This document shows positions 1 to 64,000 of a DNA stretch of 64,000 nucleotides, piece by piece. Position 1 is the stretch's first letter. Each line of letters starts with the position of its first letter. The position numbers and the translations under genes are program-made. The stretch is taken from positions 64,001 through 128,000 of the IMG/VR virus record IMGVR_UViG_3300047552_001889; one strand, 5' to 3'. The notes under the pieces were generated by a model that saw nothing but the letters and a program-made list of their open reading frames with translations, searched no databases and was not told the DNA's origin. Origin of the DNA: a virus. Its lineage: Duplodnaviria; Heunggongvirae; Uroviricota; Caudoviricetes.

Positions 1-734
1 ACCATATCGGAAATGCTTGAGCGCTTTCTCATAATTTCCCATTCATCCTCTGTGTAGAATGCAATTACTCTATCATCAGAAACGAACTCATACTTAAGAG
101 AACCAATTTGACCCATTCTGTTCTTTTTGGTGCTCATTGTTCTTTCTCCAGTCTTAGGGTCGGCAATCAAGAAAATAGGAACGTCAACATCAAATACTGT
201 TGCAGCTGGACCCTCAATCTGGTTTTGAGCATTCATCTGGACAATCAACACAGCAATTCCCTCTGTCTTATCCTTCCAGTCGTAAAGGTCCTTGATGATG
301 TTCTTGTAATTGTCATACTTGAACTTTCCATTCTCCTTGGAGAGTAAGTCAGCAGCATGCTGTAGAGAGTCAACAATCACAAGTAGAGGCTTCTCATCAT
401 AAATGTACTTCATGAAAGAAGACCATGTATCAAAGTCGTCAACGTCACAAATCAATTCATCATCACCAGTCTTAATTCGAGAAGTTTGGCGAGCCACAGA
501 GGACTTACGACTCTCAAGAGCGTAGAAGACTGATTTTTCTCCAGGCTTAAGGTCTTTCTGTAGCTTCTTGCAAAGAGTTGTCTTTCCAGCTCCAGAAGTA
601 CCAGCAAGCGCAATCATTGTTGCAAGCTCTACACCACCAACTGTTGAAATGAAATTGTCAAAAGTTTCATCGCCAAACTTAACAGTTTCTCTGTCAACAA
701 TTTGTACTTTACTATAAGGAATCGCCTTTGACAT
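1..734 (-). CDS. RadA/Sms-like RecA-family ATPase (3' end runs off window)
   Basis: Own translation of - strand from ATG at 734 (MSKAIPYSK...): Walker A GTSGAGKT, Walker B VIVDS, KNRMG resembling RadA KNRFG; open to the window edge; not in ORF track. Confidence 0.8.
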   Translation of the reverse strand, partial: MSKAIPYSKVQIVDRETVKFGDETFDNFISTVGGVELATMIALAGTSGAGKTTLCKKLQKDLKPGEKSVFYALESRKSSVARQTSRIKTGDDELICDVDDFDTWSSFMKYIYDEKPLLVIVDSLQHAADLLSKENGKFKYDNYKNIIKDLYDWKDKTEGIAVLIVQMNAQNQIEGPAATVFDVDVPIFLIADPKTGERTMSTKKNRMGQIGSLKYEFVSDDRVIAFYTEDEWEIMRKRSSISDM

Positions 735-763
735 AATTAATGATTTAAAAAAGGTTTATATTA

Positions 764-792
764 TTATACGGATTTAAACAATAAATGTTACA
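764..792 (-). promoter_or_regulatory. ECF-type promoter TGTAAC-N16-CGTATAA
   Basis: Exact motif on - strand upstream of ATG 734. Confidence 0.8.
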
Positions 793-835
793 CTTGAACA
801 CTGCTCTAACAATTATTTTTTTAAAAATCACATTT

Positions 836-864
836 TGAAACATTTTATTATTAATTTCGTATAA
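836..864 (+). promoter_or_regulatory. ECF-type promoter TGAAAC-N16-CGTATAA
   Basis: Exact motif upstream of ATG 874. Confidence 0.8.
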
Positions 865-873
865 GAAACTGAT

Positions 874-1209
874 ATGACGGAAGAAACATTAAGAGACATA
901 CGTAGCAGGTATCCGAACATTACTGGTGAGGAACTTAAGGCGCTTAGCCCAGAGGAGTGGAATAAGTGTAGCATTGCTCTACTTGAAGGTATTTCTATTG
1001 ACTATAAGAACCAGCTTCAAGACCTGTTCAAGAACAGCAAGAAATTGATTGAAGATGGAGTTTCATTAGAGGATATTGATTGGCTTAAGGAATATCTTAG
1101 AGATTGCAAGAATAGTGTTGAATCTCAGCTAAAGGAGCGAGTATTGGAACAACAGTATCTTAGAGGTGGATTGAATTCACCATGGTGCTATAAACACAAG
1201 GAGGCGTAA
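874..1209 (+). CDS. hypothetical protein
   Basis: Packed ORF after promoter; no motif recognised. Confidence 0.8.
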   Translation: MTEETLRDIRSRYPNITGEELKALSPEEWNKCSIALLEGISIDYKNQLQDLFKNSKKLIEDGVSLEDIDWLKEYLRDCKNSVESQLKERVLEQQYLRGGLNSPWCYKHKEA

Positions 1210-2030
1210 TGAATTCACTAAAAAGTTTAATGCAGAACACATATTGGGTCGCAATCATAGTATTTGTGTCTCAACTGGTATTTATCTATCTCAGAACTCT
1301 GAATGTAATCTATACAACAGAGAAGAAAATCTGGATGTCAATTTTCACTGGAGTTGGAATTGGATTCTTAACTCTTATTTCCTTTGAAATTGGTATTGAC
1401 TCCCTTAAGAGTGGAGAGCCAGTTCCTATTATCCTATTCCTAGCTGGAGGTGCATTTGGAACGTGGTGGGGAATCAGACAAAATGCAAGAATGGAGGTTC
1501 CAGTTACAAAAGATGATGAGCAGTCCGAAAAGGTTCTAAGTGAGATTGACAAGATAAAGACTAATTATGATAAAATATTAGAAGAGCTTTATAGTGTCAA
1601 GAAAGAATTAGAGAATAAGGATAAGGAAATCAGTAGTAACATCCACTACAGAAAAGTAAATAGAAAGCTTGATGGATGGAAGAAGGAACATGAGTTTATT
1701 GAGTTCTACTCAAAGATTTATGTGCTAGATAATGGTGATAGAAAGAAGAATCCACCATACGTCTCAATGAGTTCTAGTGGAGTAATCGACAAGTATGATA
1801 AAACCATTGGTCCAGAATCAAAGCTTAGATGCTTCATGATTACAAAGCTTGTAATTCCTAACTATTTTAGCGAACAAGAATTGTCAGTTGCTGTATCAGC
1901 AGGTCCTGAAAGAAATAACTTTGAAAGTGTATTCGGTATGTCGTACAGAGAGATTATCGCTATTATGTACGAGCATAACTATCACAGAGTAAAGAATGAA
2001 ATGTACACACTCAATTTCTATGAAATATGA
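1209..2030 (+). CDS. membrane protein, N-terminal DUF5698/DUF2179-like domain plus soluble C-terminal domain
   Basis: About 3 hydrophobic segments, IYLRTLNV and GGAFGTWWG, then coiled coil. Confidence 0.55.
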   Translation: MNSLKSLMQNTYWVAIIVFVSQLVFIYLRTLNVIYTTEKKIWMSIFTGVGIGFLTLISFEIGIDSLKSGEPVPIILFLAGGAFGTWWGIRQNARMEVPVTKDDEQSEKVLSEIDKIKTNYDKILEELYSVKKELENKDKEISSNIHYRKVNRKLDGWKKEHEFIEFYSKIYVLDNGDRKKNPPYVSMSSSGVIDKYDKTIGPESKLRCFMITKLVIPNYFSEQELSVAVSAGPERNNFESVFGMSYREIIAIMYEHNYHRVKNEMYTLNFYEI

Positions 2031-2446
2031 AAGAGGCTGAATTGAAGCATAGCTCTCCAGAGAACAAGCTAAAGCTATTCACAATGGGATTGAACCTTGA
2101 GGTTCAACCATACTGGCTCATCAAGCAAATGATTAGCTATAATAGCCAGAGTATGATTGATGAGCTAATTGAGAAGCAATATAGGGAGGCTCTTGATAGA
2201 TTCGCATTCTGGCAATCTAAAACAATTGAAAATATTAAGGAAGACGAGGATGGTGAAGTCATATTTGATAATATGAAGTATCATCAGCATGTTCAGGAAA
2301 TACAGGATGTAGCAGACATCTCAAGAGACCTACTGCCTTTACATTCTGATTATGAGTGTATTGAGCTTACAGATGAGCAAATGAATGCAAAAGAGTTAGC
2401 CTACAAATATTGGGGCTACAATAAGTTTTATGGATATAAAGATTGA
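2027..2446 (+). CDS. hypothetical protein
   Basis: ATGA overlap; no motif. Confidence 0.75.
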   Translation: MKEAELKHSSPENKLKLFTMGLNLEVQPYWLIKQMISYNSQSMIDELIEKQYREALDRFAFWQSKTIENIKEDEDGEVIFDNMKYHQHVQEIQDVADISRDLLPLHSDYECIELTDEQMNAKELAYKYWGYNKFYGYKD

Positions 2447-2631
2447 GTGATATGCAATTTAAAGTTGGTGATAAAGTTGTTAAAAAATCTGGAAAACCAT
2501 TTAAGAATGGTGAAAAAAATCAAACAATATTTTCTTTGGGCAAAAATGAACAGCACCCAAATAATAAAGATTGTGCTGTTTTTTCAGATGGCTCTGTTTG
2601 TAATTTACAAATGTTAAAATTAGAAGAGTAA
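2443..2631 (+). CDS. hypothetical protein
   Basis: Overlapping small ORF, FKVGDKVVK start. Confidence 0.7.
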   Translation: MSDMQFKVGDKVVKKSGKPFKNGEKNQTIFSLGKNEQHPNNKDCAVFSDGSVCNLQMLKLEE

Positions 2632-2882
2632 TGGGAGTATTACCTTGTCACAGAATTGATTGTGATTCAATTATGTGTAATACATATGTTCATTCAGTTG
2701 GATATGTGTGTCAAAGTTGTCAAAATGAATTCAAGGATTATCTTGAGTCAAATCGCATAGATACACCAACCGAAGGAGAAATTGAGAGAGAGTTGATTAA
2801 GTTTATGGCAACATCTAAGAATAGATTTTCAGTTGGTGATGAAATGACTGTTGAACAATTTTTTGAAAAACATACAAGATGA
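2631..2882 (+). CDS. hypothetical Cys-rich protein
   Basis: CxxxxC...C...CxxC pattern. Confidence 0.7.
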   Translation: MGVLPCHRIDCDSIMCNTYVHSVGYVCQSCQNEFKDYLESNRIDTPTEGEIERELIKFMATSKNRFSVGDEMTVEQFFEKHTR

Positions 2883-3715
2883 ATTTAGTTAAAATGAAAA
2901 ACCAAGAACTTTGGAACAAGCTTCAAGACTTCAATCTTGATGACCCTAATGCAGCCTTTTCTCTTTCTCAGAGGTTGGCTAGAGAAAATGGATGGTCAAT
3001 TGACTATTCAAAGAGAGTAATTGATGAGTACAAGAAGTTTCTCTACTTATCAGTAGTTGAAAAGCGTTCGCTTACTCCTTCAGATGAAGTTGACCAAGCT
3101 TGGCACCTACACATGATTTACACCAACTCCTACTGGAATGACCTATGTAAGAATACGTTGGGTATGAGCTTTCACCATGGGCCAACCAAGGGTGGAGAAA
3201 CAGAGAAGGTTAAGTACAATGACCAGTATACAAAAACTCTTGAGCTTTACAAGGAAAATTTTGGACATGACGCTCCAAGTGATATTTGGCCAGATGTTGA
3301 CACAAGGTTTTCAAATGTAGTTTACAGAAGAGTAAACATGCATGAGAACATCGTGCTAAACAAGTCAAAAGTTGCAAGCTATATGCTATCGTTTGTCATT
3401 GCTCCTCTTTTGGTAGTTATATCAGCAATGTTCATCTTTGCAAGAGGAATCAACTGGGGTAAGGTTATGCTCTGGGTATTCTTCATCGTTGTTATCTTCT
3501 TTATCGTCAGAGGAATCTGGAGATACATTAACAGAAACAGTAGAGGTGGCGGCTCAAGTGGTAGCTCAGGCTCAAGCGACAGTGGATGTAGTATATTTAG
3601 CTCATTCTTCGGATGTGGTGGAGACAGTGGATGCGGTAGCAGTGGTTGTGGAAGCAGTGGTTGTGGAAGCAGCGGTTGTGGTGGATGTGGTGGCTGTGGA
3701 GGCTGTGGAAGTTAA
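2879..3715 (+). CDS. glycine-rich-domain (DUF1399/TIGR04222-like) membrane protein with Gly/Cys tail
   Basis: EYKKFLYL, PSDEVDQAWHLHM, HHGP motifs; two TM segments; tail (GSSGC)n(GGC)n. Confidence 0.75.
   Translation: MNLVKMKNQELWNKLQDFNLDDPNAAFSLSQRLARENGWSIDYSKRVIDEYKKFLYLSVVEKRSLTPSDEVDQAWHLHMIYTNSYWNDLCKNTLGMSFHHGPTKGGETEKVKYNDQYTKTLELYKENFGHDAPSDIWPDVDTRFSNVVYRRVNMHENIVLNKSKVASYMLSFVIAPLLVVISAMFIFARGINWGKVMLWVFFIVVIFFIVRGIWRYINRNSRGGGSSGSSGSSDSGCSIFSSFFGCGGDSGCGSSGCGSSGCGSSGCGGCGGCGGCGS
3619..3712 (+). repeat. coding tandem repeats (15 bp agcagtggttgtgga and 9 bp tgtggtgga variants)
   Basis: Visible imperfect tandem units encoding SSGCG and CGG. Confidence 0.8.
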
Positions 3716-3736
3716 TCTTAAAAAACAATTGAATAA

Positions 3737-5155
3737 ATGGAAAATATAAAATCAATACTTGACGAGATTTCTGCAGAACCAGGAACCAATGCTAAGATGT
3801 CAATCCTTAATAAGTACTCAGATAATGAGCTACTTAAAACAACGCTATACTTGGCTATGTCCAAGAGAGTTAAATTCTACATTAAGCAAATTCCAGATTT
3901 CCAGTACATTGGAGATGACAATGGTCTTGAGTGGGCTATTGAACAACTTCATAGGCTATCCTCAAGAGAGTTTACTGGAACAGCTGCCGTCAATCATCTG
4001 CAATACATTCTTGGTGGAGTAAATCCAAGTGACCAATATGTCGTGAAAAGAATTATCGAGAAGGACCTCAAAATTGGAATTGGAAGAACAAATGTTAACA
4101 AGGTAATCGAGAGTCTTGTTGAGAAAACTCCATACATGGGTGCTAAGTCCTATGATAAGAAGCTTGTCGAGGCTGTCATTAAGAAAGGTAAGGCTCTTAG
4201 TCAAATAAAGATGGATGGTAGATATGCGAATGCAATCATTCGAGATGGTGATGTTGAGCTTGAGAGTAGAGCTGGCGAGCCAAATGGACTCAAGGATGCT
4301 CTATTCCTTAAGGAGTTATCCCAGCTGGGTGATGAAATCGTTTTGAATGGTGAGCTTACGGTTATCGGAGTCCCAGTTAGAAGAACTGCAAACGGAATTG
4401 TTTCTTCCCTTGTTGACATTCAACTTAAGGAAGAGGAACGTGGTCCAGTTGAGACTCAAAAGAAGATTGATGAATTCTTGAAGAAGCACAGAGCTGACTT
4501 CGGAAAGGATGACCTCACATTTCAAGAGGCTCTTGATTCAGTTGTTTACACCTGCTGGGATATGATTAAAGTGGAGGAGTACTATGAGAAAAAATCAAAG
4601 AGACCATACGAAACTAGATTTGAAGAGCTTAACGCTTTAATTAGCGAGAAAAATCCAACAAGAATCGAAATCGTTGAAACCAGAGAGGTTACAACTGTGA
4701 AGGAAGCTATGCAACACTTTACAGAAGCAATTGAGAGAGAACTTGAGGGTACAATTCTTAAGGACTCGAAAGGTGAGTGGAAAGATGGAAAACCTAACTG
4801 GCAAGTTAAGATGAAGCTTGACATGAATGTTGACCTTAGGATTATTGGATTTGAGATGGGAACTCCTGGAACTAAGAATGAAAACTGGGTCTCTACTCTA
4901 AATTTAGAATCGTCATGTGGTCTTCTTAAGACTAACCCTTCAAACATGGATGAAAATATGATGCAGTATGTAACCGACAACCAGGATAAGCTAATGGGTG
5001 CAATCGTTGAGGTAAACTGTAAGGGTCTTTCTCAGAATAAGTTTGGAGATTGGTCACTAATGCACCCATCTGTCGTTGAGATTCGAGAAGATAAAGATAC
5101 TTGCGATTCGCTTGAGTCAGCTAAGGCAATTGAAGAATCTGTAAAGAGTTTATAA
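3737..5155 (+). CDS. lig: ATP-dependent DNA ligase
   Basis: Motif I KMDG, VLNGEL, EGTILK, W-K-K motif, C-terminal OB fold with HP...REDK. Confidence 0.95.
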   Translation: MENIKSILDEISAEPGTNAKMSILNKYSDNELLKTTLYLAMSKRVKFYIKQIPDFQYIGDDNGLEWAIEQLHRLSSREFTGTAAVNHLQYILGGVNPSDQYVVKRIIEKDLKIGIGRTNVNKVIESLVEKTPYMGAKSYDKKLVEAVIKKGKALSQIKMDGRYANAIIRDGDVELESRAGEPNGLKDALFLKELSQLGDEIVLNGELTVIGVPVRRTANGIVSSLVDIQLKEEERGPVETQKKIDEFLKKHRADFGKDDLTFQEALDSVVYTCWDMIKVEEYYEKKSKRPYETRFEELNALISEKNPTRIEIVETREVTTVKEAMQHFTEAIERELEGTILKDSKGEWKDGKPNWQVKMKLDMNVDLRIIGFEMGTPGTKNENWVSTLNLESSCGLLKTNPSNMDENMMQYVTDNQDKLMGAIVEVNCKGLSQNKFGDWSLMHPSVVEIREDKDTCDSLESAKAIEESVKSL

Positions 5156-5157
5156 CA

Positions 5158-5532
5158 ATGGAAAAGGATTTTAAGTACTCAATAAGAATAAGAAAAAATA
5201 AAAAACTTCTTGTTGAAGAAACTGTTACGTTTGGAAGCTTGAAGTGCCCTTTCCCAGATGATTGGAAGAATAGTGGAGTGGCTATTCAGGCTCTTGAGGA
5301 CTATAAGGATTCAATGGTTCAAAATCACTTCGAAATTTCATATGAAGAGCTTGATGAAAGTCAGGAAGAGAAAATGGAAAAAATCTATTTTGAAGATGAG
5401 TGTAAAGAAATCGCCTGGAAAGCCTACATGAGTAGAACGGATGAGAGAGAGTTTGAGCTGATTCACAGAAAGTCTGCAAGAGATGAGTTTGAGAAGTGGT
5501 GGATTAAAAATGGTAAGAAAAATGAAGGATAA
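5158..5532 (+). CDS. hypothetical protein
   Basis: Packed ORF; no motif. Confidence 0.75.
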   Translation: MEKDFKYSIRIRKNKKLLVEETVTFGSLKCPFPDDWKNSGVAIQALEDYKDSMVQNHFEISYEELDESQEEKMEKIYFEDECKEIAWKAYMSRTDEREFELIHRKSARDEFEKWWIKNGKKNEG

Positions 5533-5947
5533 TACAGTTAAGAATCTTTGGATTGGACTCTTCTTCCTGTTCTCAATAGTTTCAGTTTGGACCTACTTTG
5601 AGTTCAGAGAAAAGGAAAGGCTTAGTATTGAGTACAAGACTACACAGAAAGAACTCCAGAAGGAGCTTGATATGAATGCGAAGTGTAATCATCATGTGGA
5701 CTCTCTGCAGGATATTAATGATAGGCTTTCACACTATGAGTCGCTTACAATGGCTATGCTTCACAGAGATGAGGCCACCAAGCGTCTTAAGAATGTGGGT
5801 GATATTGTCTACCTTAAGATTGACTCATCAAGAGTTGTGATTGAGGACATCATAATTGGTGGTGGAAAGTATAACTACTTCATCAAGTACAGGGTTCTAC
5901 TTAAGGATGAATCAAAGCGAGAAATAACACCAGAAATGATTTATTAA
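5522..5947 (+). CDS. membrane-anchored coiled-coil protein
   Basis: Start moved to ATG 5522; N-terminal TM then coiled coil. Confidence 0.7.
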   Translation: MKDNTVKNLWIGLFFLFSIVSVWTYFEFREKERLSIEYKTTQKELQKELDMNAKCNHHVDSLQDINDRLSHYESLTMAMLHRDEATKRLKNVGDIVYLKIDSSRVVIEDIIIGGGKYNYFIKYRVLLKDESKREITPEMIY

Positions 5948-5948
5948 A

Positions 5949-6425
5949 ATGATTCCAAAAAAAATAAAAATGTCAGTAATGACAAGTAATGGTGATGGAG
6001 GTTTTTCTTTTTCTGGAGATAAAGAATATGTACCATATCCATTAACTGGCTTTAAGGCAGATAATACATTTTCTATGAATGCCAATACTGGTGTTGGAAG
6101 GTATTGTGATACAAGCTTTTTTAGAAATAAAAAAGAAGGAGAAATTGTTTTTTTTAAAAACAGTAAAACACCTTATTGTGCTATGTTTACTAATATTAAT
6201 TATGATTGGAGTACGAGTTGTGAAATGTATTTTATAGGTGCCGAACTTAAATTTTTATTTTTTTTAAAAGATTATTGGCAACTTGTAGAAGAATCTTTTA
6301 TTGAAATGTATCACAATGAAGAAATTACATCAGAAGAGTTTTATCAAGAGATGTTTAAAATTTTCAGCATTGATGATGCCTTGCAGATTTGTAGCGAAGA
6401 AGTTGTTAAATTTTTAAATAAATGA
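5949..6425 (+). CDS. hypothetical protein (very AT-rich)
   Basis: Packed ORF; no motif. Confidence 0.7.
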   Translation: MIPKKIKMSVMTSNGDGGFSFSGDKEYVPYPLTGFKADNTFSMNANTGVGRYCDTSFFRNKKEGEIVFFKNSKTPYCAMFTNINYDWSTSCEMYFIGAELKFLFFLKDYWQLVEESFIEMYHNEEITSEEFYQEMFKIFSIDDALQICSEEVVKFLNK

Positions 6426-6440
6426 AAAAATAAAATTAAT

Positions 6441-7019
6441 ATGGAATCAATAGACTTAACAATTTTGCCTGAGTGGCAACGAGATTCAAATAATGCAAAG
6501 CTTCAGGCTTGGTATAATAAAAATGCTGAAGATACTTCTGATACAATGAAGTATAAGGAAGCTATGTCAGACCAGTTTGTGTTTATTCGTGACACATTTT
6601 CATATGACCTATTCAGAGAGAAGCTCGTATCTCTTGAACCAGTGTCTACACACACATCAAAGTCAGTCAGGCTTCCAGTGTATAAGGCTGTTCTAGTAGA
6701 TGGAACAACCATAATTGCTAGATGTAATTTCCACGACTGGAAGGTTTCTGTATGGTCTCCAAGAGAGCTTTGCTTTCCTGCTAGTCTTTTGAATAGGGGT
6801 GGCTCAGAAAAAATAAATAGAGTTTATTGTGAGGGCTTCAAAGATGAGTGGGTGCTTGATAGCTATGAGAACAATAAGAAGGAATTCACGGTTGAGCTTT
6901 CCCCTGGAGAGAAATATATGTGGACATTTTTGTTTTTGCTCAATGAGCAAGTACCAGAGCCTAATAGCGGAGAATCTGACGACACAGGAACAGAAGTTGC
7001 AATTGCAATGGGAAGATAA
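6441..7019 (+). CDS. hypothetical protein
   Basis: Packed ORF; no motif. Confidence 0.8.
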   Translation: MESIDLTILPEWQRDSNNAKLQAWYNKNAEDTSDTMKYKEAMSDQFVFIRDTFSYDLFREKLVSLEPVSTHTSKSVRLPVYKAVLVDGTTIIARCNFHDWKVSVWSPRELCFPASLLNRGGSEKINRVYCEGFKDEWVLDSYENNKKEFTVELSPGEKYMWTFLFLLNEQVPEPNSGESDDTGTEVAIAMGR

Positions 7020-7039
7020 TTTCTTATTTTTTAAATAAA

Positions 7040-9055
7040 ATGGATACACCAACTAATTATGACAATGTGTGTCAAAAGGCTCTTGATGCACAAAAAAAGT
7101 ATAATTTAACCGATACTCAAACTTTGCTATATAACCATATATGCAGAGGTGACTTCTATTTACGAAATGAAGATGGTGAGAAATTTTATCATCATCATAA
7201 CAATGGTTTTGGTTGGAGTGGAGATAGAAAATGGGTGAAAAAACAGATGCAACCACTGGTTAAGGCAGGGTTGGTTAAACATGAGTCACTTCACAACTGT
7301 CGAGACCCAAGATATACTTCGTGGGTTTGGTATGATGCTGATTATGATTATAACGAACTCATTAATGCAAGTTGTTATGTGACAACTAGCAAGATATTTA
7401 TGATTAAGCATTATCTGAATCTACCAGATGGATTTAAGAAAAAAAATGTTACTTATGGCGATTTTGAGTTCATATATAATAACAACATATGGAGCTTGAG
7501 GTACAAAGGACAAGAAGACAACATTTCTTTTGACCATAATGGAGAAGGAAAAATAAGAAGTCATTATGACTTTAGTCGAACTTATTCCTCGTTTAGTGAG
7601 ATGACCCATCAAATATGGAGTTATTTGGCTCATGAAGGAAAAGAATACACTGATAAAATTCCTGGAACCACAACGAAGAGATATTTTTCTCCACAAGAGC
7701 TGATTGATAGAAAGGAAGCTATTGATAAAAGGAGACGAGAGCGAGAAGAGGCTGAGAGAAAAAGATTAGAGGAAGAGAAAGAAGCCAAAAGACTCCAAGA
7801 CATTCTTGATGAAAAAAGAAAAATAACATATACGTTTGAATATATCAAAGCGGATAAAGAATCTGGAATTGAGGTTAACGATTTTGTAATTATTCCGAGT
7901 AATGGTAAAGAGTTTGTTGGATACATCGTGCAGACAGATTGTTCGTCCCCAGCTGTAATAAAAGCTAGTTGTAGAGTTTCTGTTGGAAAATGGAACATAG
8001 GATACGGCTCTTGTAAGGAAGGTTTTTTTATAGCTGAAATAAAAGTTAATGGCAAAAAAATCACAGTAGAAGAGTTCAAGGAGCTACAGGAAGTTTTAAA
8101 TTTTAACAACTTATACATTGGTGAGTTAAATTATGTACCATCTCTTACAGAAGAAGAAATCTATAATAAGATGACTGAAGTATCCACATTCAATAACAGA
8201 GAAATTGAATATCTTGAGGAAAGAGGATTTCAGATTTTAAAAAGAGAAGAGTGGGACAAAAATGGTTTTAGTCATAAGCATATGGCTTCTGTTGCAGCTA
8301 TTCCAGGAGTTAATAGTCACTATCTTTTTAAGAGCGCAACTAAAAACTGGGATGACCTTGAATTTCAACCATATTTCTCAACAGTTCAATTTAGTAGTCC
8401 TTGGAATAAAGAAAGTGATGCGTATAAGCGTCACTGGGAAAATACATGTAGATGGTGTTCGAGTCAAGGCGGATATAGTCTAGCTTATGGAAAAACTGTT
8501 GAGGAATTTATTGATAATAAATTTTTCATAGAGCATGCCCCAAAGATAATGCCAGTTGAATTTAAGTTCAATAAGATTTATTTGAATCATGATTATACTC
8601 AAGAAGGTTATAAAAATGAGACAATAGATATTATAAGTGGTGGATACGAAAAATTGGCAGCTAAAGATTTTAGTATGATAATTGAGCTGAAGGCTAATAA
8701 AAGGCCTAAGAAAGTTGATGAATACTTAAGAGGGACTAAGGGGTGGAGAGGTCGAATTAATCACTGCACCAGGAGCAAATATATGGATGTTGATTATGAA
8801 GCCATTGAAGAAGATGTGAAACATTATCTAGGGATTAAAAAAAGAGGTAATCCTGGAAAAGATGACTTCTGCATGGTTCTCGCAAGAGCTGGAGACAGAG
8901 TTCTTGTTGGGTATGGACACCGCTATAGTGGAAGTAGAAGGTCTCTTGATTCACGAAACATCGAATCCATGCTAAAAGGAAAAAAGATAAAAGGTAGTTT
9001 TTATCTTAAGACTCATGGAAAAAACCATTTCTTGGAACCATTAAAAAAAATTTAA
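7040..9055 (+). CDS. large hypothetical protein (671 aa) with central charged coiled coil
   Basis: Long ORF; KRRREREEAERKRLEEEKEAKR linker. Confidence 0.9.
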   Translation: MDTPTNYDNVCQKALDAQKKYNLTDTQTLLYNHICRGDFYLRNEDGEKFYHHHNNGFGWSGDRKWVKKQMQPLVKAGLVKHESLHNCRDPRYTSWVWYDADYDYNELINASCYVTTSKIFMIKHYLNLPDGFKKKNVTYGDFEFIYNNNIWSLRYKGQEDNISFDHNGEGKIRSHYDFSRTYSSFSEMTHQIWSYLAHEGKEYTDKIPGTTTKRYFSPQELIDRKEAIDKRRREREEAERKRLEEEKEAKRLQDILDEKRKITYTFEYIKADKESGIEVNDFVIIPSNGKEFVGYIVQTDCSSPAVIKASCRVSVGKWNIGYGSCKEGFFIAEIKVNGKKITVEEFKELQEVLNFNNLYIGELNYVPSLTEEEIYNKMTEVSTFNNREIEYLEERGFQILKREEWDKNGFSHKHMASVAAIPGVNSHYLFKSATKNWDDLEFQPYFSTVQFSSPWNKESDAYKRHWENTCRWCSSQGGYSLAYGKTVEEFIDNKFFIEHAPKIMPVEFKFNKIYLNHDYTQEGYKNETIDIISGGYEKLAAKDFSMIIELKANKRPKKVDEYLRGTKGWRGRINHCTRSKYMDVDYEAIEEDVKHYLGIKKRGNPGKDDFCMVLARAGDRVLVGYGHRYSGSRRSLDSRNIESMLKGKKIKGSFYLKTHGKNHFLEPLKKI

Positions 9056-9056
9056 A

Positions 9057-9353
9057 ATGGAAGACAAAACGACAAAGCCGATGTGGGATATTATTAGACA
9101 TCTAGCTAAGGCACCAGATGGTCAACTGGACAAGTCAATGGCTGATGAGATTAATAATATTGTTGATGAGTTCGAAGGTAAAGATAATTGCAACAAGGAA
9201 GTTGCTGACAAGTTGTTATATGTGCTAGATATGTGTGTTCATGCAAGTCTTGCATCTGGATTTGTAATAAAAATTCTTGATGCAGAGTGGAGAAGGCTTG
9301 GTGGAACTATTGAGGATGGTAATGTAAATTGCCCCTGGAGGAATAATTTTTGA
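9057..9353 (+). CDS. hypothetical protein
   Basis: Packed ORF. Confidence 0.75.
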   Translation: MEDKTTKPMWDIIRHLAKAPDGQLDKSMADEINNIVDEFEGKDNCNKEVADKLLYVLDMCVHASLASGFVIKILDAEWRRLGGTIEDGNVNCPWRNNF

Positions 9354-9413
9354 TTTTGCTGGTTTCTTGTAAATCAGCTTGACTCGTTGCCCAGTTAGGG
9401 TGATAGAGATAGG

Positions 9414-9450
9414 AATGCGATAATCTATTTGGAGGTTATCGCATTTTGTT
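9414..9450 (+). terminator. intrinsic terminator-like hairpin
   Basis: AATGCGATAATCT-atttgg-AGGTTATCGCATT followed by T-rich run. Confidence 0.65.
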
Positions 9451-9459
9451 TTATATTTG
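9428..9459 (+). promoter_or_regulatory. Bacteroidota sigmaA-type promoter TTTG-N20-TATATTTG
   Basis: Matches -33/-7 consensus just upstream of ATG 9464. Confidence 0.65.
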
Positions 9460-9463
9460 CTAC

Positions 9464-9889
9464 ATGGAAAGAGAATTGGTAGAAAAATCATTCAAGGATA
9501 CGCTAAAGCGCTTCTCAAAAGAGGTTCTTAATATGAGTGACGAATTTGTTTCCGAAATAGAGGATTGTGAAACATTTTCTCAAATTAAAGACACTCTTAA
9601 AATTTATTTTGATGAACTCAAGAAGTCGATAGGACTTTTGTCTGGTGATGATTGTCCTTATTGTGAAGAGAAGGATGATAGAATAGAGGAACTTGAGGGG
9701 GAGCTTGAAGAAGTTGAAGAGGAAAGAGATAATCTCTCTGAAGAGGTAGATGAATTAAGTGAGTGGAAAGATAAGTCAAAGCTTTCTTACTACCCAGAAA
9801 GCTTACCTGAGCTTTATAAGCTTGAGGCATTCAAGAGAAATGCCAATAGACTTTCTGTTTCGGAAGTTGAATACAGATTAGATGCATAA
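9464..9889 (+). CDS. hypothetical protein with CPYC and acidic coiled coil
   Basis: Start moved to ATG 9464. Confidence 0.75.
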   Translation: MERELVEKSFKDTLKRFSKEVLNMSDEFVSEIEDCETFSQIKDTLKIYFDELKKSIGLLSGDDCPYCEEKDDRIEELEGELEEVEEERDNLSEEVDELSEWKDKSKLSYYPESLPELYKLEAFKRNANRLSVSEVEYRLDA

Positions 9890-9900
9890 TTTTTAGACAA

Positions 9901-10278
9901 ATGACAAAAGAAGAATTTGAACAATATCTCGAATCAATTGGTGGTCTTGAAAATGGATATTTCAATGATAGGTCGCCAATAAAAAGCGCTGGTTTTTTTG
10001 AGATTGGAGATGGCTGGTATGAGTTAGTTAAAAACTTGATAGACGAATTGATTGCCGATGGTTGGGATAAACAAGTTTGTCAAGTTAAAGAGAAGTTTGG
10101 TGAACTTAGATTCTACACGAATGGTGGTGGTGAAAATCACTACAAAATAATCTCCAAGTATGAGAATATGTCAGTAAAGACGTGTGAAGTCTGCGGAAAG
10201 CCTGGAGAGCAAAGAGGCGGAGGTTGGATAACAACACTTTGTGATGAACACGTAAAACCAAAGAAAAATGTGGATTAG
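9901..10278 (+). CDS. conserved phage hypothetical protein (QVKEKFGELRFY / CEVCG)
   Basis: Motifs recalled from a widespread uncharacterised phage family. Confidence 0.7.
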   Translation: MTKEEFEQYLESIGGLENGYFNDRSPIKSAGFFEIGDGWYELVKNLIDELIADGWDKQVCQVKEKFGELRFYTNGGGENHYKIISKYENMSVKTCEVCGKPGEQRGGGWITTLCDEHVKPKKNVD

Positions 10279-10372
10279 AACAATTAGTGGCTGGGTATTC
10301 TTTGAGATTGAGTATACTCAACAGGGTATTGCATATCCAACAAATCCAATAAAAGGAAAAAGTAATTTCTAA
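10268..10372 (+). CDS. small hypothetical protein (34 aa)
   Basis: Own translation; fills gap between genes. Confidence 0.4.
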   Translation: MWIRTISGWVFFEIEYTQQGIAYPTNPIKGKSNF

Positions 10373-10383
10373 ATTTATAATAT

Positions 10384-10599
10384 ATGTCAGAATTTAAAAT
10401 GTTAGACCCAGGTCCAGAAATTATTCCACCAACAATTGGTCAAGAGTTTGTTGATTGGGCAGAACAATATTGGGGGCTTAAGAGAAAGTATGAAACACCA
10501 TGTGAAGAGGGTGGTGAATCATGTCCATATGACTTTGTTAAAAACACATTTGCAAGTAAGATTGATGAAATTATTGCAAGTAGAATAGCTAAAAAGTAA
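10384..10599 (+). CDS. hypothetical protein
   Basis: Packed ORF. Confidence 0.7.
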   Translation: MSEFKMLDPGPEIIPPTIGQEFVDWAEQYWGLKRKYETPCEEGGESCPYDFVKNTFASKIDEIIASRIAKK

Positions 10600-10910
10600 T
10601 GAATATTTATTTTGAAAATAAAAACGGAAAGTCCTTATCAATAAAAGATAAGGATTTGGTTATGCTTAGATTAGAAAGCAAATATGGCTATTTTAATAGT
10701 TGGTGGAGAATTGAGTTTATAGACAACGATAATACTTTTATTGGAAAACTTGAAAAGCAACCTTGGTATTATAACAACGGAAATAAAATTGGAGATTGCG
10801 AAACATTTAATGTTTCAGAGATTCAAGAAGTTTTTGTTGATGAGATGCAGTTATGCTATAGTGATAATGTTACAATATGTGACTGTAATGGTCTTTGTAG
10901 AAACAAATAA
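10599..10910 (+). CDS. hypothetical protein
   Basis: Packed ORF; C-terminal Cys cluster. Confidence 0.7.
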   Translation: MNIYFENKNGKSLSIKDKDLVMLRLESKYGYFNSWWRIEFIDNDNTFIGKLEKQPWYYNNGNKIGDCETFNVSEIQEVFVDEMQLCYSDNVTICDCNGLCRNK

Positions 10911-10915
10911 AAATT

Positions 10916-11239
10916 ATGAAAAATTTAAAACAAATAAGTTTAAAAATTAATCACATATTATTTTGGTGGTATTATAAGAGAGTGCCGAAGTTTTTTCATC
11001 AGTGGCCCATTTTAAAAAGTATAAGTATTTTAAAACAAAATTACGAACACGCTTTGTTTAGAGAAAAAGGGTTGAATGACGTAATCTCTAATGCCATCAA
11101 GAGAGAAGATAATATGAGAGAAGAAATTTCTAATCTAAAATTAAAGTTGATGGGTGTTTCTCAAAGTGATGTAGATTCAATTAATACCATCTTCGGTACA
11201 AATTTAAAAGGAAAATCAAAAGAAGAAAACGAAAACTAA
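10916..11239 (+). CDS. hypothetical protein
   Basis: Packed ORF. Confidence 0.7.
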   Translation: MKNLKQISLKINHILFWWYYKRVPKFFHQWPILKSISILKQNYEHALFREKGLNDVISNAIKREDNMREEISNLKLKLMGVSQSDVDSINTIFGTNLKGKSKEENEN

Positions 11240-11240
11240 T

Positions 11241-12245
11241 ATGAAAAGATTTTTTACAAGTGATACGCATTTTGATGACGATAGATTCAATTTATTCTAC
11301 AGACCATTCAAGACAGTTCAAGAACAGGAAGACCATTTAGTTGAACAGTGGAATTTAGTTGTAGGGCCAAATGATGAGGTATTTCACCTTGGAGATTTTG
11401 CAACTACAGATAGAGGTCTTGATGTTGTCAAGAGACTTAATGGGAAGATTCACTTGGTTCTCGGTAACTATGATACCCCAAGGCCTATGGCCAAGCTTAA
11501 GAAGTTATTTGCTACCGTTGTTGAAAAAGCAGACCTTAAGCTTAAGAATGGAGAGGTTGTGCATCTCAATCATTATCCAACAAAGATTGCTGCAGATAAA
11601 TTTAACATTTGTGGTCACATTCACTCCCTTTGGAAGGTTCAGAGAAATTGCATCAATGTTGGTTGTGACGCATGGAACTTTAGACCAGTTTCTGAGGATG
11701 AGGTTATTTTCTGCATGAATGCAATTCGAAAGTTCTATGACGCTGATGTATTTGCTGGAGAAGTTTTGGCTAACTTAAGCCAAATGCCAGGGAAAGAGGT
11801 GTATGCCACCGACAACATTCCATCTACAGGAGATAAGGTATTCTTGGCTGGACCAACCCCTCGTGACCTTGCTGTTAAGTCTTGGAGACCTCTTATGATT
11901 AAGAAACTCAGAGAAGCTGGCTATAATGGTCACATTCTAATCCCAGAGAAGGAAAATCCAGAAGAAGGATATGACTACGACACTCAGGTAGACTGGGAGG
12001 AAAGAGCGATGAACTCTGCAGACCTAATTGTATTCTGGGTTCCTAGAAAGCTTGACACAATGCCTGGATTTACAACAAACATCGAATTTGGTGAGTTCAT
12101 GAAATCTGGAAAGGTTGTTCTTGGTCACCCAAAGAATGCGGAGAAGATGAGGTATATGATTCACAAGGCTGAAAAGCATAATATTCCATACTTCAACACA
12201 GTTGATGATGTTGTTTCTCATGTAATTAAAACACTCAAGAAATGA
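11241..12245 (+). CDS. calcineurin-like metallophosphoesterase fused to nucleoside 2-deoxyribosyltransferase-like domain
   Basis: SDTH, HLGD, GNYD, HYP, GHIH motifs; C-terminal VFLAGPTPR...SWR...WE...IVFW...NIEFG. Confidence 0.85.
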   Translation: MKRFFTSDTHFDDDRFNLFYRPFKTVQEQEDHLVEQWNLVVGPNDEVFHLGDFATTDRGLDVVKRLNGKIHLVLGNYDTPRPMAKLKKLFATVVEKADLKLKNGEVVHLNHYPTKIAADKFNICGHIHSLWKVQRNCINVGCDAWNFRPVSEDEVIFCMNAIRKFYDADVFAGEVLANLSQMPGKEVYATDNIPSTGDKVFLAGPTPRDLAVKSWRPLMIKKLREAGYNGHILIPEKENPEEGYDYDTQVDWEERAMNSADLIVFWVPRKLDTMPGFTTNIEFGEFMKSGKVVLGHPKNAEKMRYMIHKAEKHNIPYFNTVDDVVSHVIKTLKK

Positions 12246-12568
12246 AACCAGAAATATTACTAGATAATCATGCCAGGAGGCATATGATTAGATGGAGTCT
12301 AAAATTCTTTAAGCTTGGATACCCAAGATTGTTTAAAAGTATTGTTGGAGCTATAGAAGAGGCTATGGCTCTTAATAGCAAAGATATTAAGCTCAATCAA
12401 ACTGTTTATCACATGAGTGTGTATGATGGTAAGGAGCCACTTCGAGTTGTTGGAATCAGAGAAAATCAGCTAGAGCTTGAAGGTGACTATTCTGGTGGAA
12501 CACACTGTGTTTGTCAAAAGGATTGGCTTAGCATAGAAGGTGTTTTACTTAAAAAGAATGAGAAATGA
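12242..12568 (+). CDS. hypothetical protein
   Basis: Overlapping ORF. Confidence 0.75.
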   Translation: MKPEILLDNHARRHMIRWSLKFFKLGYPRLFKSIVGAIEEAMALNSKDIKLNQTVYHMSVYDGKEPLRVVGIRENQLELEGDYSGGTHCVCQKDWLSIEGVLLKKNEK

Positions 12569-12990
12569 GCGGTAAGAAATATAGAATTGATGTTGAGTAC
12601 AACATAGTAAAAACTGTAAATATATCAAGGACTATAGAAGCAGAGTCCCATGAGGAGGCTGAGAAATCTATAATGAAGTATGTTGAAGATGGGGCCAGAG
12701 TCATAAGCATACAGTCAAAGTATATCCCATACAAGACTAATAACTGGCAGGACATTGAAGACATCCTTTTCTCATATGATGACCAAATCTCAGAATCTGA
12801 ATCTGAAGGAGATACTGAGATGGTAGAGTGCTATAAGGCAGATAGAGCTGATTGGGAATACATTCTGGAGCAGCTAATTAATAAGGAGTTTAAGAAGGCT
12901 GCTGAGAGGTATTCAAATCTTGATACAATTGTAAGAGAGCAAATACCAGATAGGCTTTATGAATTGTTTGATTCTCTTGAGTTGATATGA
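12565..12990 (+). CDS. hypothetical protein
   Basis: Overlapping ORF. Confidence 0.75.
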   Translation: MSGKKYRIDVEYNIVKTVNISRTIEAESHEEAEKSIMKYVEDGARVISIQSKYIPYKTNNWQDIEDILFSYDDQISESESEGDTEMVECYKADRADWEYILEQLINKEFKKAAERYSNLDTIVREQIPDRLYELFDSLELI

Positions 12991-13310
12991 TAGTTATTGC
13001 ACCGAGGTTCTTGAACTTCATATCTTGGCTTTTCGGTATAAAAATGAAAATAGGAGGACTTGCAATCCTCCCATTTGTTTTTGTGCCAGATGAAGAGTGC
13101 AAGAATAATATGTATCTTGTTAATCATGAGCGTATTCACCTCAGACAGCAGGTTGAGCTAATATTTATTGGATTTGTCACCATCTACTTTATAGAGTTAT
13201 ATAGGAAGGGTTACATGGGAATTAGCTTCGAAAAAGAAGCCTATATGAATCAGCACAATCTAAACTACTTGAAGGAGAGAAAATGGTTCTCCTGGAGAAA
13301 ATATTTGTAA
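12987..13310 (+). CDS. membrane-associated HExxH (zincin-like) protein
   Basis: NHERIHLRQQ and ISFEKEAY motifs with hydrophobic segments. Confidence 0.7.
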   Translation: MIVIAPRFLNFISWLFGIKMKIGGLAILPFVFVPDEECKNNMYLVNHERIHLRQQVELIFIGFVTIYFIELYRKGYMGISFEKEAYMNQHNLNYLKERKWFSWRKYL

Positions 13311-13334
13311 CATTTTTTTATATAAATCGTATAA
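13306..13334 (+). promoter_or_regulatory. ECF-type promoter TGTAAC-N16-CGTATAA
   Basis: Exact motif; -35 contains upstream TAA stop. Confidence 0.8.
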
Positions 13335-13366
13335 ACAGAATAAACATCTTTCAAAAAAGATTAAAC

Positions 13367-13645
13367 ATGAATAAGTCTGAAAAAGTTGAAGAAGGCGTAT
13401 CAGCGAAGCTTGGAAATAAGTTTTGGGGAATTGTATACGCAGATGGCAATGTTACTTCCTATGGATGGGTCTCTATTGATAAAGCTATAATAGTAAATCA
13501 AGACTATTGCAAGAAGCCGACTGATATGACTTATGACCCTAAGAACACTGGCGGCTACAATCCAAATTACAATGAGCTTTCTAAGCCAGGAGTAAACCTT
13601 GTTAAAGTAAGAAGAGTTACCATAGTTACAAATGAGGAATACTAA
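13367..13645 (+). CDS. hypothetical protein
   Basis: Start moved to ATG 13367, downstream of promoter. Confidence 0.7.
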   Translation: MNKSEKVEEGVSAKLGNKFWGIVYADGNVTSYGWVSIDKAIIVNQDYCKKPTDMTYDPKNTGGYNPNYNELSKPGVNLVKVRRVTIVTNEEY

Positions 13646-14447
13646 AAACAACATCTTAAGGTTCATTAAAGATAAGGAGCATAAGAAACACTGGCTATAC
13701 ATAGTTATTGCTAAGCCAGATATTTACCTTAAGAATCTGTTGATAAGGACAGTGCTTATGGGCTTTGTCCTTGTCGTTATGTACTTCGTGGCTTCAAATC
13801 TTGACATCAAGGAACAGACCATACCAACGAACATGCATGGTCTCATTGGGGTCGTTATTGGTTTAACACTTAGTTTTAGAGCCTCCTCTGCATATGACAG
13901 GTGGTGGGAAGCTAGAAAGATTCTGGCTGACATTAAGGCAAGTCTTGTCTATATAAAGTTAAGGCTTGGCCACGAAAATCTTGAAAAAGATATAACTCAA
14001 TCTTTAGTTAAGATAAATCTATTGATATTCTCCTTCATAAAGTGTGACAATAAAAGAAAGGAGCGAATGAAACTTCAAGTGTATCAAGAAATTTCCGAAA
14101 TTCAAAATTTAATTTATCAAGACGGGAACCTATCTAATGTTGACAGAAAGTTGGCAGAAATAATCACATCATTTGCTGGTCTTGAACGAATTAAGAATTC
14201 TCCGATTCCTCAATCGTACACAATTCACATTAAGATGTCTATCTTCGCATACTTGCTATCACTACCATTTGGAATATTCTTCAGCATGGGTCTATTCTCC
14301 ATTCCTCTGGTTATGCTACTCTATTTCATAATTGCTGGTATTGAGATTATCTCTTCAGAGATTGAAAATCCATTCGAAGGTAGTGCGAACGACCTTCCGC
14401 TTGATAAGTTACAAAAACAAAACGAAGAAGTACTTAAGTCTATATGA
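13632..14447 (+). CDS. bestrophin-family ion channel (YneE-like)
   Basis: LSFRASSAYDRWWEARK, LERIKNSPIP, EIENPF..NDLPL; TM segments. Confidence 0.85.
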   Translation: MRNTKNNILRFIKDKEHKKHWLYIVIAKPDIYLKNLLIRTVLMGFVLVVMYFVASNLDIKEQTIPTNMHGLIGVVIGLTLSFRASSAYDRWWEARKILADIKASLVYIKLRLGHENLEKDITQSLVKINLLIFSFIKCDNKRKERMKLQVYQEISEIQNLIYQDGNLSNVDRKLAEIITSFAGLERIKNSPIPQSYTIHIKMSIFAYLLSLPFGIFFSMGLFSIPLVMLLYFIIAGIEIISSEIENPFEGSANDLPLDKLQKQNEEVLKSI

Positions 14448-14803
14448 CAAGAATTAACGCTGGAATACCCCCAAAGGAGCTTGTTGATAAGCATTTAATG
14501 GCTGAGCATAGAGAAATAAAAAGAGTGCCAAACTGCATTGCAAAAGGAAAGTATAATCTATCTGGAATGCCAAGTAAGTTCACTCTAGGAACTGGTCATG
14601 TTAAGTTTTTCTATGATAAGCTTATGTATTTAAAGAATAGATACGAAGAGCTTTACGCTGAGTGTAAGAGGCGAGGCTTCAACGTAACCTACTACGGTGA
14701 TGCCTGGAATGGAGTTCCACCTGAGCTCATGAATGACTACATCCCGACTGACGAGGATAGAGAAATTATCAGAGAGCGAATAAGAGAAAGACTATCAAGT
14801 TGA
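14444..14803 (+). CDS. denV: pyrimidine dimer DNA glycosylase / endonuclease V
   Basis: MTRIN start, HLMAEHREI, FTLGTGHVKFFYDKL. Confidence 0.95.
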   Translation: MTRINAGIPPKELVDKHLMAEHREIKRVPNCIAKGKYNLSGMPSKFTLGTGHVKFFYDKLMYLKNRYEELYAECKRRGFNVTYYGDAWNGVPPELMNDYIPTDEDREIIRERIRERLSS

Positions 14804-14829
14804 AACATTTTGGTTTAACTTACGTATAA
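14801..14829 (+). promoter_or_regulatory. ECF-type promoter TGAAAC-N16-CGTATAA
   Basis: Exact motif; TGA is the denV stop. Confidence 0.8.
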
Positions 14830-14835
14830 GATTGT

Positions 14836-15429
14836 ATGATAAAAGACGAGATTAAAAAGCTTAAGGAAAATGCAAAGATGCTTGAAGATAAGTATAATAA
14901 ACTTGTCAATTCAATCAAAGAAGCGTTTTATGAGCGAGAAGACTATTGGGATGAAAATTCCAAAGTTAAGCCAAAAACGGAGAGTGCTATCATGTCTGCA
15001 GCATATTGTCTTGCTATGATGAATGCTCCTAAATCTAAGTACTCATTTGATAGAGGTTTTAACATTCACAGAGGCGAGGTATTCAGGTCTGAGCCAAAAA
15101 TTCTTCTTGATTTCTTCTACATTTACGATAAGACATTTGAAAATCGTTTCGGAACCACGCCATCTGTGCTTTTAGTAAGAAAAAAGAACATTAAGGTTCT
15201 TACTGAAACTTGTCTTAAGGCTTGGAAACATGCGGTTAATAAAAGTTTCAGCGATTCAACAATCCTTGGATTTAAGGAGTGGCTTGATGCTACAAGTTGT
15301 GATGAAATTGTATCTATTCTTCACGAGGTTCTTGAGGATAGAATAGATGAGGTTAATGATAAGAAATTATACATCAAAGATGTTATTATCATTTACCCAA
15401 GCAATCCAATAAAAAACTATCATTTCTAA
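14836..15429 (+). CDS. hypothetical protein
   Basis: Packed ORF. Confidence 0.8.
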   Translation: MIKDEIKKLKENAKMLEDKYNKLVNSIKEAFYEREDYWDENSKVKPKTESAIMSAAYCLAMMNAPKSKYSFDRGFNIHRGEVFRSEPKILLDFFYIYDKTFENRFGTTPSVLLVRKKNIKVLTETCLKAWKHAVNKSFSDSTILGFKEWLDATSCDEIVSILHEVLEDRIDEVNDKKLYIKDVIIIYPSNPIKNYHF

Positions 15430-15935
15430 TGAAGAATCTAATTTTAGAAAACGACAACGAGTTTGACGGAATTCCAGATAAATTAAGCAGCATCTTGGAA
15501 ACACAGTTCCTAGAGAACAGAGAGTTCTGGTTCTCGTTCAGAACAGCCTTCTATCCAAAGGAAAGAGAAGAGACAATGAAAAGATTCGCTTCTCTTGAGA
15601 GTGGAGATAACATTATCTGCCAAACTGTATTTGATGGTTGGATGCAACTTGAATTGGTTGTTGAGCTATTGATTAAGCTTAAGGAGATGGGTAAGAAAAT
15701 AAATTTCTACATCGTCATTCCAGACTTGAAGGAAAACATTCAAGATTACTTTGATGAATACGAGAGTGAGCTTACTCCGAATACAGAAGAGTATAACGAT
15801 AGTCCAAGCCTTAGAAAGGAGTTCAAGAAGCAAATGGACCAAAAAATGGTTGAGGTCTTAGACTATCATTCAATATACAATCTGTATAGACGTGAATCTA
15901 AGCAGATGCTGAGTAAGGATTTTAACATCAAATAA
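15429..15935 (+). CDS. hypothetical protein
   Basis: Packed ORF. Confidence 0.8.
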   Translation: MKNLILENDNEFDGIPDKLSSILETQFLENREFWFSFRTAFYPKEREETMKRFASLESGDNIICQTVFDGWMQLELVVELLIKLKEMGKKINFYIVIPDLKENIQDYFDEYESELTPNTEEYNDSPSLRKEFKKQMDQKMVEVLDYHSIYNLYRRESKQMLSKDFNIK

Positions 15936-16268
15936 ATGGAAGAGATAAAGCGAAGAGGAAGACCAAAGGGAAGTAAGAATAAGCAAGAGTATGGCGAGGC
16001 TAAGAAAAAGAGAATTCCAGGTCAGCTTAAGCTAAACCTATTCCCAACTGGAAGACCTAAGGGTAGCAAGAAAAAAGTAACCCATGTTAAGGGTGGCGCT
16101 GCTCCAAAGGGTCTTAGGCTTAAGATGTATGAAAATGTCTTATCCGACCAGGGTGTAATTGTTTCTGGAACAGCTGACCAATACGGCAGAATTCTTGAAG
16201 CATACGTTAACGAAAAGGGCGAGTGGGACTTGAAGCCGAGCGGTCATTGTATTGCAGCTAGGCACTAA
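15936..16268 (+). CDS. AT-hook DNA-binding protein
   Basis: KRRGRPKGSKNK and TGRPKGSKKK. Confidence 0.65.
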   Translation: MEEIKRRGRPKGSKNKQEYGEAKKKRIPGQLKLNLFPTGRPKGSKKKVTHVKGGAAPKGLRLKMYENVLSDQGVIVSGTADQYGRILEAYVNEKGEWDLKPSGHCIAARH

Positions 16269-16311
16269 TTGATTTTTTTATTAAATTTGTAAACAACTTA
16301 AATTTTATATT

Positions 16312-16971
16312 ATGGCGTTCTTACTTGAAGCACACATTTTAATTTGGATTCTTATTGCAGCAGTAATTGCTATTTCAGTTCTCGTTGAGATTGAAAGAGG
16401 GGGCTGGGCAACAACTATTTTTTGTCTATCTATAGCTCTCATATTCTGGAGGTACTGGGCCGATGTATTCAATTGGATTTCTCAAAACCCTACTGGTACA
16501 CTATTGTTTATCATATTCTATACCCTTTCTGGTATCATTTGGTCAATCATAAAGTGGAAAAGTTACATCTCCAAATATGCAAGAGCATTCCATATTGTTA
16601 AGGAGAATTTCATCAAAAAATACGGTCAGATAGCAGATAAGTGGAATTTATGGATTGATTGGCTTAAAGATAATAGATACGAGCTATCAAGCGGATATGT
16701 TAGTTTTGATGAGAAAGACACTCCAGAAGATATTGCTAAGCGTTTAACGATTTCTGCAACCTCTAATAAAGGCCTTATTGTGTCTTGGATTGCCTACTGG
16801 CCTATGAGTATTGCATCTACACTGCTTAACGACCCAGTTAGACGATTCATGAATTGGATTTACGACAGAATCTCTGGAGTATTCCAAAGAATGAGCGAAA
16901 ACTCTGCTAATAACATGATTAAAGGAATGGAAAAGCATGAGCCAGAAGATAAAGGTAAGAGTGGTAAATGA
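16312..16971 (+). CDS. multi-pass membrane protein
   Basis: 3-4 hydrophobic segments. Confidence 0.8.
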   Translation: MAFLLEAHILIWILIAAVIAISVLVEIERGGWATTIFCLSIALIFWRYWADVFNWISQNPTGTLLFIIFYTLSGIIWSIIKWKSYISKYARAFHIVKENFIKKYGQIADKWNLWIDWLKDNRYELSSGYVSFDEKDTPEDIAKRLTISATSNKGLIVSWIAYWPMSIASTLLNDPVRRFMNWIYDRISGVFQRMSENSANNMIKGMEKHEPEDKGKSGK

Positions 16972-17086
16972 TAAACTCCCAGATGGGTTTCATAACTTCT
17001 GGGATAACTTTAACAAGGAAGCTTACGAAAAGTACTTGGACGAAAAGGAAAAGTGGCGAATAGAAAAAATGAAAAAAGAAAACTAA
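16961..17086 (+). CDS. small hypothetical protein (41 aa, GTG start)
   Basis: Own translation MVNDKLPDGFHNFW...; fills gap. Confidence 0.5.
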   Translation: MVNDKLPDGFHNFWDNFNKEAYEKYLDEKEKWRIEKMKKEN

Positions 17087-17091
17087 TCAAG

Positions 17092-17340
17092 ATGGAACTT
17101 TATTCTTGTAAAAAATTTCCTGGAGATTCTGACAATACAGCTATAGACTCAAAGGGTGCTATAATATATTCGGATAAAGAGAATCTTCTAAAGATTTGTT
17201 CTTTCTTTGAGAAAGTTAAAGAGCATTTGTTAATGGAAGAGTTTGATAATTGTCACATGCACTTGCGTGATAATTTTGAAAACTGGAATAAGGAAATGTT
17301 TGATATAGAAATAAATTTAATTAAAAAAGAAGAAAAATGA
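17092..17340 (+). CDS. hypothetical protein
   Basis: Start moved to ATG 17092. Confidence 0.7.
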   Translation: MELYSCKKFPGDSDNTAIDSKGAIIYSDKENLLKICSFFEKVKEHLLMEEFDNCHMHLRDNFENWNKEMFDIEINLIKKEEK

Positions 17341-17582
17341 GCTGGATGGATGAAAGAGCTGAACAAGCTATGAGAGAAGGAACTCAAAAAATCATGGAAG
17401 AAGCACAAAAACGTGCTCAGGCCGAGTTCAAAGAAATTGGTAAGTGGACAATTACCATGACAGGTAATAAAAATGTCACAAAGGAGGATATTGATTCCTT
17501 CATGAACAAGCTTGTCGAGTTTGCTAAACAAGCAGATATTGATGCACCAAACATCCAAGTATCAATTGACCCTGCAAATTAA
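17337..17582 (+). CDS. hypothetical protein
   Basis: Overlapping ORF. Confidence 0.75.
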   Translation: MSWMDERAEQAMREGTQKIMEEAQKRAQAEFKEIGKWTITMTGNKNVTKEDIDSFMNKLVEFAKQADIDAPNIQVSIDPAN

Positions 17583-17584
17583 TC

Positions 17585-18157
17585 ATGAACTTCAATAACA
17601 GAGAAAATAAATGCTACAAAACAGATAGTGGGGATGTTTGGCATTCACGTTCTGTTGCTGTTGTAGGGCTTGTCCTCATGATTCATGAGGGTGAAAAGTA
17701 TGTACTTCTTGGAAAACGTGGACCTGCACTTCCTAATGAGGTTGGTAAGTGGTGTATGCCTTGTGGATACTTAGATTGGGATGAAAGTTGTGAAGAGGCT
17801 GTTATAAGAGAAATCTGGGAAGAAACTGGTCTTAATATTTACAAGACCATGCAACAATATAACGTTGTTTACGACCACATGCATTTTCCTTGGAGAATTC
17901 ACTCAGAGCCAGATAACGAGGCTCAAAATGTCTCAATGCACTATGCAATTTGCTTCGACACGAAGTCAAATGTGTACAGAGACTACCCAACCCTTCCAGA
18001 ATTGACCTTTGAGCACAATGCAGAGGTTGGTGAGGTTGATGATGTTAGATGGGTTAAGGTTGAAGACCTATATGCCTATGAATGTGCATTTGGGCATGAA
18101 AGAATTATTCGTGTTTTTGTTAATAACTTACAACTTGAAGAAGGAACCAATGAATAA
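17585..18157 (+). CDS. Nudix hydrolase
   Basis: Nudix box GYLDWDESCEEAVIREIWEETG. Confidence 0.9.
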   Translation: MNFNNRENKCYKTDSGDVWHSRSVAVVGLVLMIHEGEKYVLLGKRGPALPNEVGKWCMPCGYLDWDESCEEAVIREIWEETGLNIYKTMQQYNVVYDHMHFPWRIHSEPDNEAQNVSMHYAICFDTKSNVYRDYPTLPELTFEHNAEVGEVDDVRWVKVEDLYAYECAFGHERIIRVFVNNLQLEEGTNE

Positions 18158-18767
18158 AGAAGAAGAACAAATAGATAGACTTGTTGATGTTATGCAGTCA
18201 ATACCACTTGATGGTAAGATAACTATATTGACAGGCTCTAATGGTTCTGGTAAATCTCTTATCAGAAAGCAGATTTTGTTCGAAATCTCCAGAAAAACTG
18301 GTAAGGAAAAAAATAAGTGTGTTGCCTCCACATCTCTTGAGGCTAGAACTAGCAGCAACCCTGAGTGGGGCGCTTTATCTGGCATCATGCAAGATGATGG
18401 ATGGATGCCAAGCTCCTACGAGACTCTTAAAAAGGTTGAAGCTGTTCTTGGATTAAAGGATAGATATATCATCATTGATGAGCCTGAGCTTGGAATGGGT
18501 GAGGAAACAGTAATGGCTCTTGTCAATTACTTAAATGATTTACTTAGCAAGCTTGATGAGTCAATTCTAGGAGTGATGATTATTACTCACAATAGGTACA
18601 TTGTCTCCAACTTGAAGCATGACCACTTTGCAAATACTGACGGACTTAAAACATCTGAAGAATGGCTCAATCGAGAGCTAATTCCAACAGACCTAGAGGC
18701 TCTTAAGGAGAATAAACTATTCTTCGCTATCAGAGACAGACAAAAAGAAACTAAAGAAAATGAATAA
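18150..18767 (+). CDS. ABC/AAA_21-type ATPase
   Basis: GSNGSGKS, IIIDEPE, THN; start moved to ATG 18150. Confidence 0.85.
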   Translation: MNKEEEQIDRLVDVMQSIPLDGKITILTGSNGSGKSLIRKQILFEISRKTGKEKNKCVASTSLEARTSSNPEWGALSGIMQDDGWMPSSYETLKKVEAVLGLKDRYIIIDEPELGMGEETVMALVNYLNDLLSKLDESILGVMIITHNRYIVSNLKHDHFANTDGLKTSEEWLNRELIPTDLEALKENKLFFAIRDRQKETKENE

Positions 18768-19176
18768 GATTAATCTAAATGTGGCAAAAGACTTTTCTGA
18801 GTATCCTGGAGGACGCTCAAGAAAAACTAGCGACCACTCTGGAGAAGAGTTGTATCAGGATTTTCTGCAACCAAAATTTAATGAGGCTGTCAGTGAAAAT
18901 AAAATTCTTTGTATAAACTTAGATGGCGCAGCTGGTTACGCTGCATCATTTCTGGATGAGGCATTTGGAAGACTTGGATTGGAGTTCGGTCTTGAGGAAT
19001 GTAAGAAGAGACTTGAAATAATCAGCACCGAGGAGCCATATCTTGTAGATGAAGTATTTCAATCAATTGAGGAGTGGTCTGTTGATGGGATTCACTACAA
19101 TTCATCTCTTGCAGAAGGTGTTGAGCTTAAGGAGAATAACTACTTTACAAGGGTTAAGAAAAAGAATAAGCAATGA
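18760..19176 (+). CDS. STAS-like domain protein (DUF4325-like)
   Basis: DFS.YPGGR...SGEE, LDG..GYAASFLDEAFG. Confidence 0.75.
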   Translation: MNKINLNVAKDFSEYPGGRSRKTSDHSGEELYQDFLQPKFNEAVSENKILCINLDGAAGYAASFLDEAFGRLGLEFGLEECKKRLEIISTEEPYLVDEVFQSIEEWSVDGIHYNSSLAEGVELKENNYFTRVKKKNKQ

Positions 19177-19796
19177 AAAAAGGTTTAGAGAGTTTTAAGG
19201 CATCTGTTCAAAAAGATTGTGAACAATATACTAATTGTTTCTCAGAAAATGGGTGTACTAAAGAAAGGTATATTTACTTACCTGAAGATAATCCCAAGTT
19301 AATTGAAATGGGCTTCAAAACTAAATGTGTTATGAACACAAAATGTTCTCATGATTATTGTGGTAAATATAAGTGGGTTCTTGAACGGGCTAAACATTAT
19401 TCAGAAAAAACTGGAAAAACAGTTGAAGAAATTATGGAATCTTGGGAAAATGATAGAGGTTATTGGTACATGAATTATTATCAAGATTGTAATCAGCCTT
19501 TAATTAATAGTGAATCAGTAATTGAATATGATTCTTGGATTTCTGCATTGAAAGAAAAATATGGAGAAGATTCTAAAAAGTGGAAATTTAAGTGTCCCTC
19601 TTGTGGAAATGAACAAAGTATAGAAGACTTTTTGAGCCATAATATTGAAGAACCAGAAAATAAAGTTTATTATAACTGTATTGGAAGATATGTATCTGGA
19701 ATTGGTTGTGACTGGACTCTTGGTGGTTTATTTAAAATAAACAAAGTTTCTGTATTAAAGGATGCTGTAGTATTTCCTGTTTTTGAAATTGCGTAA
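19173..19796 (+). CDS. VVA0879-family-like Cys-rich protein
   Basis: WKFKCPSCG...CIGR...GCDWTLGGLF. Confidence 0.65.
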   Translation: MKKGLESFKASVQKDCEQYTNCFSENGCTKERYIYLPEDNPKLIEMGFKTKCVMNTKCSHDYCGKYKWVLERAKHYSEKTGKTVEEIMESWENDRGYWYMNYYQDCNQPLINSESVIEYDSWISALKEKYGEDSKKWKFKCPSCGNEQSIEDFLSHNIEEPENKVYYNCIGRYVSGIGCDWTLGGLFKINKVSVLKDAVVFPVFEIA

Positions 19797-19799
19797 TTT

Positions 19800-20054
19800 A
19801 TGAAAAAACATTTCTTATTAATATCTGTCGGGGTTCTTAACTTCTTTCATGGGCTGATTCACTTGATTCAATTTATCCAGTCTATGATATTTGTTGCGAA
19901 TGCGACTCAGGAGCATCATGAAGAAAGGTTACTAGATTCAATTCTACATAGTCCAATTTTCGCAGGAATAATGGGTATTGTGGGCCTTTTAACCTTAATC
20001 ATTGGTATTAAGGACTACATTCACCACAGAAAATGTCATGGCCATGAAGAATAA
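19800..20054 (+). CDS. small His-rich membrane protein
   Basis: Two TM segments, HH motifs. Confidence 0.7.
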   Translation: MKKHFLLISVGVLNFFHGLIHLIQFIQSMIFVANATQEHHEERLLDSILHSPIFAGIMGIVGLLTLIIGIKDYIHHRKCHGHEE

Positions 20055-20142
20055 GAACAAATCAAATAACAGTGGAGCTGGAGTTGTTATTATTGAACTA
20101 TTGCTAGAGCTAATTTCAGTAATTTTAGAAGGACTTATTTAA
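20044..20142 (+). CDS. small hydrophobic peptide (32 aa)
   Basis: Own translation; fills gap. Confidence 0.4.
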   Translation: MKNKNKSNNSGAGVVIIELLLELISVILEGLI

Positions 20143-20153
20143 GACTAATATTC

Positions 20154-20987
20154 ATGAGTAATAAAATAATTTCAGAAGAAAAAAGCTTTAAGGAATTTCT
20201 TAAAGTAATTTATCCTATACATGGTGTGTTTGGATATGATGGATATATCGAAAATGGACAATTCGTTGAGTATGGTCGAAAGTTCTTGATGTTTGATGAA
20301 AATTTAAAAGTCATATTTGAGAATGAACCTTACAACAGTGGTGGAAACTATCACAAGAATGTTGAAAAGAAGCTTAAGGAGATGAAAGTTGGTGAAGACC
20401 CAGGCTTTAACAATCTACCTCTTAGCCTAACTCATGAAAGGTTTAGAACGGATAATTGTGTAGATGATATGATTTTGCATTTACTTACTCATCACTTTAT
20501 TAATTGGTCTCCATGGTCAAGCCTTAAAGGTGAAGTGCCTGAAGATTATGATATAGAACCTAGTTCTCCAGAATGGGAAAACTTAAATAGAATTAGGTCT
20601 TTTTACTCTATGAAGAGAAACTTACTAAGCGAGAAATGTAAGGATAATTCTCTGGATGAAAAATCTATAGATTATAATTTATTTACCGAAAAGGGGAAAA
20701 AAACAATTGATGATGCTGTTGAGTGGTTCAAGACAAATGAGTCTCGAACACCCCTTCAAGATGCTTGGATGGCTGTGCTGAGAAAAGATGGAATCAACAT
20801 TGATTGGGAACCAAATACTTTTGCTCAAGATGATGAGCTTATAATGAAAAACATTAACTACGAGACAGAAGACGAAATTAAAGAAAGGCGCAAAATAGAG
20901 CATGAAGAATTTAAAAAATCATTGACACCAGAACAAAAAAGTTTCCTTAGGAAAGCGGCTGAAAATCTTAGTAAAAAGAAGAAATGA
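20154..20987 (+). CDS. hypothetical protein
   Basis: Long packed ORF. Confidence 0.8.
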   Translation: MSNKIISEEKSFKEFLKVIYPIHGVFGYDGYIENGQFVEYGRKFLMFDENLKVIFENEPYNSGGNYHKNVEKKLKEMKVGEDPGFNNLPLSLTHERFRTDNCVDDMILHLLTHHFINWSPWSSLKGEVPEDYDIEPSSPEWENLNRIRSFYSMKRNLLSEKCKDNSLDEKSIDYNLFTEKGKKTIDDAVEWFKTNESRTPLQDAWMAVLRKDGINIDWEPNTFAQDDELIMKNINYETEDEIKERRKIEHEEFKKSLTPEQKSFLRKAAENLSKKKK

Positions 20988-22006
20988 AACGAGAATATCT
21001 TAAGACACACAACTACAAAATACTCAAGACCTATACAGTAGAAGAAATAAAGGCTCATGGAGATGCTGAGTTCTTCTACGATAAGGAAGTTACGGACAAA
21101 AGAATTAAACTCAGGAGAGCGCATATTTTGAATGAAATAGGCCATAATTGCTCCGAGGAAGGATGCAACATTTCTGGATTCCACTATGCTCTTGGAGAAG
21201 ATAAGGGCGGTGGTCTTCACCTGGACCTATATGCCTATGATAAGGAAGGTGACCTGGTTATGATTACCATTGACCATATTAAGCCAAAGTCTAAGGGTGG
21301 TTCAGATGATATAGAAAATCTAAGACCTCACTGCAAGCCTCATAATGAAATGAAGGCGAATGACTACAACTTCAATAGAGAATTTAAAAATCTTCTGGAG
21401 ATATATCCAAAGGAACCGATGTTCTCGAAGAACTATGAAATCAGAAGAGAGGTGTTATCTCAGCAAGAGTTGGATATTTTTTCAAATATGGGTGGATTCC
21501 TTGCAAATAAGTACGCAAGCCACTTTGAAGTTGGTAAGGAGTATGTTCAGCTGATTAAGAGAGATAGTGGAACAATGATGTCGGACCACCCATCTGAAAC
21601 CATGTCAAACCAGGAATTCATCAACAAAGCTTATGGAGATGTGATGATATTTGGACTTGGACTTGGTATGATTATTTTTCCACTTCTTGACGATGATGTA
21701 AAGAGCATAACAGTTGTTGAGCAAGACCTTGGGGTTATTGATATGGTTGGTCCAATCATCAAGAAATACGATACAAAGAACAAGGTGACAATAATTAATG
21801 GTGACGCATTCAAGTACCACGAAGTAATGCCTAACTCTCAAAGGTTTGATACCATCTATTTTGACATCTGGATAAGAATTGATGACGATGCATTCAATCA
21901 AATGGAGGAACTTCATAACTTATACAGAAAGTTCTTGAGGTCAAACATTTGCATCATTGACTCTTGGTGCTATAGCATGAAACAAGATTATCTGGAGAGT
22001 ATTTGA
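20984..22006 (+). CDS. HNH nuclease domain fused to class I SAM-dependent methyltransferase-like (spermidine synthase-like) domain
   Basis: TIDHIKPKSKGGSDDIENLRPHCKPHN; VMIFGLGLG, VVEQD, GDAF, FDTIYFDIW. Confidence 0.75.
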   Translation: MKREYLKTHNYKILKTYTVEEIKAHGDAEFFYDKEVTDKRIKLRRAHILNEIGHNCSEEGCNISGFHYALGEDKGGGLHLDLYAYDKEGDLVMITIDHIKPKSKGGSDDIENLRPHCKPHNEMKANDYNFNREFKNLLEIYPKEPMFSKNYEIRREVLSQQELDIFSNMGGFLANKYASHFEVGKEYVQLIKRDSGTMMSDHPSETMSNQEFINKAYGDVMIFGLGLGMIIFPLLDDDVKSITVVEQDLGVIDMVGPIIKKYDTKNKVTIINGDAFKYHEVMPNSQRFDTIYFDIWIRIDDDAFNQMEELHNLYRKFLRSNICIIDSWCYSMKQDYLESI

Positions 22007-22032
22007 AACATTTTTCATTTTGTTTCGTAAAA
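22004..22032 (+). promoter_or_regulatory. ECF-type promoter variant TGAAAC-N16-CGTAAAA
   Basis: One mismatch; TGA is upstream stop. Confidence 0.7.
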
Positions 22033-22039
22033 GAAGTAT

Positions 22040-22162
22040 ATGAAAAATTTTTTTAAAGCTGTAATCCTAATTTCAAACTTCATCCTATGCATGATAGTTG
22101 GAGCAGCATCAATTATTGTGATAGCACCTATTTCTGTTTACGAAGTCATAAATAGCAAGTAA
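22040..22162 (+). CDS. small single-TM peptide (40 aa)
   Basis: Own translation MKNFFKAVILISNFILCMIVGAASIIVIAPISVYEVINSK, directly after promoter. Confidence 0.6.
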   Translation: MKNFFKAVILISNFILCMIVGAASIIVIAPISVYEVINSK

Positions 22163-22163
22163 T

Positions 22164-22664
22164 ATGTTGGAGATAGAGAAAGCGTTTAATGCTGAAATTA
22201 ATGAATTGAAGCATGAGATTGAGAATCATAAGAGTAGAATTAATTTTCTCGCTGAAGTTCCTAAGTTGTATTACAACTATGGGAAGATGAAAGAGGATGA
22301 TATTCGAAAGAATCTCGAAAAAATAAAAATAGTTCTTAGACATTCTGGAAAGTTATACCCAATTACAGAAGAACTTCTTAAGGAAGTTAAAGAAAAGCCT
22401 AGAAATGTTTCTATTCAGTTTGTTGGTAAAATGCAGAACCAAGCTATAGAGGGTCTTAAGGAATACAAGAAAATCAACTATTTGGTCAAGTCATCTTCAA
22501 GATTTTTCTTAAAGCCAGATATTGGTGAAGTTTTTGACCAGATTCACTTTGAAGACCTTTGGGGTGATGACATTAAGGCAATATGCCTAGAGGAAGGTGA
22601 CTTGCTTCTACCAGGAACTGAAGGAGAACACTTCATCATGACAGCAACTCTGTTAACCATATAA
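22164..22664 (+). CDS. hypothetical protein
   Basis: Packed ORF; KPDIGEVFDQI motif. Confidence 0.8.
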   Translation: MLEIEKAFNAEINELKHEIENHKSRINFLAEVPKLYYNYGKMKEDDIRKNLEKIKIVLRHSGKLYPITEELLKEVKEKPRNVSIQFVGKMQNQAIEGLKEYKKINYLVKSSSRFFLKPDIGEVFDQIHFEDLWGDDIKAICLEEGDLLLPGTEGEHFIMTATLLTI

Positions 22665-22691
22665 ACTTTACTCTATAATTATAAATTTAGA

Positions 22692-22725
22692 AAGCCAAGT
22701 CTCTTATTAGGGCCTTGGTTTTTTC
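22692..22725 (+). terminator. intrinsic terminator-like hairpin
   Basis: GCCAAG...CTTGGT stem plus T run. Confidence 0.6.
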
Positions 22726-22737
22726 TTTTAATAAAAA

Positions 22738-22769
22738 TTTGGATAGATAATTTTATTTCTATAAATTTG
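22738..22769 (+). promoter_or_regulatory. Bacteroidota sigmaA-type promoter TTTG-N20-TAAATTTG
   Basis: Consensus match upstream of ATG 22794. Confidence 0.7.
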
Positions 22770-22793
22770 CCATGAGAGACAAAATTAATATAG

Positions 22794-24020
22794 ATGAACA
22801 ATTTATTTATCCCAGAAAAAATTAAGGTAGGATTCCAGGAGAGAAAAGACACCTACACAGGAAAATTAGCTTATGTAGTTTACTACAAGAAGAACAAGCT
22901 AATGAAAGAGAAATCATGGAAAGGTTGGTGTACATTCCCAGGTGATACTAAGAATGGAAAGTGGGAAGGAAGAAGCTATGTTGTCACAGAAACTCATGGT
23001 GATGATATGAAACCTATTGATTTTGAAAACGTTCCAACTGAAGGCTTCGTTCTTAATAAAAAAGTGGGTGGATATAAGTCTGACTGGAACTTTAGACAAA
23101 CATACTGCAGAGTTTATGACCCAAGAGGTTTCGAATTCGAAATCAATATTCCAAATTTGCTGTTTATTCTTCAGGAGTGTAATGCCTACAAGGGTAAGGG
23201 CCTAGAGGGTGAATTTGTCTATGCTTGGGATGGAGCTGACCTCGTTTTGCTTCCAGCTCACTGCAAGGAATATCAAGACTCTATTAAGCATACCAAAATA
23301 CAATTTCAAAACATTGGAGTTAAAGACTTGGAGCCAGGGTGCTATTACAAAACTAAAGACCAGCAGAATGAATACATGTACCTTGGTAAGTTTAATTACA
23401 TTAATCAGAATTATAAAGGAAGTGGTAAAATAGATAAGACTCATGTATTTTACAATCCGAAAGGAGGAGATAGTTATTGGACACCTAAATTTATGGGTAT
23501 GACAAGTCTTTCAACACTTGCTACTAAGATGAATGATGTGGCGGTTCCAGATTTCGCTGAGAAGCTTGAAGAGTTTTCTAAGAGCAAGTGGTCAGGTAGT
23601 ATTTCTGAACTAACAACAACAGTTGCTAAGATAAAATTTCCAAAAGAAGGAACATCAGATTATAAAAGCCGTTATGATTATTTTTGGGGTAGAGATAGGT
23701 ATAATACAGAAGTTCAAAGAAAAAAATTAGATATTGTTTTTCTTAAAGAATCTGATAATTTATATAGAGTTTATACCATTTATGCCCACAGACAACTTAA
23801 GAGTGGAAAAGGTTATGGATACTCCAAAAGTGACTACAGTCATTGGTATACTATATCATCATCTAAGGTTATTTGTCTTGATAATGGAGAATTAATCACC
23901 AAGTCAAGAAAGTTTTCAGATGAAAAGATATATAGTGAAGAGGAAATTAAAGAAAAAGGTTTCGTAATAGTTCACTATTCTCTAAACGGCAAATCTACAC
24001 ACAATCCAGTTTTAGCATAA
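22794..24020 (+). CDS. uncharacterised phage protein, tandem paralog 1
   Basis: FIPEKIKVGFQ.R.DTYT.KLAYV N-terminus shared with next gene. Confidence 0.85.
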   Translation: MNNLFIPEKIKVGFQERKDTYTGKLAYVVYYKKNKLMKEKSWKGWCTFPGDTKNGKWEGRSYVVTETHGDDMKPIDFENVPTEGFVLNKKVGGYKSDWNFRQTYCRVYDPRGFEFEINIPNLLFILQECNAYKGKGLEGEFVYAWDGADLVLLPAHCKEYQDSIKHTKIQFQNIGVKDLEPGCYYKTKDQQNEYMYLGKFNYINQNYKGSGKIDKTHVFYNPKGGDSYWTPKFMGMTSLSTLATKMNDVAVPDFAEKLEEFSKSKWSGSISELTTTVAKIKFPKEGTSDYKSRYDYFWGRDRYNTEVQRKKLDIVFLKESDNLYRVYTIYAHRQLKSGKGYGYSKSDYSHWYTISSSKVICLDNGELITKSRKFSDEKIYSEEEIKEKGFVIVHYSLNGKSTHNPVLA

Positions 24021-25186
24021 TGAAGTCACAATTATTTATACCAGATAAAATTCGTGTAGGATTCCAGAGAAGAGAAGACACATACACGAAGAAGCTTGCC
24101 TATGTAATATACTATGGTTCAGATGGAAAGCTTAGAAAGGAAACATCTTGGAAAGGGTGGTGTCATATTCCTGGAGAGAAAAAAGGTAAGTGGAGCAGTC
24201 AAGTTGTTGAAGATGACCCAGAACTTATGCCATTTGACCTAGACAACAAGCCACATAGCGGATTTGTGCTCAATAAAGGAGTGCAAAGATATGGATACTG
24301 GGGTAATGGTAGGAATATGATTCGTGTCTATGATGACAGAGGAATTGAGTTTGAAATAACAACGGATAACTTGATGTTCATATTGATGACTACAAACTGT
24401 CACAAGAGAGGTCTTGAAGGTGAGTTTGTATATGCATGGGCTGGTAAGGATTTAATATTACTACCAACTGGGTGTGAAGAGTATAAAGAATCGGTTGAAT
24501 ACACTGGCCTACAAACCAAAAAAATTGGGGCAAAAGACATGGTTCCAGGTTGCGCCTATACCAATAAGAATAAAAAGAAACTCATTTATCTTGGCAGGTT
24601 TAATTGGTATGAGAATATTAGATATTGGAGGTCTAAGTCAAAAGGAAATATTGATATGAAGAAGCATCACATATTCAAGCAAGAAGACTCAAAGCAAGAT
24701 GAATATGTGATAATGGATAGTTTTGCTAAGTTAGCAACAAAAGATACAGATGTGCCAGTATCTAACTATGCTGAATTGATTGAAGAGTTTTCAAAAGCTA
24801 AGTATGCTTCTTTACCAATTGGTTTTGAAAGTAATGTTGTAATTCCAGACTGGAGTCTTGAAAGTGAAGACCAGTGGCATGATAAAGTTTTTGGAAGTAA
24901 TCTGTTCATAAAGCATGATGAAAACAACTATACCAAAGTGAGAATTTGTGTAGACCGAAAATATAATTACGAGACAAAAAAATATGAAATTGAAAGGGGT
25001 TATTACATAAGTAATGAAAGAAAATATACTCTTCTGGATTCAAATAATTTTAAGTATGAGTGGGATTGGAATAATAGTTATGATAATAGGAAATACTACA
25101 CAAAAGAAGAGCTAAAAAGCTTGATTTTTTATGAAATTTTTATTAAATTAGATAGTGGTAGATTGGTCAGAATAGACCAATATTAA
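24020..25186 (+). CDS. uncharacterised phage protein, tandem paralog 2
   Basis: FIPDKIRVGFQRREDTYTKKLAYV...GLEGEFVYAW.G.DL.LLP. Confidence 0.85.
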   Translation: MKSQLFIPDKIRVGFQRREDTYTKKLAYVIYYGSDGKLRKETSWKGWCHIPGEKKGKWSSQVVEDDPELMPFDLDNKPHSGFVLNKGVQRYGYWGNGRNMIRVYDDRGIEFEITTDNLMFILMTTNCHKRGLEGEFVYAWAGKDLILLPTGCEEYKESVEYTGLQTKKIGAKDMVPGCAYTNKNKKKLIYLGRFNWYENIRYWRSKSKGNIDMKKHHIFKQEDSKQDEYVIMDSFAKLATKDTDVPVSNYAELIEEFSKAKYASLPIGFESNVVIPDWSLESEDQWHDKVFGSNLFIKHDENNYTKVRICVDRKYNYETKKYEIERGYYISNERKYTLLDSNNFKYEWDWNNSYDNRKYYTKEELKSLIFYEIFIKLDSGRLVRIDQY

Positions 25187-25218
25187 TATGGTAAATTAAA
25201 GGTAAAAAGAGTAAAGAA

Positions 25219-25662
25219 ATGGCAACAAACACAGATGCAAAAGTTCAGCTACTAATTCAGGAAGTAGCTAAGAGAAAAGAAGAAATTAAGAAGGCTGAAA
25301 AGCCAAACTGGGTAACCAACTGCAGCTTCAGATACAGCGAAGATAGAGCAGAAGGATTCAACATCCAGACAATCACAGATACAGATAAATTAGTTCACGC
25401 TCTTGCGTTTCTTAAATCAAGAGCAGCAGCTTATGACGAGGCTGCAGCAGAGCTTGGAGTTAAGGGTGGATTTTCATGGCTTGGGTTCTCTCTTGAAGAC
25501 TGGACCACAGACTTTAAGACAAGAGTTGATAAGGTGAATATCACTAAGAAGAAGAAAGAGCTAGAGCTTCTTGAAGAGAGGCTTGATAAACTTATCAGTC
25601 CAGAGCTTAAGGCTCAAATGGAACTTGAGGAAATCACTAAAATGCTTGAGTCAGGTGAGTAG
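25219..25662 (+). CDS. uncharacterised helical protein
   Basis: KPNWVTNCSF motif, C-terminal coiled coil. Confidence 0.8.
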   Translation: MATNTDAKVQLLIQEVAKRKEEIKKAEKPNWVTNCSFRYSEDRAEGFNIQTITDTDKLVHALAFLKSRAAAYDEAAAELGVKGGFSWLGFSLEDWTTDFKTRVDKVNITKKKKELELLEERLDKLISPELKAQMELEEITKMLESGE

Positions 25663-25675
25663 TATATTTGGAGAT

Positions 25676-26077
25676 ATGAGTGAATTTGGAGCTGAGCCTA
25701 AGGAAAATAAACCAGCGGCTCAGCCTAAGTCCACAGCACCAGACTCTTCACACACTGAGTCTAAGAATGAAGAGTATGTTCTTGTTAGGCTTGACGCTTG
25801 CTGGGCAGATGAATTTGATGTTCGTCATGCCTGGGTTATGACAAGAGAAGAGTATGAAGAAGGTGTGGAATCCTCAAAACAGGAGCTTGAAAAGCGTGGT
25901 AGATATACTGAAATCTACTTTGGAACAAACGAAGCTATTGAAGTAGAAAACTTTGATGACTACATGAGCAACCTCTCTGTAGAGATAATTTCCAAAGAAG
26001 ACTATGAAGCATTCAACAGAATGTTTGGTGGTAGCTTTGGAATGTTCGGCTACTACTTTCCATATGGAGATTATTAA
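25676..26077 (+). CDS. hypothetical protein
   Basis: Start moved to ATG 25676. Confidence 0.75.
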   Translation: MSEFGAEPKENKPAAQPKSTAPDSSHTESKNEEYVLVRLDACWADEFDVRHAWVMTREEYEEGVESSKQELEKRGRYTEIYFGTNEAIEVENFDDYMSNLSVEIISKEDYEAFNRMFGGSFGMFGYYFPYGDY

Positions 26078-26083
26078 AATTAA

Positions 26084-26704
26084 ATGAATTCAACTGACAT
26101 ACAAAATAGACTTAGTGAATTATTTAGCAATCATGACCATCATTTCAGAAATAAATATATTTTTGATAGTGATTGGGAGTCGGATTATTTCTCAGTAACA
26201 AAATCAGGATACCTTTGTGAGGTTGAAATAAAAATTTCTAAGTCAGACTTTCAAGCTGACTTCATTAAATTTAAACACAAGCTATTTGAGGGTAGAAATG
26301 AGAAAGAAGTTATTAAGGAGGCTAAATACAGATGGAGTAAGCGTTGGAAGAAAAATGTAAAAAAAGCTCCAGAGAAAAAGGTAAATCCACAAGAGATTAA
26401 AATGCCAAATAGATTTTATTTTGCGTGTCCAGATGGGTTAATTGATATTAAAGACGTTCCTGAATACGCAGGTTTAATATATGTAACAGATAGTTTTCAT
26501 ACAACTAAGATTGTTAAACAAGCGCCTCTTCTACACAAAAGAAAAGAAGATATTAAGGAACTTCTATTTTCTAAATATCAATGGGGATATATAAATGTAA
26601 AAAATGAATTTGAAATTATGTGCAGAGGTCTTGAAAAGAAATTCAACCTTCCACATAATTCCGTAAATTCAATTTCCTCATTCAATAAGCTAGTAAAAAA
26701 TTAA
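26084..26704 (+). CDS. MmcB-like PD-(D/E)XK nuclease
   Basis: ESDYF...EVEIKISKSDFQADF, PNRFYFACP, PEYAGLI. Confidence 0.75.
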   Translation: MNSTDIQNRLSELFSNHDHHFRNKYIFDSDWESDYFSVTKSGYLCEVEIKISKSDFQADFIKFKHKLFEGRNEKEVIKEAKYRWSKRWKKNVKKAPEKKVNPQEIKMPNRFYFACPDGLIDIKDVPEYAGLIYVTDSFHTTKIVKQAPLLHKRKEDIKELLFSKYQWGYINVKNEFEIMCRGLEKKFNLPHNSVNSISSFNKLVKN

Positions 26705-26714
26705 CAAAATTTTT

Positions 26715-26743
26715 TGAAACATAATCAAAAAATTAACGTATAA
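26715..26743 (+). promoter_or_regulatory. ECF-type promoter TGAAAC-N16-CGTATAA
   Basis: Exact motif. Confidence 0.8.
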
Positions 26744-26775
26744 TGTTTGTTTTAAGCATTATAAATAAAAAAGTT

Positions 26776-27411
26776 ATGCATAAAAATTTAAAAAATATTT
26801 TAATACCAGTATTTGTATTGGTATCATCTCTGATTTTGATGTCATTCTATGTTGATGACATATCGAAAAACAATATTGGAAACAGTATTAATTTTAATAT
26901 TGACTTATTAAATCAAGATTCTATTGAAATTGCAATCAACAAAAGAGACAGTCTGGTACAAGACTCTATATTTGGAACTTACAAGTCTGATGCAGACTTA
27001 TTCTTAAGTAGAGAGATTTTCAATGGAACTCCTATAACTGGAGATGTTCTCTTTAAGTGTGCAAAGAGGGTCTACGACTCAACAAATGTGTTTGTGCCTC
27101 TTGAGTTGGTTCTGGCTCAAGCTCAGCTTGAGTCTGGAATGGGAAAGGTTAAGAATTCCAAGTACAAAAACAACTTCTTTGGGATAATGGATGGTGGGAA
27201 CCTGAAAAGATTCAAGACTGTTGAAGATGGTATTGAAGGTTACTACATGCTGATGAGTACAAAGTACTTAAGATGCAAGACTGTGGATGAACTCCTAAGA
27301 AACTTTACAAATTGTGGTGGAAAGAGGTATGCTTCAGAAACTTATGAGGCAAGCATTAGAAAGCAATATCACACAGTTAAGAGTTGGATTAGAAATAATC
27401 GAGAATCTTAA
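26776..27411 (+). CDS. GH73 glucosaminidase-like peptidoglycan hydrolase with N-terminal TM/signal
   Basis: LAQAQLESGMG, NNFFGI, F.TVEDGI..Y, YAS; start moved to ATG 26776 because 26743 overlaps the -10. Confidence 0.8.
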   Translation: MHKNLKNILIPVFVLVSSLILMSFYVDDISKNNIGNSINFNIDLLNQDSIEIAINKRDSLVQDSIFGTYKSDADLFLSREIFNGTPITGDVLFKCAKRVYDSTNVFVPLELVLAQAQLESGMGKVKNSKYKNNFFGIMDGGNLKRFKTVEDGIEGYYMLMSTKYLRCKTVDELLRNFTNCGGKRYASETYEASIRKQYHTVKSWIRNNRES

Positions 27412-27418
27412 CTTATTT

Positions 27419-27447
27419 TGTAACATTTTTCTATTACATCCGTATAA
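27419..27447 (+). promoter_or_regulatory. ECF-type promoter TGTAAC-N16-CGTATAA
   Basis: Exact motif; precedes non-coding structured segment. Confidence 0.8.
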
Positions 27448-27452
27448 ATACT

Positions 27453-27566
27453 GAATAAGAGCTTGAGGTATCACTACAAAGCACAATTACCCGATTGGTC
27501 TGGCGAGGTATCTTATAGAATGCACAATTACCCACAAGGTCAGCCATAAGCTCTTATTCTTTTTTT
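27453..27566 (+). ncRNA. candidate small RNA: 12-bp closing stem around two 40-41 nt repeat units, ending in a U-tract
   Basis: GAATAAGAGCTT (27453-64) / AAGCTCTTATTC (27548-59) + T run; GAGGTATC-N8/9-GCACAATTACCC-N4-GGTC twice; no ORF. Confidence 0.6.
27465..27541 (+). repeat. two bipartite direct repeats
   Basis: GAGGTATC at 27465 and 27505; GCACAATTACCC at 27481 and 27522; GGTC at 27497 and 27538. Confidence 0.9.
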
Positions 27567-27577
27567 AACTCAATAAG

Positions 27578-28042
27578 ATGGGAAATAAAAAGGAGAATTT
27601 TGAAGTCATTGAAGTTCCAGCATCTGGAAAGCGTGATTGGTTTGGTGGCGCTTGGTGTCTTGTTTGGGTTTACTCTAAGTCTGGAAACTTCCTGCTTAAG
27701 GGCTACCGAAATGAGTGCGAAGACTACATTAAGTCAAAGGGTTGGTCATGTTGGGCTATCTACAATCTATATGGTAGATATGGTCACAGAACCGTGTTGC
27801 TGACTTATAATTGTGACTTTGAAATCTCTAATCCGTCAAGGATGTCTAAGAAGAAAACATCAGAAGACTTCAAGTACAAAATCTACAGAAAGGGTAACTA
27901 CAGGGGTGCGATTAATGTGAAGAGATTACCCAAGGTTTTCGTCAACTTCAATCCACCGTATGAAAATGTAGTTCCAAATTCCCTTGGTAGCATGGATGCG
28001 CTTAAGTCCTTGAGGGATAATATGGACCAAAACAACAGATAA
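27578..28042 (+). CDS. hypothetical basic protein
   Basis: Packed ORF. Confidence 0.75.
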   Translation: MGNKKENFEVIEVPASGKRDWFGGAWCLVWVYSKSGNFLLKGYRNECEDYIKSKGWSCWAIYNLYGRYGHRTVLLTYNCDFEISNPSRMSKKKTSEDFKYKIYRKGNYRGAINVKRLPKVFVNFNPPYENVVPNSLGSMDALKSLRDNMDQNNR

Positions 28043-28258
28043 ATGAGCTTTCCAAATTTTCATGTAGCCTCTGTAGAGATTAATAAGTACGTCTATCCTA
28101 ATGAAGATGGTCCAACCAGATTCAATAGGAATCATGTGATTGATGCTTCCACTGAGGATGAGGCCAGAGAGAAGGTTAAGAAATTTTACGAGGACAAGAG
28201 TGATGAATACGGCATATCTTATGACGTTATATACATAGAATTTTTCGAGAAAATATAG
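28043..28258 (+). CDS. hypothetical protein
   Basis: Packed ORF. Confidence 0.7.
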   Translation: MSFPNFHVASVEINKYVYPNEDGPTRFNRNHVIDASTEDEAREKVKKFYEDKSDEYGISYDVIYIEFFEKI

Positions 28259-28265
28259 ATAATAA

Positions 28266-29303
28266 ATGAATATACTAAACGACAACGGCAAATACACATT
28301 TTATAACTCACTAAAAATTGAAGATAAGCTTGAAACTAAGAACTACATCTTCAACTGTGACGAATATGGTAATTGCTGGCTTGAGGATGCTGAGTCATTT
28401 AAGGTTCCAGAAAAAATATATGATATAAGCTCTGGCTTTAGACAAGATGTTTTGAAGTCATTCAATCACTATCAGAGGAATCTTGGAGTTCTTTTAACTG
28501 GAAATAAGGGTCAAGGTAAGTCATTGACTGCAAAACTTCTTTGCAGAGAAATGAATATGCCAATCATCATCATTAATAAGTCAATTCCTAAGTCTGTTAA
28601 CTTTGTTCGATTCTTCAATAACATCAAGCAAAATCATTGCATCTTTCTGGATGAGTTCGAAAAGCTCTTCTCAACATACAGTGCTACTAATGAAAACGAA
28701 TTCCATGGACAAGAAGTATTTCTTTCATTTATGGATGGTGTTCTAACAAATGAGCATAAGACACTTTTCTTGCTTACAACGAATGATAGCGTGAATGAGT
28801 ACTTCATGAACAGGCCATCAAGAATCAAGTTCCTTAAGGAATATGATGAGCTTGACGAGGAAATATTTAACATGATTGTTGAGGATAAACTTCAAAATAA
28901 GGAGTTCCAGAAAGACCTTGAGGACAGTGTTTCTCTTGTGAACTTGAACATTGACCTTCTCATATCAATCATTGATGATATTAACCTATTCAATCGACCA
29001 TTTTCTGAATTTAAGGACAACTACAACTATAAGCTTGAAAACTTTAAGTATGAGGTTTCTATAGTTCAGGATAAATCTGAAAAGTTTGAAGGATACTATT
29101 CATCTAAGAGAAAGGTAAGAAACACAGACACATATCTTCATCATCATCAGGTTACTGATTTCTTGAAATTTACCAGAGAAGAAATTATCTTCACTTCTTT
29201 TGAGTGGGATGAAGATGAGCATGGTAATGAAATCAAGAAGGATATTGTAGTAAGGATGACATTGTGTTCAAATAAATACACTGTTACTAACGCATATTCT
29301 TAA
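28266..29303 (+). CDS. AAA+ ATPase
   Basis: GNKGQGKS, IFLDEFEK, LLTTN, RPSRI arginine finger. Confidence 0.9.
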   Translation: MNILNDNGKYTFYNSLKIEDKLETKNYIFNCDEYGNCWLEDAESFKVPEKIYDISSGFRQDVLKSFNHYQRNLGVLLTGNKGQGKSLTAKLLCREMNMPIIIINKSIPKSVNFVRFFNNIKQNHCIFLDEFEKLFSTYSATNENEFHGQEVFLSFMDGVLTNEHKTLFLLTTNDSVNEYFMNRPSRIKFLKEYDELDEEIFNMIVEDKLQNKEFQKDLEDSVSLVNLNIDLLISIIDDINLFNRPFSEFKDNYNYKLENFKYEVSIVQDKSEKFEGYYSSKRKVRNTDTYLHHHQVTDFLKFTREEIIFTSFEWDEDEHGNEIKKDIVVRMTLCSNKYTVTNAYS

Positions 29304-29306
29304 TAA

Positions 29307-29543
29307 ATGGATAATATTGAAACTGGAGATATTGTTGTTTATTTAGGCTCAGACGATGAGTGGAATCATGAGTGCTGTAAGGGTGCTGAGTACAAAATCG
29401 TAAAAGTATACCCATCAATTTTGTTTGGAGTTTATTATTATGACTTAGTAACAACAATTGAGAACTATGACATTTTGAAGCACGATTTCTACAAAGAAAT
29501 ATTCTCAGTTCCAGGTTATCAACTATCCAAAATAAATAAGTAG
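29307..29543 (+). CDS. hypothetical protein
   Basis: Packed ORF. Confidence 0.65.
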   Translation: MDNIETGDIVVYLGSDDEWNHECCKGAEYKIVKVYPSILFGVYYYDLVTTIENYDILKHDFYKEIFSVPGYQLSKINK

Positions 29544-29885
29544 CATTTAATAAACTTTATTCTATCTATGGAAAACGAAAAACTGCTAGAGAAAGTCAAA
29601 GACTTCAAACATAAATTAACAAGACTTCAAGACTATGAAGGGGCTTGTATCTTTAGGGACCTTGAAAGAACCTTGATGATTGATTCAGATTCTGAAGATA
29701 ATATTGAGTCATTCCTAGAAACGGTTGTATCACTTTCAAATAGAAAGAAAAAGTCTGACGAACTTTTATCAAAATCCTTAGATGCTATGCAGATGGTTGG
29801 TAAAAGAGATTTAACATCTACAGAAATTGCAGCATTAAAGAAAGAGATAAAATCTCATCTTAACATTTAATAAACTTTATTCTAT
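29544..29885 (+). repeat. 22-bp exact direct repeat pair flanking ORF 29568-29870
   Basis: CATTTAATAAACTTTATTCTAT at 29544-29565 and 29864-29885. Confidence 0.9.
29568..29870 (+). CDS. small protein with UVR (UvrB/C)-like motif
   Basis: KLTRLQDYEGACIFRDLE resembles edYE.Aa.lRD. Confidence 0.5.
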   Translation: MENEKLLEKVKDFKHKLTRLQDYEGACIFRDLERTLMIDSDSEDNIESFLETVVSLSNRKKKSDELLSKSLDAMQMVGKRDLTSTEIAALKKEIKSHLNI

Positions 29886-29916
29886 TTATAGGTATAAACC
29901 CCTTAAATAGAATAAA

Positions 29917-30171
29917 ATGGGATTAGGACCTAAAAATTTTAAAAGAAACTTATTTGCGATAATTAACTATGCGCAAATAATTCTGAGCATTGTTGCTGCA
30001 GTTAGTTTCCCAGGTTGGGTTAAAGGTGGATACCTATCTGACTGCTATTTTGAAATCGGAAACTTTTGCTTCCCTCTATGGATTCCAGTTGCAATAGCAA
30101 CGTTCGGCTCACTTATTGGAGGAATATGGTGGACGATAAGAAAATACAAGGACACTGGTTCTTGGTGGTAA
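29917..30171 (+). CDS. small membrane protein
   Basis: Two TM segments. Confidence 0.7.
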   Translation: MGLGPKNFKRNLFAIINYAQIILSIVAAVSFPGWVKGGYLSDCYFEIGNFCFPLWIPVAIATFGSLIGGIWWTIRKYKDTGSWW

Positions 30172-30177
30172 ACTTTG

Positions 30178-30203
30178 AAACCCTCCTTAAGGAGGGTTTT
30201 TTT
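30178..30203 (+). terminator. intrinsic terminator
   Basis: AAACCCTCC-ttaa-GGAGGGTTT + T run. Confidence 0.8.
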
Positions 30204-30242
30204 ATTGACATTTTTTTATTACTTTTGTCTAAAATTAGAAAG

Positions 30243-30464
30243 ATGGCAACAATAATAGGATTTAACCTAGACTCAGACTTCAAGATAACCAATGAGAAGG
30301 CTTACTATAACAAGGTTACAATAACTCTTGGTCTTGAGAATGAAAAGTGCAAGACGATGTATAACTTTGATTTCAAGAATGTACCAGAGGAAATTAGAGA
30401 AGAGATTTTTGAAAAATTGAAGCCTTACTTCAAAGAAGGCGAATCTAAAATAATAGATTACTGA
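30243..30464 (+). CDS. hypothetical protein
   Basis: Start moved to ATG 30243 (the longer call spans the terminator). Confidence 0.7.
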   Translation: MATIIGFNLDSDFKITNEKAYYNKVTITLGLENEKCKTMYNFDFKNVPEEIREEIFEKLKPYFKEGESKIIDY

Positions 30465-30937
30465 TGAAAAAAGTTTTTCAAACGATTGTTGGAAATGGTT
30501 CTGAAAGCCATGAGCGTGGAAATTGCATGCAAGCAGCTATAGCGTCTTTATTTGAATTAGAGCTTGAGGATGTTCCAAATTTTATAATTCTTGAGACGGG
30601 GAAAGGTGAAGCAAATCTGTCTATGTGGCAATTTATAATGGATAAAACAGGTATTTTTGCAACTGTATTTGGAACTTTCGATACTCCAATAGAAAAATAT
30701 AAAGAAATTTGTAAATTTGATGGAGGAATAGGAGGTTATTTTTATGCATCTGTTAAGTCTCAGACGTTTGAAGGCACAAGTCATGCTATTATTGTTGACT
30801 CAAATATGAATGTTGTTCATGACCCAAATCCTAATGGAAAATGTTTGGGTATGGAGCTTGATAACTCAAATTTGAATTACATAATAACATTTGGCGATTG
30901 GTATATTGACCTAGATGGTAATTTAGTTAAAAGTTAA
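30464..30937 (+). CDS. hypothetical protein (GNCMQAAIASL, possible C39-like fold)
   Basis: GNC.QA.IAS and HA.....HDP motifs. Confidence 0.55.
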   Translation: MKKVFQTIVGNGSESHERGNCMQAAIASLFELELEDVPNFIILETGKGEANLSMWQFIMDKTGIFATVFGTFDTPIEKYKEICKFDGGIGGYFYASVKSQTFEGTSHAIIVDSNMNVVHDPNPNGKCLGMELDNSNLNYIITFGDWYIDLDGNLVKS

Positions 30938-30941
30938 AGAT

Positions 30942-31511
30942 ATGTTCTTAGAATCAAATCATAGCGGCCACATTGAGGTTGTATGTGGCTCAATGTTCTC
31001 TGGGAAGACAGAAGAGCTTATCAGAAGAATTAAGAGAGTAAAGATAGCTGGACAGCCATTTAAAGTGTTCAAGCCAAAAGTTGACAATAGATACAGCGAT
31101 ACAGAGGTTGTGAGTCACTCTAAGAATTCTATAAACTCAATTGTAGTTGTTCATGCTGTTGACATTCTTGACTTAGTTGAAGATAGTGATGAGGTTGTAG
31201 GAATTGATGAGGTTCAATTCTTTGATGGCAAGATAGTCGAGGTATGCACAGAGCTTGCAAATGCTGGAAAGCGTGTAATTGTTGCTGGATTGGATATGGA
31301 CTATGCTGGAAATCCATTTGGACCGATGCCAGGTCTATTGTCGATAGCTGAGTATGTCACCAAGGTTAAGGCCATTTGTGTTGATTGCTCATCTGTTGCA
31401 AATTTTTCTTACAGACTATCAGATAGCGAGGAAGTTGTAATGCTGGGAGAAACAAAGGAATACATTCCACTCTGCAGGAAGTGCTTTAACAATAGAATGT
31501 CCTCCAGATAA
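30942..31511 (+). CDS. tdk: thymidine kinase (type II)
   Basis: GSMFSGKTEELIRR, IDEVQFF, VAGLDMD, CxxC...CxxC zinc site. Confidence 0.97.
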   Translation: MFLESNHSGHIEVVCGSMFSGKTEELIRRIKRVKIAGQPFKVFKPKVDNRYSDTEVVSHSKNSINSIVVVHAVDILDLVEDSDEVVGIDEVQFFDGKIVEVCTELANAGKRVIVAGLDMDYAGNPFGPMPGLLSIAEYVTKVKAICVDCSSVANFSYRLSDSEEVVMLGETKEYIPLCRKCFNNRMSSR

Positions 31512-31552
31512 TTTTAACCTTTTTTTGCTCTTATTTATTAGAAAATGGAGTT

Positions 31553-32005
31553 ATGAAAAGGTTGCGTGGTTTTGAGTTTCACATAAGATTATTTGTGATA
31601 TTGCTCGCAGCCATAATGCCATTGGTTTTATTCTTAAGTCAGGGTCACATGTTTTCTATTTCGACTTACTGGGAGACAGATATGCAGCCCCTTTTTATAA
31701 TCACCAATGCAGCAACTTCATATTATCTATACGGAATTAAGAGGTGGAGGCTTTCAGCTCTATTTCTATTGCTGTTAACAGCATTTTCGGTCTCGCTATT
31801 CCCAAATGTTCATAATTTTTTGGCCGTATTGTTTTTTGTTGTATCTTTGTTTCCATTATATACGACAAAACTATTCAGGTTTTGCTTCTGGGCTTATCTC
31901 GTGGCGCTTCCTGTTATGTTTTTCGATATGATGATTGGAGAGTCGATTGCAGTGTTCTTCTTATGCCTGCATCACTTCCTTATTCTTATGAAACTACAAA
32001 GATAA
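31553..32005 (+). CDS. multi-pass membrane protein
   Basis: 5-6 hydrophobic segments. Confidence 0.75.
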   Translation: MKRLRGFEFHIRLFVILLAAIMPLVLFLSQGHMFSISTYWETDMQPLFIITNAATSYYLYGIKRWRLSALFLLLLTAFSVSLFPNVHNFLAVLFFVVSLFPLYTTKLFRFCFWAYLVALPVMFFDMMIGESIAVFFLCLHHFLILMKLQR

Positions 32006-32008
32006 ATA

Positions 32009-32356
32009 ATGAAAATATCAGTAAATCAAGACAACACAATCCAGCTGGAAGAAGTTTTTAATCCAGTAATACTAAAAACTGCAGATGGCGAAGAGATGGC
32101 TATTTGCATGAGAGATGGTGGATTTGAATTCAAGTATCAAGGCGAAATGTATTTTGCTAAGGGTGGTTATGTTGAACCATTTCAAAAATCTGTTCGAGGT
32201 AATTATCTCGTTGAACAAGCTCATACTGAAGAATCAGAGTCTCCAAGAAACAGCTCAGCTTGCGACCACAGAGACAGTTACATTGTTAGTGGTGCTTTTG
32301 GTGGCAGATGGTGTGAAAACTGCAAAGAAATGGTAGACGAAAAATCAGAAGACTAA
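32009..32356 (+). CDS. hypothetical protein with C-terminal Zn ribbon
   Basis: CDH...CENC. Confidence 0.7.
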   Translation: MKISVNQDNTIQLEEVFNPVILKTADGEEMAICMRDGGFEFKYQGEMYFAKGGYVEPFQKSVRGNYLVEQAHTEESESPRNSSACDHRDSYIVSGAFGGRWCENCKEMVDEKSED

Positions 32357-32367
32357 ATAAATTTATT

Positions 32368-32649
32368 ATGTCAGGAGGACGGTTTGATTATCTGCAGCAC
32401 AGATTCACTGAGATTATTGAAGCTATTGAGTATGAGATTGAAAATAATAACGCTGAGCCAAGGCCAGAGGATTGGTTCAATCCCAATAACTTTCGAGAAG
32501 AAACAATTGCCGAATTTAAGAAAGGAATTGAATTGCTAAAGAAAGCTCAAATATACGCAAATAGGATTGACTATCTTCTCTCTGGTGATGATGGAGAAGA
32601 CACCTTCCATGAGAGACTGTCTGAAGATTTATCTGAAAATAATTTATAA
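32368..32649 (+). CDS. hypothetical phage protein (MSGGRFDY)
   Basis: MSGG.FDY...DYLLSGDDGE motif. Confidence 0.75.
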   Translation: MSGGRFDYLQHRFTEIIEAIEYEIENNNAEPRPEDWFNPNNFREETIAEFKKGIELLKKAQIYANRIDYLLSGDDGEDTFHERLSEDLSENNL

Positions 32650-32656
32650 CCTCAAT

Positions 32657-32872
32657 ATGATGGAAAAATACAGAGGAAAAACTCTTGAGGAGTGGAAGGA
32701 ATACATCAAGAAGGATAATCAAGTTGGAATTAGAACTGCTAAGTACATTGTAGTGCTAGAAGAAATTGTTGAAGAGATGAATCAACAATTGTTTTGTAAG
32801 CATGAATTAGAATCTCTAGGCACAAGAGCCGTTAAGTGTATAAAGTGTAAAAAACTATTTGAAACAGAATAG
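32657..32872 (+). CDS. hypothetical protein with Zn ribbon
   Basis: Start moved to ATG 32657; CKH...CIKC. Confidence 0.65.
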   Translation: MMEKYRGKTLEEWKEYIKKDNQVGIRTAKYIVVLEEIVEEMNQQLFCKHELESLGTRAVKCIKCKKLFETE

Positions 32873-32885
32873 TTAAATTTATTTT

Positions 32886-32914
32886 TGAAACTTTTTTAAT
32901 TTTTAAACGTATAA
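32886..32914 (+). promoter_or_regulatory. ECF-type promoter TGAAAC-N16-CGTATAA
   Basis: Exact motif upstream of ATG 32920. Confidence 0.8.
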
Positions 32915-32919
32915 AACCC

Positions 32920-33306
32920 ATGAACAAAGTTAACATTAACGGTAGAACAATCGTTACATCAGGAAATAGTGTTGTAATCAGCAATGGTAAAATAATCATT
33001 GATGGTGTTGAGCAGGGTCTTGGTGACGAAAAGGTAATAAACATCACAATTGAGGGGAATGTTGAATCACTAAGCGCTCCAGCTTGTAAGACAATCAGCG
33101 TCACTGGAGATGTGGGAAATTTATCTACCACTTCAGGTGACGTTGAAATTGGTGGAAATGTCAAGTCAAACATCAGCTGCACATCTGGAGACATTCAAGT
33201 TGAGGGTGATGTTTCAGGAAGCATCAACACAACATCTGGAGATGTAAAGTGTGGAAATGTTGGCGGAAGTGTGAGTTCACTAAGCGGAAACATTAGACAT
33301 AAATAA
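32920..33306 (+). CDS. beta-strand repeat protein (DUF4097/adhesin-like)
   Basis: Repeated GdV..i.ttSGDV units. Confidence 0.7.
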   Translation: MNKVNINGRTIVTSGNSVVISNGKIIIDGVEQGLGDEKVINITIEGNVESLSAPACKTISVTGDVGNLSTTSGDVEIGGNVKSNISCTSGDIQVEGDVSGSINTTSGDVKCGNVGGSVSSLSGNIRHK

Positions 33307-33308
33307 CA

Positions 33309-33548
33309 ATGACCATGAACCTAAAAGAGAAAAAATCAAAGGTTGCACTATGCAAGAAATGTAAGGGTTTCGTTTTGGCATGTCACACAGACTATATAAG
33401 CAAATCAACTGAGAAAGAGTTTACTCAGTTTACCAATGAGGGATTTGAAGTAAAGATTGAGACACTAGAAAAAACTAAGAGTCGAGAATTTGTCTTTTAT
33501 TCTGACAAGAAGAATGGCAAATGCGAGGACTGTAACAGTGTTGATTAA
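33309..33548 (+). CDS. hypothetical Cys-containing protein
   Basis: CKKC...CEDC. Confidence 0.7.
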   Translation: MTMNLKEKKSKVALCKKCKGFVLACHTDYISKSTEKEFTQFTNEGFEVKIETLEKTKSREFVFYSDKKNGKCEDCNSVD

Positions 33549-33610
33549 ATGAATTTTAGTAAATTATGTACAATTAACATCAAAATTAAATTTTCTAAAA
33601 AAAGATAAAA

Positions 33611-33814
33611 ATGACAACAAATAAAGATTTAGTTTTTGCCATAAGTGTAATAATTTGGTGGTTATTACTTATTTTGTCCTTTTTTTTATTTGGATTAGGC
33701 GGAGTTGCTGTGTCCCACTTTGTATGTATTGTATTATATGGAATAATGATTATTTTTAAGTTTAATAACAGAAAATTTGGAAATTGGCTTGAAAAGACTA
33801 TAAAAAGAAAATAA
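33611..33814 (+). CDS. small membrane protein
   Basis: Two TM segments. Confidence 0.65.
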   Translation: MTTNKDLVFAISVIIWWLLLILSFFLFGLGGVAVSHFVCIVLYGIMIIFKFNNRKFGNWLEKTIKRK

Positions 33815-33817
33815 GAT

Positions 33818-34408
33818 ATGAATTTCACAGTAATTCCAGACGAACAAACTCCTAATACACCTCAGATAGAGGATGTTTCTAAATTTATAGAGGAGAATAA
33901 GGAAAAGATTGAGGCGTTTAAGGAGTATGCTATTTCTCGTAGAGATGGCATCGGCCTTGCAGCAAACCAGTGCGCACTTGATGGAGAACGATTCAACTTG
34001 AGAATGGTCGCTGTCAAGAATGCAGATGGTGCAGACAGAGACTGCAGAATTGCAATTGACCCAAAGATTACAAGGCTCTACGGAATTAAGCTACAGAAGT
34101 TCGAGGGATGCCTCACTTGGAAGTCGGTTCCAGGGCTCACTGTTGTTGCTGATAGATACTTCTATGTTGATGTTGAGTTCTATACTCCAGATGGAAAATT
34201 CCATAAGGAAACTCACAAGGGGTTCCAGGCACAGGTTTGGCAACATGAGGTAAACCACATCAATGGCTATGAAGAAGTTATTATGAACTTCTCTGAACTT
34301 CCATATAGAAGTGAACTTGGGCGAAATGACGATTGCCCTTGCGGTAGTGGTAAGAAGCTTAAGAAGTGCTGTCTGAATGATTATTTAAGTTGGAAAAGTA
34401 TTTGTTAA
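33818..34408 (+). CDS. def: peptide deformylase with C-terminal SEC-C motif
   Basis: GIGLAANQ, EGCL, QHEVNH; GRNDDCPCGSGKKLKKCC. Confidence 0.9.
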   Translation: MNFTVIPDEQTPNTPQIEDVSKFIEENKEKIEAFKEYAISRRDGIGLAANQCALDGERFNLRMVAVKNADGADRDCRIAIDPKITRLYGIKLQKFEGCLTWKSVPGLTVVADRYFYVDVEFYTPDGKFHKETHKGFQAQVWQHEVNHINGYEEVIMNFSELPYRSELGRNDDCPCGSGKKLKKCCLNDYLSWKSIC

Positions 34409-34954
34409 ATGTATATTATTTTTCTTGATATTGATGGTGTTTTAAATACTGAATATGGTCTAAAATTTTGGACCAATAATTGGAAAAATCCCAAAAACTC
34501 TTTTCATTCAGATGGTAAAAAACAATTTTGTCCAGAAGCAATTGAGGTTTTAAGAAAAATTATTGAAAATACTGGAGCAAAAATAGTAATTTCATCAACA
34601 TGGAAATCACATGGCCTTATATGGTTCAAAAAATTTTGGAAGAATAGAAGTTTGCCAGGTGAAATAATTGGTGTTACCAAAAGTACTACCCATGGAATTA
34701 GGGGAGTTGAGGTTGAACAATGGTTGTTTAAGAAGGGATATTATTATCCAGAATCATATTGGAATGCTCCTTATTGGAATAATTTAAGGAAAAAGTGTAA
34801 AATAAAAGGATATTGCATAATTGATGATGATTGGGATTTTTTAATTCTACAAAAAAATCATTATGTAAATACTCCAGCTTATAAAGGCTTAGCTTGTGAA
34901 GGCAAGTATGAAGAGGTAATTAAAGCATTAAAATCCAAACCAATTGAAATATGA
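34409..34954 (+). CDS. HAD-domain protein (Swiss Army Knife RNA repair-like HAD)
   Basis: FLDIDGVLN, IVISSTW, IIDDD. Confidence 0.8.
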   Translation: MYIIFLDIDGVLNTEYGLKFWTNNWKNPKNSFHSDGKKQFCPEAIEVLRKIIENTGAKIVISSTWKSHGLIWFKKFWKNRSLPGEIIGVTKSTTHGIRGVEVEQWLFKKGYYYPESYWNAPYWNNLRKKCKIKGYCIIDDDWDFLILQKNHYVNTPAYKGLACEGKYEEVIKALKSKPIEI

Positions 34955-35187
34955 AAGTAAAGGACCTTATTGAAAAGCTTCAAGGTTGTGACCCAGAAGC
35001 TGTTGTGCTTGTTAGAAGTAGCAATTTTGAACTTGGTGGTAGCGAAGTTGAAGCCAAATATGTTCACGAATCAAAAGAGGGTAGCTTAAGCCAAAAGCAA
35101 TGCGTTGACGCATTTGACTACACCAGATATAGCACACCAGTTTGGTCAACGATTGGTGGAGACAAGACTGTGGTTAGCATTTCTTAA
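34951..35187 (+). CDS. hypothetical protein
   Basis: MKVKDLIEKLQ..DP start typical of phage ORFans. Confidence 0.7.
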   Translation: MKVKDLIEKLQGCDPEAVVLVRSSNFELGGSEVEAKYVHESKEGSLSQKQCVDAFDYTRYSTPVWSTIGGDKTVVSIS

Positions 35188-35188
35188 T

Positions 35189-35217
35189 TGTAACATTATC
35201 ATTTTATTCTCGTATAA
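35189..35217 (+). promoter_or_regulatory. ECF-type promoter TGTAAC-N16-CGTATAA
   Basis: Exact motif. Confidence 0.8.
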
Positions 35218-35243
35218 TAGAGTAACTTATAAATCAAAAAGAA

Positions 35244-35618
35244 ATGAAACGATTAGGGATTAGAAAAGCTGTTACTGCACTATTCAACAGCAGTGCTGGT
35301 CAAGGAGCTGACAAGCTAATTAATGGTGTTGTCACTCTTCCTGGAACTGTCTCGAATAAGCTGGGTGTTAAGAGTGTGTCTGACAAACTTAAAATTGATG
35401 TATCTGGCAAGTCTGCTCGAAAAAAGGCAAATCAGTCAGTTAGTCAAAAAGTTTCGATGGCCAATCAAAAGCTTGTCATGCAGGATGCATTAGACTTGGC
35501 TGCAGCTAAGGAGTTCGAAAAAGAAAAGAAAGAAAACATTTTGAAGTTTGGCTTCGGAGATGACTCGGAAGTTGGAATTGACATCAACTCAATAGCTGCT
35601 ACACGAGTGAAGGCATAA
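35244..35618 (+). CDS. hypothetical basic protein, monocistronic
   Basis: Own promoter and terminator. Confidence 0.8.
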   Translation: MKRLGIRKAVTALFNSSAGQGADKLINGVVTLPGTVSNKLGVKSVSDKLKIDVSGKSARKKANQSVSQKVSMANQKLVMQDALDLAAAKEFEKEKKENILKFGFGDDSEVGIDINSIAATRVKA

Positions 35619-35640
35619 ATTTCCATAAATAAGAATTATA

Positions 35641-35668
35641 AAAAAGACAGGCTTTGGTCTGTCTTTTT
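35641..35668. terminator. bidirectional intrinsic terminator
   Basis: AAAAAGACAG-gctttggt-CTGTCTTTTT. Confidence 0.8.
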
Positions 35669-35678
35669 GTTTTAATTC

Positions 35679-35707
35679 TGTAACATTAATCTTTTGTTTA
35701 CGTATAA
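35679..35707 (+). promoter_or_regulatory. ECF-type promoter TGTAAC-N16-CGTATAA
   Basis: Exact motif upstream of ATG 35714. Confidence 0.8.
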
Positions 35708-35713
35708 TCAATT

Positions 35714-36184
35714 ATGAGTTGGAAAACAGAATATTGGGAAACACTTTGTCACAAGGCAGATAAGGCTGTGGGTAAGATATTTGAAAATCTTGTCAACGGT
35801 AAATTTGATGTCAAGAAAGCTATGATTTCCCTAAGTCTTATTCCTTATGAGTATCCAAGCTCGGAGCTTGCAAAAGAAACTGTAAACAAATTCATTGACC
35901 ATGCTGTAGAAACTCTTGGAATTCCTGAAGAGGAGCTTGTAATGCACTATCAGAATGAGGATTGCAATGTAGGGCTCGCTAAGTGGACATGGGATGTTGC
36001 TCATGCGCCATACCGTTCTGGTGAATTCGAAGTGTTTTGGAATGAAGTGAAGGAAGGTTATTTAGACACTGAGTGGGATGAACTAAGAAAAATTTCTAAG
36101 AGTGTATGGGATGATGCCATGAACAATGATACTCTGTGGGCTAACTCATTTTTTGACTATTGGAAACATAAAAATTCTATATGA
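35714..36184 (+). CDS. hypothetical protein
   Basis: Packed ORF. Confidence 0.8.
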   Translation: MSWKTEYWETLCHKADKAVGKIFENLVNGKFDVKKAMISLSLIPYEYPSSELAKETVNKFIDHAVETLGIPEEELVMHYQNEDCNVGLAKWTWDVAHAPYRSGEFEVFWNEVKEGYLDTEWDELRKISKSVWDDAMNNDTLWANSFFDYWKHKNSI

Positions 36185-36402
36185 AAAAAGCTAATCTAAT
36201 GATATTATTATCTGCCGTGACAATCATCTTATTGTTGATTGGTGGTGTAATGTCAATGATTAATGAGTGGAAATGGTTCTCAAGTGATGCACCAGTTAAA
36301 GCATCAGAAAGATGGGATTTCTTCTTATCTGGCCCAGTTTACTTTATAGTTCCTGGAGTCATTCTGCATATAGTCTATATACTTCTTGACCGAAAAAATT
36401 AA
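36181..36402 (+). CDS. small membrane protein
   Basis: Two TM segments. Confidence 0.7.
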   Translation: MKKANLMILLSAVTIILLLIGGVMSMINEWKWFSSDAPVKASERWDFFLSGPVYFIVPGVILHIVYILLDRKN

Positions 36403-36404
36403 TT

Positions 36405-36974
36405 ATGGAAAATACTAAGAACTTCAAGGTTAGAAAGCGTGGTAAGTACTTTGAAATTGAGTACTTGAAATATAACCCTTCAAACACTACAATTAAGGTT
36501 TATACATCGAGAACTATACTTCACAGCACTAAGCAAGATGCTAAGAAATTTATGACATACATTCTAACTATTGAGCCAATTATGGAAAAAATAATGAGGC
36601 AAATTGGAGTTTCATTTGATGCCAGAAAACTTATATCTATGAGACTTGATTTTATAGACAATTGTGTTCTAGGCATTGAGGCGAGAAGTGGATTTGGAAT
36701 TCATAAGCATGCAGAGCTCATCGTTGACTTTTACAAAAAAAAATATGATGAGGCATTAACAAATGGTCAAGAGATTCTTAAGTCAATTAAAGATAATCCA
36801 GTAGAATACATGTCTAATTGGAAGGTGTTCGATGATTATAAGTTTAAAAACGAACTATACGAACTTGGTCTTGAGCCGCTTGAAGCTTATTATGCAGAAA
36901 GCTCCCTTGACAAGGCTATAAAGAGTGCAGATGAAGCGCTTGAGTGGTTTAAAAAAAATGAAAGAAATGGATAA
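36405..36974 (+). CDS. hypothetical protein
   Basis: Packed ORF. Confidence 0.75.
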   Translation: MENTKNFKVRKRGKYFEIEYLKYNPSNTTIKVYTSRTILHSTKQDAKKFMTYILTIEPIMEKIMRQIGVSFDARKLISMRLDFIDNCVLGIEARSGFGIHKHAELIVDFYKKKYDEALTNGQEILKSIKDNPVEYMSNWKVFDDYKFKNELYELGLEPLEAYYAESSLDKAIKSADEALEWFKKNERNG

Positions 36975-37269
36975 GATAAATATTTTAAATAAGCAAGGAA
37001 TGCTTACTGAAGAGGATAGAAAAGCTCCTCTTGAGCGTGGTCTTAGCCACTTTACATTCAAGACTTGTCTTGACTTGTCTTGCGGTGTTGATGTAATTCC
37101 TTATGGAAATCCACAGAGAGTCTCTATTGACCATTATTCACAGGATGTTGCAAGCTTCATTACATTTTGGACACAATTTGTCATGAAAGACCTGAATGGG
37201 TTCTCTGGGTTTAGCCATGTGAAGTTCAGACTTCATGGCGAATTTGAGTTGGTTGATACTAATAAGTAA
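36967..37269 (+). CDS. hypothetical protein
   Basis: Start moved to ATG 36967. Confidence 0.7.
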   Translation: MDKINILNKQGMLTEEDRKAPLERGLSHFTFKTCLDLSCGVDVIPYGNPQRVSIDHYSQDVASFITFWTQFVMKDLNGFSGFSHVKFRLHGEFELVDTNK

Positions 37270-37272
37270 GAA

Positions 37273-37566
37273 ATGGGAGAAATCGCAGATATGTATGAGG
37301 ATTATGCCTACGCAGAAATGGCACAATTCGAAGCCGAGCAAAAGCATCGTGAAGAGAGGGCTAAAGAAATGGAGCGTGAGTACATGCTTGGTATTTTAAA
37401 GTGGGGCTCTCTAAGTGGACCAGTCTTTGTAATCAGTATGACTGATGAGCACATTGCCAACTGTATCGAGATGATTAAACGAAATGAGTTTGCAAATGGT
37501 GAAATTAGCCACAAGTGGGTTGAATTATTTGGAATTGAACTAGAAAAAAGAAAAGCAAAGCAATGA
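37273..37566 (+). CDS. hypothetical protein
   Basis: MGEIADM start; MTDEHIANCI motif. Confidence 0.75.
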   Translation: MGEIADMYEDYAYAEMAQFEAEQKHREERAKEMEREYMLGILKWGSLSGPVFVISMTDEHIANCIEMIKRNEFANGEISHKWVELFGIELEKRKAKQ

Positions 37567-37913
37567 ATTCTTACCTAAGATTATTTTTTGGACTTTCAAT
37601 GATTTCACCATTGGTGTTCGCCTATTGGTCTCTTGACTTTGATAACTGGACTGCATTCTGGATTACATTTATAATGTATTCAATCTTGTACTCATTAGCA
37701 GTCATGATGTTCAACTATTTGCAGAATGGAAATCCATTTGTCTTTGAGCCAGGAAGAAAGTGGGAACTATATAAGGAGAATCAGGTTATGGATGAAACCC
37801 AGTTCCATCCTCTCTGGGGCATGGGCGTTATTAATAGAAAAGTAATTGCTGACATTTATCGCAAGAAGCAAAGAAACGGAATATATAAGTACAAGACAAT
37901 CGTAAAGAGCTAA
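37563..37913 (+). CDS. membrane protein
   Basis: Two N-terminal TM segments. Confidence 0.7.
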   Translation: MNSYLRLFFGLSMISPLVFAYWSLDFDNWTAFWITFIMYSILYSLAVMMFNYLQNGNPFVFEPGRKWELYKENQVMDETQFHPLWGMGVINRKVIADIYRKKQRNGIYKYKTIVKS

Positions 37914-37917
37914 AATT

Positions 37918-38244
37918 ATGAAAGTTAGACCATTAACCAAAATACTTCTTGTCTTATTGCTTTTTTCATTTCTTGGGAACATTAGCCAGTGCTCGGTTTC
38001 TTCTGATTTTGATACAGAAAAGGAGATGCTTGAAGCAGAGAGTCTTGAGCTTGAGTTTAAAGTACTGGAGGTTCAAAAGGAGAATGTAAGACTTCAAAAG
38101 AAGATTAACTTACTTGAACAGAAGAAGACATTGGTTCCAGATAAGAAAGTATACAAGAAAACTGTTCAACCATCAGATACAATTCCTAAAAAGGACTCAA
38201 CAAAGATTTTATCTCCAGAGGTTTCTGATACAACAAAATTTTGA
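37918..38244 (+). CDS. secreted/membrane-anchored coiled-coil protein
   Basis: N-terminal hydrophobic segment, coiled coil. Confidence 0.7.
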   Translation: MKVRPLTKILLVLLLFSFLGNISQCSVSSDFDTEKEMLEAESLELEFKVLEVQKENVRLQKKINLLEQKKTLVPDKKVYKKTVQPSDTIPKKDSTKILSPEVSDTTKF

Positions 38245-39056
38245 GGATGAAAGTAAAAACATTTCAGTTTAAGGCAGAGGGCTTTGGCCCATTGGTTTAT
38301 AGAACAAAGGATAATGTCACACACTATTATCAATACTACGGACATCCTTGGACCAAGATGGGCGATGAATCTCATAATCTACACCTTGTAGTTGATGAAT
38401 TTCTCAAGGATGATGTTGTAATTCATATTCCAACTGGATACATCTCTAAGTGTAGCGGATTCAATATTGATGCTGCATATCTTGAAAGTGGTCAATTCTG
38501 GAGAAAGGACTGTAAGAAACTGGTTGCTACAACAGACCAAAAAGTTAATGAAAAATACGGAATTCCACTTGTTGGTGATGATATTGTTAAGGAATATGCA
38601 TACCAGGACCAGTATGATGGTCTTGAGGAAGTTGAGCTTGTAACTGAGAGTATCTACATAGAACCAGAAGGTATTCACTCAAACAGAGGAGGGTTTATAG
38701 ATGTTCCCAAGCTGAATGAAGATGGAGAGGTAATCATGGCTCAGAAGCCAGTTGATTTTGTGGATTGGAATAAATTTACAATTGATGAGCTAATTGCTTA
38801 TCTTGAAGAGAATTTTAAGTTTGATAGTAGTGGAACAGCAAAGGCGGTTCATGAGCTAATCAGAGCCTATAGAGACAAGGATTTTTCTAACAGAATTGAA
38901 TTATATGAAAAAGATAAAGAGATTGGGTGGATTAAGGAAAGAATTATAAGTGAGAAGAAGAAACATGAAGCTGCTGGTCTCGAATGGGAGTTAATAGCTG
39001 CAACTAAGATTTTTTCAACTCTTAATCATAGAAGACAAAAAGGTAATAAACAATAA
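38241..39056 (+). CDS. hypothetical protein
   Basis: Long packed ORF. Confidence 0.8.
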   Translation: MRMKVKTFQFKAEGFGPLVYRTKDNVTHYYQYYGHPWTKMGDESHNLHLVVDEFLKDDVVIHIPTGYISKCSGFNIDAAYLESGQFWRKDCKKLVATTDQKVNEKYGIPLVGDDIVKEYAYQDQYDGLEEVELVTESIYIEPEGIHSNRGGFIDVPKLNEDGEVIMAQKPVDFVDWNKFTIDELIAYLEENFKFDSSGTAKAVHELIRAYRDKDFSNRIELYEKDKEIGWIKERIISEKKKHEAAGLEWELIAATKIFSTLNHRRQKGNKQ

Positions 39057-39068
39057 CAAATTGTTTTT

Positions 39069-39398
39069 ATGAAAAGAAATATTGAAAATGAAATTTATAA
39101 TTCAATAATTGGTCTTTGTGAACAAAAAGAACACGAAGGTATTTATCGTGGTAATGGTCATCACTTAGCACAGGCTTTGTGTGTTAAAATTGCAGAAGGA
39201 TTATTATCAAAAAAACAAAAGACAATTTATAATTCTTTAACCAATATACCACAGACTACAAAAGAAATAGGAAATAATTGCGGAATTGACAGCAAAAATG
39301 TATCTTCTCAATTATTGCAAATTTGTAAATCTACATCTTTAATTGCTTTTAAAAATAATGGCAGAATTAAATTGTGGTATCGTTATTATCAAGTATAA
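39069..39398 (+). CDS. possible winged-helix DNA-binding protein (AT-rich gene)
   Basis: C-terminal QTTKEIGNNCGIDSKNVSSQL helix-turn-helix-like segment. Confidence 0.5.
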   Translation: MKRNIENEIYNSIIGLCEQKEHEGIYRGNGHHLAQALCVKIAEGLLSKKQKTIYNSLTNIPQTTKEIGNNCGIDSKNVSSQLLQICKSTSLIAFKNNGRIKLWYRYYQV

Positions 39399-39400
39399 TT

Positions 39401-40030
39401 ATGGAAGGAATTGAAATTATAAAAAATAACCCTATTCTTCAAAAGGCATTTAACTTCATAATGAAGAATAACTCTTCAAATTATATGCCTTATCATAACT
39501 TAAATCACTTGCTCACAGTTCTCAAGTACTCTGAGTATATTGCAAAGGGTGAGGGTATTTACTTTGACAGAAGGCTTCCTCTTCACCTAGGGGCTCTATT
39601 CCATGATGTTGACCACCTTGGTGGAAAGCAGAAGAGTGATGATGAAAACATCACTAGAGCAATTGAAGCTTTCACAAGGTTTGTTGAGTATTCAAAGTGT
39701 GTAACGCTTGATGTAGCTGAGAAGACAATTCTAATTATAGAAGCAACAAGGTTTCCATATAAGGAACCACATTCATCTATTGAGGATAAGCTTAAGATGA
39801 TTATTCGAGATGCTGACCTTATGCAGCAGTTTGAGTACAACTGGATTGGTCAAACAACTCTTGGATTGGCAATGGAAGCGGGAATGTCTATTGAGGAATT
39901 TGTTCCTAAGCAGCGACTATTCCTTGAGGAAATGAAGTTCCTTACCAAGACCGCCAGGAAGTTTAAGGAAAAGAACTGGAGTCAAATTATGGAGGAGTTT
40001 AGAATCCTTGAGGTTTCACTTGAATTATAA
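39401..40030 (+). CDS. HD-domain phosphohydrolase
   Basis: PYHNLNH, LFHD, DADL; start moved to ATG 39401. Confidence 0.85.
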   Translation: MEGIEIIKNNPILQKAFNFIMKNNSSNYMPYHNLNHLLTVLKYSEYIAKGEGIYFDRRLPLHLGALFHDVDHLGGKQKSDDENITRAIEAFTRFVEYSKCVTLDVAEKTILIIEATRFPYKEPHSSIEDKLKMIIRDADLMQQFEYNWIGQTTLGLAMEAGMSIEEFVPKQRLFLEEMKFLTKTARKFKEKNWSQIMEEFRILEVSLEL

Positions 40031-40036
40031 ATTAAC

Positions 40037-40426
40037 ATGAATTACTTGCTAGTATTTAACACAGATGGTAAGCACTATCTGATAATGAGAGAATCTGAAG
40101 AATTTGGCGGATATGCTATTGCTGCCTATACTTCAAAAGAAGAAGTGATGAATTGCTTCAGCAGCTTCACTTCTGGTTGGACAGCTGGTCTTGAGAGAAG
40201 TACATCTTGCACCATCGCCATGATGAATATGCAGCCTGTTGCAATTAAAGCTCCAGATGATGTTGAAGATATTAAAAAATACATCATTGAGGAAAAGATG
40301 TATCATGTAACTGGTGGAGCTATGCTTGGGGGTTATCACGGTATTCCAGTTACAAAAGAAATCCTTGAATTAAAAGAATTTGAAGTGTGGAGCGAATCAA
40401 TGAAGCTTGCAGGTATTAAAAGTTAA
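40037..40426 (+). CDS. hypothetical protein
   Basis: Packed ORF. Confidence 0.75.
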   Translation: MNYLLVFNTDGKHYLIMRESEEFGGYAIAAYTSKEEVMNCFSSFTSGWTAGLERSTSCTIAMMNMQPVAIKAPDDVEDIKKYIIEEKMYHVTGGAMLGGYHGIPVTKEILELKEFEVWSESMKLAGIKS

Positions 40427-40432
40427 CAAATT

Positions 40433-40699
40433 ATGGAAAGACGTGATTGCTGTGAAGTCATAAGAAAAATGATGGAGCACCTACCAGAAGAAAAAAAAGA
40501 GTTTAAGGCAGACCTTGAATGGAATCTTGAAGACGCAAGCTTTAAGGCTCCAGAAGAAACTTTGCAGTGGAACAGGACAATGCAAACTCTTGAGAAGCAT
40601 ATACCGAAGCCAAGTGAGGACTGGGAATACGAAATGCTGAGCATTTTTACAACCAGAAGCATTAATGAGCTGAAGGAAATGGTTGAGTCCAATAAATAA
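40433..40699 (+). CDS. hypothetical protein
   Basis: Packed ORF. Confidence 0.75.
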   Translation: MERRDCCEVIRKMMEHLPEEKKEFKADLEWNLEDASFKAPEETLQWNRTMQTLEKHIPKPSEDWEYEMLSIFTTRSINELKEMVESNK

Positions 40700-40704
40700 C
40701 CAAT

Positions 40705-40733
40705 TGAAACTTTCAGCAAATTTTTGCGTATAA
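40705..40733 (+). promoter_or_regulatory. ECF-type promoter TGAAAC-N16-CGTATAA
   Basis: Exact motif. Confidence 0.8.
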
Positions 40734-40751
40734 TCAAGTAAAGATAATTAC

Positions 40752-41438
40752 ATGATTGGATTTTTCATTTATTTATTTAAAGCTTTTTTTTCTAAAAAAG
40801 AAGCGAATAACCATCCTAAAACGGTTAAGGAACAGTTAGAGGAAAAAAGACTTAAGAAAATTGAGAAGTGGAAGGAGTATGCCGAGAAATTGGTGATTGA
40901 AAGTGGTATAGACCTGGAGAATGTCCTAGTTCACAACCTTGGAAGGTGGGGGCTTGCTGGCTCAAGAGCATATTCAATAAATAACTTTTGTGTAATGTAT
41001 TCTTCAAGGGAACATGGAGAGCTTAAATTTCCTCTACCCAGTCCAGATAAGCCATTCATAATTGTCCCTGAGATTGTTGATAGCTGGACATTCAGAGCAT
41101 GGGTTCATGAAATTGGCCACTATGTAAATGGTCACTATGATGAAGTTAAAAAAAAGAGGTTCATCCAAGAATATGAGGCTGAAAAATTCTGCTTCGATAA
41201 GTGCTCTGAGTCAGGCGTTGTTGATAGTTATGATTTAATAGACATAAAGTACAGTGCTATCGCATACTTGGATTCACACATAGACAAAGCAATTGAATTA
41301 AAGGATATTAGGTACATTGAGGACATTCCTCAAGAAGTTCTTGACTTCCTATACATGGCTGACTGCATGAAGGAAGAGATAGAAAAAAAGAACTTACCAT
41401 CTAGCGAGCAACTCTCCAGAGAAATTGCCTCGTGGTAA
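40752..41438 (+). CDS. putative zinc metallopeptidase (HExxH)
   Basis: WVHEIGHYVNGH...EYEAE. Confidence 0.6.
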   Translation: MIGFFIYLFKAFFSKKEANNHPKTVKEQLEEKRLKKIEKWKEYAEKLVIESGIDLENVLVHNLGRWGLAGSRAYSINNFCVMYSSREHGELKFPLPSPDKPFIIVPEIVDSWTFRAWVHEIGHYVNGHYDEVKKKRFIQEYEAEKFCFDKCSESGVVDSYDLIDIKYSAIAYLDSHIDKAIELKDIRYIEDIPQEVLDFLYMADCMKEEIEKKNLPSSEQLSREIASW

Positions 41439-41440
41439 TG

Positions 41441-41469
41441 TGTAACATTTTTAAAATTTTATCGTAGAA
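41441..41469 (+). promoter_or_regulatory. ECF-type promoter variant TGTAAC-N16-CGTAGAA
   Basis: One mismatch; upstream of ATG 41476. Confidence 0.7.
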
Positions 41470-41475
41470 TATCTT

Positions 41476-41958
41476 ATGGAACACCTATCACATAGAACCA
41501 AAGAATTTGTATTAACTCTTTATAAAGCACCAAAGAAGTGCTTGGAGGACCTTGATGTCTTTAAATCACTTCTTGAGTCTCTAAGAGAAACTGCATCTAA
41601 GAAAACTCACTATCACAATCTGAATGAGTGGAGTGATAAGGTTTATGATTTTGTTCACAATAAGCTAAGCGAGAACGGATTCAAGAATGGAGACCCAGAG
41701 GCCAATGACAAAAACCCAGGAGCAAGATTCTGGTGGCATGTGTATGGCATTGTTGGTGGTATTCACTACTCCAAACATCTTAAGACAGATGTTGCAAATC
41801 ATCACTCAAGTGCATACGAGAGAAACGAGGCTCTTATTGCTGAGATTGAGGATGTTCTAAGTTATGCACCTTCTCAGTTTGAGCTAGGATTTTGTGAAAC
41901 ATGCCTACAGATGACCAATCATCTTGATGGGGTTTGTCAAAAATGCAAAAAACAATAA
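41476..41958 (+). CDS. hypothetical protein with C-terminal Zn ribbon
   Basis: CETC...CQKC. Confidence 0.75.
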   Translation: MEHLSHRTKEFVLTLYKAPKKCLEDLDVFKSLLESLRETASKKTHYHNLNEWSDKVYDFVHNKLSENGFKNGDPEANDKNPGARFWWHVYGIVGGIHYSKHLKTDVANHHSSAYERNEALIAEIEDVLSYAPSQFELGFCETCLQMTNHLDGVCQKCKKQ

Positions 41959-41959
41959 T

Positions 41960-42271
41960 ATGGCCAGCGTAATTCAAAAATATAAGAAACTCTATAAGAA
42001 GCTTAAGGACCTTGAGCTTCAGAAATCGTTTATTCTAATTGACTTGGACTTATATGTCACCTCAAGAAAGAATATGATTCGTTCACGTTCTGTTTTGATT
42101 AATAGAAACTATGCTTCTGAAAAGATAGTGGTTTCAAATAAGGATTTGAATGAGCTTGAGTGTATTATTAGTAAGCAAACTGCAAATATTGCTGAGTGCT
42201 ATAAGTTGCTTAAGGAAAACAAGAATCAGACTTCTGTTGTCAAAATAAAATTGTCAATGCTCGTAAAATAA
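41960..42271 (+). CDS. hypothetical protein
   Basis: Start moved to ATG 41960. Confidence 0.65.
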   Translation: MASVIQKYKKLYKKLKDLELQKSFILIDLDLYVTSRKNMIRSRSVLINRNYASEKIVVSNKDLNELECIISKQTANIAECYKLLKENKNQTSVVKIKLSMLVK

Positions 42272-42276
42272 AAGCT

Positions 42277-42513
42277 ATGTCAGAGTGGAAAAGCACAAAC
42301 TATCACGGGCATGTTCAGTCCGATGATTCTATAAAATTAGAAAACGGTAAGTGGTATGAAATAGGGTTCCAGCTTCAATTCCCGTCTGATAAAAATTTTG
42401 GACATCAAGGAATTTTGATGTACAATGATGGATTCTTTGACGAGAATGGTTATCACTTGAAGCCATTTCCAACTCACGCAAGAGAGATAGTGTTGACAGA
42501 GCCAGTGATTTAA
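42277..42513 (+). CDS. hypothetical protein
   Basis: Packed ORF. Confidence 0.65.
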   Translation: MSEWKSTNYHGHVQSDDSIKLENGKWYEIGFQLQFPSDKNFGHQGILMYNDGFFDENGYHLKPFPTHAREIVLTEPVI

Positions 42514-42514
42514 T

Positions 42515-42712
42515 ATGACAACTAGCGAGGATAATAGCACCAAGACTGTTGAGCTCCAGATAATGTATTTTTTAATTGAAGAATTGAAAATCACCAGTGA
42601 TGAAGTGTCTAAGATGACACTATCTGAAAGAATGAGCACAATAGAGAGGCGAGATGTCTCTAAGTGGAATGAATTTAGGAAAGGACTCAGACAGTCTGGG
42701 TACATAATTTAA
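42515..42712 (+). CDS. hypothetical protein
   Basis: Packed ORF. Confidence 0.6.
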   Translation: MTTSEDNSTKTVELQIMYFLIEELKITSDEVSKMTLSERMSTIERRDVSKWNEFRKGLRQSGYII

Positions 42713-42718
42713 ACAAAG

Positions 42719-42799
42719 ATGCATAAACAGGAAGAAATAATCAGCAAATTAGGAATCGAGGAGGAGATTGTTTGTATCTATCCATCTAGTCTCCAGTAA
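42719..42799 (+). pseudogene. truncated 5' remnant of a nucleotidyltransferase allele
   Basis: MHKQEEIISKLGIEEEIVCIYP aligns to MKHTAEHIIKELGIDEEIIAIYK (43817); similarity ends near 42785 at the endonuclease 3' end. Confidence 0.75.
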
Positions 42800-43740
42800 A
42801 AACCTTTATATTTACTGTTGTTTTTTATAGCTCTTGTGATGGGTCCAGTATTATTATAACCAAGTGAAACTTTTATTTCTTTAACATCATTCCAGATTTT
42901 TAAACAATCTCCGTTAGAATCTATTTGCTTGATATTTGTGTATTTATTTGTTTTGGGAATCCAGTCGCCAACTTCTTGTATTTTATTAATAACCTCTGAA
43001 TTAGATAAATATTCATAACTAAAATAAAAACCTTTAGATTGTTTACAGCTTCCAGAAAGAACAAATCGTATAGACACAGGCTCAATATTTAATTCAGAAG
43101 CACAGCCTCTAATACTATCCCATTCTTTTATTAGATTGCCTTTTAAGTCATATTGATATACAGTTTTTTTAGTATAATCAGAAACAGACCGTCCATTTAT
43201 ATTATTTTCTTTAAATATTTTAGTTATTACACCTCTGCTGATGTTTAATTCTTTACTTATCTCTCTAGTAGTTTTATTAAGTCTATAAAGCTGTATAACA
43301 TTTGATGCCAAAGAATCTCTTAATTTTTTATACTTATCAATTATTTTTTTCTTTTGTTTTTCTGATTGTTTAAATCCAAGATTGCTATCAGCAATCGGCC
43401 TACCATTATATCCTTTGTTAAATGAATCAAAATAATTAATATAATATTGTTCTTTCAATATGCACTCTTCTGGCATACACTCCTCAACAATTTCAAATGA
43501 TAACTTATCTTTCCCATATTTATTAAAAGCGTTTTGTAATGCTGGAGAATGGTGTTTATTATTTTTTAGCAAATAAATATGTTTCCTCCATCTATTATAA
43601 AATCCATTGCCACTTTTTATTTTTGAAGAGTTTGAAGATGCACTTCCAACATATACTTTTTTAGAGCCATCAAATCCTATTTTGTAAATCCCTGTTGTTG
43701 ATGGAAATATTGTAAATTCGTTTATTCTATATCTTTTCAT
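42778..43740 (-). mobile_element. free-standing GIY-YIG homing endonuclease with NUMOD1-like repeats
   Basis: TGIYKI...VYVGS...RW..H...L; VYQYDLKGNLIKEWDSI repeats; only complete - strand gene, very AT-rich. Confidence 0.9.
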
Positions 43741-43816
43741 ACTTTGATTTTATATAAATAGAAAATAAAATCCAAAAGGGTAGGTTGCTATTATTTTTTT
43801 ATATAAATTTGTAAAC

Positions 43817-44440
43817 ATGAAACACACTGCAGAACATATTATTAAAGAATTGGGTATTGATGAAGAAATAATAGCCATTTACAAATATGGGAGTCAAGTC
43901 TATGGAACAGCCTCCAAGTATTCTGACCATGACTACATCCTTGTAGCCAAGAACTCCATGCTTAACAGCGGAGCATTCAAGAACAATGCTGTATCCAGCT
44001 TAGACTATTCAATTCAAGGAACTCTATACTCAAGAGGCGGATTCCAGGATGCAATCAACAACTACAGCATGCCAGCTATGGAATGCCTATCTCTTGCTCA
44101 GGAAGATATTATCCTCAGAAAGTGGCCATTCAAAATACAGAAGTGGGATAATAAGGAGATGATTGATAAGGTCATCCAGCAAGCCTCAGCCTCAAGGCAC
44201 ATTGCTGATAAGCAGGCTAAGACCTCTGATGGTGAATTCAAGGATAGAGCTAAGCGTGGAATGTTCCATGCCCTCAGAATCCTTATGTTTGGGTTGCAGC
44301 TAAAAGAGTATCAGAAGATTGTTGACTTCTCTGCAGCAAATGAGCTTCACTCTAAGATTATGTCAATAGACGATGAAGACTTCGATACAAGAAACTGGTA
44401 TGAACTTTTTGACGAACTTGTAAATAAACTTAAGGGATAA
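43817..44440 (+). CDS. Pol-beta superfamily nucleotidyltransferase
   Basis: YGSQVYGT...SDHD motif. Confidence 0.85.
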   Translation: MKHTAEHIIKELGIDEEIIAIYKYGSQVYGTASKYSDHDYILVAKNSMLNSGAFKNNAVSSLDYSIQGTLYSRGGFQDAINNYSMPAMECLSLAQEDIILRKWPFKIQKWDNKEMIDKVIQQASASRHIADKQAKTSDGEFKDRAKRGMFHALRILMFGLQLKEYQKIVDFSAANELHSKIMSIDDEDFDTRNWYELFDELVNKLKG

Positions 44441-44472
44441 TTTGTTTCTTTATAAAATTATAATTAAATTTG
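44441..44472 (+). promoter_or_regulatory. Bacteroidota sigmaA-type promoter TTTG-N20-TAAATTTG
   Basis: Consensus match upstream of ATG 44480. Confidence 0.7.
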
Positions 44473-44479
44473 CTCCACT

Positions 44480-44899
44480 ATGACAGGTATTGGAGCATTT
44501 TTTTTGATTGTTATTGTAGCTTTGACGGTTAGTCAGATTTTTATAACCAGAGGCTACTTAAGGTATAGAAAGTTATACGCAGAATATAACTACCTATTAA
44601 ACGATTCTGCTGAAAAGGAGAATAAGATACAGGACCTAGTTGATTCTGGATTCTTTGACTCAGCTATATTCAATGTTGATAAGTTCAACGAATGGTTCAA
44701 AAATAATAAGGATAAGAGCATATACGCCCATGCTGGAATCTATCTAAGAACTGACAAGCTCTCCAGAGTTCATATTGATGATTACATTAGTGTTATCACG
44801 AATGGGGTTATATCTGGAAAAGACTTTGAAGAGCTTAAGATATTCAAGTTTGAGGACAAGATAAGAAAAAACTGGATTAAGCAATTACATTCTAAATAA
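44480..44899 (+). CDS. membrane-anchored hypothetical protein
   Basis: N-terminal TM. Confidence 0.75.
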   Translation: MTGIGAFFLIVIVALTVSQIFITRGYLRYRKLYAEYNYLLNDSAEKENKIQDLVDSGFFDSAIFNVDKFNEWFKNNKDKSIYAHAGIYLRTDKLSRVHIDDYISVITNGVISGKDFEELKIFKFEDKIRKNWIKQLHSK

Positions 44900-44915
44900 A
44901 CAAAAATAGAGATAA

Positions 44916-45809
44916 ATGGAGACAAAAGAGAAACACCCACTGGTATTAGGTCCATCTAAGACTGAGAGTGGTTACACAGTATTTAAAAACGTGGACGAAG
45001 AGCTTGTAAGTAAAATAAAAGCATTAAATGTGCCTTCAGAAACATGGATTGAAAGCAACTGGTTATCTGGGGCTAAGGGTGTCTGCAGAATTGATAAAAA
45101 ATTGAATGATAATCAGTTCTTATGTGTTGATGAGCATGGTCATTATTTTGTAAAAGATGCCAACTCATTCGAAGATACAAATAGAAATAATCTTCTAAAT
45201 AAAATAAACAATGAGTTTAGTGTAGCTGACTATCTGAATGAGAACATGAAACTTTTTACTCATTCTGGATATGCACACATAAAATTCTTATCTTCAAAAA
45301 CAGATGAGTCTTATGACGCTCTTGGAAGGGTTTCAAAAACAGAAATTGGATATGAGCTAGATACTTACGATGGTATTACTCTAAAAGAATTATCTGGAAA
45401 ATGGTGCTCTATTATGTTCTGTTTCTTTAATGAAGAAGGAAATATTGAAAACAGAGATTACAACATAGACTTTAAGGATTATTTTGAAAACAAGCCAAAA
45501 ACAAGAGAAGACTTAATAAATGGAATTTCAAGTTTAATTCCTGATGTTGAATATAAGCATGCTGGTAACAAATGGTTCTCAAATAGTTTTGCATTTGTAT
45601 TAGATGAAAGTGGTGATGAAGAAGATGACGAAGATGATAAAGAAGATGATGAAATAATTATATTTCGTCTTAACAAACTTCCTCACAAGAGTGGTGATAA
45701 CTATGGAGATAGATATTATAAGGCAAGAGTTCCATTGAAATTCACAGAAGTAAAAAGAGATAGCATCCTTGAAAGAATTATTCCACTTATTAACAAGCTA
45801 GAAATATAA
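44916..45809 (+). CDS. hypothetical protein with acidic tract
   Basis: DESGDEEDDEDDKEDDE. Confidence 0.8.
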   Translation: METKEKHPLVLGPSKTESGYTVFKNVDEELVSKIKALNVPSETWIESNWLSGAKGVCRIDKKLNDNQFLCVDEHGHYFVKDANSFEDTNRNNLLNKINNEFSVADYLNENMKLFTHSGYAHIKFLSSKTDESYDALGRVSKTEIGYELDTYDGITLKELSGKWCSIMFCFFNEEGNIENRDYNIDFKDYFENKPKTREDLINGISSLIPDVEYKHAGNKWFSNSFAFVLDESGDEEDDEDDKEDDEIIIFRLNKLPHKSGDNYGDRYYKARVPLKFTEVKRDSILERIIPLINKLEI

Positions 45810-46111
45810 TGGAAGTATTGAAGACTTTTGTATTCTCCAATGAAGAATATAAGGACACAATTCTAAAAAAGGTAATTTGTAACTATGATTTTGAAAAGCA
45901 GGAATACACAAGAGACAGTGTTCCATACAGCGAAAACGAATGGCCTCTGTTCCACAAAATTATAGTTTACGTTGGAGAAAATAGAATAAGAATCGAGAGA
46001 CCATATTCCAAGACTGGAAACAAGATGGGTTCTACCATTTATCCATCAACATTAATAGATGTTCCAGAAATTGCGATGGATGAGGTTAAGGATTTTCTAA
46101 ATTTAAAATAA
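45809..46111 (+). CDS. hypothetical protein
   Basis: Packed ORF. Confidence 0.75.
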   Translation: MEVLKTFVFSNEEYKDTILKKVICNYDFEKQEYTRDSVPYSENEWPLFHKIIVYVGENRIRIERPYSKTGNKMGSTIYPSTLIDVPEIAMDEVKDFLNLK

Positions 46112-46115
46112 TAAG

Positions 46116-46142
46116 AAAGGAGTCGATTAGACTCCTTTTTTT
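46116..46142 (+). terminator. intrinsic terminator
   Basis: AAAGGAGTC-gatta-GACTCCTTT + T run. Confidence 0.8.
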
Positions 46143-46170
46143 GTAACATACCTATATATTTTGCGTATAA
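46142..46170 (+). promoter_or_regulatory. ECF-type promoter TGTAAC-N16-CGTATAA
   Basis: Exact motif abutting terminator. Confidence 0.8.
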
Positions 46171-46190
46171 CATGAGTAAAAATCAAAGTA

Positions 46191-46985
46191 ATGAAAACAC
46201 AAAGTGAAGTTGATTGTCAGAAACTGTTTGCAGAGAAATATGGAATTGACTCTATGGGCTTTTCTGAATTGTGGGACCTTCACTTCAAACATGAAGTTAA
46301 TAGACCTTTTGAAGATGAGTTGCGCAAAGTAATTAACAAACTATTACCAAATGAGAATCAACAAGAAGTATATGGCATTTTGTTGAATTACTATGAGGAC
46401 GCTAAAAGACGAAGACGCTTCTATCAAAGAGGAAATCCACATGGCTATGGTTACGAAGTAATTGACCGAAACGAAGGTAAGCCAATTCTTAAGCTTCATA
46501 CATACGATAGTCAAAAAGCTAAAGATTATTGGGAAGCGCTAAGAGCTGATGAAAACGCAGTTGTTCCAGACACTTCTGAAGAAACTCCTCCAAGAAGAGC
46601 ATTGGTAATTAATGGAAAACATGGTTCATGTTATTTTAGTGTTGACACTCAAGAGGAATTTATAAAAAAATCTGTTGATTTCATTAGGGAAAATTTTTCT
46701 GATGTTTATCGTCCCTCTGAAAAAAAGGATAAAGATTACCTAGGCTTAACCAATGAAGAGATAAAATCATTACCAGAAGGAAAAGTCAAAGAGGCAGCTC
46801 TTGAAGAACTTAGAAAATTTAAAGAAAGAAATAAGTATGACTTGCTTCACAAAGAATCATGCGAGCTCTTGGACGAAATAAAGTCTAAGGGTTACAATAG
46901 TAAAATTTCAGATATTATTGACGTTCTTAATTTCTATCAAGGTGATAGATATGAAGGTAATTGGGATATTGTAGACTTGAGGTAG
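46191..46985 (+). CDS. hypothetical protein
   Basis: Long ORF after promoter. Confidence 0.8.
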   Translation: MKTQSEVDCQKLFAEKYGIDSMGFSELWDLHFKHEVNRPFEDELRKVINKLLPNENQQEVYGILLNYYEDAKRRRRFYQRGNPHGYGYEVIDRNEGKPILKLHTYDSQKAKDYWEALRADENAVVPDTSEETPPRRALVINGKHGSCYFSVDTQEEFIKKSVDFIRENFSDVYRPSEKKDKDYLGLTNEEIKSLPEGKVKEAALEELRKFKERNKYDLLHKESCELLDEIKSKGYNSKISDIIDVLNFYQGDRYEGNWDIVDLR

Positions 46986-46996
46986 CAAAACTAAAA

Positions 46997-47032
46997 ACAA
47001 TGAAAAATAATAAACAATGAAAAATAATAAAC
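46997..47032 (+). repeat. 17-bp tandem duplication over a start codon
   Basis: ACAATGAAAAATAATAA x2. Confidence 0.85.
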
Positions 47033-47496
47033 TAGGCATATTCGACAAAAAATCAGACCTCATGAAGGAGCTTGATGAATTCATGAAGCGTGCTGAGGCT
47101 ATTCAGAAACTTCCTCAGTACCAAGAATATCTTGAGTACAAGAAGGAGGTTGAACTATTCTCTGAATTCATTGAAAAGAAGAGAAAAGAAAAGACAAGAG
47201 AAATCATCGAAGAGCTCATTCAGGGCAGACGGGATGATAAAATCAAGGAGTGGATAGAGCGCATCAAGAAGCTTGAGAAGAGACTTAGTGACTCCGCCTG
47301 GAAGAAACACATTTCTTTCTGCTCCAGCAATGTCATGGACCATGTTTGGGAAGTCATCAAGGAAATGGGTGAGCCTACAGAGGTTGAAGATATGTTTGGA
47401 GGCGAAGCATACAAGATTGGCAAATTCACCGTAGAGACTTATTCTGGTCAAGGTGAGTACGGATATGCGATTTATGTTCAGCATAGAATTTTTTAA
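47017..47496 (+). CDS. hypothetical protein
   Basis: Packed ORF. Confidence 0.8.
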   Translation: MKNNKLGIFDKKSDLMKELDEFMKRAEAIQKLPQYQEYLEYKKEVELFSEFIEKKRKEKTREIIEELIQGRRDDKIKEWIERIKKLEKRLSDSAWKKHISFCSSNVMDHVWEVIKEMGEPTEVEDMFGGEAYKIGKFTVETYSGQGEYGYAIYVQHRIF

Positions 47497-47504
47497 CACC
47501 AACT

Positions 47505-47536
47505 TTTGCTTACTTAATTATTTTGTTGTAACTTTG
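47505..47536 (+). promoter_or_regulatory. Bacteroidota sigmaA-type promoter TTTG-N20-TAACTTTG
   Basis: Consensus match upstream of ATG 47554. Confidence 0.7.
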
Positions 47537-47553
47537 CTTCAAAGTAAAAAGAT

Positions 47554-48030
47554 ATGATTGGAGTTTTAATGTTTCTGTTCTTGACTTATATTATTACGTT
47601 TGTAATAGCTAATTTTTTGACCTTAAGTTCTAGCCCACTTAAAATATCTTCATTAAGAATTCTGAAGCTAACGCTTAATAATGGGAATATAATATACAGA
47701 ATACAACAAAGACTTCCACTATCTCCTATTTGGTTGGATTGTAGCCAAATGATTGGTATGGATTACTATGTTCCCTTAGATTTTAATACAAAGCAAGAAG
47801 CTCAGGAATATCTATCAAGAATTAATAGAGGTTGGGAAGATGACAAGGGTAACTCTATTAAGAAGACCGAGGTTGTTAAGATTGATAGTAATTACCAGGA
47901 GCCTAACGACCCCTCAAAATGTCCACATGAGCTTGTATCTACAGAGTATGGTAGTCAATCATATGGACACTGTATTGAATGTGATTCTACAGTAATTAAG
48001 AACGAAGAAGGAAATTGGAAAACACCATAA
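47554..48030 (+). CDS. membrane-anchored protein with C-terminal Zn ribbon
   Basis: N-terminal TM; CPH...CIEC. Confidence 0.75.
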   Translation: MIGVLMFLFLTYIITFVIANFLTLSSSPLKISSLRILKLTLNNGNIIYRIQQRLPLSPIWLDCSQMIGMDYYVPLDFNTKQEAQEYLSRINRGWEDDKGNSIKKTEVVKIDSNYQEPNDPSKCPHELVSTEYGSQSYGHCIECDSTVIKNEEGNWKTP

Positions 48031-48040
48031 AACAATAAGC

Positions 48041-48409
48041 ATGGAGTCAATATACGTACATGGAATAACAAAAATTTCAAAGTTCCCAAAAATTGAAGAT
48101 TGGGACGTTAATTTTAAAATAGTTTCTAACTTTAAAAAGAAAGTCGGCAGAAGGTACCTATTCTTTCCAGTATACGAAGACTTAGGAGAGTCAGTTGTAA
48201 CTTGGTGGACTGAAAATTTTGTCTCAACAACAAAAGAATTTAAGCACAGTAAACTCTTCATAGAAGATGGTAAGTTCTACCATAAGCCACACATTTCAAT
48301 CTACATGAATAATAAGTCTAGGAAGGACATTTACTTCAACTCAATAGAGGAAATGGATGCGAAATATAGAGAGTTAAGAAACCTGGCACCAAATGTAAAT
48401 TTTGATTAA
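48041..48409 (+). CDS. hypothetical protein
   Basis: Packed ORF. Confidence 0.75.
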   Translation: MESIYVHGITKISKFPKIEDWDVNFKIVSNFKKKVGRRYLFFPVYEDLGESVVTWWTENFVSTTKEFKHSKLFIEDGKFYHKPHISIYMNNKSRKDIYFNSIEEMDAKYRELRNLAPNVNFD

Positions 48410-48415
48410 ATCAAT

Positions 48416-48604
48416 ATGAAAAAATTTTTATTAATACCAATCCTATTTGCTGCTACGTCTTGCGGTTCAAATGCAAATGACGTTTCCATAGAGGAAATTA
48501 AGGCTAACAAGGAAGTTGAAATTGAGAAGGAGGAAACCAAGCAAATGCAGGTTCAGCTAAAAATCGAACAGGAAAAGTCAAAACAACTTAAAAATAAGAA
48601 GTAA
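48416..48604 (+). CDS. small predicted lipoprotein
   Basis: MKK + hydrophobic core + lipobox-like AATSC, then coiled coil. Confidence 0.65.
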   Translation: MKKFLLIPILFAATSCGSNANDVSIEEIKANKEVEIEKEETKQMQVQLKIEQEKSKQLKNKK

Positions 48605-49824
48605 TGCTAGATTTCATCAAGAATAACACCATTTTCTTTAACAAGTACAAGACGAATAGCGAAGCTATCATTATCTCTTGTTTCTTCAATCCACAGGGTT
48701 CTGAATACAGAACCAAGGCATTTAACCACTTCTATGAGAGCATCAAACATCTTCCACATAGAATTATTGAGTGTGTAATCGGAGATGCAGAGCCAGAGCT
48801 TCCAGAGAATGAAAACATCAAGAGAGTCTATACAAAGAGCTTACTTTGGCATAAGGAGTCACTATTGAATAACATCATCCGAGAATTGCCTGAGCAGTAT
48901 AAGTACATCTTCTGGGTGGATGCGGATGTTATCTTTACAAACAAGAACTGGCTTGTTGAAGGAGTTAGACAGCTTAATAAAAATAAGATTATTCAGCCAT
49001 TCGAATATTGTGTTCACCTAGAGCAAGATGAGCTTGAGCCATCTTTCAGTCTTGATGAGGTGATATACACCAACGAGCTTACTCCAAACGATATAAATAG
49101 CAAGGTGTGGAGAAGTTTCTGTGCTAACTACTCAGACTCATCACTTTGGGAAAGTAATGTTTATAATGACCACGGACACGTTGGCTTCGCATGGGGTGCT
49201 AGAAGAGAAGTTCTTGAGGAAGTTCCTCTATATGATAAAGCTCTTGTGGGTGGTGCCGACCATATCATTGCTCACGCAGCAGCTGGACAGATTGGTCATA
49301 ATTGCATCATGAAATCGTTCACTGATGACATAGACTCAATCAATGAGTGGAGCAAGAGATTCTATGAGGTTGTCAATGGTGAAATTGGATACGTTGAAGG
49401 TGAACTATTCCATATCTGGCATGGAGACATTAAGAAGCGAGAATACCTGAAGAGAGTTCAGGAGTTTACTGGAAAGTCAAAGACCATAGTTGAAAAGGAT
49501 GAGCATGGACTATACGTTGCAAAAAACGATGAGGATGTATATGTTAAGGATTACTTCAGAAATCGTGAAATCAGCAAGGATGATGGATTTTTAGAATCTG
49601 TTGTTGCTGGATACTTGACAGATGATGCTCTTCTCGGAACAGTGATTGGAGGAAACCCAGCTGGAGCAATTATCGGAGATATGCTAAATGATTCTGACGA
49701 GAAATCTCACGATGTAGAATTTGGCGGAGGTGAGTTCGGTGGAGCAGGAGCAGGAGCTTCTTGGGAAGTATCTAGCGATTCTGACTCTACATCTGTTGAT
49801 AGTGACTTGAGTCCTTTTTCATAA
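48604..49824 (+). CDS. GT-A fold glycosyltransferase-like protein with Gly-rich acidic tail
   Basis: WHKESLLN, WVDADVIF (DxD), GFAWGARRE, HIWHG; tail FGGGEFGGAGAG. Confidence 0.65.
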   Translation: MLDFIKNNTIFFNKYKTNSEAIIISCFFNPQGSEYRTKAFNHFYESIKHLPHRIIECVIGDAEPELPENENIKRVYTKSLLWHKESLLNNIIRELPEQYKYIFWVDADVIFTNKNWLVEGVRQLNKNKIIQPFEYCVHLEQDELEPSFSLDEVIYTNELTPNDINSKVWRSFCANYSDSSLWESNVYNDHGHVGFAWGARREVLEEVPLYDKALVGGADHIIAHAAAGQIGHNCIMKSFTDDIDSINEWSKRFYEVVNGEIGYVEGELFHIWHGDIKKREYLKRVQEFTGKSKTIVEKDEHGLYVAKNDEDVYVKDYFRNREISKDDGFLESVVAGYLTDDALLGTVIGGNPAGAIIGDMLNDSDEKSHDVEFGGGEFGGAGAGASWEVSSDSDSTSVDSDLSPFS

Positions 49825-49835
49825 GTTTAACAAAT

Positions 49836-50075
49836 ATGTTTTGTAAATTTAAAAAAGAAGATATTAATCTTAAAATAATAAAAAACCCCTTAATGATTGG
49901 CCCAAATAAGTGGTGGTATGTTATAGAAGATGAAAATGGATATATCATTGACAAGCAATGTACGTCCAGGCAGTATTTTAAGATTTACAAGCATAAGACT
50001 GGAGATAATTCCTTAAAATTTGATGAATTTTTAGCAAAAGCTAAGTCTGGAGAAATAGATTTGAAACAAATATAG
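49836..50075 (+). CDS. hypothetical protein
   Basis: Packed ORF. Confidence 0.7.
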   Translation: MFCKFKKEDINLKIIKNPLMIGPNKWWYVIEDENGYIIDKQCTSRQYFKIYKHKTGDNSLKFDEFLAKAKSGEIDLKQI

Positions 50076-50090
50076 TTTTTCATCGTATAA
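50062..50090 (+). promoter_or_regulatory. ECF-type promoter TGAAAC-N16-CGTATAA
   Basis: Exact motif. Confidence 0.8.
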
Positions 50091-50112
50091 TAAAGAAAAA
50101 GTCATTAAAGAG

Positions 50113-50544
50113 ATGGATACATATTTAATTCAAAGAGGTAAGTTTAACGACAGAGACTTTAAGAAGGGGATTGACTCAATAGTCCAATTTGATTACATGG
50201 GAAGCACTGAATATGAATCGGATGCGCTTCCTGGCTCTCTTGATAGAATCAGAAAAGATATTTCATTCTACACATACATTGATGTTCCAATTCAAGGAAA
50301 GGTTATAACAGTATTCTGCAAGGATTCTCAGAAGACAGAGGTTAAGTTATATCTTGAGAAGATTGCCGCTGGAGAAATGCGAACTAAGGAGTGGCATGCA
50401 TTCGATGATTTCATCAAGGGTGATGAATTTTTCTCTAGTAGAGTTAATCATTGGTGGGATATTGAGAATGACCTCATGTTCTGGGAAAAGAATGTTGATT
50501 TTGAAACTAAGTTTAAGTCTATAATCGAGAAAAAGCCTGAGTAA
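50113..50544 (+). CDS. hypothetical protein
   Basis: YLIQRG...FDYMGS.E.E motif. Confidence 0.8.
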   Translation: MDTYLIQRGKFNDRDFKKGIDSIVQFDYMGSTEYESDALPGSLDRIRKDISFYTYIDVPIQGKVITVFCKDSQKTEVKLYLEKIAAGEMRTKEWHAFDDFIKGDEFFSSRVNHWWDIENDLMFWEKNVDFETKFKSIIEKKPE

Positions 50545-50963
50545 TGGAAGCGCAATTATGTAAAAAAGTTGCCTTTTCAGATGAGAAGCAGGCTCTATTC
50601 TATGTTGATAAGCTTAAGAAGACGAGTGACAGACCAGTTGTTCCACAGAGAGCATATCTTTGTCAAAAGTGCAATAACTGGCATTTGACCAGCAAGCAAG
50701 AGAATAAGACTTATACTGCAATACTAGCTGAGAATGAACTACTTAAGAAGCAGCTTGCCGATAAGGAAAGGATTATTAGTGAGATTAAGGGTTATAATGC
50801 TGCAAAGGGTGCCTTGGATAAGGATGCTCTAATCAAGCAAAAGAATGACAAGCTTGTTGAGCAAAACAACAAGATTAGCAAGTTGGAGTCAAAGCTAAAG
50901 AAGAAAGACAAGGCTATGAAAGCTATGGCCAAGATTATACTGGACTCAATGGATTCAAAGTAA
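50544..50963 (+). CDS. Zn-ribbon plus coiled-coil protein
   Basis: CKK...RAYLCQKCNNWHLTS. Confidence 0.75.
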   Translation: MEAQLCKKVAFSDEKQALFYVDKLKKTSDRPVVPQRAYLCQKCNNWHLTSKQENKTYTAILAENELLKKQLADKERIISEIKGYNAAKGALDKDALIKQKNDKLVEQNNKISKLESKLKKKDKAMKAMAKIILDSMDSK

Positions 50964-51322
50964 TGAAAAAATTAATTGAAATAACAGATGAAGATGCTCA
51001 GAAAGTGGTTGATACAATCCATCTTCTTACTCAAAACTCCATTATAGGACGCTTTGGAATTCATGAATTATCATTTGAAGATTCATTTAGAAAATATGGC
51101 GATGCATATATTGATTTTGAGTGCGCAAGCATTGATAATGTGAGTGATGGCTATTTTTCTACCTTTTCTAAGTTTAGAATTAGATTTCGCCATCAATCAG
51201 TTTGGTTTGAAGAAATGTCAATGAATGGCGAACCATCAACATACAACAAAAACCACTTCTTTGGATACCTTAAACTTCAAGAACTTGGATATGAATTACC
51301 AAAAAAACCTCAATGGACATGA
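50963..51322 (+). CDS. hypothetical protein
   Basis: Packed ORF. Confidence 0.75.
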   Translation: MKKLIEITDEDAQKVVDTIHLLTQNSIIGRFGIHELSFEDSFRKYGDAYIDFECASIDNVSDGYFSTFSKFRIRFRHQSVWFEEMSMNGEPSTYNKNHFFGYLKLQELGYELPKKPQWT

Positions 51323-51924
51323 TATATATTGAAAAAATAAAAATACAAGATAAACAGGACTATCCTGGCTCAGAAGTCTTAAAAAAAGGATTTGAAATTG
51401 AGTGCAGCGATGTTAATTTGTTTGTCGGAAATCAGGGTTGTGGTAAAAGTACGATGTTAACTTTGCTTCAAAAAAATCATCCAGGACTTGAAATAATCAT
51501 TTCAGAATATACAAAAAAGAATGGTGTTAATTCATTCTTCTTTAACTCTGAGCTTGATAACCCAAGAGTAAAAGACCCTGAGATGTTCACTACTCCAGGT
51601 GGAGAAAGTATTGGAATTGGAATCGGTGGTGCTCTTGCTAGTAGGTTTATGTCTCATGGAGAGGTGTTGGAATCATTCGTTATTAACCCTCTGAGAGAAG
51701 CTAAGAATTGCGTAATTATTTTAGACGAGCCAGAGTCTGGCTTATCAATCACAAACCAATTCAGATTAATACAAGCCATTAAGGAGTCTGTAAAAAACGG
51801 TTGTCAAGTATTTATCGCAACACATTGCTATCCACTTATTCAGGAGTTTGATGTAATTTCTCTTGAACACTATGAGAAAATGAGTGGAGCAGAATTTATC
51901 CAAAAAACCTTTGTTCAAGATTAA
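51313..51924 (+). CDS. ABC/AAA_21-type ATPase
   Basis: GNQGCGKS, SHGE signature, ILDEPESGLS, ATH. Confidence 0.9.
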   Translation: MDMIYIEKIKIQDKQDYPGSEVLKKGFEIECSDVNLFVGNQGCGKSTMLTLLQKNHPGLEIIISEYTKKNGVNSFFFNSELDNPRVKDPEMFTTPGGESIGIGIGGALASRFMSHGEVLESFVINPLREAKNCVIILDEPESGLSITNQFRLIQAIKESVKNGCQVFIATHCYPLIQEFDVISLEHYEKMSGAEFIQKTFVQD

Positions 51925-52103
51925 TGGATTGGATTTTATTCATATTTCAAAAGGGTAATAAGCATTATCTTGTTCCAGCTGGCTCTCAAGATGAAGCTTG
52001 GAATTTACTTTCTAGGAGACAGAGTATGTCTCTTGAAAGATGCAAGAAGGAATATTCATTCGTTTGCTTTATGAATGAGAATAGTAGCATTGTAAAGTTG
52101 TAA
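51924..52103 (+). CDS. small hypothetical protein (59 aa)
   Basis: Own translation; TAATG overlap with upstream stop. Confidence 0.6.
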   Translation: MDWILFIFQKGNKHYLVPAGSQDEAWNLLSRRQSMSLERCKKEYSFVCFMNENSSIVKL

Positions 52104-52104
52104 C

Positions 52105-52398
52105 ATGGCGTTCATAATTTCTATTTTTTTATTGTGGTTGGTATTCAGCTTTATGGTTGATATGGAATCGGAAGAACATGTTCATTCTGGACCAACAACT
52201 TTATCGACAAATGTTTTGGTAATTCCTAGTTTAAATGGGGTCAAGTGTGAAAAATGTGGAAATGATGATATAAACCCTTATAGAGATTTAGACTCATACA
52301 CATTTGATATTATTTGTAACAGTTGCAACTCAACTATCTGGGAAAATCCTGAGAGAGAGGAGCGAATGCAGCAAATAAATGATATGCTAGATTCTTGA
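52105..52398 (+). CDS. membrane-anchored Zn-ribbon protein
   Basis: N-terminal TM; CEKC...CNSC. Confidence 0.7.
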   Translation: MAFIISIFLLWLVFSFMVDMESEEHVHSGPTTLSTNVLVIPSLNGVKCEKCGNDDINPYRDLDSYTFDIICNSCNSTIWENPEREERMQQINDMLDS

Positions 52399-52805
52399 TG
52401 AAACATAGATTATTTCATAAAAGGAAAAGGAAAAAGTCAAGATATATCTTCCACCAGGAGGATATAAACAAGATTGTGTTTTCTTTGCCAAAGATGTCAA
52501 TCTTAATAGGAGAATTAGTACCACTTAGAAAATCTGGAAGTGACTTCGTTGGTAGATGTCCATTCTGCAGAGAAATGACGCAAAATGATAGACACTTTAG
52601 GGTATCGGATAGAAAAGGAGTATATAAGTGCTTTGAGTGTGGAGTTGGTGGTTCTGGCTCTATTTCTTTTTTGATGCGCTGGTTCGACTCATCATTTGGA
52701 GATATTATTTTATTTGTTAACAAAAGGTTTTTGAATCTTGACGTAAAGCCTAAAGATACAAGGCGGATGAAGGGGTCTAGTATAGATGATAACTTGCCAT
52801 TCTGA
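52395..52805 (+). CDS. stand-alone CHC2 zinc-finger (primase zinc-binding domain-like) protein
   Basis: LRKSGSDFVGRCPFC...F.V...KGVYKCFECGVGG..ISFLM; no TOPRIM domain. Confidence 0.8.
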   Translation: MMKHRLFHKRKRKKSRYIFHQEDINKIVFSLPKMSILIGELVPLRKSGSDFVGRCPFCREMTQNDRHFRVSDRKGVYKCFECGVGGSGSISFLMRWFDSSFGDIILFVNKRFLNLDVKPKDTRRMKGSSIDDNLPF

Positions 52806-52829
52806 GGTAACGTTGGTAGTCACAAGAAA

Positions 52830-52863
52830 AAAACCAGGTGCCCTCAAAAAACCACCTGGTTTT
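52830..52863 (+). terminator. intrinsic terminator-like hairpin
   Basis: AAAACCAGGTG-12nt-CACCTGGTTTT. Confidence 0.7.
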
Positions 52864-52891
52864 GTAACATAAACTATTTTGTAACGTATAA
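52863..52891 (+). promoter_or_regulatory. ECF-type promoter TGTAAC-N16-CGTATAA
   Basis: Exact motif abutting terminator. Confidence 0.8.
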
Positions 52892-52917
52892 CTATTTAAC
52901 CAATTAATTTGTTACTC

Positions 52918-53820
52918 ATGAGAGTTATAGACAAGGGATATGATAAACTTCTATGGTCGAATTTTGAACTATGTTCTTCGACCTTTCTGGAATTAAAGAC
53001 TCTTGCCAAGAGTTGGTATGGAGACCTTGACCTTAGCAAGTTTGATGACAGATACCTTTATAATGCTGAGAGAGAAAAGAATGAACTTATTACAATGAAG
53101 CAATCTGGTCTAACCAGCAACTACTTTTTCGCATACCGTGACCAAGATGGTAAATATTACCTTATGGACGGATTCAATCGCTTATTTACCGATTACGGAG
53201 ACCTTGGAGACATTGACTTTCCAGTTTACATCAAAGTAATTACTGATGAACTTGAGGACTGGAGATTAATGCACATTATGTTCCGATTGAATATGTGGAA
53301 GCTACAAGGAAGAAGTCAGAATTCATTCAAACCAGATGATTTCTTCGACAGAGGATTCAGACTTTTTATGTTCACAAAGTTTGGTGTTGATATTTGGTCA
53401 AATGCCAACGACAGACATGGTAAATTTAACTTTGAAGAGCGACCAAGAGAACAGGATGACTTCCATGCAATCCATAAGTATTTTAGAAATGAGTACGAGA
53501 GTTGTGCAGATTTCCCTTATAAACTTGGTGAAATGAGCGTTCTATTTAGCAGAGAAAAGATTGTTGATGACCTTAGACAAATCACTAAAATAAACGAATA
53601 CAAAGGGCAATTTAAAAACTTTAGATTCTTCATTGATGGATTCTATATGTTTTTGTCTGGAAGACGTGTTAGAGGTGATATGGGTGACTACAAGTTTGAT
53701 GACTTTTTGAAGATGCTTGAGGATGATGAAAAATTCTTTAAGAAGCTTCAAGGAATGTCTGGTACCGATGTGACTAGACAAAATGTATATAAGTGGTACC
53801 AATCCACTCTGCAAAAGTAA
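52918..53820 (+). CDS. ParB/DUF262-like (DGxxR) protein
   Basis: YYLMDGFNRL then MFRLN resembles DGQQR...F.RLN; start moved to ATG 52918. Confidence 0.5.
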   Translation: MRVIDKGYDKLLWSNFELCSSTFLELKTLAKSWYGDLDLSKFDDRYLYNAEREKNELITMKQSGLTSNYFFAYRDQDGKYYLMDGFNRLFTDYGDLGDIDFPVYIKVITDELEDWRLMHIMFRLNMWKLQGRSQNSFKPDDFFDRGFRLFMFTKFGVDIWSNANDRHGKFNFEERPREQDDFHAIHKYFRNEYESCADFPYKLGEMSVLFSREKIVDDLRQITKINEYKGQFKNFRFFIDGFYMFLSGRRVRGDMGDYKFDDFLKMLEDDEKFFKKLQGMSGTDVTRQNVYKWYQSTLQK

Positions 53821-53834
53821 TTTTTATGTTTATT

Positions 53835-53863
53835 TGTAACATTTTTATATAGTTTACGTATAA
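53835..53863 (+). promoter_or_regulatory. ECF-type promoter TGTAAC-N16-CGTATAA
   Basis: Exact motif preceding GC-rich non-coding segment. Confidence 0.8.
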
Positions 53864-53868
53864 CAAAG

Positions 53869-53993
53869 CTCAAGCAGGTGTTAAGGCGCTCCAGGTGTGT
53901 CAAGACTGCATCCCGAAAGGGTATACAAACCTTGGTCCGATGCTGGAATTATACGTGGCAAGGTGAGAGCAATCCTCATGCTTGCCTTTTTTT
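53869..53993 (+). ncRNA. candidate structured ncRNA or attenuator leader (about 120 nt)
   Basis: GC-rich; TCCAG/CTGGA stem, CCC-GAAA-GGG hairpin, terminal GGCAAG-GTGAG-agcaatc-CTCAT-g-CTTGCC + T7; 5' CAAGCA can pair with TGCTTG. Confidence 0.6.
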
Positions 53994-54023
53994 ATTGAGA
54001 ACAAACAACAATCAACAATAGAG

Positions 54024-54197
54024 ATGATAACAGTTTTTTACGCAGCAGCATGTATATTCTTTTCTTATGTACTCGTGAAGTCTTCTGTAGAGCTATGGAG
54101 AGTTGAGGGCAACTTGCTTGATAAATTATATCTAGTGATTTCTTCTGGTACAGCTCTTGCATTTTCATTCTTTGCACTATTTGAAACATTGTTTTAG
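54024..54197 (+). CDS. small two-TM protein (57 aa)
   Basis: Start moved to ATG 54024. Confidence 0.55.
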   Translation: MITVFYAAACIFFSYVLVKSSVELWRVEGNLLDKLYLVISSGTALAFSFFALFETLF

Positions 54198-54210
54198 AAT
54201 TTTCGTATAA
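54182..54210 (+). promoter_or_regulatory. ECF-type promoter TGAAAC-N16-CGTATAA
   Basis: Exact motif upstream of ATG 54230. Confidence 0.8.
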
Positions 54211-54229
54211 GATATTATAAACCATCATT

Positions 54230-55066
54230 ATGAATAAGAAGGAAAAAATGATTGAGGAGTTTCTTGCTGAGCCAATTAAGGCTGGGGATGTCGTTACTGT
54301 AAGAGGTCTTGGCACTCAAGATAAGAAAGCATTTGCAAATTCTACCAAAGTTATTGAAGTTCATGATGATGAGTCAATTACCATCAACGAGTATCACTAT
54401 CCATCTCCTAAAAGAATTCAAAAAGGAGACTATAGAAAAAATACAGACAGAATTGGGGCAGACCCATTCCCAGAAAAGTCATGGTATGCTAGTCTTAGAA
54501 TGATTATGTTTGACCTATACTCAATAACCCATGCTTGTGGAATGCAAAAGCTAGATAAGGAGTATGACTTTGGAACGAAGAACACCTACATAGTCAATGA
54601 ACTGAACTGGAATCCATTCTTCATTGACAAGGATGGAAATGAAATTGTATATCAGAGAGAATTATGTTGGACCACAAAGCAGAAGCAGCTTCTTATCGAG
54701 TCCATCTATAACGACATTGAAATAGGTAAGATTGTCATAAGAAGACGCTCATATGACTGGGTTAAGAATAGATGCTTAAGTGGTAAGGAGGCATTCTTTA
54801 AGGACATCGTTGACGGAAAGCAAAGACTTAACGCAATCTTGGGATTCATCAACGGAGAGTTCAAGGACCTTCATGGAAACAAGTGGAATGACCTATCTGA
54901 CCATGCTCAGCATAAGTTCTTCAAATTTTCATCTGTTGGATATGGTGAGATTGGTGAGAATGCAACTGATGAAGATGTTAAGTCAGTATTTCTTAACATT
55001 AACTTTGCTGGAGTTAAAATGTCTAAGGAACACATAGACTTCGTAAAGTCAATTCAAATCAAGTAA
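54230..55066 (+). CDS. DUF262 (GmrSD N-terminal/ParB-like) domain protein
   Basis: YQRELCW...QKQLLIESI...IG.IV, IVDGKQRLNAI, FLNIN.AG. Confidence 0.85.
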   Translation: MNKKEKMIEEFLAEPIKAGDVVTVRGLGTQDKKAFANSTKVIEVHDDESITINEYHYPSPKRIQKGDYRKNTDRIGADPFPEKSWYASLRMIMFDLYSITHACGMQKLDKEYDFGTKNTYIVNELNWNPFFIDKDGNEIVYQRELCWTTKQKQLLIESIYNDIEIGKIVIRRRSYDWVKNRCLSGKEAFFKDIVDGKQRLNAILGFINGEFKDLHGNKWNDLSDHAQHKFFKFSSVGYGEIGENATDEDVKSVFLNINFAGVKMSKEHIDFVKSIQIK

Positions 55067-55068
55067 AT

Positions 55069-55290
55069 ATGCCAGAGTTAAATAAAGATAACATTCCTTC
55101 TCCAAAAATGGATGAGTTTCTTGGAAAAGTTGACGCACTTTGTCGTGAATATGGATTCGAGTTCTACCCAACAATTGAAGGTTGGACTGGCAAAGTAGAT
55201 GAAAATGGAGAATATCCAACATTTGCTTGCATTGGAGAAAATGAAGCTGTTAAATTAATTTATATTGATGGTGATGGGCGTGGAAAATAA
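55069..55290 (+). CDS. hypothetical protein
   Basis: Packed ORF. Confidence 0.7.
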   Translation: MPELNKDNIPSPKMDEFLGKVDALCREYGFEFYPTIEGWTGKVDENGEYPTFACIGENEAVKLIYIDGDGRGK

Positions 55291-55621
55291 AACAACTAGA
55301 AAACCATTGAGCCAAGTAACGGAGGAAGATGCAAAGCAGATAATAAGAGCTGGCTATCCATCTTTCTTCGTGGTTGATAACTGGAAGTTTAAGGATGACT
55401 CAGAAACTATGAGAGAACCTTGCAAATACCTGTATTCAAAATACAAGGCATATGAATTTACCTTCTATAATGATGATATTTCTATTAGCTTAACAAGTGA
55501 TGATGCTCCAATTAGTTTTGATGATGCTAATTTCGACACAAAAATTGAATGCTTTGTTGCAGCTCATAACTTAGGCTACATTGTAACAAAGTTAGAAGGG
55601 TTAAAAGGATTGAAACACTGA
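55265..55621 (+). CDS. hypothetical protein
   Basis: Packed ORF; exact start uncertain. Confidence 0.7.
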   Translation: MMVMGVENKTTRKPLSQVTEEDAKQIIRAGYPSFFVVDNWKFKDDSETMREPCKYLYSKYKAYEFTFYNDDISISLTSDDAPISFDDANFDTKIECFVAAHNLGYIVTKLEGLKGLKH

Positions 55622-56028
55622 TGGCAAAAAGAAGTAAAATATTGCAAGAAATTTTGGACAGCATCACTCCAGAGGAAAAAGCTAGAATGGATGCTATGTT
55701 CGAAGCTCATAAAAAGTGGCATGAAGAGCATCCAGACCATAAAGAAAGATATGGAACAGACAGGTCATATTGGCTTGATAGCATTCGTGCAAAGGGATTC
55801 AATCCAATCGGAATCACAGTAATGACTTGTGAGGAGACAATCATTGTAGAGACGCAGGAAGAAAAGGAAGCGGCTTGGGAAGCGTTCAAGCCAGAGGGTT
55901 GGTGGTACACGGTTAATGAGTGGGAAGAAACTCGAAATTGGTACGTAAACGAGGCCTATGAGGGCGTGGAAGCTGATGCACCTAAGGTGTATTGCCTTGA
56001 TGAACGATTTAAAGACATCATAAAATAA
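55621..56028 (+). CDS. hypothetical protein
   Basis: Packed ORF. Confidence 0.75.
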   Translation: MAKRSKILQEILDSITPEEKARMDAMFEAHKKWHEEHPDHKERYGTDRSYWLDSIRAKGFNPIGITVMTCEETIIVETQEEKEAAWEAFKPEGWWYTVNEWEETRNWYVNEAYEGVEADAPKVYCLDERFKDIIK

Positions 56029-56032
56029 CTAT

Positions 56033-56419
56033 ATGGTAGAAAAAGTAGAAGCCTGGAGAACATCTGATGGTAAACTTTGGAGTTTAGACATGGAGGGGGT
56101 AGCGTTTATGCATGAAGAAATCTTGAATTCCAAGAAAAACGCTCAACAATTATTTGAAGAAAATAAGTCAGATATTGATGAGAGAGTTAATTCTAATATG
56201 GAATATTATCTCGGATATGTAGATGAAGATGAATTCTTTGGAGACGATGAAGACTTTGAAGACTATGATGAAGAAAAAGTTAAGTCTCAAATTTATGCTT
56301 TCGTAAATGAAGAATGGGAATGTGAAAGTGAGGAAAATAAAGTAGGCTATTGTGTGACAGTAAATGTAGACCCTGAAAGGTCTTGTATTTACTGTGGTGA
56401 GCCAGACGAAAGGAAATAA
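56033..56419 (+). CDS. acidic hypothetical protein with C-terminal Cys cluster
   Basis: WECE...YCV...CIYCG. Confidence 0.75.
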   Translation: MVEKVEAWRTSDGKLWSLDMEGVAFMHEEILNSKKNAQQLFEENKSDIDERVNSNMEYYLGYVDEDEFFGDDEDFEDYDEEKVKSQIYAFVNEEWECESEENKVGYCVTVNVDPERSCIYCGEPDERK

Positions 56420-56421
56420 TT

Positions 56422-56622
56422 ATGAAAGTTACTTTTAGACAATATCAAGGACTTGCAGGAGAATTAGATATTCTACTCATTTGTGAATCTGAAGAGGGTC
56501 ATAGTGAGTCAACTCTATACTTCAATACTGGCATATTTGCAAACTGGAATCTGAAGAGAGCAAGAAAAAGACTCATTAGAAGAATGGAGCTATTAACTGG
56601 TAAAGTAATTACAACATGTTAA
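56422..56622 (+). CDS. hypothetical protein
   Basis: Packed ORF. Confidence 0.65.
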   Translation: MKVTFRQYQGLAGELDILLICESEEGHSESTLYFNTGIFANWNLKRARKRLIRRMELLTGKVITTC

Positions 56623-56945
56623 AAATTGAAAATACACCAACGGCAGAAGAGTTTTTTGGCCAAGATAATGGTCTCTACACAGCCTATGGTGTAAAGGATA
56701 AGGAAGGTAAGTTTCAATCAGTTTGCTCATATGAAAAAGCTATTGAGTTCGCAAAGATACACGTTGAAGCAGCTCTGAAGAAGGTATATCAAAAGAGTAG
56801 AGTTAAGATTTCCCCGCACTACTCTAGCAGGCCAGTCTACCTTGTTGAAGAACGATTGGTAAGGGAATTTGACGGTACTCAAATCTGGGTTTCAGTTAGC
56901 GAGGATTCTATAATGAACTGCTATCCACTTGATAACATTAAGTAA
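56616..56945 (+). CDS. hypothetical protein
   Basis: Packed ORF. Confidence 0.7.
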   Translation: MLKIENTPTAEEFFGQDNGLYTAYGVKDKEGKFQSVCSYEKAIEFAKIHVEAALKKVYQKSRVKISPHYSSRPVYLVEERLVREFDGTQIWVSVSEDSIMNCYPLDNIK

Positions 56946-56951
56946 TTTAGC

Positions 56952-57140
56952 ATGTCTAGTTTCAGAAAGATTAAGAAGAAGGTTAAGGCTACAAAGAATC
57001 AGCGATTCATCAGGTCGGTCATTGCCGACATGAAGTCTATAAAGTACTGGAAGAAGATAAATCATCTGAACTCAAAGTCCAACATGAAAGTTCTGACTAA
57101 AAACTTTTACTGGAGAGGAATGATAGTTGGCAATTTTTAA
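56952..57140 (+). CDS. small basic protein
   Basis: K/R-rich ORF. Confidence 0.6.
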   Translation: MSSFRKIKKKVKATKNQRFIRSVIADMKSIKYWKKINHLNSKSNMKVLTKNFYWRGMIVGNF

Positions 57141-57145
57141 ATATT

Positions 57146-57970
57146 ATGAAAGACTTAGAAGGAAATATTAAGTTAGGACATCAAGCTCCAAAGGGTTGGA
57201 GAAGAAATGAATGTCATCACATTCTCATTGAGGGTGACCTTCACTATTGTTGGTCACATAACTTCGTATACAACGAAGAAGAGGAGGAGCGAAAGCTATA
57301 CAATGGTGAGCCTTGCTTCTACACCGACAACAGATTTTACACACCATTCGGGTTCAACTTCTATAAAGATACATATCTGTACAATAGAAGGTTTACACCA
57401 ATCAGCATCAAGGCAGCCATTCGGAGAGTTCTGAGCTGTAAAGGCATTCCAGTAGGAACAATCGTTCAACTCAATAAGTCATACTACCATCCAGGCAAGA
57501 AAATTGACAATTCATATCTTTTTAAAATTAGAAAAGAGAATCCAGTTAACATCAAGTTTGAGGTTAACAAGCCTTCATATTTTGACAACTTCTCAACTTG
57601 TGAGCGCTCCAGAGCTCTTGTTGATGCCCTAAGAGCTAATGGATTCCTGGTTTCGGTTATTAAGGAAAACGAAAATGCCTTGAGTTCATTAATTTCCTCT
57701 GCAGGAAAAGCTATTGGAAAGAAAATTGAAGTGAAAAAGGAAGATGGTGAGATTGCTGTGGCATATGGTCATGGTAAGAAAATTGGATTCACATCACATG
57801 ACAATTCACTATTTGGATATTCATACGGGGTTGAGAGTATTCTTTGGGCTCACTACGGACACTTTAACAAGTGGAGCGATTGTCATGAAATTTCAAAGAC
57901 AACCCCAGTAGACGAGATTGTAAAAATCTTAATTGAGACTAAGGCTCCAATTGATGAGGACGACTTTTGA
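57146..57970 (+). CDS. hypothetical protein
   Basis: Long packed ORF. Confidence 0.8.
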   Translation: MKDLEGNIKLGHQAPKGWRRNECHHILIEGDLHYCWSHNFVYNEEEEERKLYNGEPCFYTDNRFYTPFGFNFYKDTYLYNRRFTPISIKAAIRRVLSCKGIPVGTIVQLNKSYYHPGKKIDNSYLFKIRKENPVNIKFEVNKPSYFDNFSTCERSRALVDALRANGFLVSVIKENENALSSLISSAGKAIGKKIEVKKEDGEIAVAYGHGKKIGFTSHDNSLFGYSYGVESILWAHYGHFNKWSDCHEISKTTPVDEIVKILIETKAPIDEDDF

Positions 57971-57977
57971 TATATTA

Positions 57978-58009
57978 TTTGCAAGTCTTAAAAAAAATAA
58001 TTAAATTCG
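57978..58009 (+). promoter_or_regulatory. Bacteroidota sigmaA-type promoter variant TTTG-N20-TAAATTCG
   Basis: One mismatch in -7 box; correct spacing. Confidence 0.55.
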
Positions 58010-58031
58010 CACAATATAAAAACAATGTTTT

Positions 58032-58844
58032 ATGTTTAAAGTTGGAATAGATAAAGAGCTGAACAAGAGGAGAAAAAATACCATTGACAGCGTAGAAAGT
58101 GTTATCACAGAGGCAAATAGACTATTGACCGCTGGTGCTGACGAAGAGGTTAAGGCCTTAAGAGCAGCAGAGCTTGACGGACAAAGAAAGCAAGTTGAGC
58201 GAGCTAAGGGTGTTGAAATTGAAAGACGTGATTTCGAGGAAAAGTATGATAGTCATGTATTCACTCAAGAGGAAATTAAGGACATATGCATTAAGTATGA
58301 CTTAAGATTTCTTAACTCAAGAGATTATATTGGAACTCTTGATTCAGAGGTTGCTACGAAGCTTAAATACTTCATCAAAAATCACCCAGAAGCTGGTGGT
58401 GGATACAGTGCTTTCTACATTATGGCTCCAGAAACAAGTTTTCATCTTGATAACAGAAAAGAGAAAAGTTTCCTTACTGTAAATGTTGACCCAGTTCTAT
58501 TGTACAAGCTTCCAGGAAATGAAAACAAATACGTTTACGTTCACAAGTGGGGAAAGGATTTTACAATCCTCAGAAGGCTGCGTGGTATGATTTTACAATC
58601 AACATCAAACATGTGGTCATTTGGAATTTCTTTCTGGATGATTGCAATTACAGCTATTTTTGGATTGTTATATGATGGATTTGTTGCAGAACCATTACAA
58701 TTCTTGCATTTCTTATGGATTGGTGCAGCTTCTGTGTTTTTAACATGGGCTACTTGGGCACTTATCTTTAATGATGGTGAAGACTTTAGTGATAGAACAA
58801 CACCAAGTGTATGGAATAGAAGTATAAAAAGAAGAAGAGGTTAA
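58032..58844 (+). CDS. membrane protein with C-terminal TM pair
   Basis: DPVLLY...VHKWG.DF; two TM segments. Confidence 0.8.
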   Translation: MFKVGIDKELNKRRKNTIDSVESVITEANRLLTAGADEEVKALRAAELDGQRKQVERAKGVEIERRDFEEKYDSHVFTQEEIKDICIKYDLRFLNSRDYIGTLDSEVATKLKYFIKNHPEAGGGYSAFYIMAPETSFHLDNRKEKSFLTVNVDPVLLYKLPGNENKYVYVHKWGKDFTILRRLRGMILQSTSNMWSFGISFWMIAITAIFGLLYDGFVAEPLQFLHFLWIGAASVFLTWATWALIFNDGEDFSDRTTPSVWNRSIKRRRG

Positions 58845-58862
58845 AAATCAAAAAAGGAAATT

Positions 58863-59150
58863 ATGAATCCAATAGTAAGAATCTCAATTTTTACAGCACT
58901 TAGCATGATGCTTATTTGCTTAATCGCATGGCTCAAGGGTAATGAGAACATCTATGTCTATGACGAAAAGAAGATGGTCAATCCAAAGGAGCTTAGCTCC
59001 AAGGATGTTGAAGACTTCAAACCATATTACTATGACTATTACAGAACCTACACAATTGCTAAGACTAAAACACCTTCAGTAATTCCTGGAATTTTCGATA
59101 GCAAGTACGACACTGTTTCTGTTGTCATTACTGATGAATATAGAAACTAA
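58863..59150 (+). CDS. membrane-anchored protein
   Basis: N-terminal TM. Confidence 0.7.
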   Translation: MNPIVRISIFTALSMMLICLIAWLKGNENIYVYDEKKMVNPKELSSKDVEDFKPYYYDYYRTYTIAKTKTPSVIPGIFDSKYDTVSVVITDEYRN

Positions 59151-59151
59151 T

Positions 59152-59355
59152 ATGGAATGGATTAAGTTGACAAAAGATAATAGGCCCCCAGAAAAGGGGC
59201 CTTATTTGTGCTTTGTCCCAGATTGTAAGCATTACAATGAGCATAGGGATTTCTATTTTTGGAATGGTGAAAACTTCATTGATGACTCCTTTTTAGGAAG
59301 GAATAGGATTGTTGAAGCATCACACTTTATGATTTTAGAAGAACCAAAAGATTAA
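59152..59355 (+). CDS. DUF551-like phage protein
   Basis: MEWIK....P...YL...SHFM..EEP; start moved to ATG 59152. Confidence 0.6.
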   Translation: MEWIKLTKDNRPPEKGPYLCFVPDCKHYNEHRDFYFWNGENFIDDSFLGRNRIVEASHFMILEEPKD

Positions 59356-59357
59356 TT

Positions 59358-59573
59358 ATGACAAGAGAAACTATTTCAGGACTTATTATACTGGCAGCTG
59401 TATTTTTTGTTGGCTATGTAATGATTCAAGTGAACACAGAAGATAAGTATGTCATGAGAGATGGTTGTGTATATCATAAGACAACTGAGTTATCTGGAGA
59501 TGATTTCGAAACAAACTATACTCTGGTTACATGTGACTCAACAAAGTTCCACAAGTACACCATTGAAAAGTGA
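59358..59573 (+). CDS. membrane-anchored small protein
   Basis: N-terminal TM, two Cys. Confidence 0.7.
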   Translation: MTRETISGLIILAAVFFVGYVMIQVNTEDKYVMRDGCVYHKTTELSGDDFETNYTLVTCDSTKFHKYTIEK

Positions 59574-59599
59574 AACAATTTTGATTTTAATACGTATAA
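59571..59599 (+). promoter_or_regulatory. ECF-type promoter TGAAAC-N16-CGTATAA
   Basis: Exact motif; TGA is upstream stop. Confidence 0.8.
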
Positions 59600-59619
59600 C
59601 ATAGGAAATTGTTATTACC

Positions 59620-60072
59620 ATGATTAGTACTTTTGATAAAATACCAGCAACAATAGAGGAACTTATTGAAATTAAGGAAAAAAACTATCTTTCTGCAAGT
59701 GAAGTTATTGTTAGACTCTATGAGCTTAAGAGAGAAGCTAGTCAAAAAGTAGAAATTCCACCATACAAGAGTAAGCCAAAATCTCCTGATAAGATGTCAA
59801 CATCAAAAGAAATCAGAGAATACGCTAATGAACTTGAGGAATGGGAAAAGTATGACAAGGAAAGAAACAAGGCCATCAAGAAATCTGAAAGAGCTGGTTC
59901 TAATGTTCCAGAACTTCTTGAGGATTTCATCAAGATTGAATCAGGCCTTACGACAAAGGTTCCAGAGAAGTATAGAGATAAGGTCTATAGTTATGCCTGG
60001 GAAAGGGGTCACTCTTGTGGATATTCAGAGGTATATATTCACCTTTGTGACCTTGTAAACATTTTTCAATAA
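59620..60072 (+). CDS. hypothetical protein
   Basis: AWERGHS.GY.EV motif. Confidence 0.8.
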   Translation: MISTFDKIPATIEELIEIKEKNYLSASEVIVRLYELKREASQKVEIPPYKSKPKSPDKMSTSKEIREYANELEEWEKYDKERNKAIKKSERAGSNVPELLEDFIKIESGLTTKVPEKYRDKVYSYAWERGHSCGYSEVYIHLCDLVNIFQ

Positions 60073-60735
60073 ATGAATAAGAAAGATTACTTAAGAAAGA
60101 AAGGAAGGTTGCCAAGTCAAGACTTGGGGACCTTGTTTGTATTTAAGTCAACCCCTGATGGTGTGGGAGAAATTACTGAACACGTAGTTTGGGATGAAAT
60201 AGAAGGTGGATACAACAGCAATAATGGCTCAACTAGATATAAAATACTTCGACTAAAAGAACCTCCTTTCGAATGCACTCTTGTAGATGGTCAAGATGTA
60301 GGTGAAGAATCTGGACATGGAAGTGGATTTGGAGACCTTTGGAGTTGGTCATACTTTTTCTCAATAAATAAGGAGTCTCTTGAAGCTAAGCGTGCTCAGG
60401 AAAATAAGAGAGTCTATGAAAAGTACCAGTTCAAAAAAAACAATTCCAGAGAAATATTCGTAGAGCTCTGCAGAGCTATTCTAAGAATCAAGGGTTCTGA
60501 GACAAATAGTAGCCTTAATTTCTATTCATCATACAAGGGAAGTTCAAAGCTTCTTAAGTATGAGGATGATGTCATTATAATTGTCGGAGGAGAAAGTGAC
60601 CTATCACTTTCCATCACACGCAAGGAAAATAGAAATCCAGTGGTATATGTCCAGGCTGATGGAGATGTTTTCCGCTCCCATGGTGAGCAGTCGCATCTAT
60701 TCCAACACGCTAAGGATATAATCTCTACATTTTAA
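60073..60735 (+). CDS. hypothetical protein
   Basis: Packed ORF. Confidence 0.75.
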   Translation: MNKKDYLRKKGRLPSQDLGTLFVFKSTPDGVGEITEHVVWDEIEGGYNSNNGSTRYKILRLKEPPFECTLVDGQDVGEESGHGSGFGDLWSWSYFFSINKESLEAKRAQENKRVYEKYQFKKNNSREIFVELCRAILRIKGSETNSSLNFYSSYKGSSKLLKYEDDVIIIVGGESDLSLSITRKENRNPVVYVQADGDVFRSHGEQSHLFQHAKDIISTF

Positions 60736-60742
60736 GTGCTAG

Positions 60743-61063
60743 ATGGCTAAGAAAAACCCAATATACCTTAACGTTAAGGATAGGTACGTGATAGGGCAGA
60801 CCAGTTTCTGTGCTAGTTCTGATAGAACAATAGATATTTCAGTTGATTCACTTGCAACTAATGAGAACCTCCTTCAGAAGCTTAACTTGATTTCTGACTT
60901 TGCTAATAGGGAAAATGCTGTTAAGTTCTTTCGATTCTATCTTACTTCGTTCAGTTCAGACTCCAGTTCATCATACCTTAGTCGCAATAAAATTATCAGA
61001 ATTCTAATATTAGAAGAAAAATTATTGCAAGATATTAAAAAAATTTTAGTAACTTGCGATTAA
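60743..61063 (+). CDS. hypothetical protein
   Basis: Packed ORF. Confidence 0.65.
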   Translation: MAKKNPIYLNVKDRYVIGQTSFCASSDRTIDISVDSLATNENLLQKLNLISDFANRENAVKFFRFYLTSFSSDSSSSYLSRNKIIRILILEEKLLQDIKKILVTCD

Positions 61064-61073
61064 ATTTTAACGA

Positions 61074-61397
61074 ATGGAATTAGAAATATACGGAATTAAG
61101 TGCGACACAAAACACTGTAACTACAGAGATGATAATGTTCAGTTTGAGGATTATCCTAACTGGATTGATAAGCCATGTCCAGTTTGCGGTGGCAACTTAT
61201 TAACCCAGAAGAACTACGAATCGTGCCTTAGAATGAAAAAGATTGCAAGGTTGATAACAGCACTCCGATGGATTAATCCAATATTTTATCTCAAGAGTTT
61301 ATATAAACTTATAACTAAAAAGAGTTTGGATGAAAATTTGCAGATTAAGTTTGAGAACGATGGAAGCATAACAAAAAGAAAATATAAATCTGAATAA
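61074..61397 (+). CDS. hypothetical Zn-binding protein
   Basis: CDTKHC...CPVCG. Confidence 0.75.
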   Translation: MELEIYGIKCDTKHCNYRDDNVQFEDYPNWIDKPCPVCGGNLLTQKNYESCLRMKKIARLITALRWINPIFYLKSLYKLITKKSLDENLQIKFENDGSITKRKYKSE

Positions 61398-61399
61398 TT

Positions 61400-61723
61400 A
61401 TGGTAGTTTTTATGGTATTGCTTGTGCTTCTATTGATTTTTGCACCAGAGTTATTGATAGCATTATTTTTACTAATTGGACTCGCTGTATTTGGAATTCT
61501 TGAGTTCATACTCAGGCTATTTGGAAAGTCATTTGATGACATCGAGCCAACTGAAGCGCAAATTAAAGAAGCGTATATTAATTATGCTGATAGTCATTGG
61601 ACACGACCAGGAAAGTTTGATGGTACTGGTTCGTGGTCTGTTAAACCAATGCAACATAGTTATGAGTCATTTGCTCGTGAGTGCAGAGAGAATCCAGAAT
61701 TTTACAAAAAATACAAGAAATGA
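61400..61723 (+). CDS. membrane-anchored protein
   Basis: Long hydrophobic N-terminus. Confidence 0.7.
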   Translation: MVVFMVLLVLLLIFAPELLIALFLLIGLAVFGILEFILRLFGKSFDDIEPTEAQIKEAYINYADSHWTRPGKFDGTGSWSVKPMQHSYESFARECRENPEFYKKYKK

Positions 61724-62094
61724 AAAGCCCATATGAAATTGAACGGGGGATAGCAGAGGCTAAGATAAAGAAGTCAAATCGTATTTTCTTTATCGTGCTG
61801 ATAGCTATTATTTTATTTATGGCCTTATTTCCATATCCAATTAAGTGGTTGATGTTGGGTGTTGTAATTTTTTTAATTTACTTATACGGATTAGACGAAT
61901 CAAGCTCAAGAGATATTAGAGGTGAAATCGAATTCTCCAGGAGTCTCGGAGAGGAATGTATTGATTGTGGTCATGATTTTTATTCAGACTGCGAGACAAA
62001 AGAAGAAAAGCTTAATGTTCCTATATTTCCTGGAAACTATAGGAGATGTAAGGAATGTGAAGCAAAATACGGAGTTTATAAGCCAAAATTATGA
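61720..62094 (+). CDS. membrane protein with Zn ribbon
   Basis: Start moved to ATG 61720; CIDC...CKEC. Confidence 0.7.
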   Translation: MKSPYEIERGIAEAKIKKSNRIFFIVLIAIILFMALFPYPIKWLMLGVVIFLIYLYGLDESSSRDIRGEIEFSRSLGEECIDCGHDFYSDCETKEEKLNVPIFPGNYRRCKECEAKYGVYKPKL

Positions 62095-63068
62095 AGCCAA
62101 TTTTTAAGAATACTGATTTATTCCAAAATGTTGATTGGGATACTGAAATCCAAACAGACGAAGAATTGGATGATGAAAGCCACGCAAGAAACGCTAGTGA
62201 CTATGCGTTGGTAATGCACCTTATTAAGGATAGTATTGACAAAATGGTTGATAGTGAGGGTGCAGATAAGATAGAAGAGCATAAGAAAGGTAATTCAATG
62301 AGAATGCTTGAATTCATGTATGCTAAGTTCATGTATCATCATGCGATGTTCTATAGAAAAAAAGACTTTCTTAATCTTAAGTTTGAGGATAATAAGCACT
62401 ACAGAAATCCAATCATAGAGTCAAGAGAAAAGCTTGGAGAAACAAAGTATGAGTCAAATTTACCACTTGAGATTCTTCAAGAAACTGCTGATGCTCTAAT
62501 AGCCAGCATAAGAAAAAGATTGGATGACTCTAAGCCAAAAGATGGCGGATTTGAAGAAGCTAAGGCTATGTTTGAGAAGGAGGGAATCGAGGTTCAAAAG
62601 CCAGTTGGAATCGGCAAGGAAAGTGATAGAGATACTGTATGCACACTTTATGACGGAATACCATATCATATGTACCTCATGAAGTCTAGCAGCCATAGAG
62701 GGAAAAGAGAGCAAGCTGAAGTTAAAAAGGAGGTTGAGGAATTTAGAGAGCTTGTCGATAAGTATCACCCACTCATTAAGAGGGTGTTCATCGCTCTAAA
62801 AAAGCAGTTCGATGGTCTTGATGACCTTTGGGTTCTTTCTGGAGGTGGTATGCAGCTGCAAGCATTCTTTGGAAGCAATGGAAAGTATATTTGCATTCTA
62901 TATCTCGGCTTGAAGGGTGAAAAACCACGTCAAGACAAGAGTTGTAATTTAATTTTTCAGTGTTTCGAAGACGAAGAAAAGTGGCAGACTTACAAGCGCT
63001 TCAATCTTGAAGACCTTAATTTCAGCGCATTTGACAAGACAAATCCATTTAAAGATGATAAATTTTAA
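62091..63068 (+). CDS. hypothetical protein
   Basis: Long packed ORF. Confidence 0.85.
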   Translation: MKPIFKNTDLFQNVDWDTEIQTDEELDDESHARNASDYALVMHLIKDSIDKMVDSEGADKIEEHKKGNSMRMLEFMYAKFMYHHAMFYRKKDFLNLKFEDNKHYRNPIIESREKLGETKYESNLPLEILQETADALIASIRKRLDDSKPKDGGFEEAKAMFEKEGIEVQKPVGIGKESDRDTVCTLYDGIPYHMYLMKSSSHRGKREQAEVKKEVEEFRELVDKYHPLIKRVFIALKKQFDGLDDLWVLSGGGMQLQAFFGSNGKYICILYLGLKGEKPRQDKSCNLIFQCFEDEEKWQTYKRFNLEDLNFSAFDKTNPFKDDKF

Positions 63069-63070
63069 TT

Positions 63071-63295
63071 ATGAAAGTACTAGGTAAGTCTTGGATTCCA
63101 ACCAGCGGAGGTCTAATTGGAGTGGTTCTATGTGAGAATGATTATGGTCAGAAGGCCTTCATCCGTGTTGTTGAAGGCTCTGATGAGGAATCAGATATTC
63201 AGAAAGTTTGCGACTGGGGCTCAACGCTCCAGATTGAGCAAGCCAAGGGATTCTTTGGCTCTCTGGTTGATGATAGTAAGTACGGAAATTACTAG
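63071..63295 (+). CDS. hypothetical protein
   Basis: Packed ORF. Confidence 0.7.
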   Translation: MKVLGKSWIPTSGGLIGVVLCENDYGQKAFIRVVEGSDEESDIQKVCDWGSTLQIEQAKGFFGSLVDDSKYGNY

Positions 63296-63314
63296 AAGAA
63301 AAATGTTTCAAATT

Positions 63315-63343
63315 TGAAACATTTTTCGTTTTTATACGTATAA
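63315..63343 (+). promoter_or_regulatory. ECF-type promoter TGAAAC-N16-CGTATAA
   Basis: Exact motif. Confidence 0.8.
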
Positions 63344-63376
63344 CTATCGTTAAATCAATTAAAAAAGAGAGTCAAG

Positions 63377-63751
63377 ATGGGAGTCATTAAAGAAAAAAGT
63401 AACTATAAGTTTGTGGATGAAGGTGGAAAAACAATTGCTTCATGCTTTTGTGGCGTTGTTCCAGAGAATCTGGTAAACAAGCTTGAGTCGTTACCAATGA
63501 ATGACTCCAATACAAAAAGTATCATGGGCTTTTATGTAATGAATAACAGTCGTGGTAAAGGTTTTGGAAAATTTCTCATGCAAGAAATTATTAAGAAAGA
63601 AAAAGAAAAAGGCACACAATACCTCACTCTAGGTGTATCCAAGAACAACGAAAAAGCAATTAACCTCTACAAGAATTGCGGATTTGTTATCGAGGGAAAT
63701 TGCTCTGCAGGAGAAGGCTATCACTTTATGTATCTTGACTTAAACTCTTAA
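63377..63751 (+). CDS. GNAT acetyltransferase
   Basis: FYV..NSRGKGFGK.L (motif A), N.KAINLYK.CGF. Confidence 0.9.
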   Translation: MGVIKEKSNYKFVDEGGKTIASCFCGVVPENLVNKLESLPMNDSNTKSIMGFYVMNNSRGKGFGKFLMQEIIKKEKEKGTQYLTLGVSKNNEKAINLYKNCGFVIEGNCSAGEGYHFMYLDLNS

Positions 63752-63760
63752 GTTTAAAAA

Positions 63761-63798
63761 AACAAAAAAGCCAAGAATTAATTCTTGGCTTTTTTGTT
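63761..63798. terminator. perfect 38-bp palindrome, bidirectional terminator
   Basis: AACAAAAAAGCCAAGAATT/AATTCTTGGCTTTTTTGTT between convergent genes. Confidence 0.85.
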
Positions 63799-63868
63799 CT
63801 TAATTTCCGTAAACTGTTCCATCTGGTTGTTTAACACCGAAGGCTGACAATGTATATATTGTCTTCGT

Positions 63869-64000
63869 TTATCCAGTGTTTTCTTCACCTAAAACAACAG
63901 CAACTTCTGATTTTTTGGTCCTAACTTCAAAATTCATCTCAGTTGTATCAACTGTAAATTTAACTGTTTCACAGATTTCAAAATCAGGATTGTCTTCCAA
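63869..64000 (-). CDS. 3' end of a - strand gene entering from beyond the window
   Basis: Open frame LEDNPDFEICETVKF...GEENTG*; converges on the terminator. Confidence 0.5.
   Translation of the reverse strand: MEDNPDFEICETVKFTVDTTEMNFEVRTKKSEVAVVLGEENTG

Follow-up and report, generated by a model that had tools for sequence, protein, structure and literature searches.

Between a phage promoter of the ECF type and the start of a small membrane-protein ORF lies a GC-rich stretch of about 125 nt, and the question raised by this locus is whether that stretch specifies an RNA with a role of its own, serves as a regulatory leader for the ORF, or matters only as DNA. The window, by which we mean the whole stretch of DNA that was analyzed (64,000 nt), corresponds to bases 64001-128000 of a 140,950-bp IMG/VR virus record that is 63% complete and has a GC content of 35.7%. 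A sequence-only reading of the window had proposed that the segment is either an independent small RNA, possibly a tRNA- or Y-RNA-like decoy, or a switch controlling read-through into the membrane gene.

Promoter, terminator and neighboring genes

The two promoter boxes are TGTAAC at 53835-40 and CGTATAA at 53857-63, with 16 nt separating TGTAAC from CGT. The window contains 22 occurrences of CGTATAA (2.7 expected), nearly all of its + strand copies are preceded at a fixed spacing by TG[TA]AAC, and the composite pattern TG[TA]AACA-N15-CGTATAA is found at ~30 sites over the 141-kb record, of which 26 are on the + strand. The promoter at 53835-63 is real, beyond what chance would produce, and the GC content rises locally to 45-47% against 36% for the genome, so that the starting point of the sequence-only reading, a GC-rich island placed at the expected +1 of an ECF promoter, is borne out. 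Most sites of this kind across the phage sit 10-40 nt 5' of a start codon; a long non-coding stretch follows the promoter at three of them, namely 53835-63, the tmRNA region and 27452-27566, and the presence of an SmpB gene in the phage record was confirmed. The promoter belongs to a phage-wide class that is probably read by a phage sigma factor; the phage promoter classes are likely recognized by the products of two ORFs that contain sigma-70 region 2 and are located outside the window (G000:C1:23399-23599(-) and 29603-29782(+), about 301 and 215 aa). With its AAC-containing -35 element, CGT -10 element and rigid 16-nt spacer, the promoter resembles the flavobacterial SM6 and B. subtilis SigW-type ECF promoters, and the SM6 promoter of F. 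psychrophilum also drives a putative regulatory RNA, Rfp11 (PMC9723704). This likeness covers the promoter alone and not the RNA, and the promoter class is here phage-wide.

At the opposite end of the unit, the terminal hairpin GGCAAG-GTGAG-(AGCAATC)-CTCAT-G-CTTGCC spans positions 53957-86 and runs into T7 at 53987-93, a configuration that a simple terminator scan did not pick up because of the bulged G. No promoter motif was found between 53994 and 54023, that is, ahead of the small membrane ORF. The product of this ORF has 17 invariant residues in a protein alignment of six loci, including the motif W-x-x-EGNL-x-DK, and its conservation in six loci identifies the ORF as a real gene. No relatives of this protein were found in IMG/VR or otherwise outside a small clade, and an exhaustive protein search returned low-complexity noise. 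Farther away, PADLOC matches a 203-aa ABC/OLD-type ATPase (51313-51924) to AriA, GajA, PtuA and NsnB, and the DUF262 protein to NsnA (Menshen); the two genes may form a phage-borne defense-like or competition module. In the related loci L075 and L076 they lie within ~0.6 kb of each other.

Table 1. Features of the locus in window coordinates, and identity between the window and the two other RNA-bearing loci (L077, L112).
Feature	Position	Strand	Description	Identity, window vs L077/L112
ECF/SigW-type phage promoter	53835..53863	+	-35 TGTAAC(A), -10 CGTATAA; assigned by motif class; boxes kept in L077 and L112	73-77%
Predicted ~125-nt non-coding RNA	53869..53993	+	conserved block 53871-53992; +1 (about 53869-53871) inferred from promoter geometry	91-93% (118-121/130)
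Candidate long irregular helix	53891..53935	+	CCAGGU.GUG / CAC-side ACAAACC(U)UGG, enclosing the GAAA hairpin; all cells pair in 3 copies	
GNRA (GAAA) hairpin	53910..53924	+	sole internal helix with covariation support	
Intrinsic terminator	53957..53993	+	11-bp stem with one bulged G, 7-nt loop AGCAAUC, then U7; hairpin dG -14.2 kcal/mol	
Post-terminator spacer				60%
Conserved 57-aa ORF	54024..54197	+	two hydrophobic segments; 30 nt after the U-tract; six-locus protein alignment	57-58%
Next ECF-type promoter	54182..54210	+	overlaps the 3' end of the small ORF, drives the DUF262 gene; conserved in L077, L112, L111 and L078	
DUF262 / GmrSD_N (ParB-like) gene	54230..55066	+	Pfam PF03235 at 6.6e-14; syntenic anchor	75%

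Conservation and phylogenetic range of the RNA block

Homologs of the RNA were located via homologs of the DUF262 gene (73-86% identity), which led to loci L075-L078, L111 and L112. Full copies of the RNA beyond the window are present in two of these metagenome contigs (L077:66-191 and L112:2142-2267), and a further locus, L071, is identical to the window. The window, L077 and L112 share the same layout, consisting of the promoter, the RNA, the terminator, a membrane ORF of 54-57 codons, a second promoter and the DUF262 gene. When identity is followed in 15-nt steps, near-identity begins at CAAGCAGG (53871), approximately at the expected +1 just past the -10 box, and ends within the T-tract; both boxes of the RNA promoter are conserved in L077 and L112 and the spacer is variable. 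Even if a background of 75% is assumed, the binomial P for the identity of the RNA is ~4e-6. In the alignments, the sequence between the approximate +1 and the U-tract is far more strongly constrained than both neighboring genes and than the spacers within the promoter and after the terminator. The terminator hairpin is 100% identical in the three copies, loop included, and conservation is not confined to it, as the 90 nt upstream are conserved too and include a compensatory change in the GAAA hairpin. About 10 positions differ among the copies, four of them in this hairpin, where all changes keep or improve pairing, and a 1-nt indel at 53932/33 means that no conserved ORF spans the block. The sequence-only reading of the segment as a discrete unit of transcription, begun at one promoter and closed by a dedicated terminator, is supported by the block conservation and the compensatory change, which point to an RNA that is selected and non-coding. 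The L112 copy combines window-type with L077-type variants in a mosaic. The high identity of the RNA could stem in part from recent exchange between phages and not from purifying selection.

The remaining loci differ in what they retain. In L111 both the promoter and the RNA are absent, and the small ORF directly follows a 119-aa gene; in L075 and L076 a deletion has left only the final ~32 nt of the RNA, joined to a decayed 59-aa ORF; L078 starts inside the small ORF. Two independent deletions have thus removed the RNA and retained the ORF, from which it follows that the RNA is a separable accessory module and not an obligatory leader. Inspection of the fusion (L075:1870-2045, and also L076) revealed that the 59-aa ORF carries a premature stop, that the tail of this ORF now runs, across the deletion, into the inner half of the terminator hairpin, and that a C-to-T change in the remaining 3' arm lets the shortened hairpin re-form. 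The upstream flank varies as well. In L112 (1933-2140) the RNA promoter comes directly after the 59-aa ORF, whereas three extra genes lie between them in the window (51924-53834), encoding a 97-aa ORF, a 136-aa protein with a CHC2 primase zinc ribbon and a 303-aa ParB-like DGFNR protein with a promoter of its own. This three-gene difference between the window and L112 is an insertion/deletion polymorphism of the island. The 303-aa protein (52909-53820), which bears a ParB-like DGFNRL motif, has no match in Pfam, PHROG or PADLOC and 65 metagenomic homologs at 40-62% identity, and therefore represents an unannotated phage protein family; since the next gene starts within ~45 nt in the three closest contexts of these homologs, the RNA is not linked to the 303-aa gene.

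Beyond these loci, the search for further copies covered phage, metagenome and host sequences. Neither the RNA nor the two genes that flank it are present in the closest whole-genome relatives of the phage (ligase 81% identical), and this region therefore constitutes an accessory island. BLAST with the RNA against 35 related phage records, found via their DNA ligase, gave no match, and a covariance model built from the three copies returned only the self-match among 29 related phage records, including ten complete huge phages. No RNA accompanies the DUF262 homologs at <=66% identity (L107-L110, L079-L093). Neither the RNA alone nor the surrounding 1.4 kb matched any of 50,697 GenBank phages by blastn, and exact-pattern scans with three RNA segments in IMG/VR, JGI metagenomes and GTDB genomes yielded either nothing or 13 chance 18-mers that nhmmer rejected. 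To look for mimicry of a host RNA, such as a CRISPR repeat in the case of an RNA anti-CRISPR, the RNA was compared by BLAST with 401 sampled Bacteroidota genomes, a sample from which the true host is probably missing, and this produced chance matches of 13-20 nt to unrelated genes and repeats; the recurrent ones, of 13-17 nt, correspond to conserved host genes or to a host repeat. The latter is a multi-copy element (L217-L219; G150, G178) that starts ...TTCCAGGTGTGTCAAGTCTCGCTCC..., is found three times within 1.2 kb in G178 and shares 15 nt with the RNA by chance. One segment, GAAAGGGTATACAAAC, may resemble a Cas13b repeat, a relationship that we do not claim. On this comparative basis, the block is a putative new RNA family with three members, restricted to a narrow phage clade.

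Predicted folding and comparison with known RNA families

All of the pairings proposed in the sequence-only reading, i.e. the upstream stems, the GAAA hairpin, the terminal hairpin with its T7 and the CAAGCA/TGCTTG pairing, were located in the sequence at the positions given for them. The hairpin CCC-GAAA-GGG occupies 53912-21 in the window. In both L077 and L112 the pair C53913-G53920 is replaced by U-A, a compensatory change, and the substitutions U53911 to G and A53923 to U make the stem grow to 5 bp. The covariation is not significant (164/500 shuffles), because there are only three distinct copies and two of them are close. The candidate helix between 53891 and 53935 accommodates the substitution of C53930 by U as a G-U pair, its bulged U is deleted in L077 and L112, and the resulting fold is the minimum free energy (MFE) structure of L077; a single one-sided change argues weakly for this helix. 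It competes with the stem formed by TCCAG (53890-94) and CTGGA (53943-47), which had been proposed in the sequence-only reading and which is invariant in all three copies. Invariance also applies to every pair of the alternative CAAGCA (53871-76)/TGCTTG (53979-84) interaction, and the fold that contains it lies less than 1 kcal/mol from the terminator fold (-31.9 vs -32.8). The MFE structure of the window, with the helices GCAUC/GAUGC and AGGGU/ACCUU, was rejected, since two of the three copies (L077 and L112) disrupt it. Overall fold stability is no better than that of shuffled sequences (z = +0.57 for the window and +0.22 for L077). Noted post hoc, the motif AGGUG occurs three times in the RNA (53877-81, 53893-97 and 53961-65), where the local base composition would predict ~0.16 occurrences, and two of the three belong to a CAGGUGU direct repeat.

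Searches of Rfam 15 at the gathering threshold returned 0 matches for the whole window. When the limit was set at E<=10, a 451-nt query gave chance snoRNA matches alone (16-17 bits vs gathering scores of 39-60), and a 141-nt query likewise gave chance matches only, the best being a terminator-driven match to SdsR/RyeB (16 bits vs 38, E=1.1). ARAGORN detected 0 tRNA or tmRNA genes in the window. The proposal of a tRNA- or Y-RNA-like decoy fails on these grounds, as the Rfam matches at E<=10 include no tRNA, tmRNA or Y-RNA family, and also because the loop AGCAAUC is unlike a T-loop. The terminal hairpin does have the 5-bp/7-nt dimensions of a T-arm, as had been remarked, but its loop lacks U54-U55 and carries A-G at those positions. 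A tRNA-like acceptor was also considered and rejected, since the alternative pairing comprises 6 bp instead of 7 and the 3' end reads CC followed by U7 instead of CCA.

A probable phage small RNA and the alternative readings

The comparative data make it somewhat probable that the phage encodes a small non-coding RNA of ~125 nt, which would end at the intrinsic terminator and reside in the 5'UTR of the membrane ORF. The bulk of the transcripts would stop at the terminator, giving a stable small RNA that accumulates and that would act in trans, either pairing with a conserved partner from the host or the phage or sequestering it. A minority of transcripts would pass the terminator, and no other source of mRNA is visible for the 57-aa membrane ORF. 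Since the single-stranded stretches and the terminator loop hardly vary, recognition would seem to be specific to the sequence and not a matter of folding alone. A comparable arrangement has been described in the virulent Pseudomonas phages 14-1, LUZ19, LUZ24, YuA, PAK_P3 and phiKZ, in which 29 candidate small RNAs that reside in 5'UTRs and arise from premature termination were mapped by ONT-cappable-seq and northern blots (PMC10914365). Those RNAs share with the present case a phage promoter, a short terminated transcript ahead of an ORF, expression of this ORF via read-through and conservation at the level of a phage group. They differ in showing no similarity of sequence or structure and in being mapped experimentally, whereas the RNA described here is known from comparative sequence alone, is separable from its ORF, is preceded by an ECF-type promoter and belongs to a phage with hosts in the Bacteroidota. 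Classical examples of phage small RNAs running from promoter to terminator are lambda OOP, P22 sar, P1/P7 C4, P4 CI and T4 RNAs C and D, which are likewise short dedicated units of ~70-140 nt ending in an intrinsic terminator. For OOP, sar and C4, however, a phage mRNA is known to which the RNA is antisense or with which it pairs, whereas no conserved complementarity to phage transcripts was found here, the antisense matches to the RNA within the phage record being <=12 nt long. A type I toxin-antitoxin pair was rejected on similar grounds: the predicted RNA-ORF duplex reaches -55 kcal/mol in the window and -39/-40 kcal/mol, the background level, in L077 and L112, and this lack of conservation argues against such a pair; in addition, L111 has the ORF without the RNA.

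The same layout could also reflect a cis-acting leader or attenuator, in which the RNA sets or switches read-through of the terminator into the 57-aa ORF, the small RNA being a by-product; the signal might be a ligand, a protein of phage or host origin, or a modification of RNA polymerase as with the HK022 put RNA. We consider this possible but rather unlikely. It would account for the fact that in all three RNA-bearing loci the small ORF begins 23-30 nt past the U-tract and lacks a separate promoter, so that read-through of the terminator is needed for its transcription wherever the RNA is present; it would also give a role to the near-isoenergetic fold that pairs 53871-76 with 53979-84, and premature termination in phage 5'UTRs has been interpreted as regulation elsewhere too (PMC10914365). 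Such an antiterminator, however, would have to pair with the 3' arm of the hairpin, which is made last and whose partner is immediately adjacent, a kinetically unfavorable arrangement, and the sole upstream complement of the 5' arm of the terminator (ACCUUG, 53929-34) is altered in L077 and L112. Nor did any riboswitch, T-box or leader family match, even at E<=10, and a search of the record, which is 63% complete, turned up no NusG/LoaP-like antiterminator. Attenuators and riboswitches whose expression platform consists of a terminator and an antiterminator do resemble this locus in having a structured leader with an intrinsic terminator, followed by an ORF that lacks a promoter of its own; they differ from it in that no known aptamer and no covarying antiterminator are present here and in that the ORF is leaderless in a close relative, L111, only a stump of the RNA being left in L075. 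Furthermore, the supposed leader is conserved far better than the gene it would regulate. The read-through switch of the sequence-only reading is accordingly only weakly indicated: the promoterless ORF speaks for it, and the lack of a known aptamer, the absence of antiterminator covariation, the disruption in the relatives of the lowest-energy stems of the window and the leaderless ORF of L111 speak against it.

That the block has no function at the RNA level, and is instead a recently exchanged DNA segment, for instance a small mobile element or a stretch prone to recombination, or a DNA-level site for protein binding whose promoter and terminator insulate cassettes, appears improbable to us. 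Presence/absence polymorphism with sharp junctions among close relatives, the mosaic nature of the L112 copy, the replacement of the upstream neighbor (the 303-aa gene in the window, the 59-aa ORF in L112) and the absence of the accessory island from the closest whole-genome relatives all fit with DNA exchange. Exchange without an RNA function is nonetheless unlikely because the conserved block respects the boundaries of the transcript: high identity is bounded by about +1 and the U-tract, and the abutting spacers have diverged like the rest of the locus. Moreover, the four differences that fall within a single hairpin, out of ~10 in total, all preserve or improve pairing, and no flanking direct repeats were seen around the block when the locus sequences were inspected by eye. 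Coding potential offers the least probable of the explanations, one to which we give very little credence. Short ORFs do exist on both strands, among them a 47-aa GTG ORF (53878-54021) and a 33-aa ORF (53897-53998), and the acceptor/T-arm-like dimensions of the terminal hairpin might suggest a decayed gene or tRNA remnant; but the indel at 53932/33 shifts the frame of every ORF that spans it, the substitutions compensate within the hairpin instead of falling on third codon positions, and the ORFs are GTG-initiated without a visible initiation context. A tRNA remnant is at odds with the ARAGORN and Rfam results, which include no tRNA or tmRNA, and a decayed remnant would not be the best-conserved element of its locus.

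If the block does encode a trans-acting small RNA, its surroundings allow a more specific and, in our estimate, still improbable proposal, namely that it is a takeover or counter-defense RNA of a kind new for Bacteroidota phages. Such an RNA might be a decoy that titrates a conserved RNA-binding factor or nuclease of the host by means of invariant single-stranded tracts, among them the three AGGUG motifs and the AGCAAUC loop, or it might modify RNA polymerase in the manner of put. The RNA sits in an accessory island beside ATPase and DUF262 genes that resemble components of defense systems (AriA/GajA/NsnB-like and NsnA-like, respectively). To our knowledge, no small RNA has been characterized for Bacteroidota phages, whose hosts are without Hfq- and CsrA-based RNA regulation, and the small RNAs of virulent and huge phages have barely been charted outside Pseudomonas and enterobacterial models; the 63% complete record yielded no CsrA gene. 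The locus provides a compact test case in this respect, combining a defined promoter class and a terminator, ~120 nt of constrained sequence and natural deletion variants that separate the RNA from the gene, and the partner of the RNA, if identified, would show how such phages use RNA in takeover or in phage-phage competition.

A second unit is present elsewhere in the window, at 27419-27566. It comprises an ECF promoter, ~112 nt of non-coding sequence with two GCACAATTACCC repeats, and a 12-bp inverted repeat followed by T7, the next ORF starting ~12 nt past the T-tract. There is no sequence similarity between this unit and the RNA at 53869-53993, and the layout of the two is the same.
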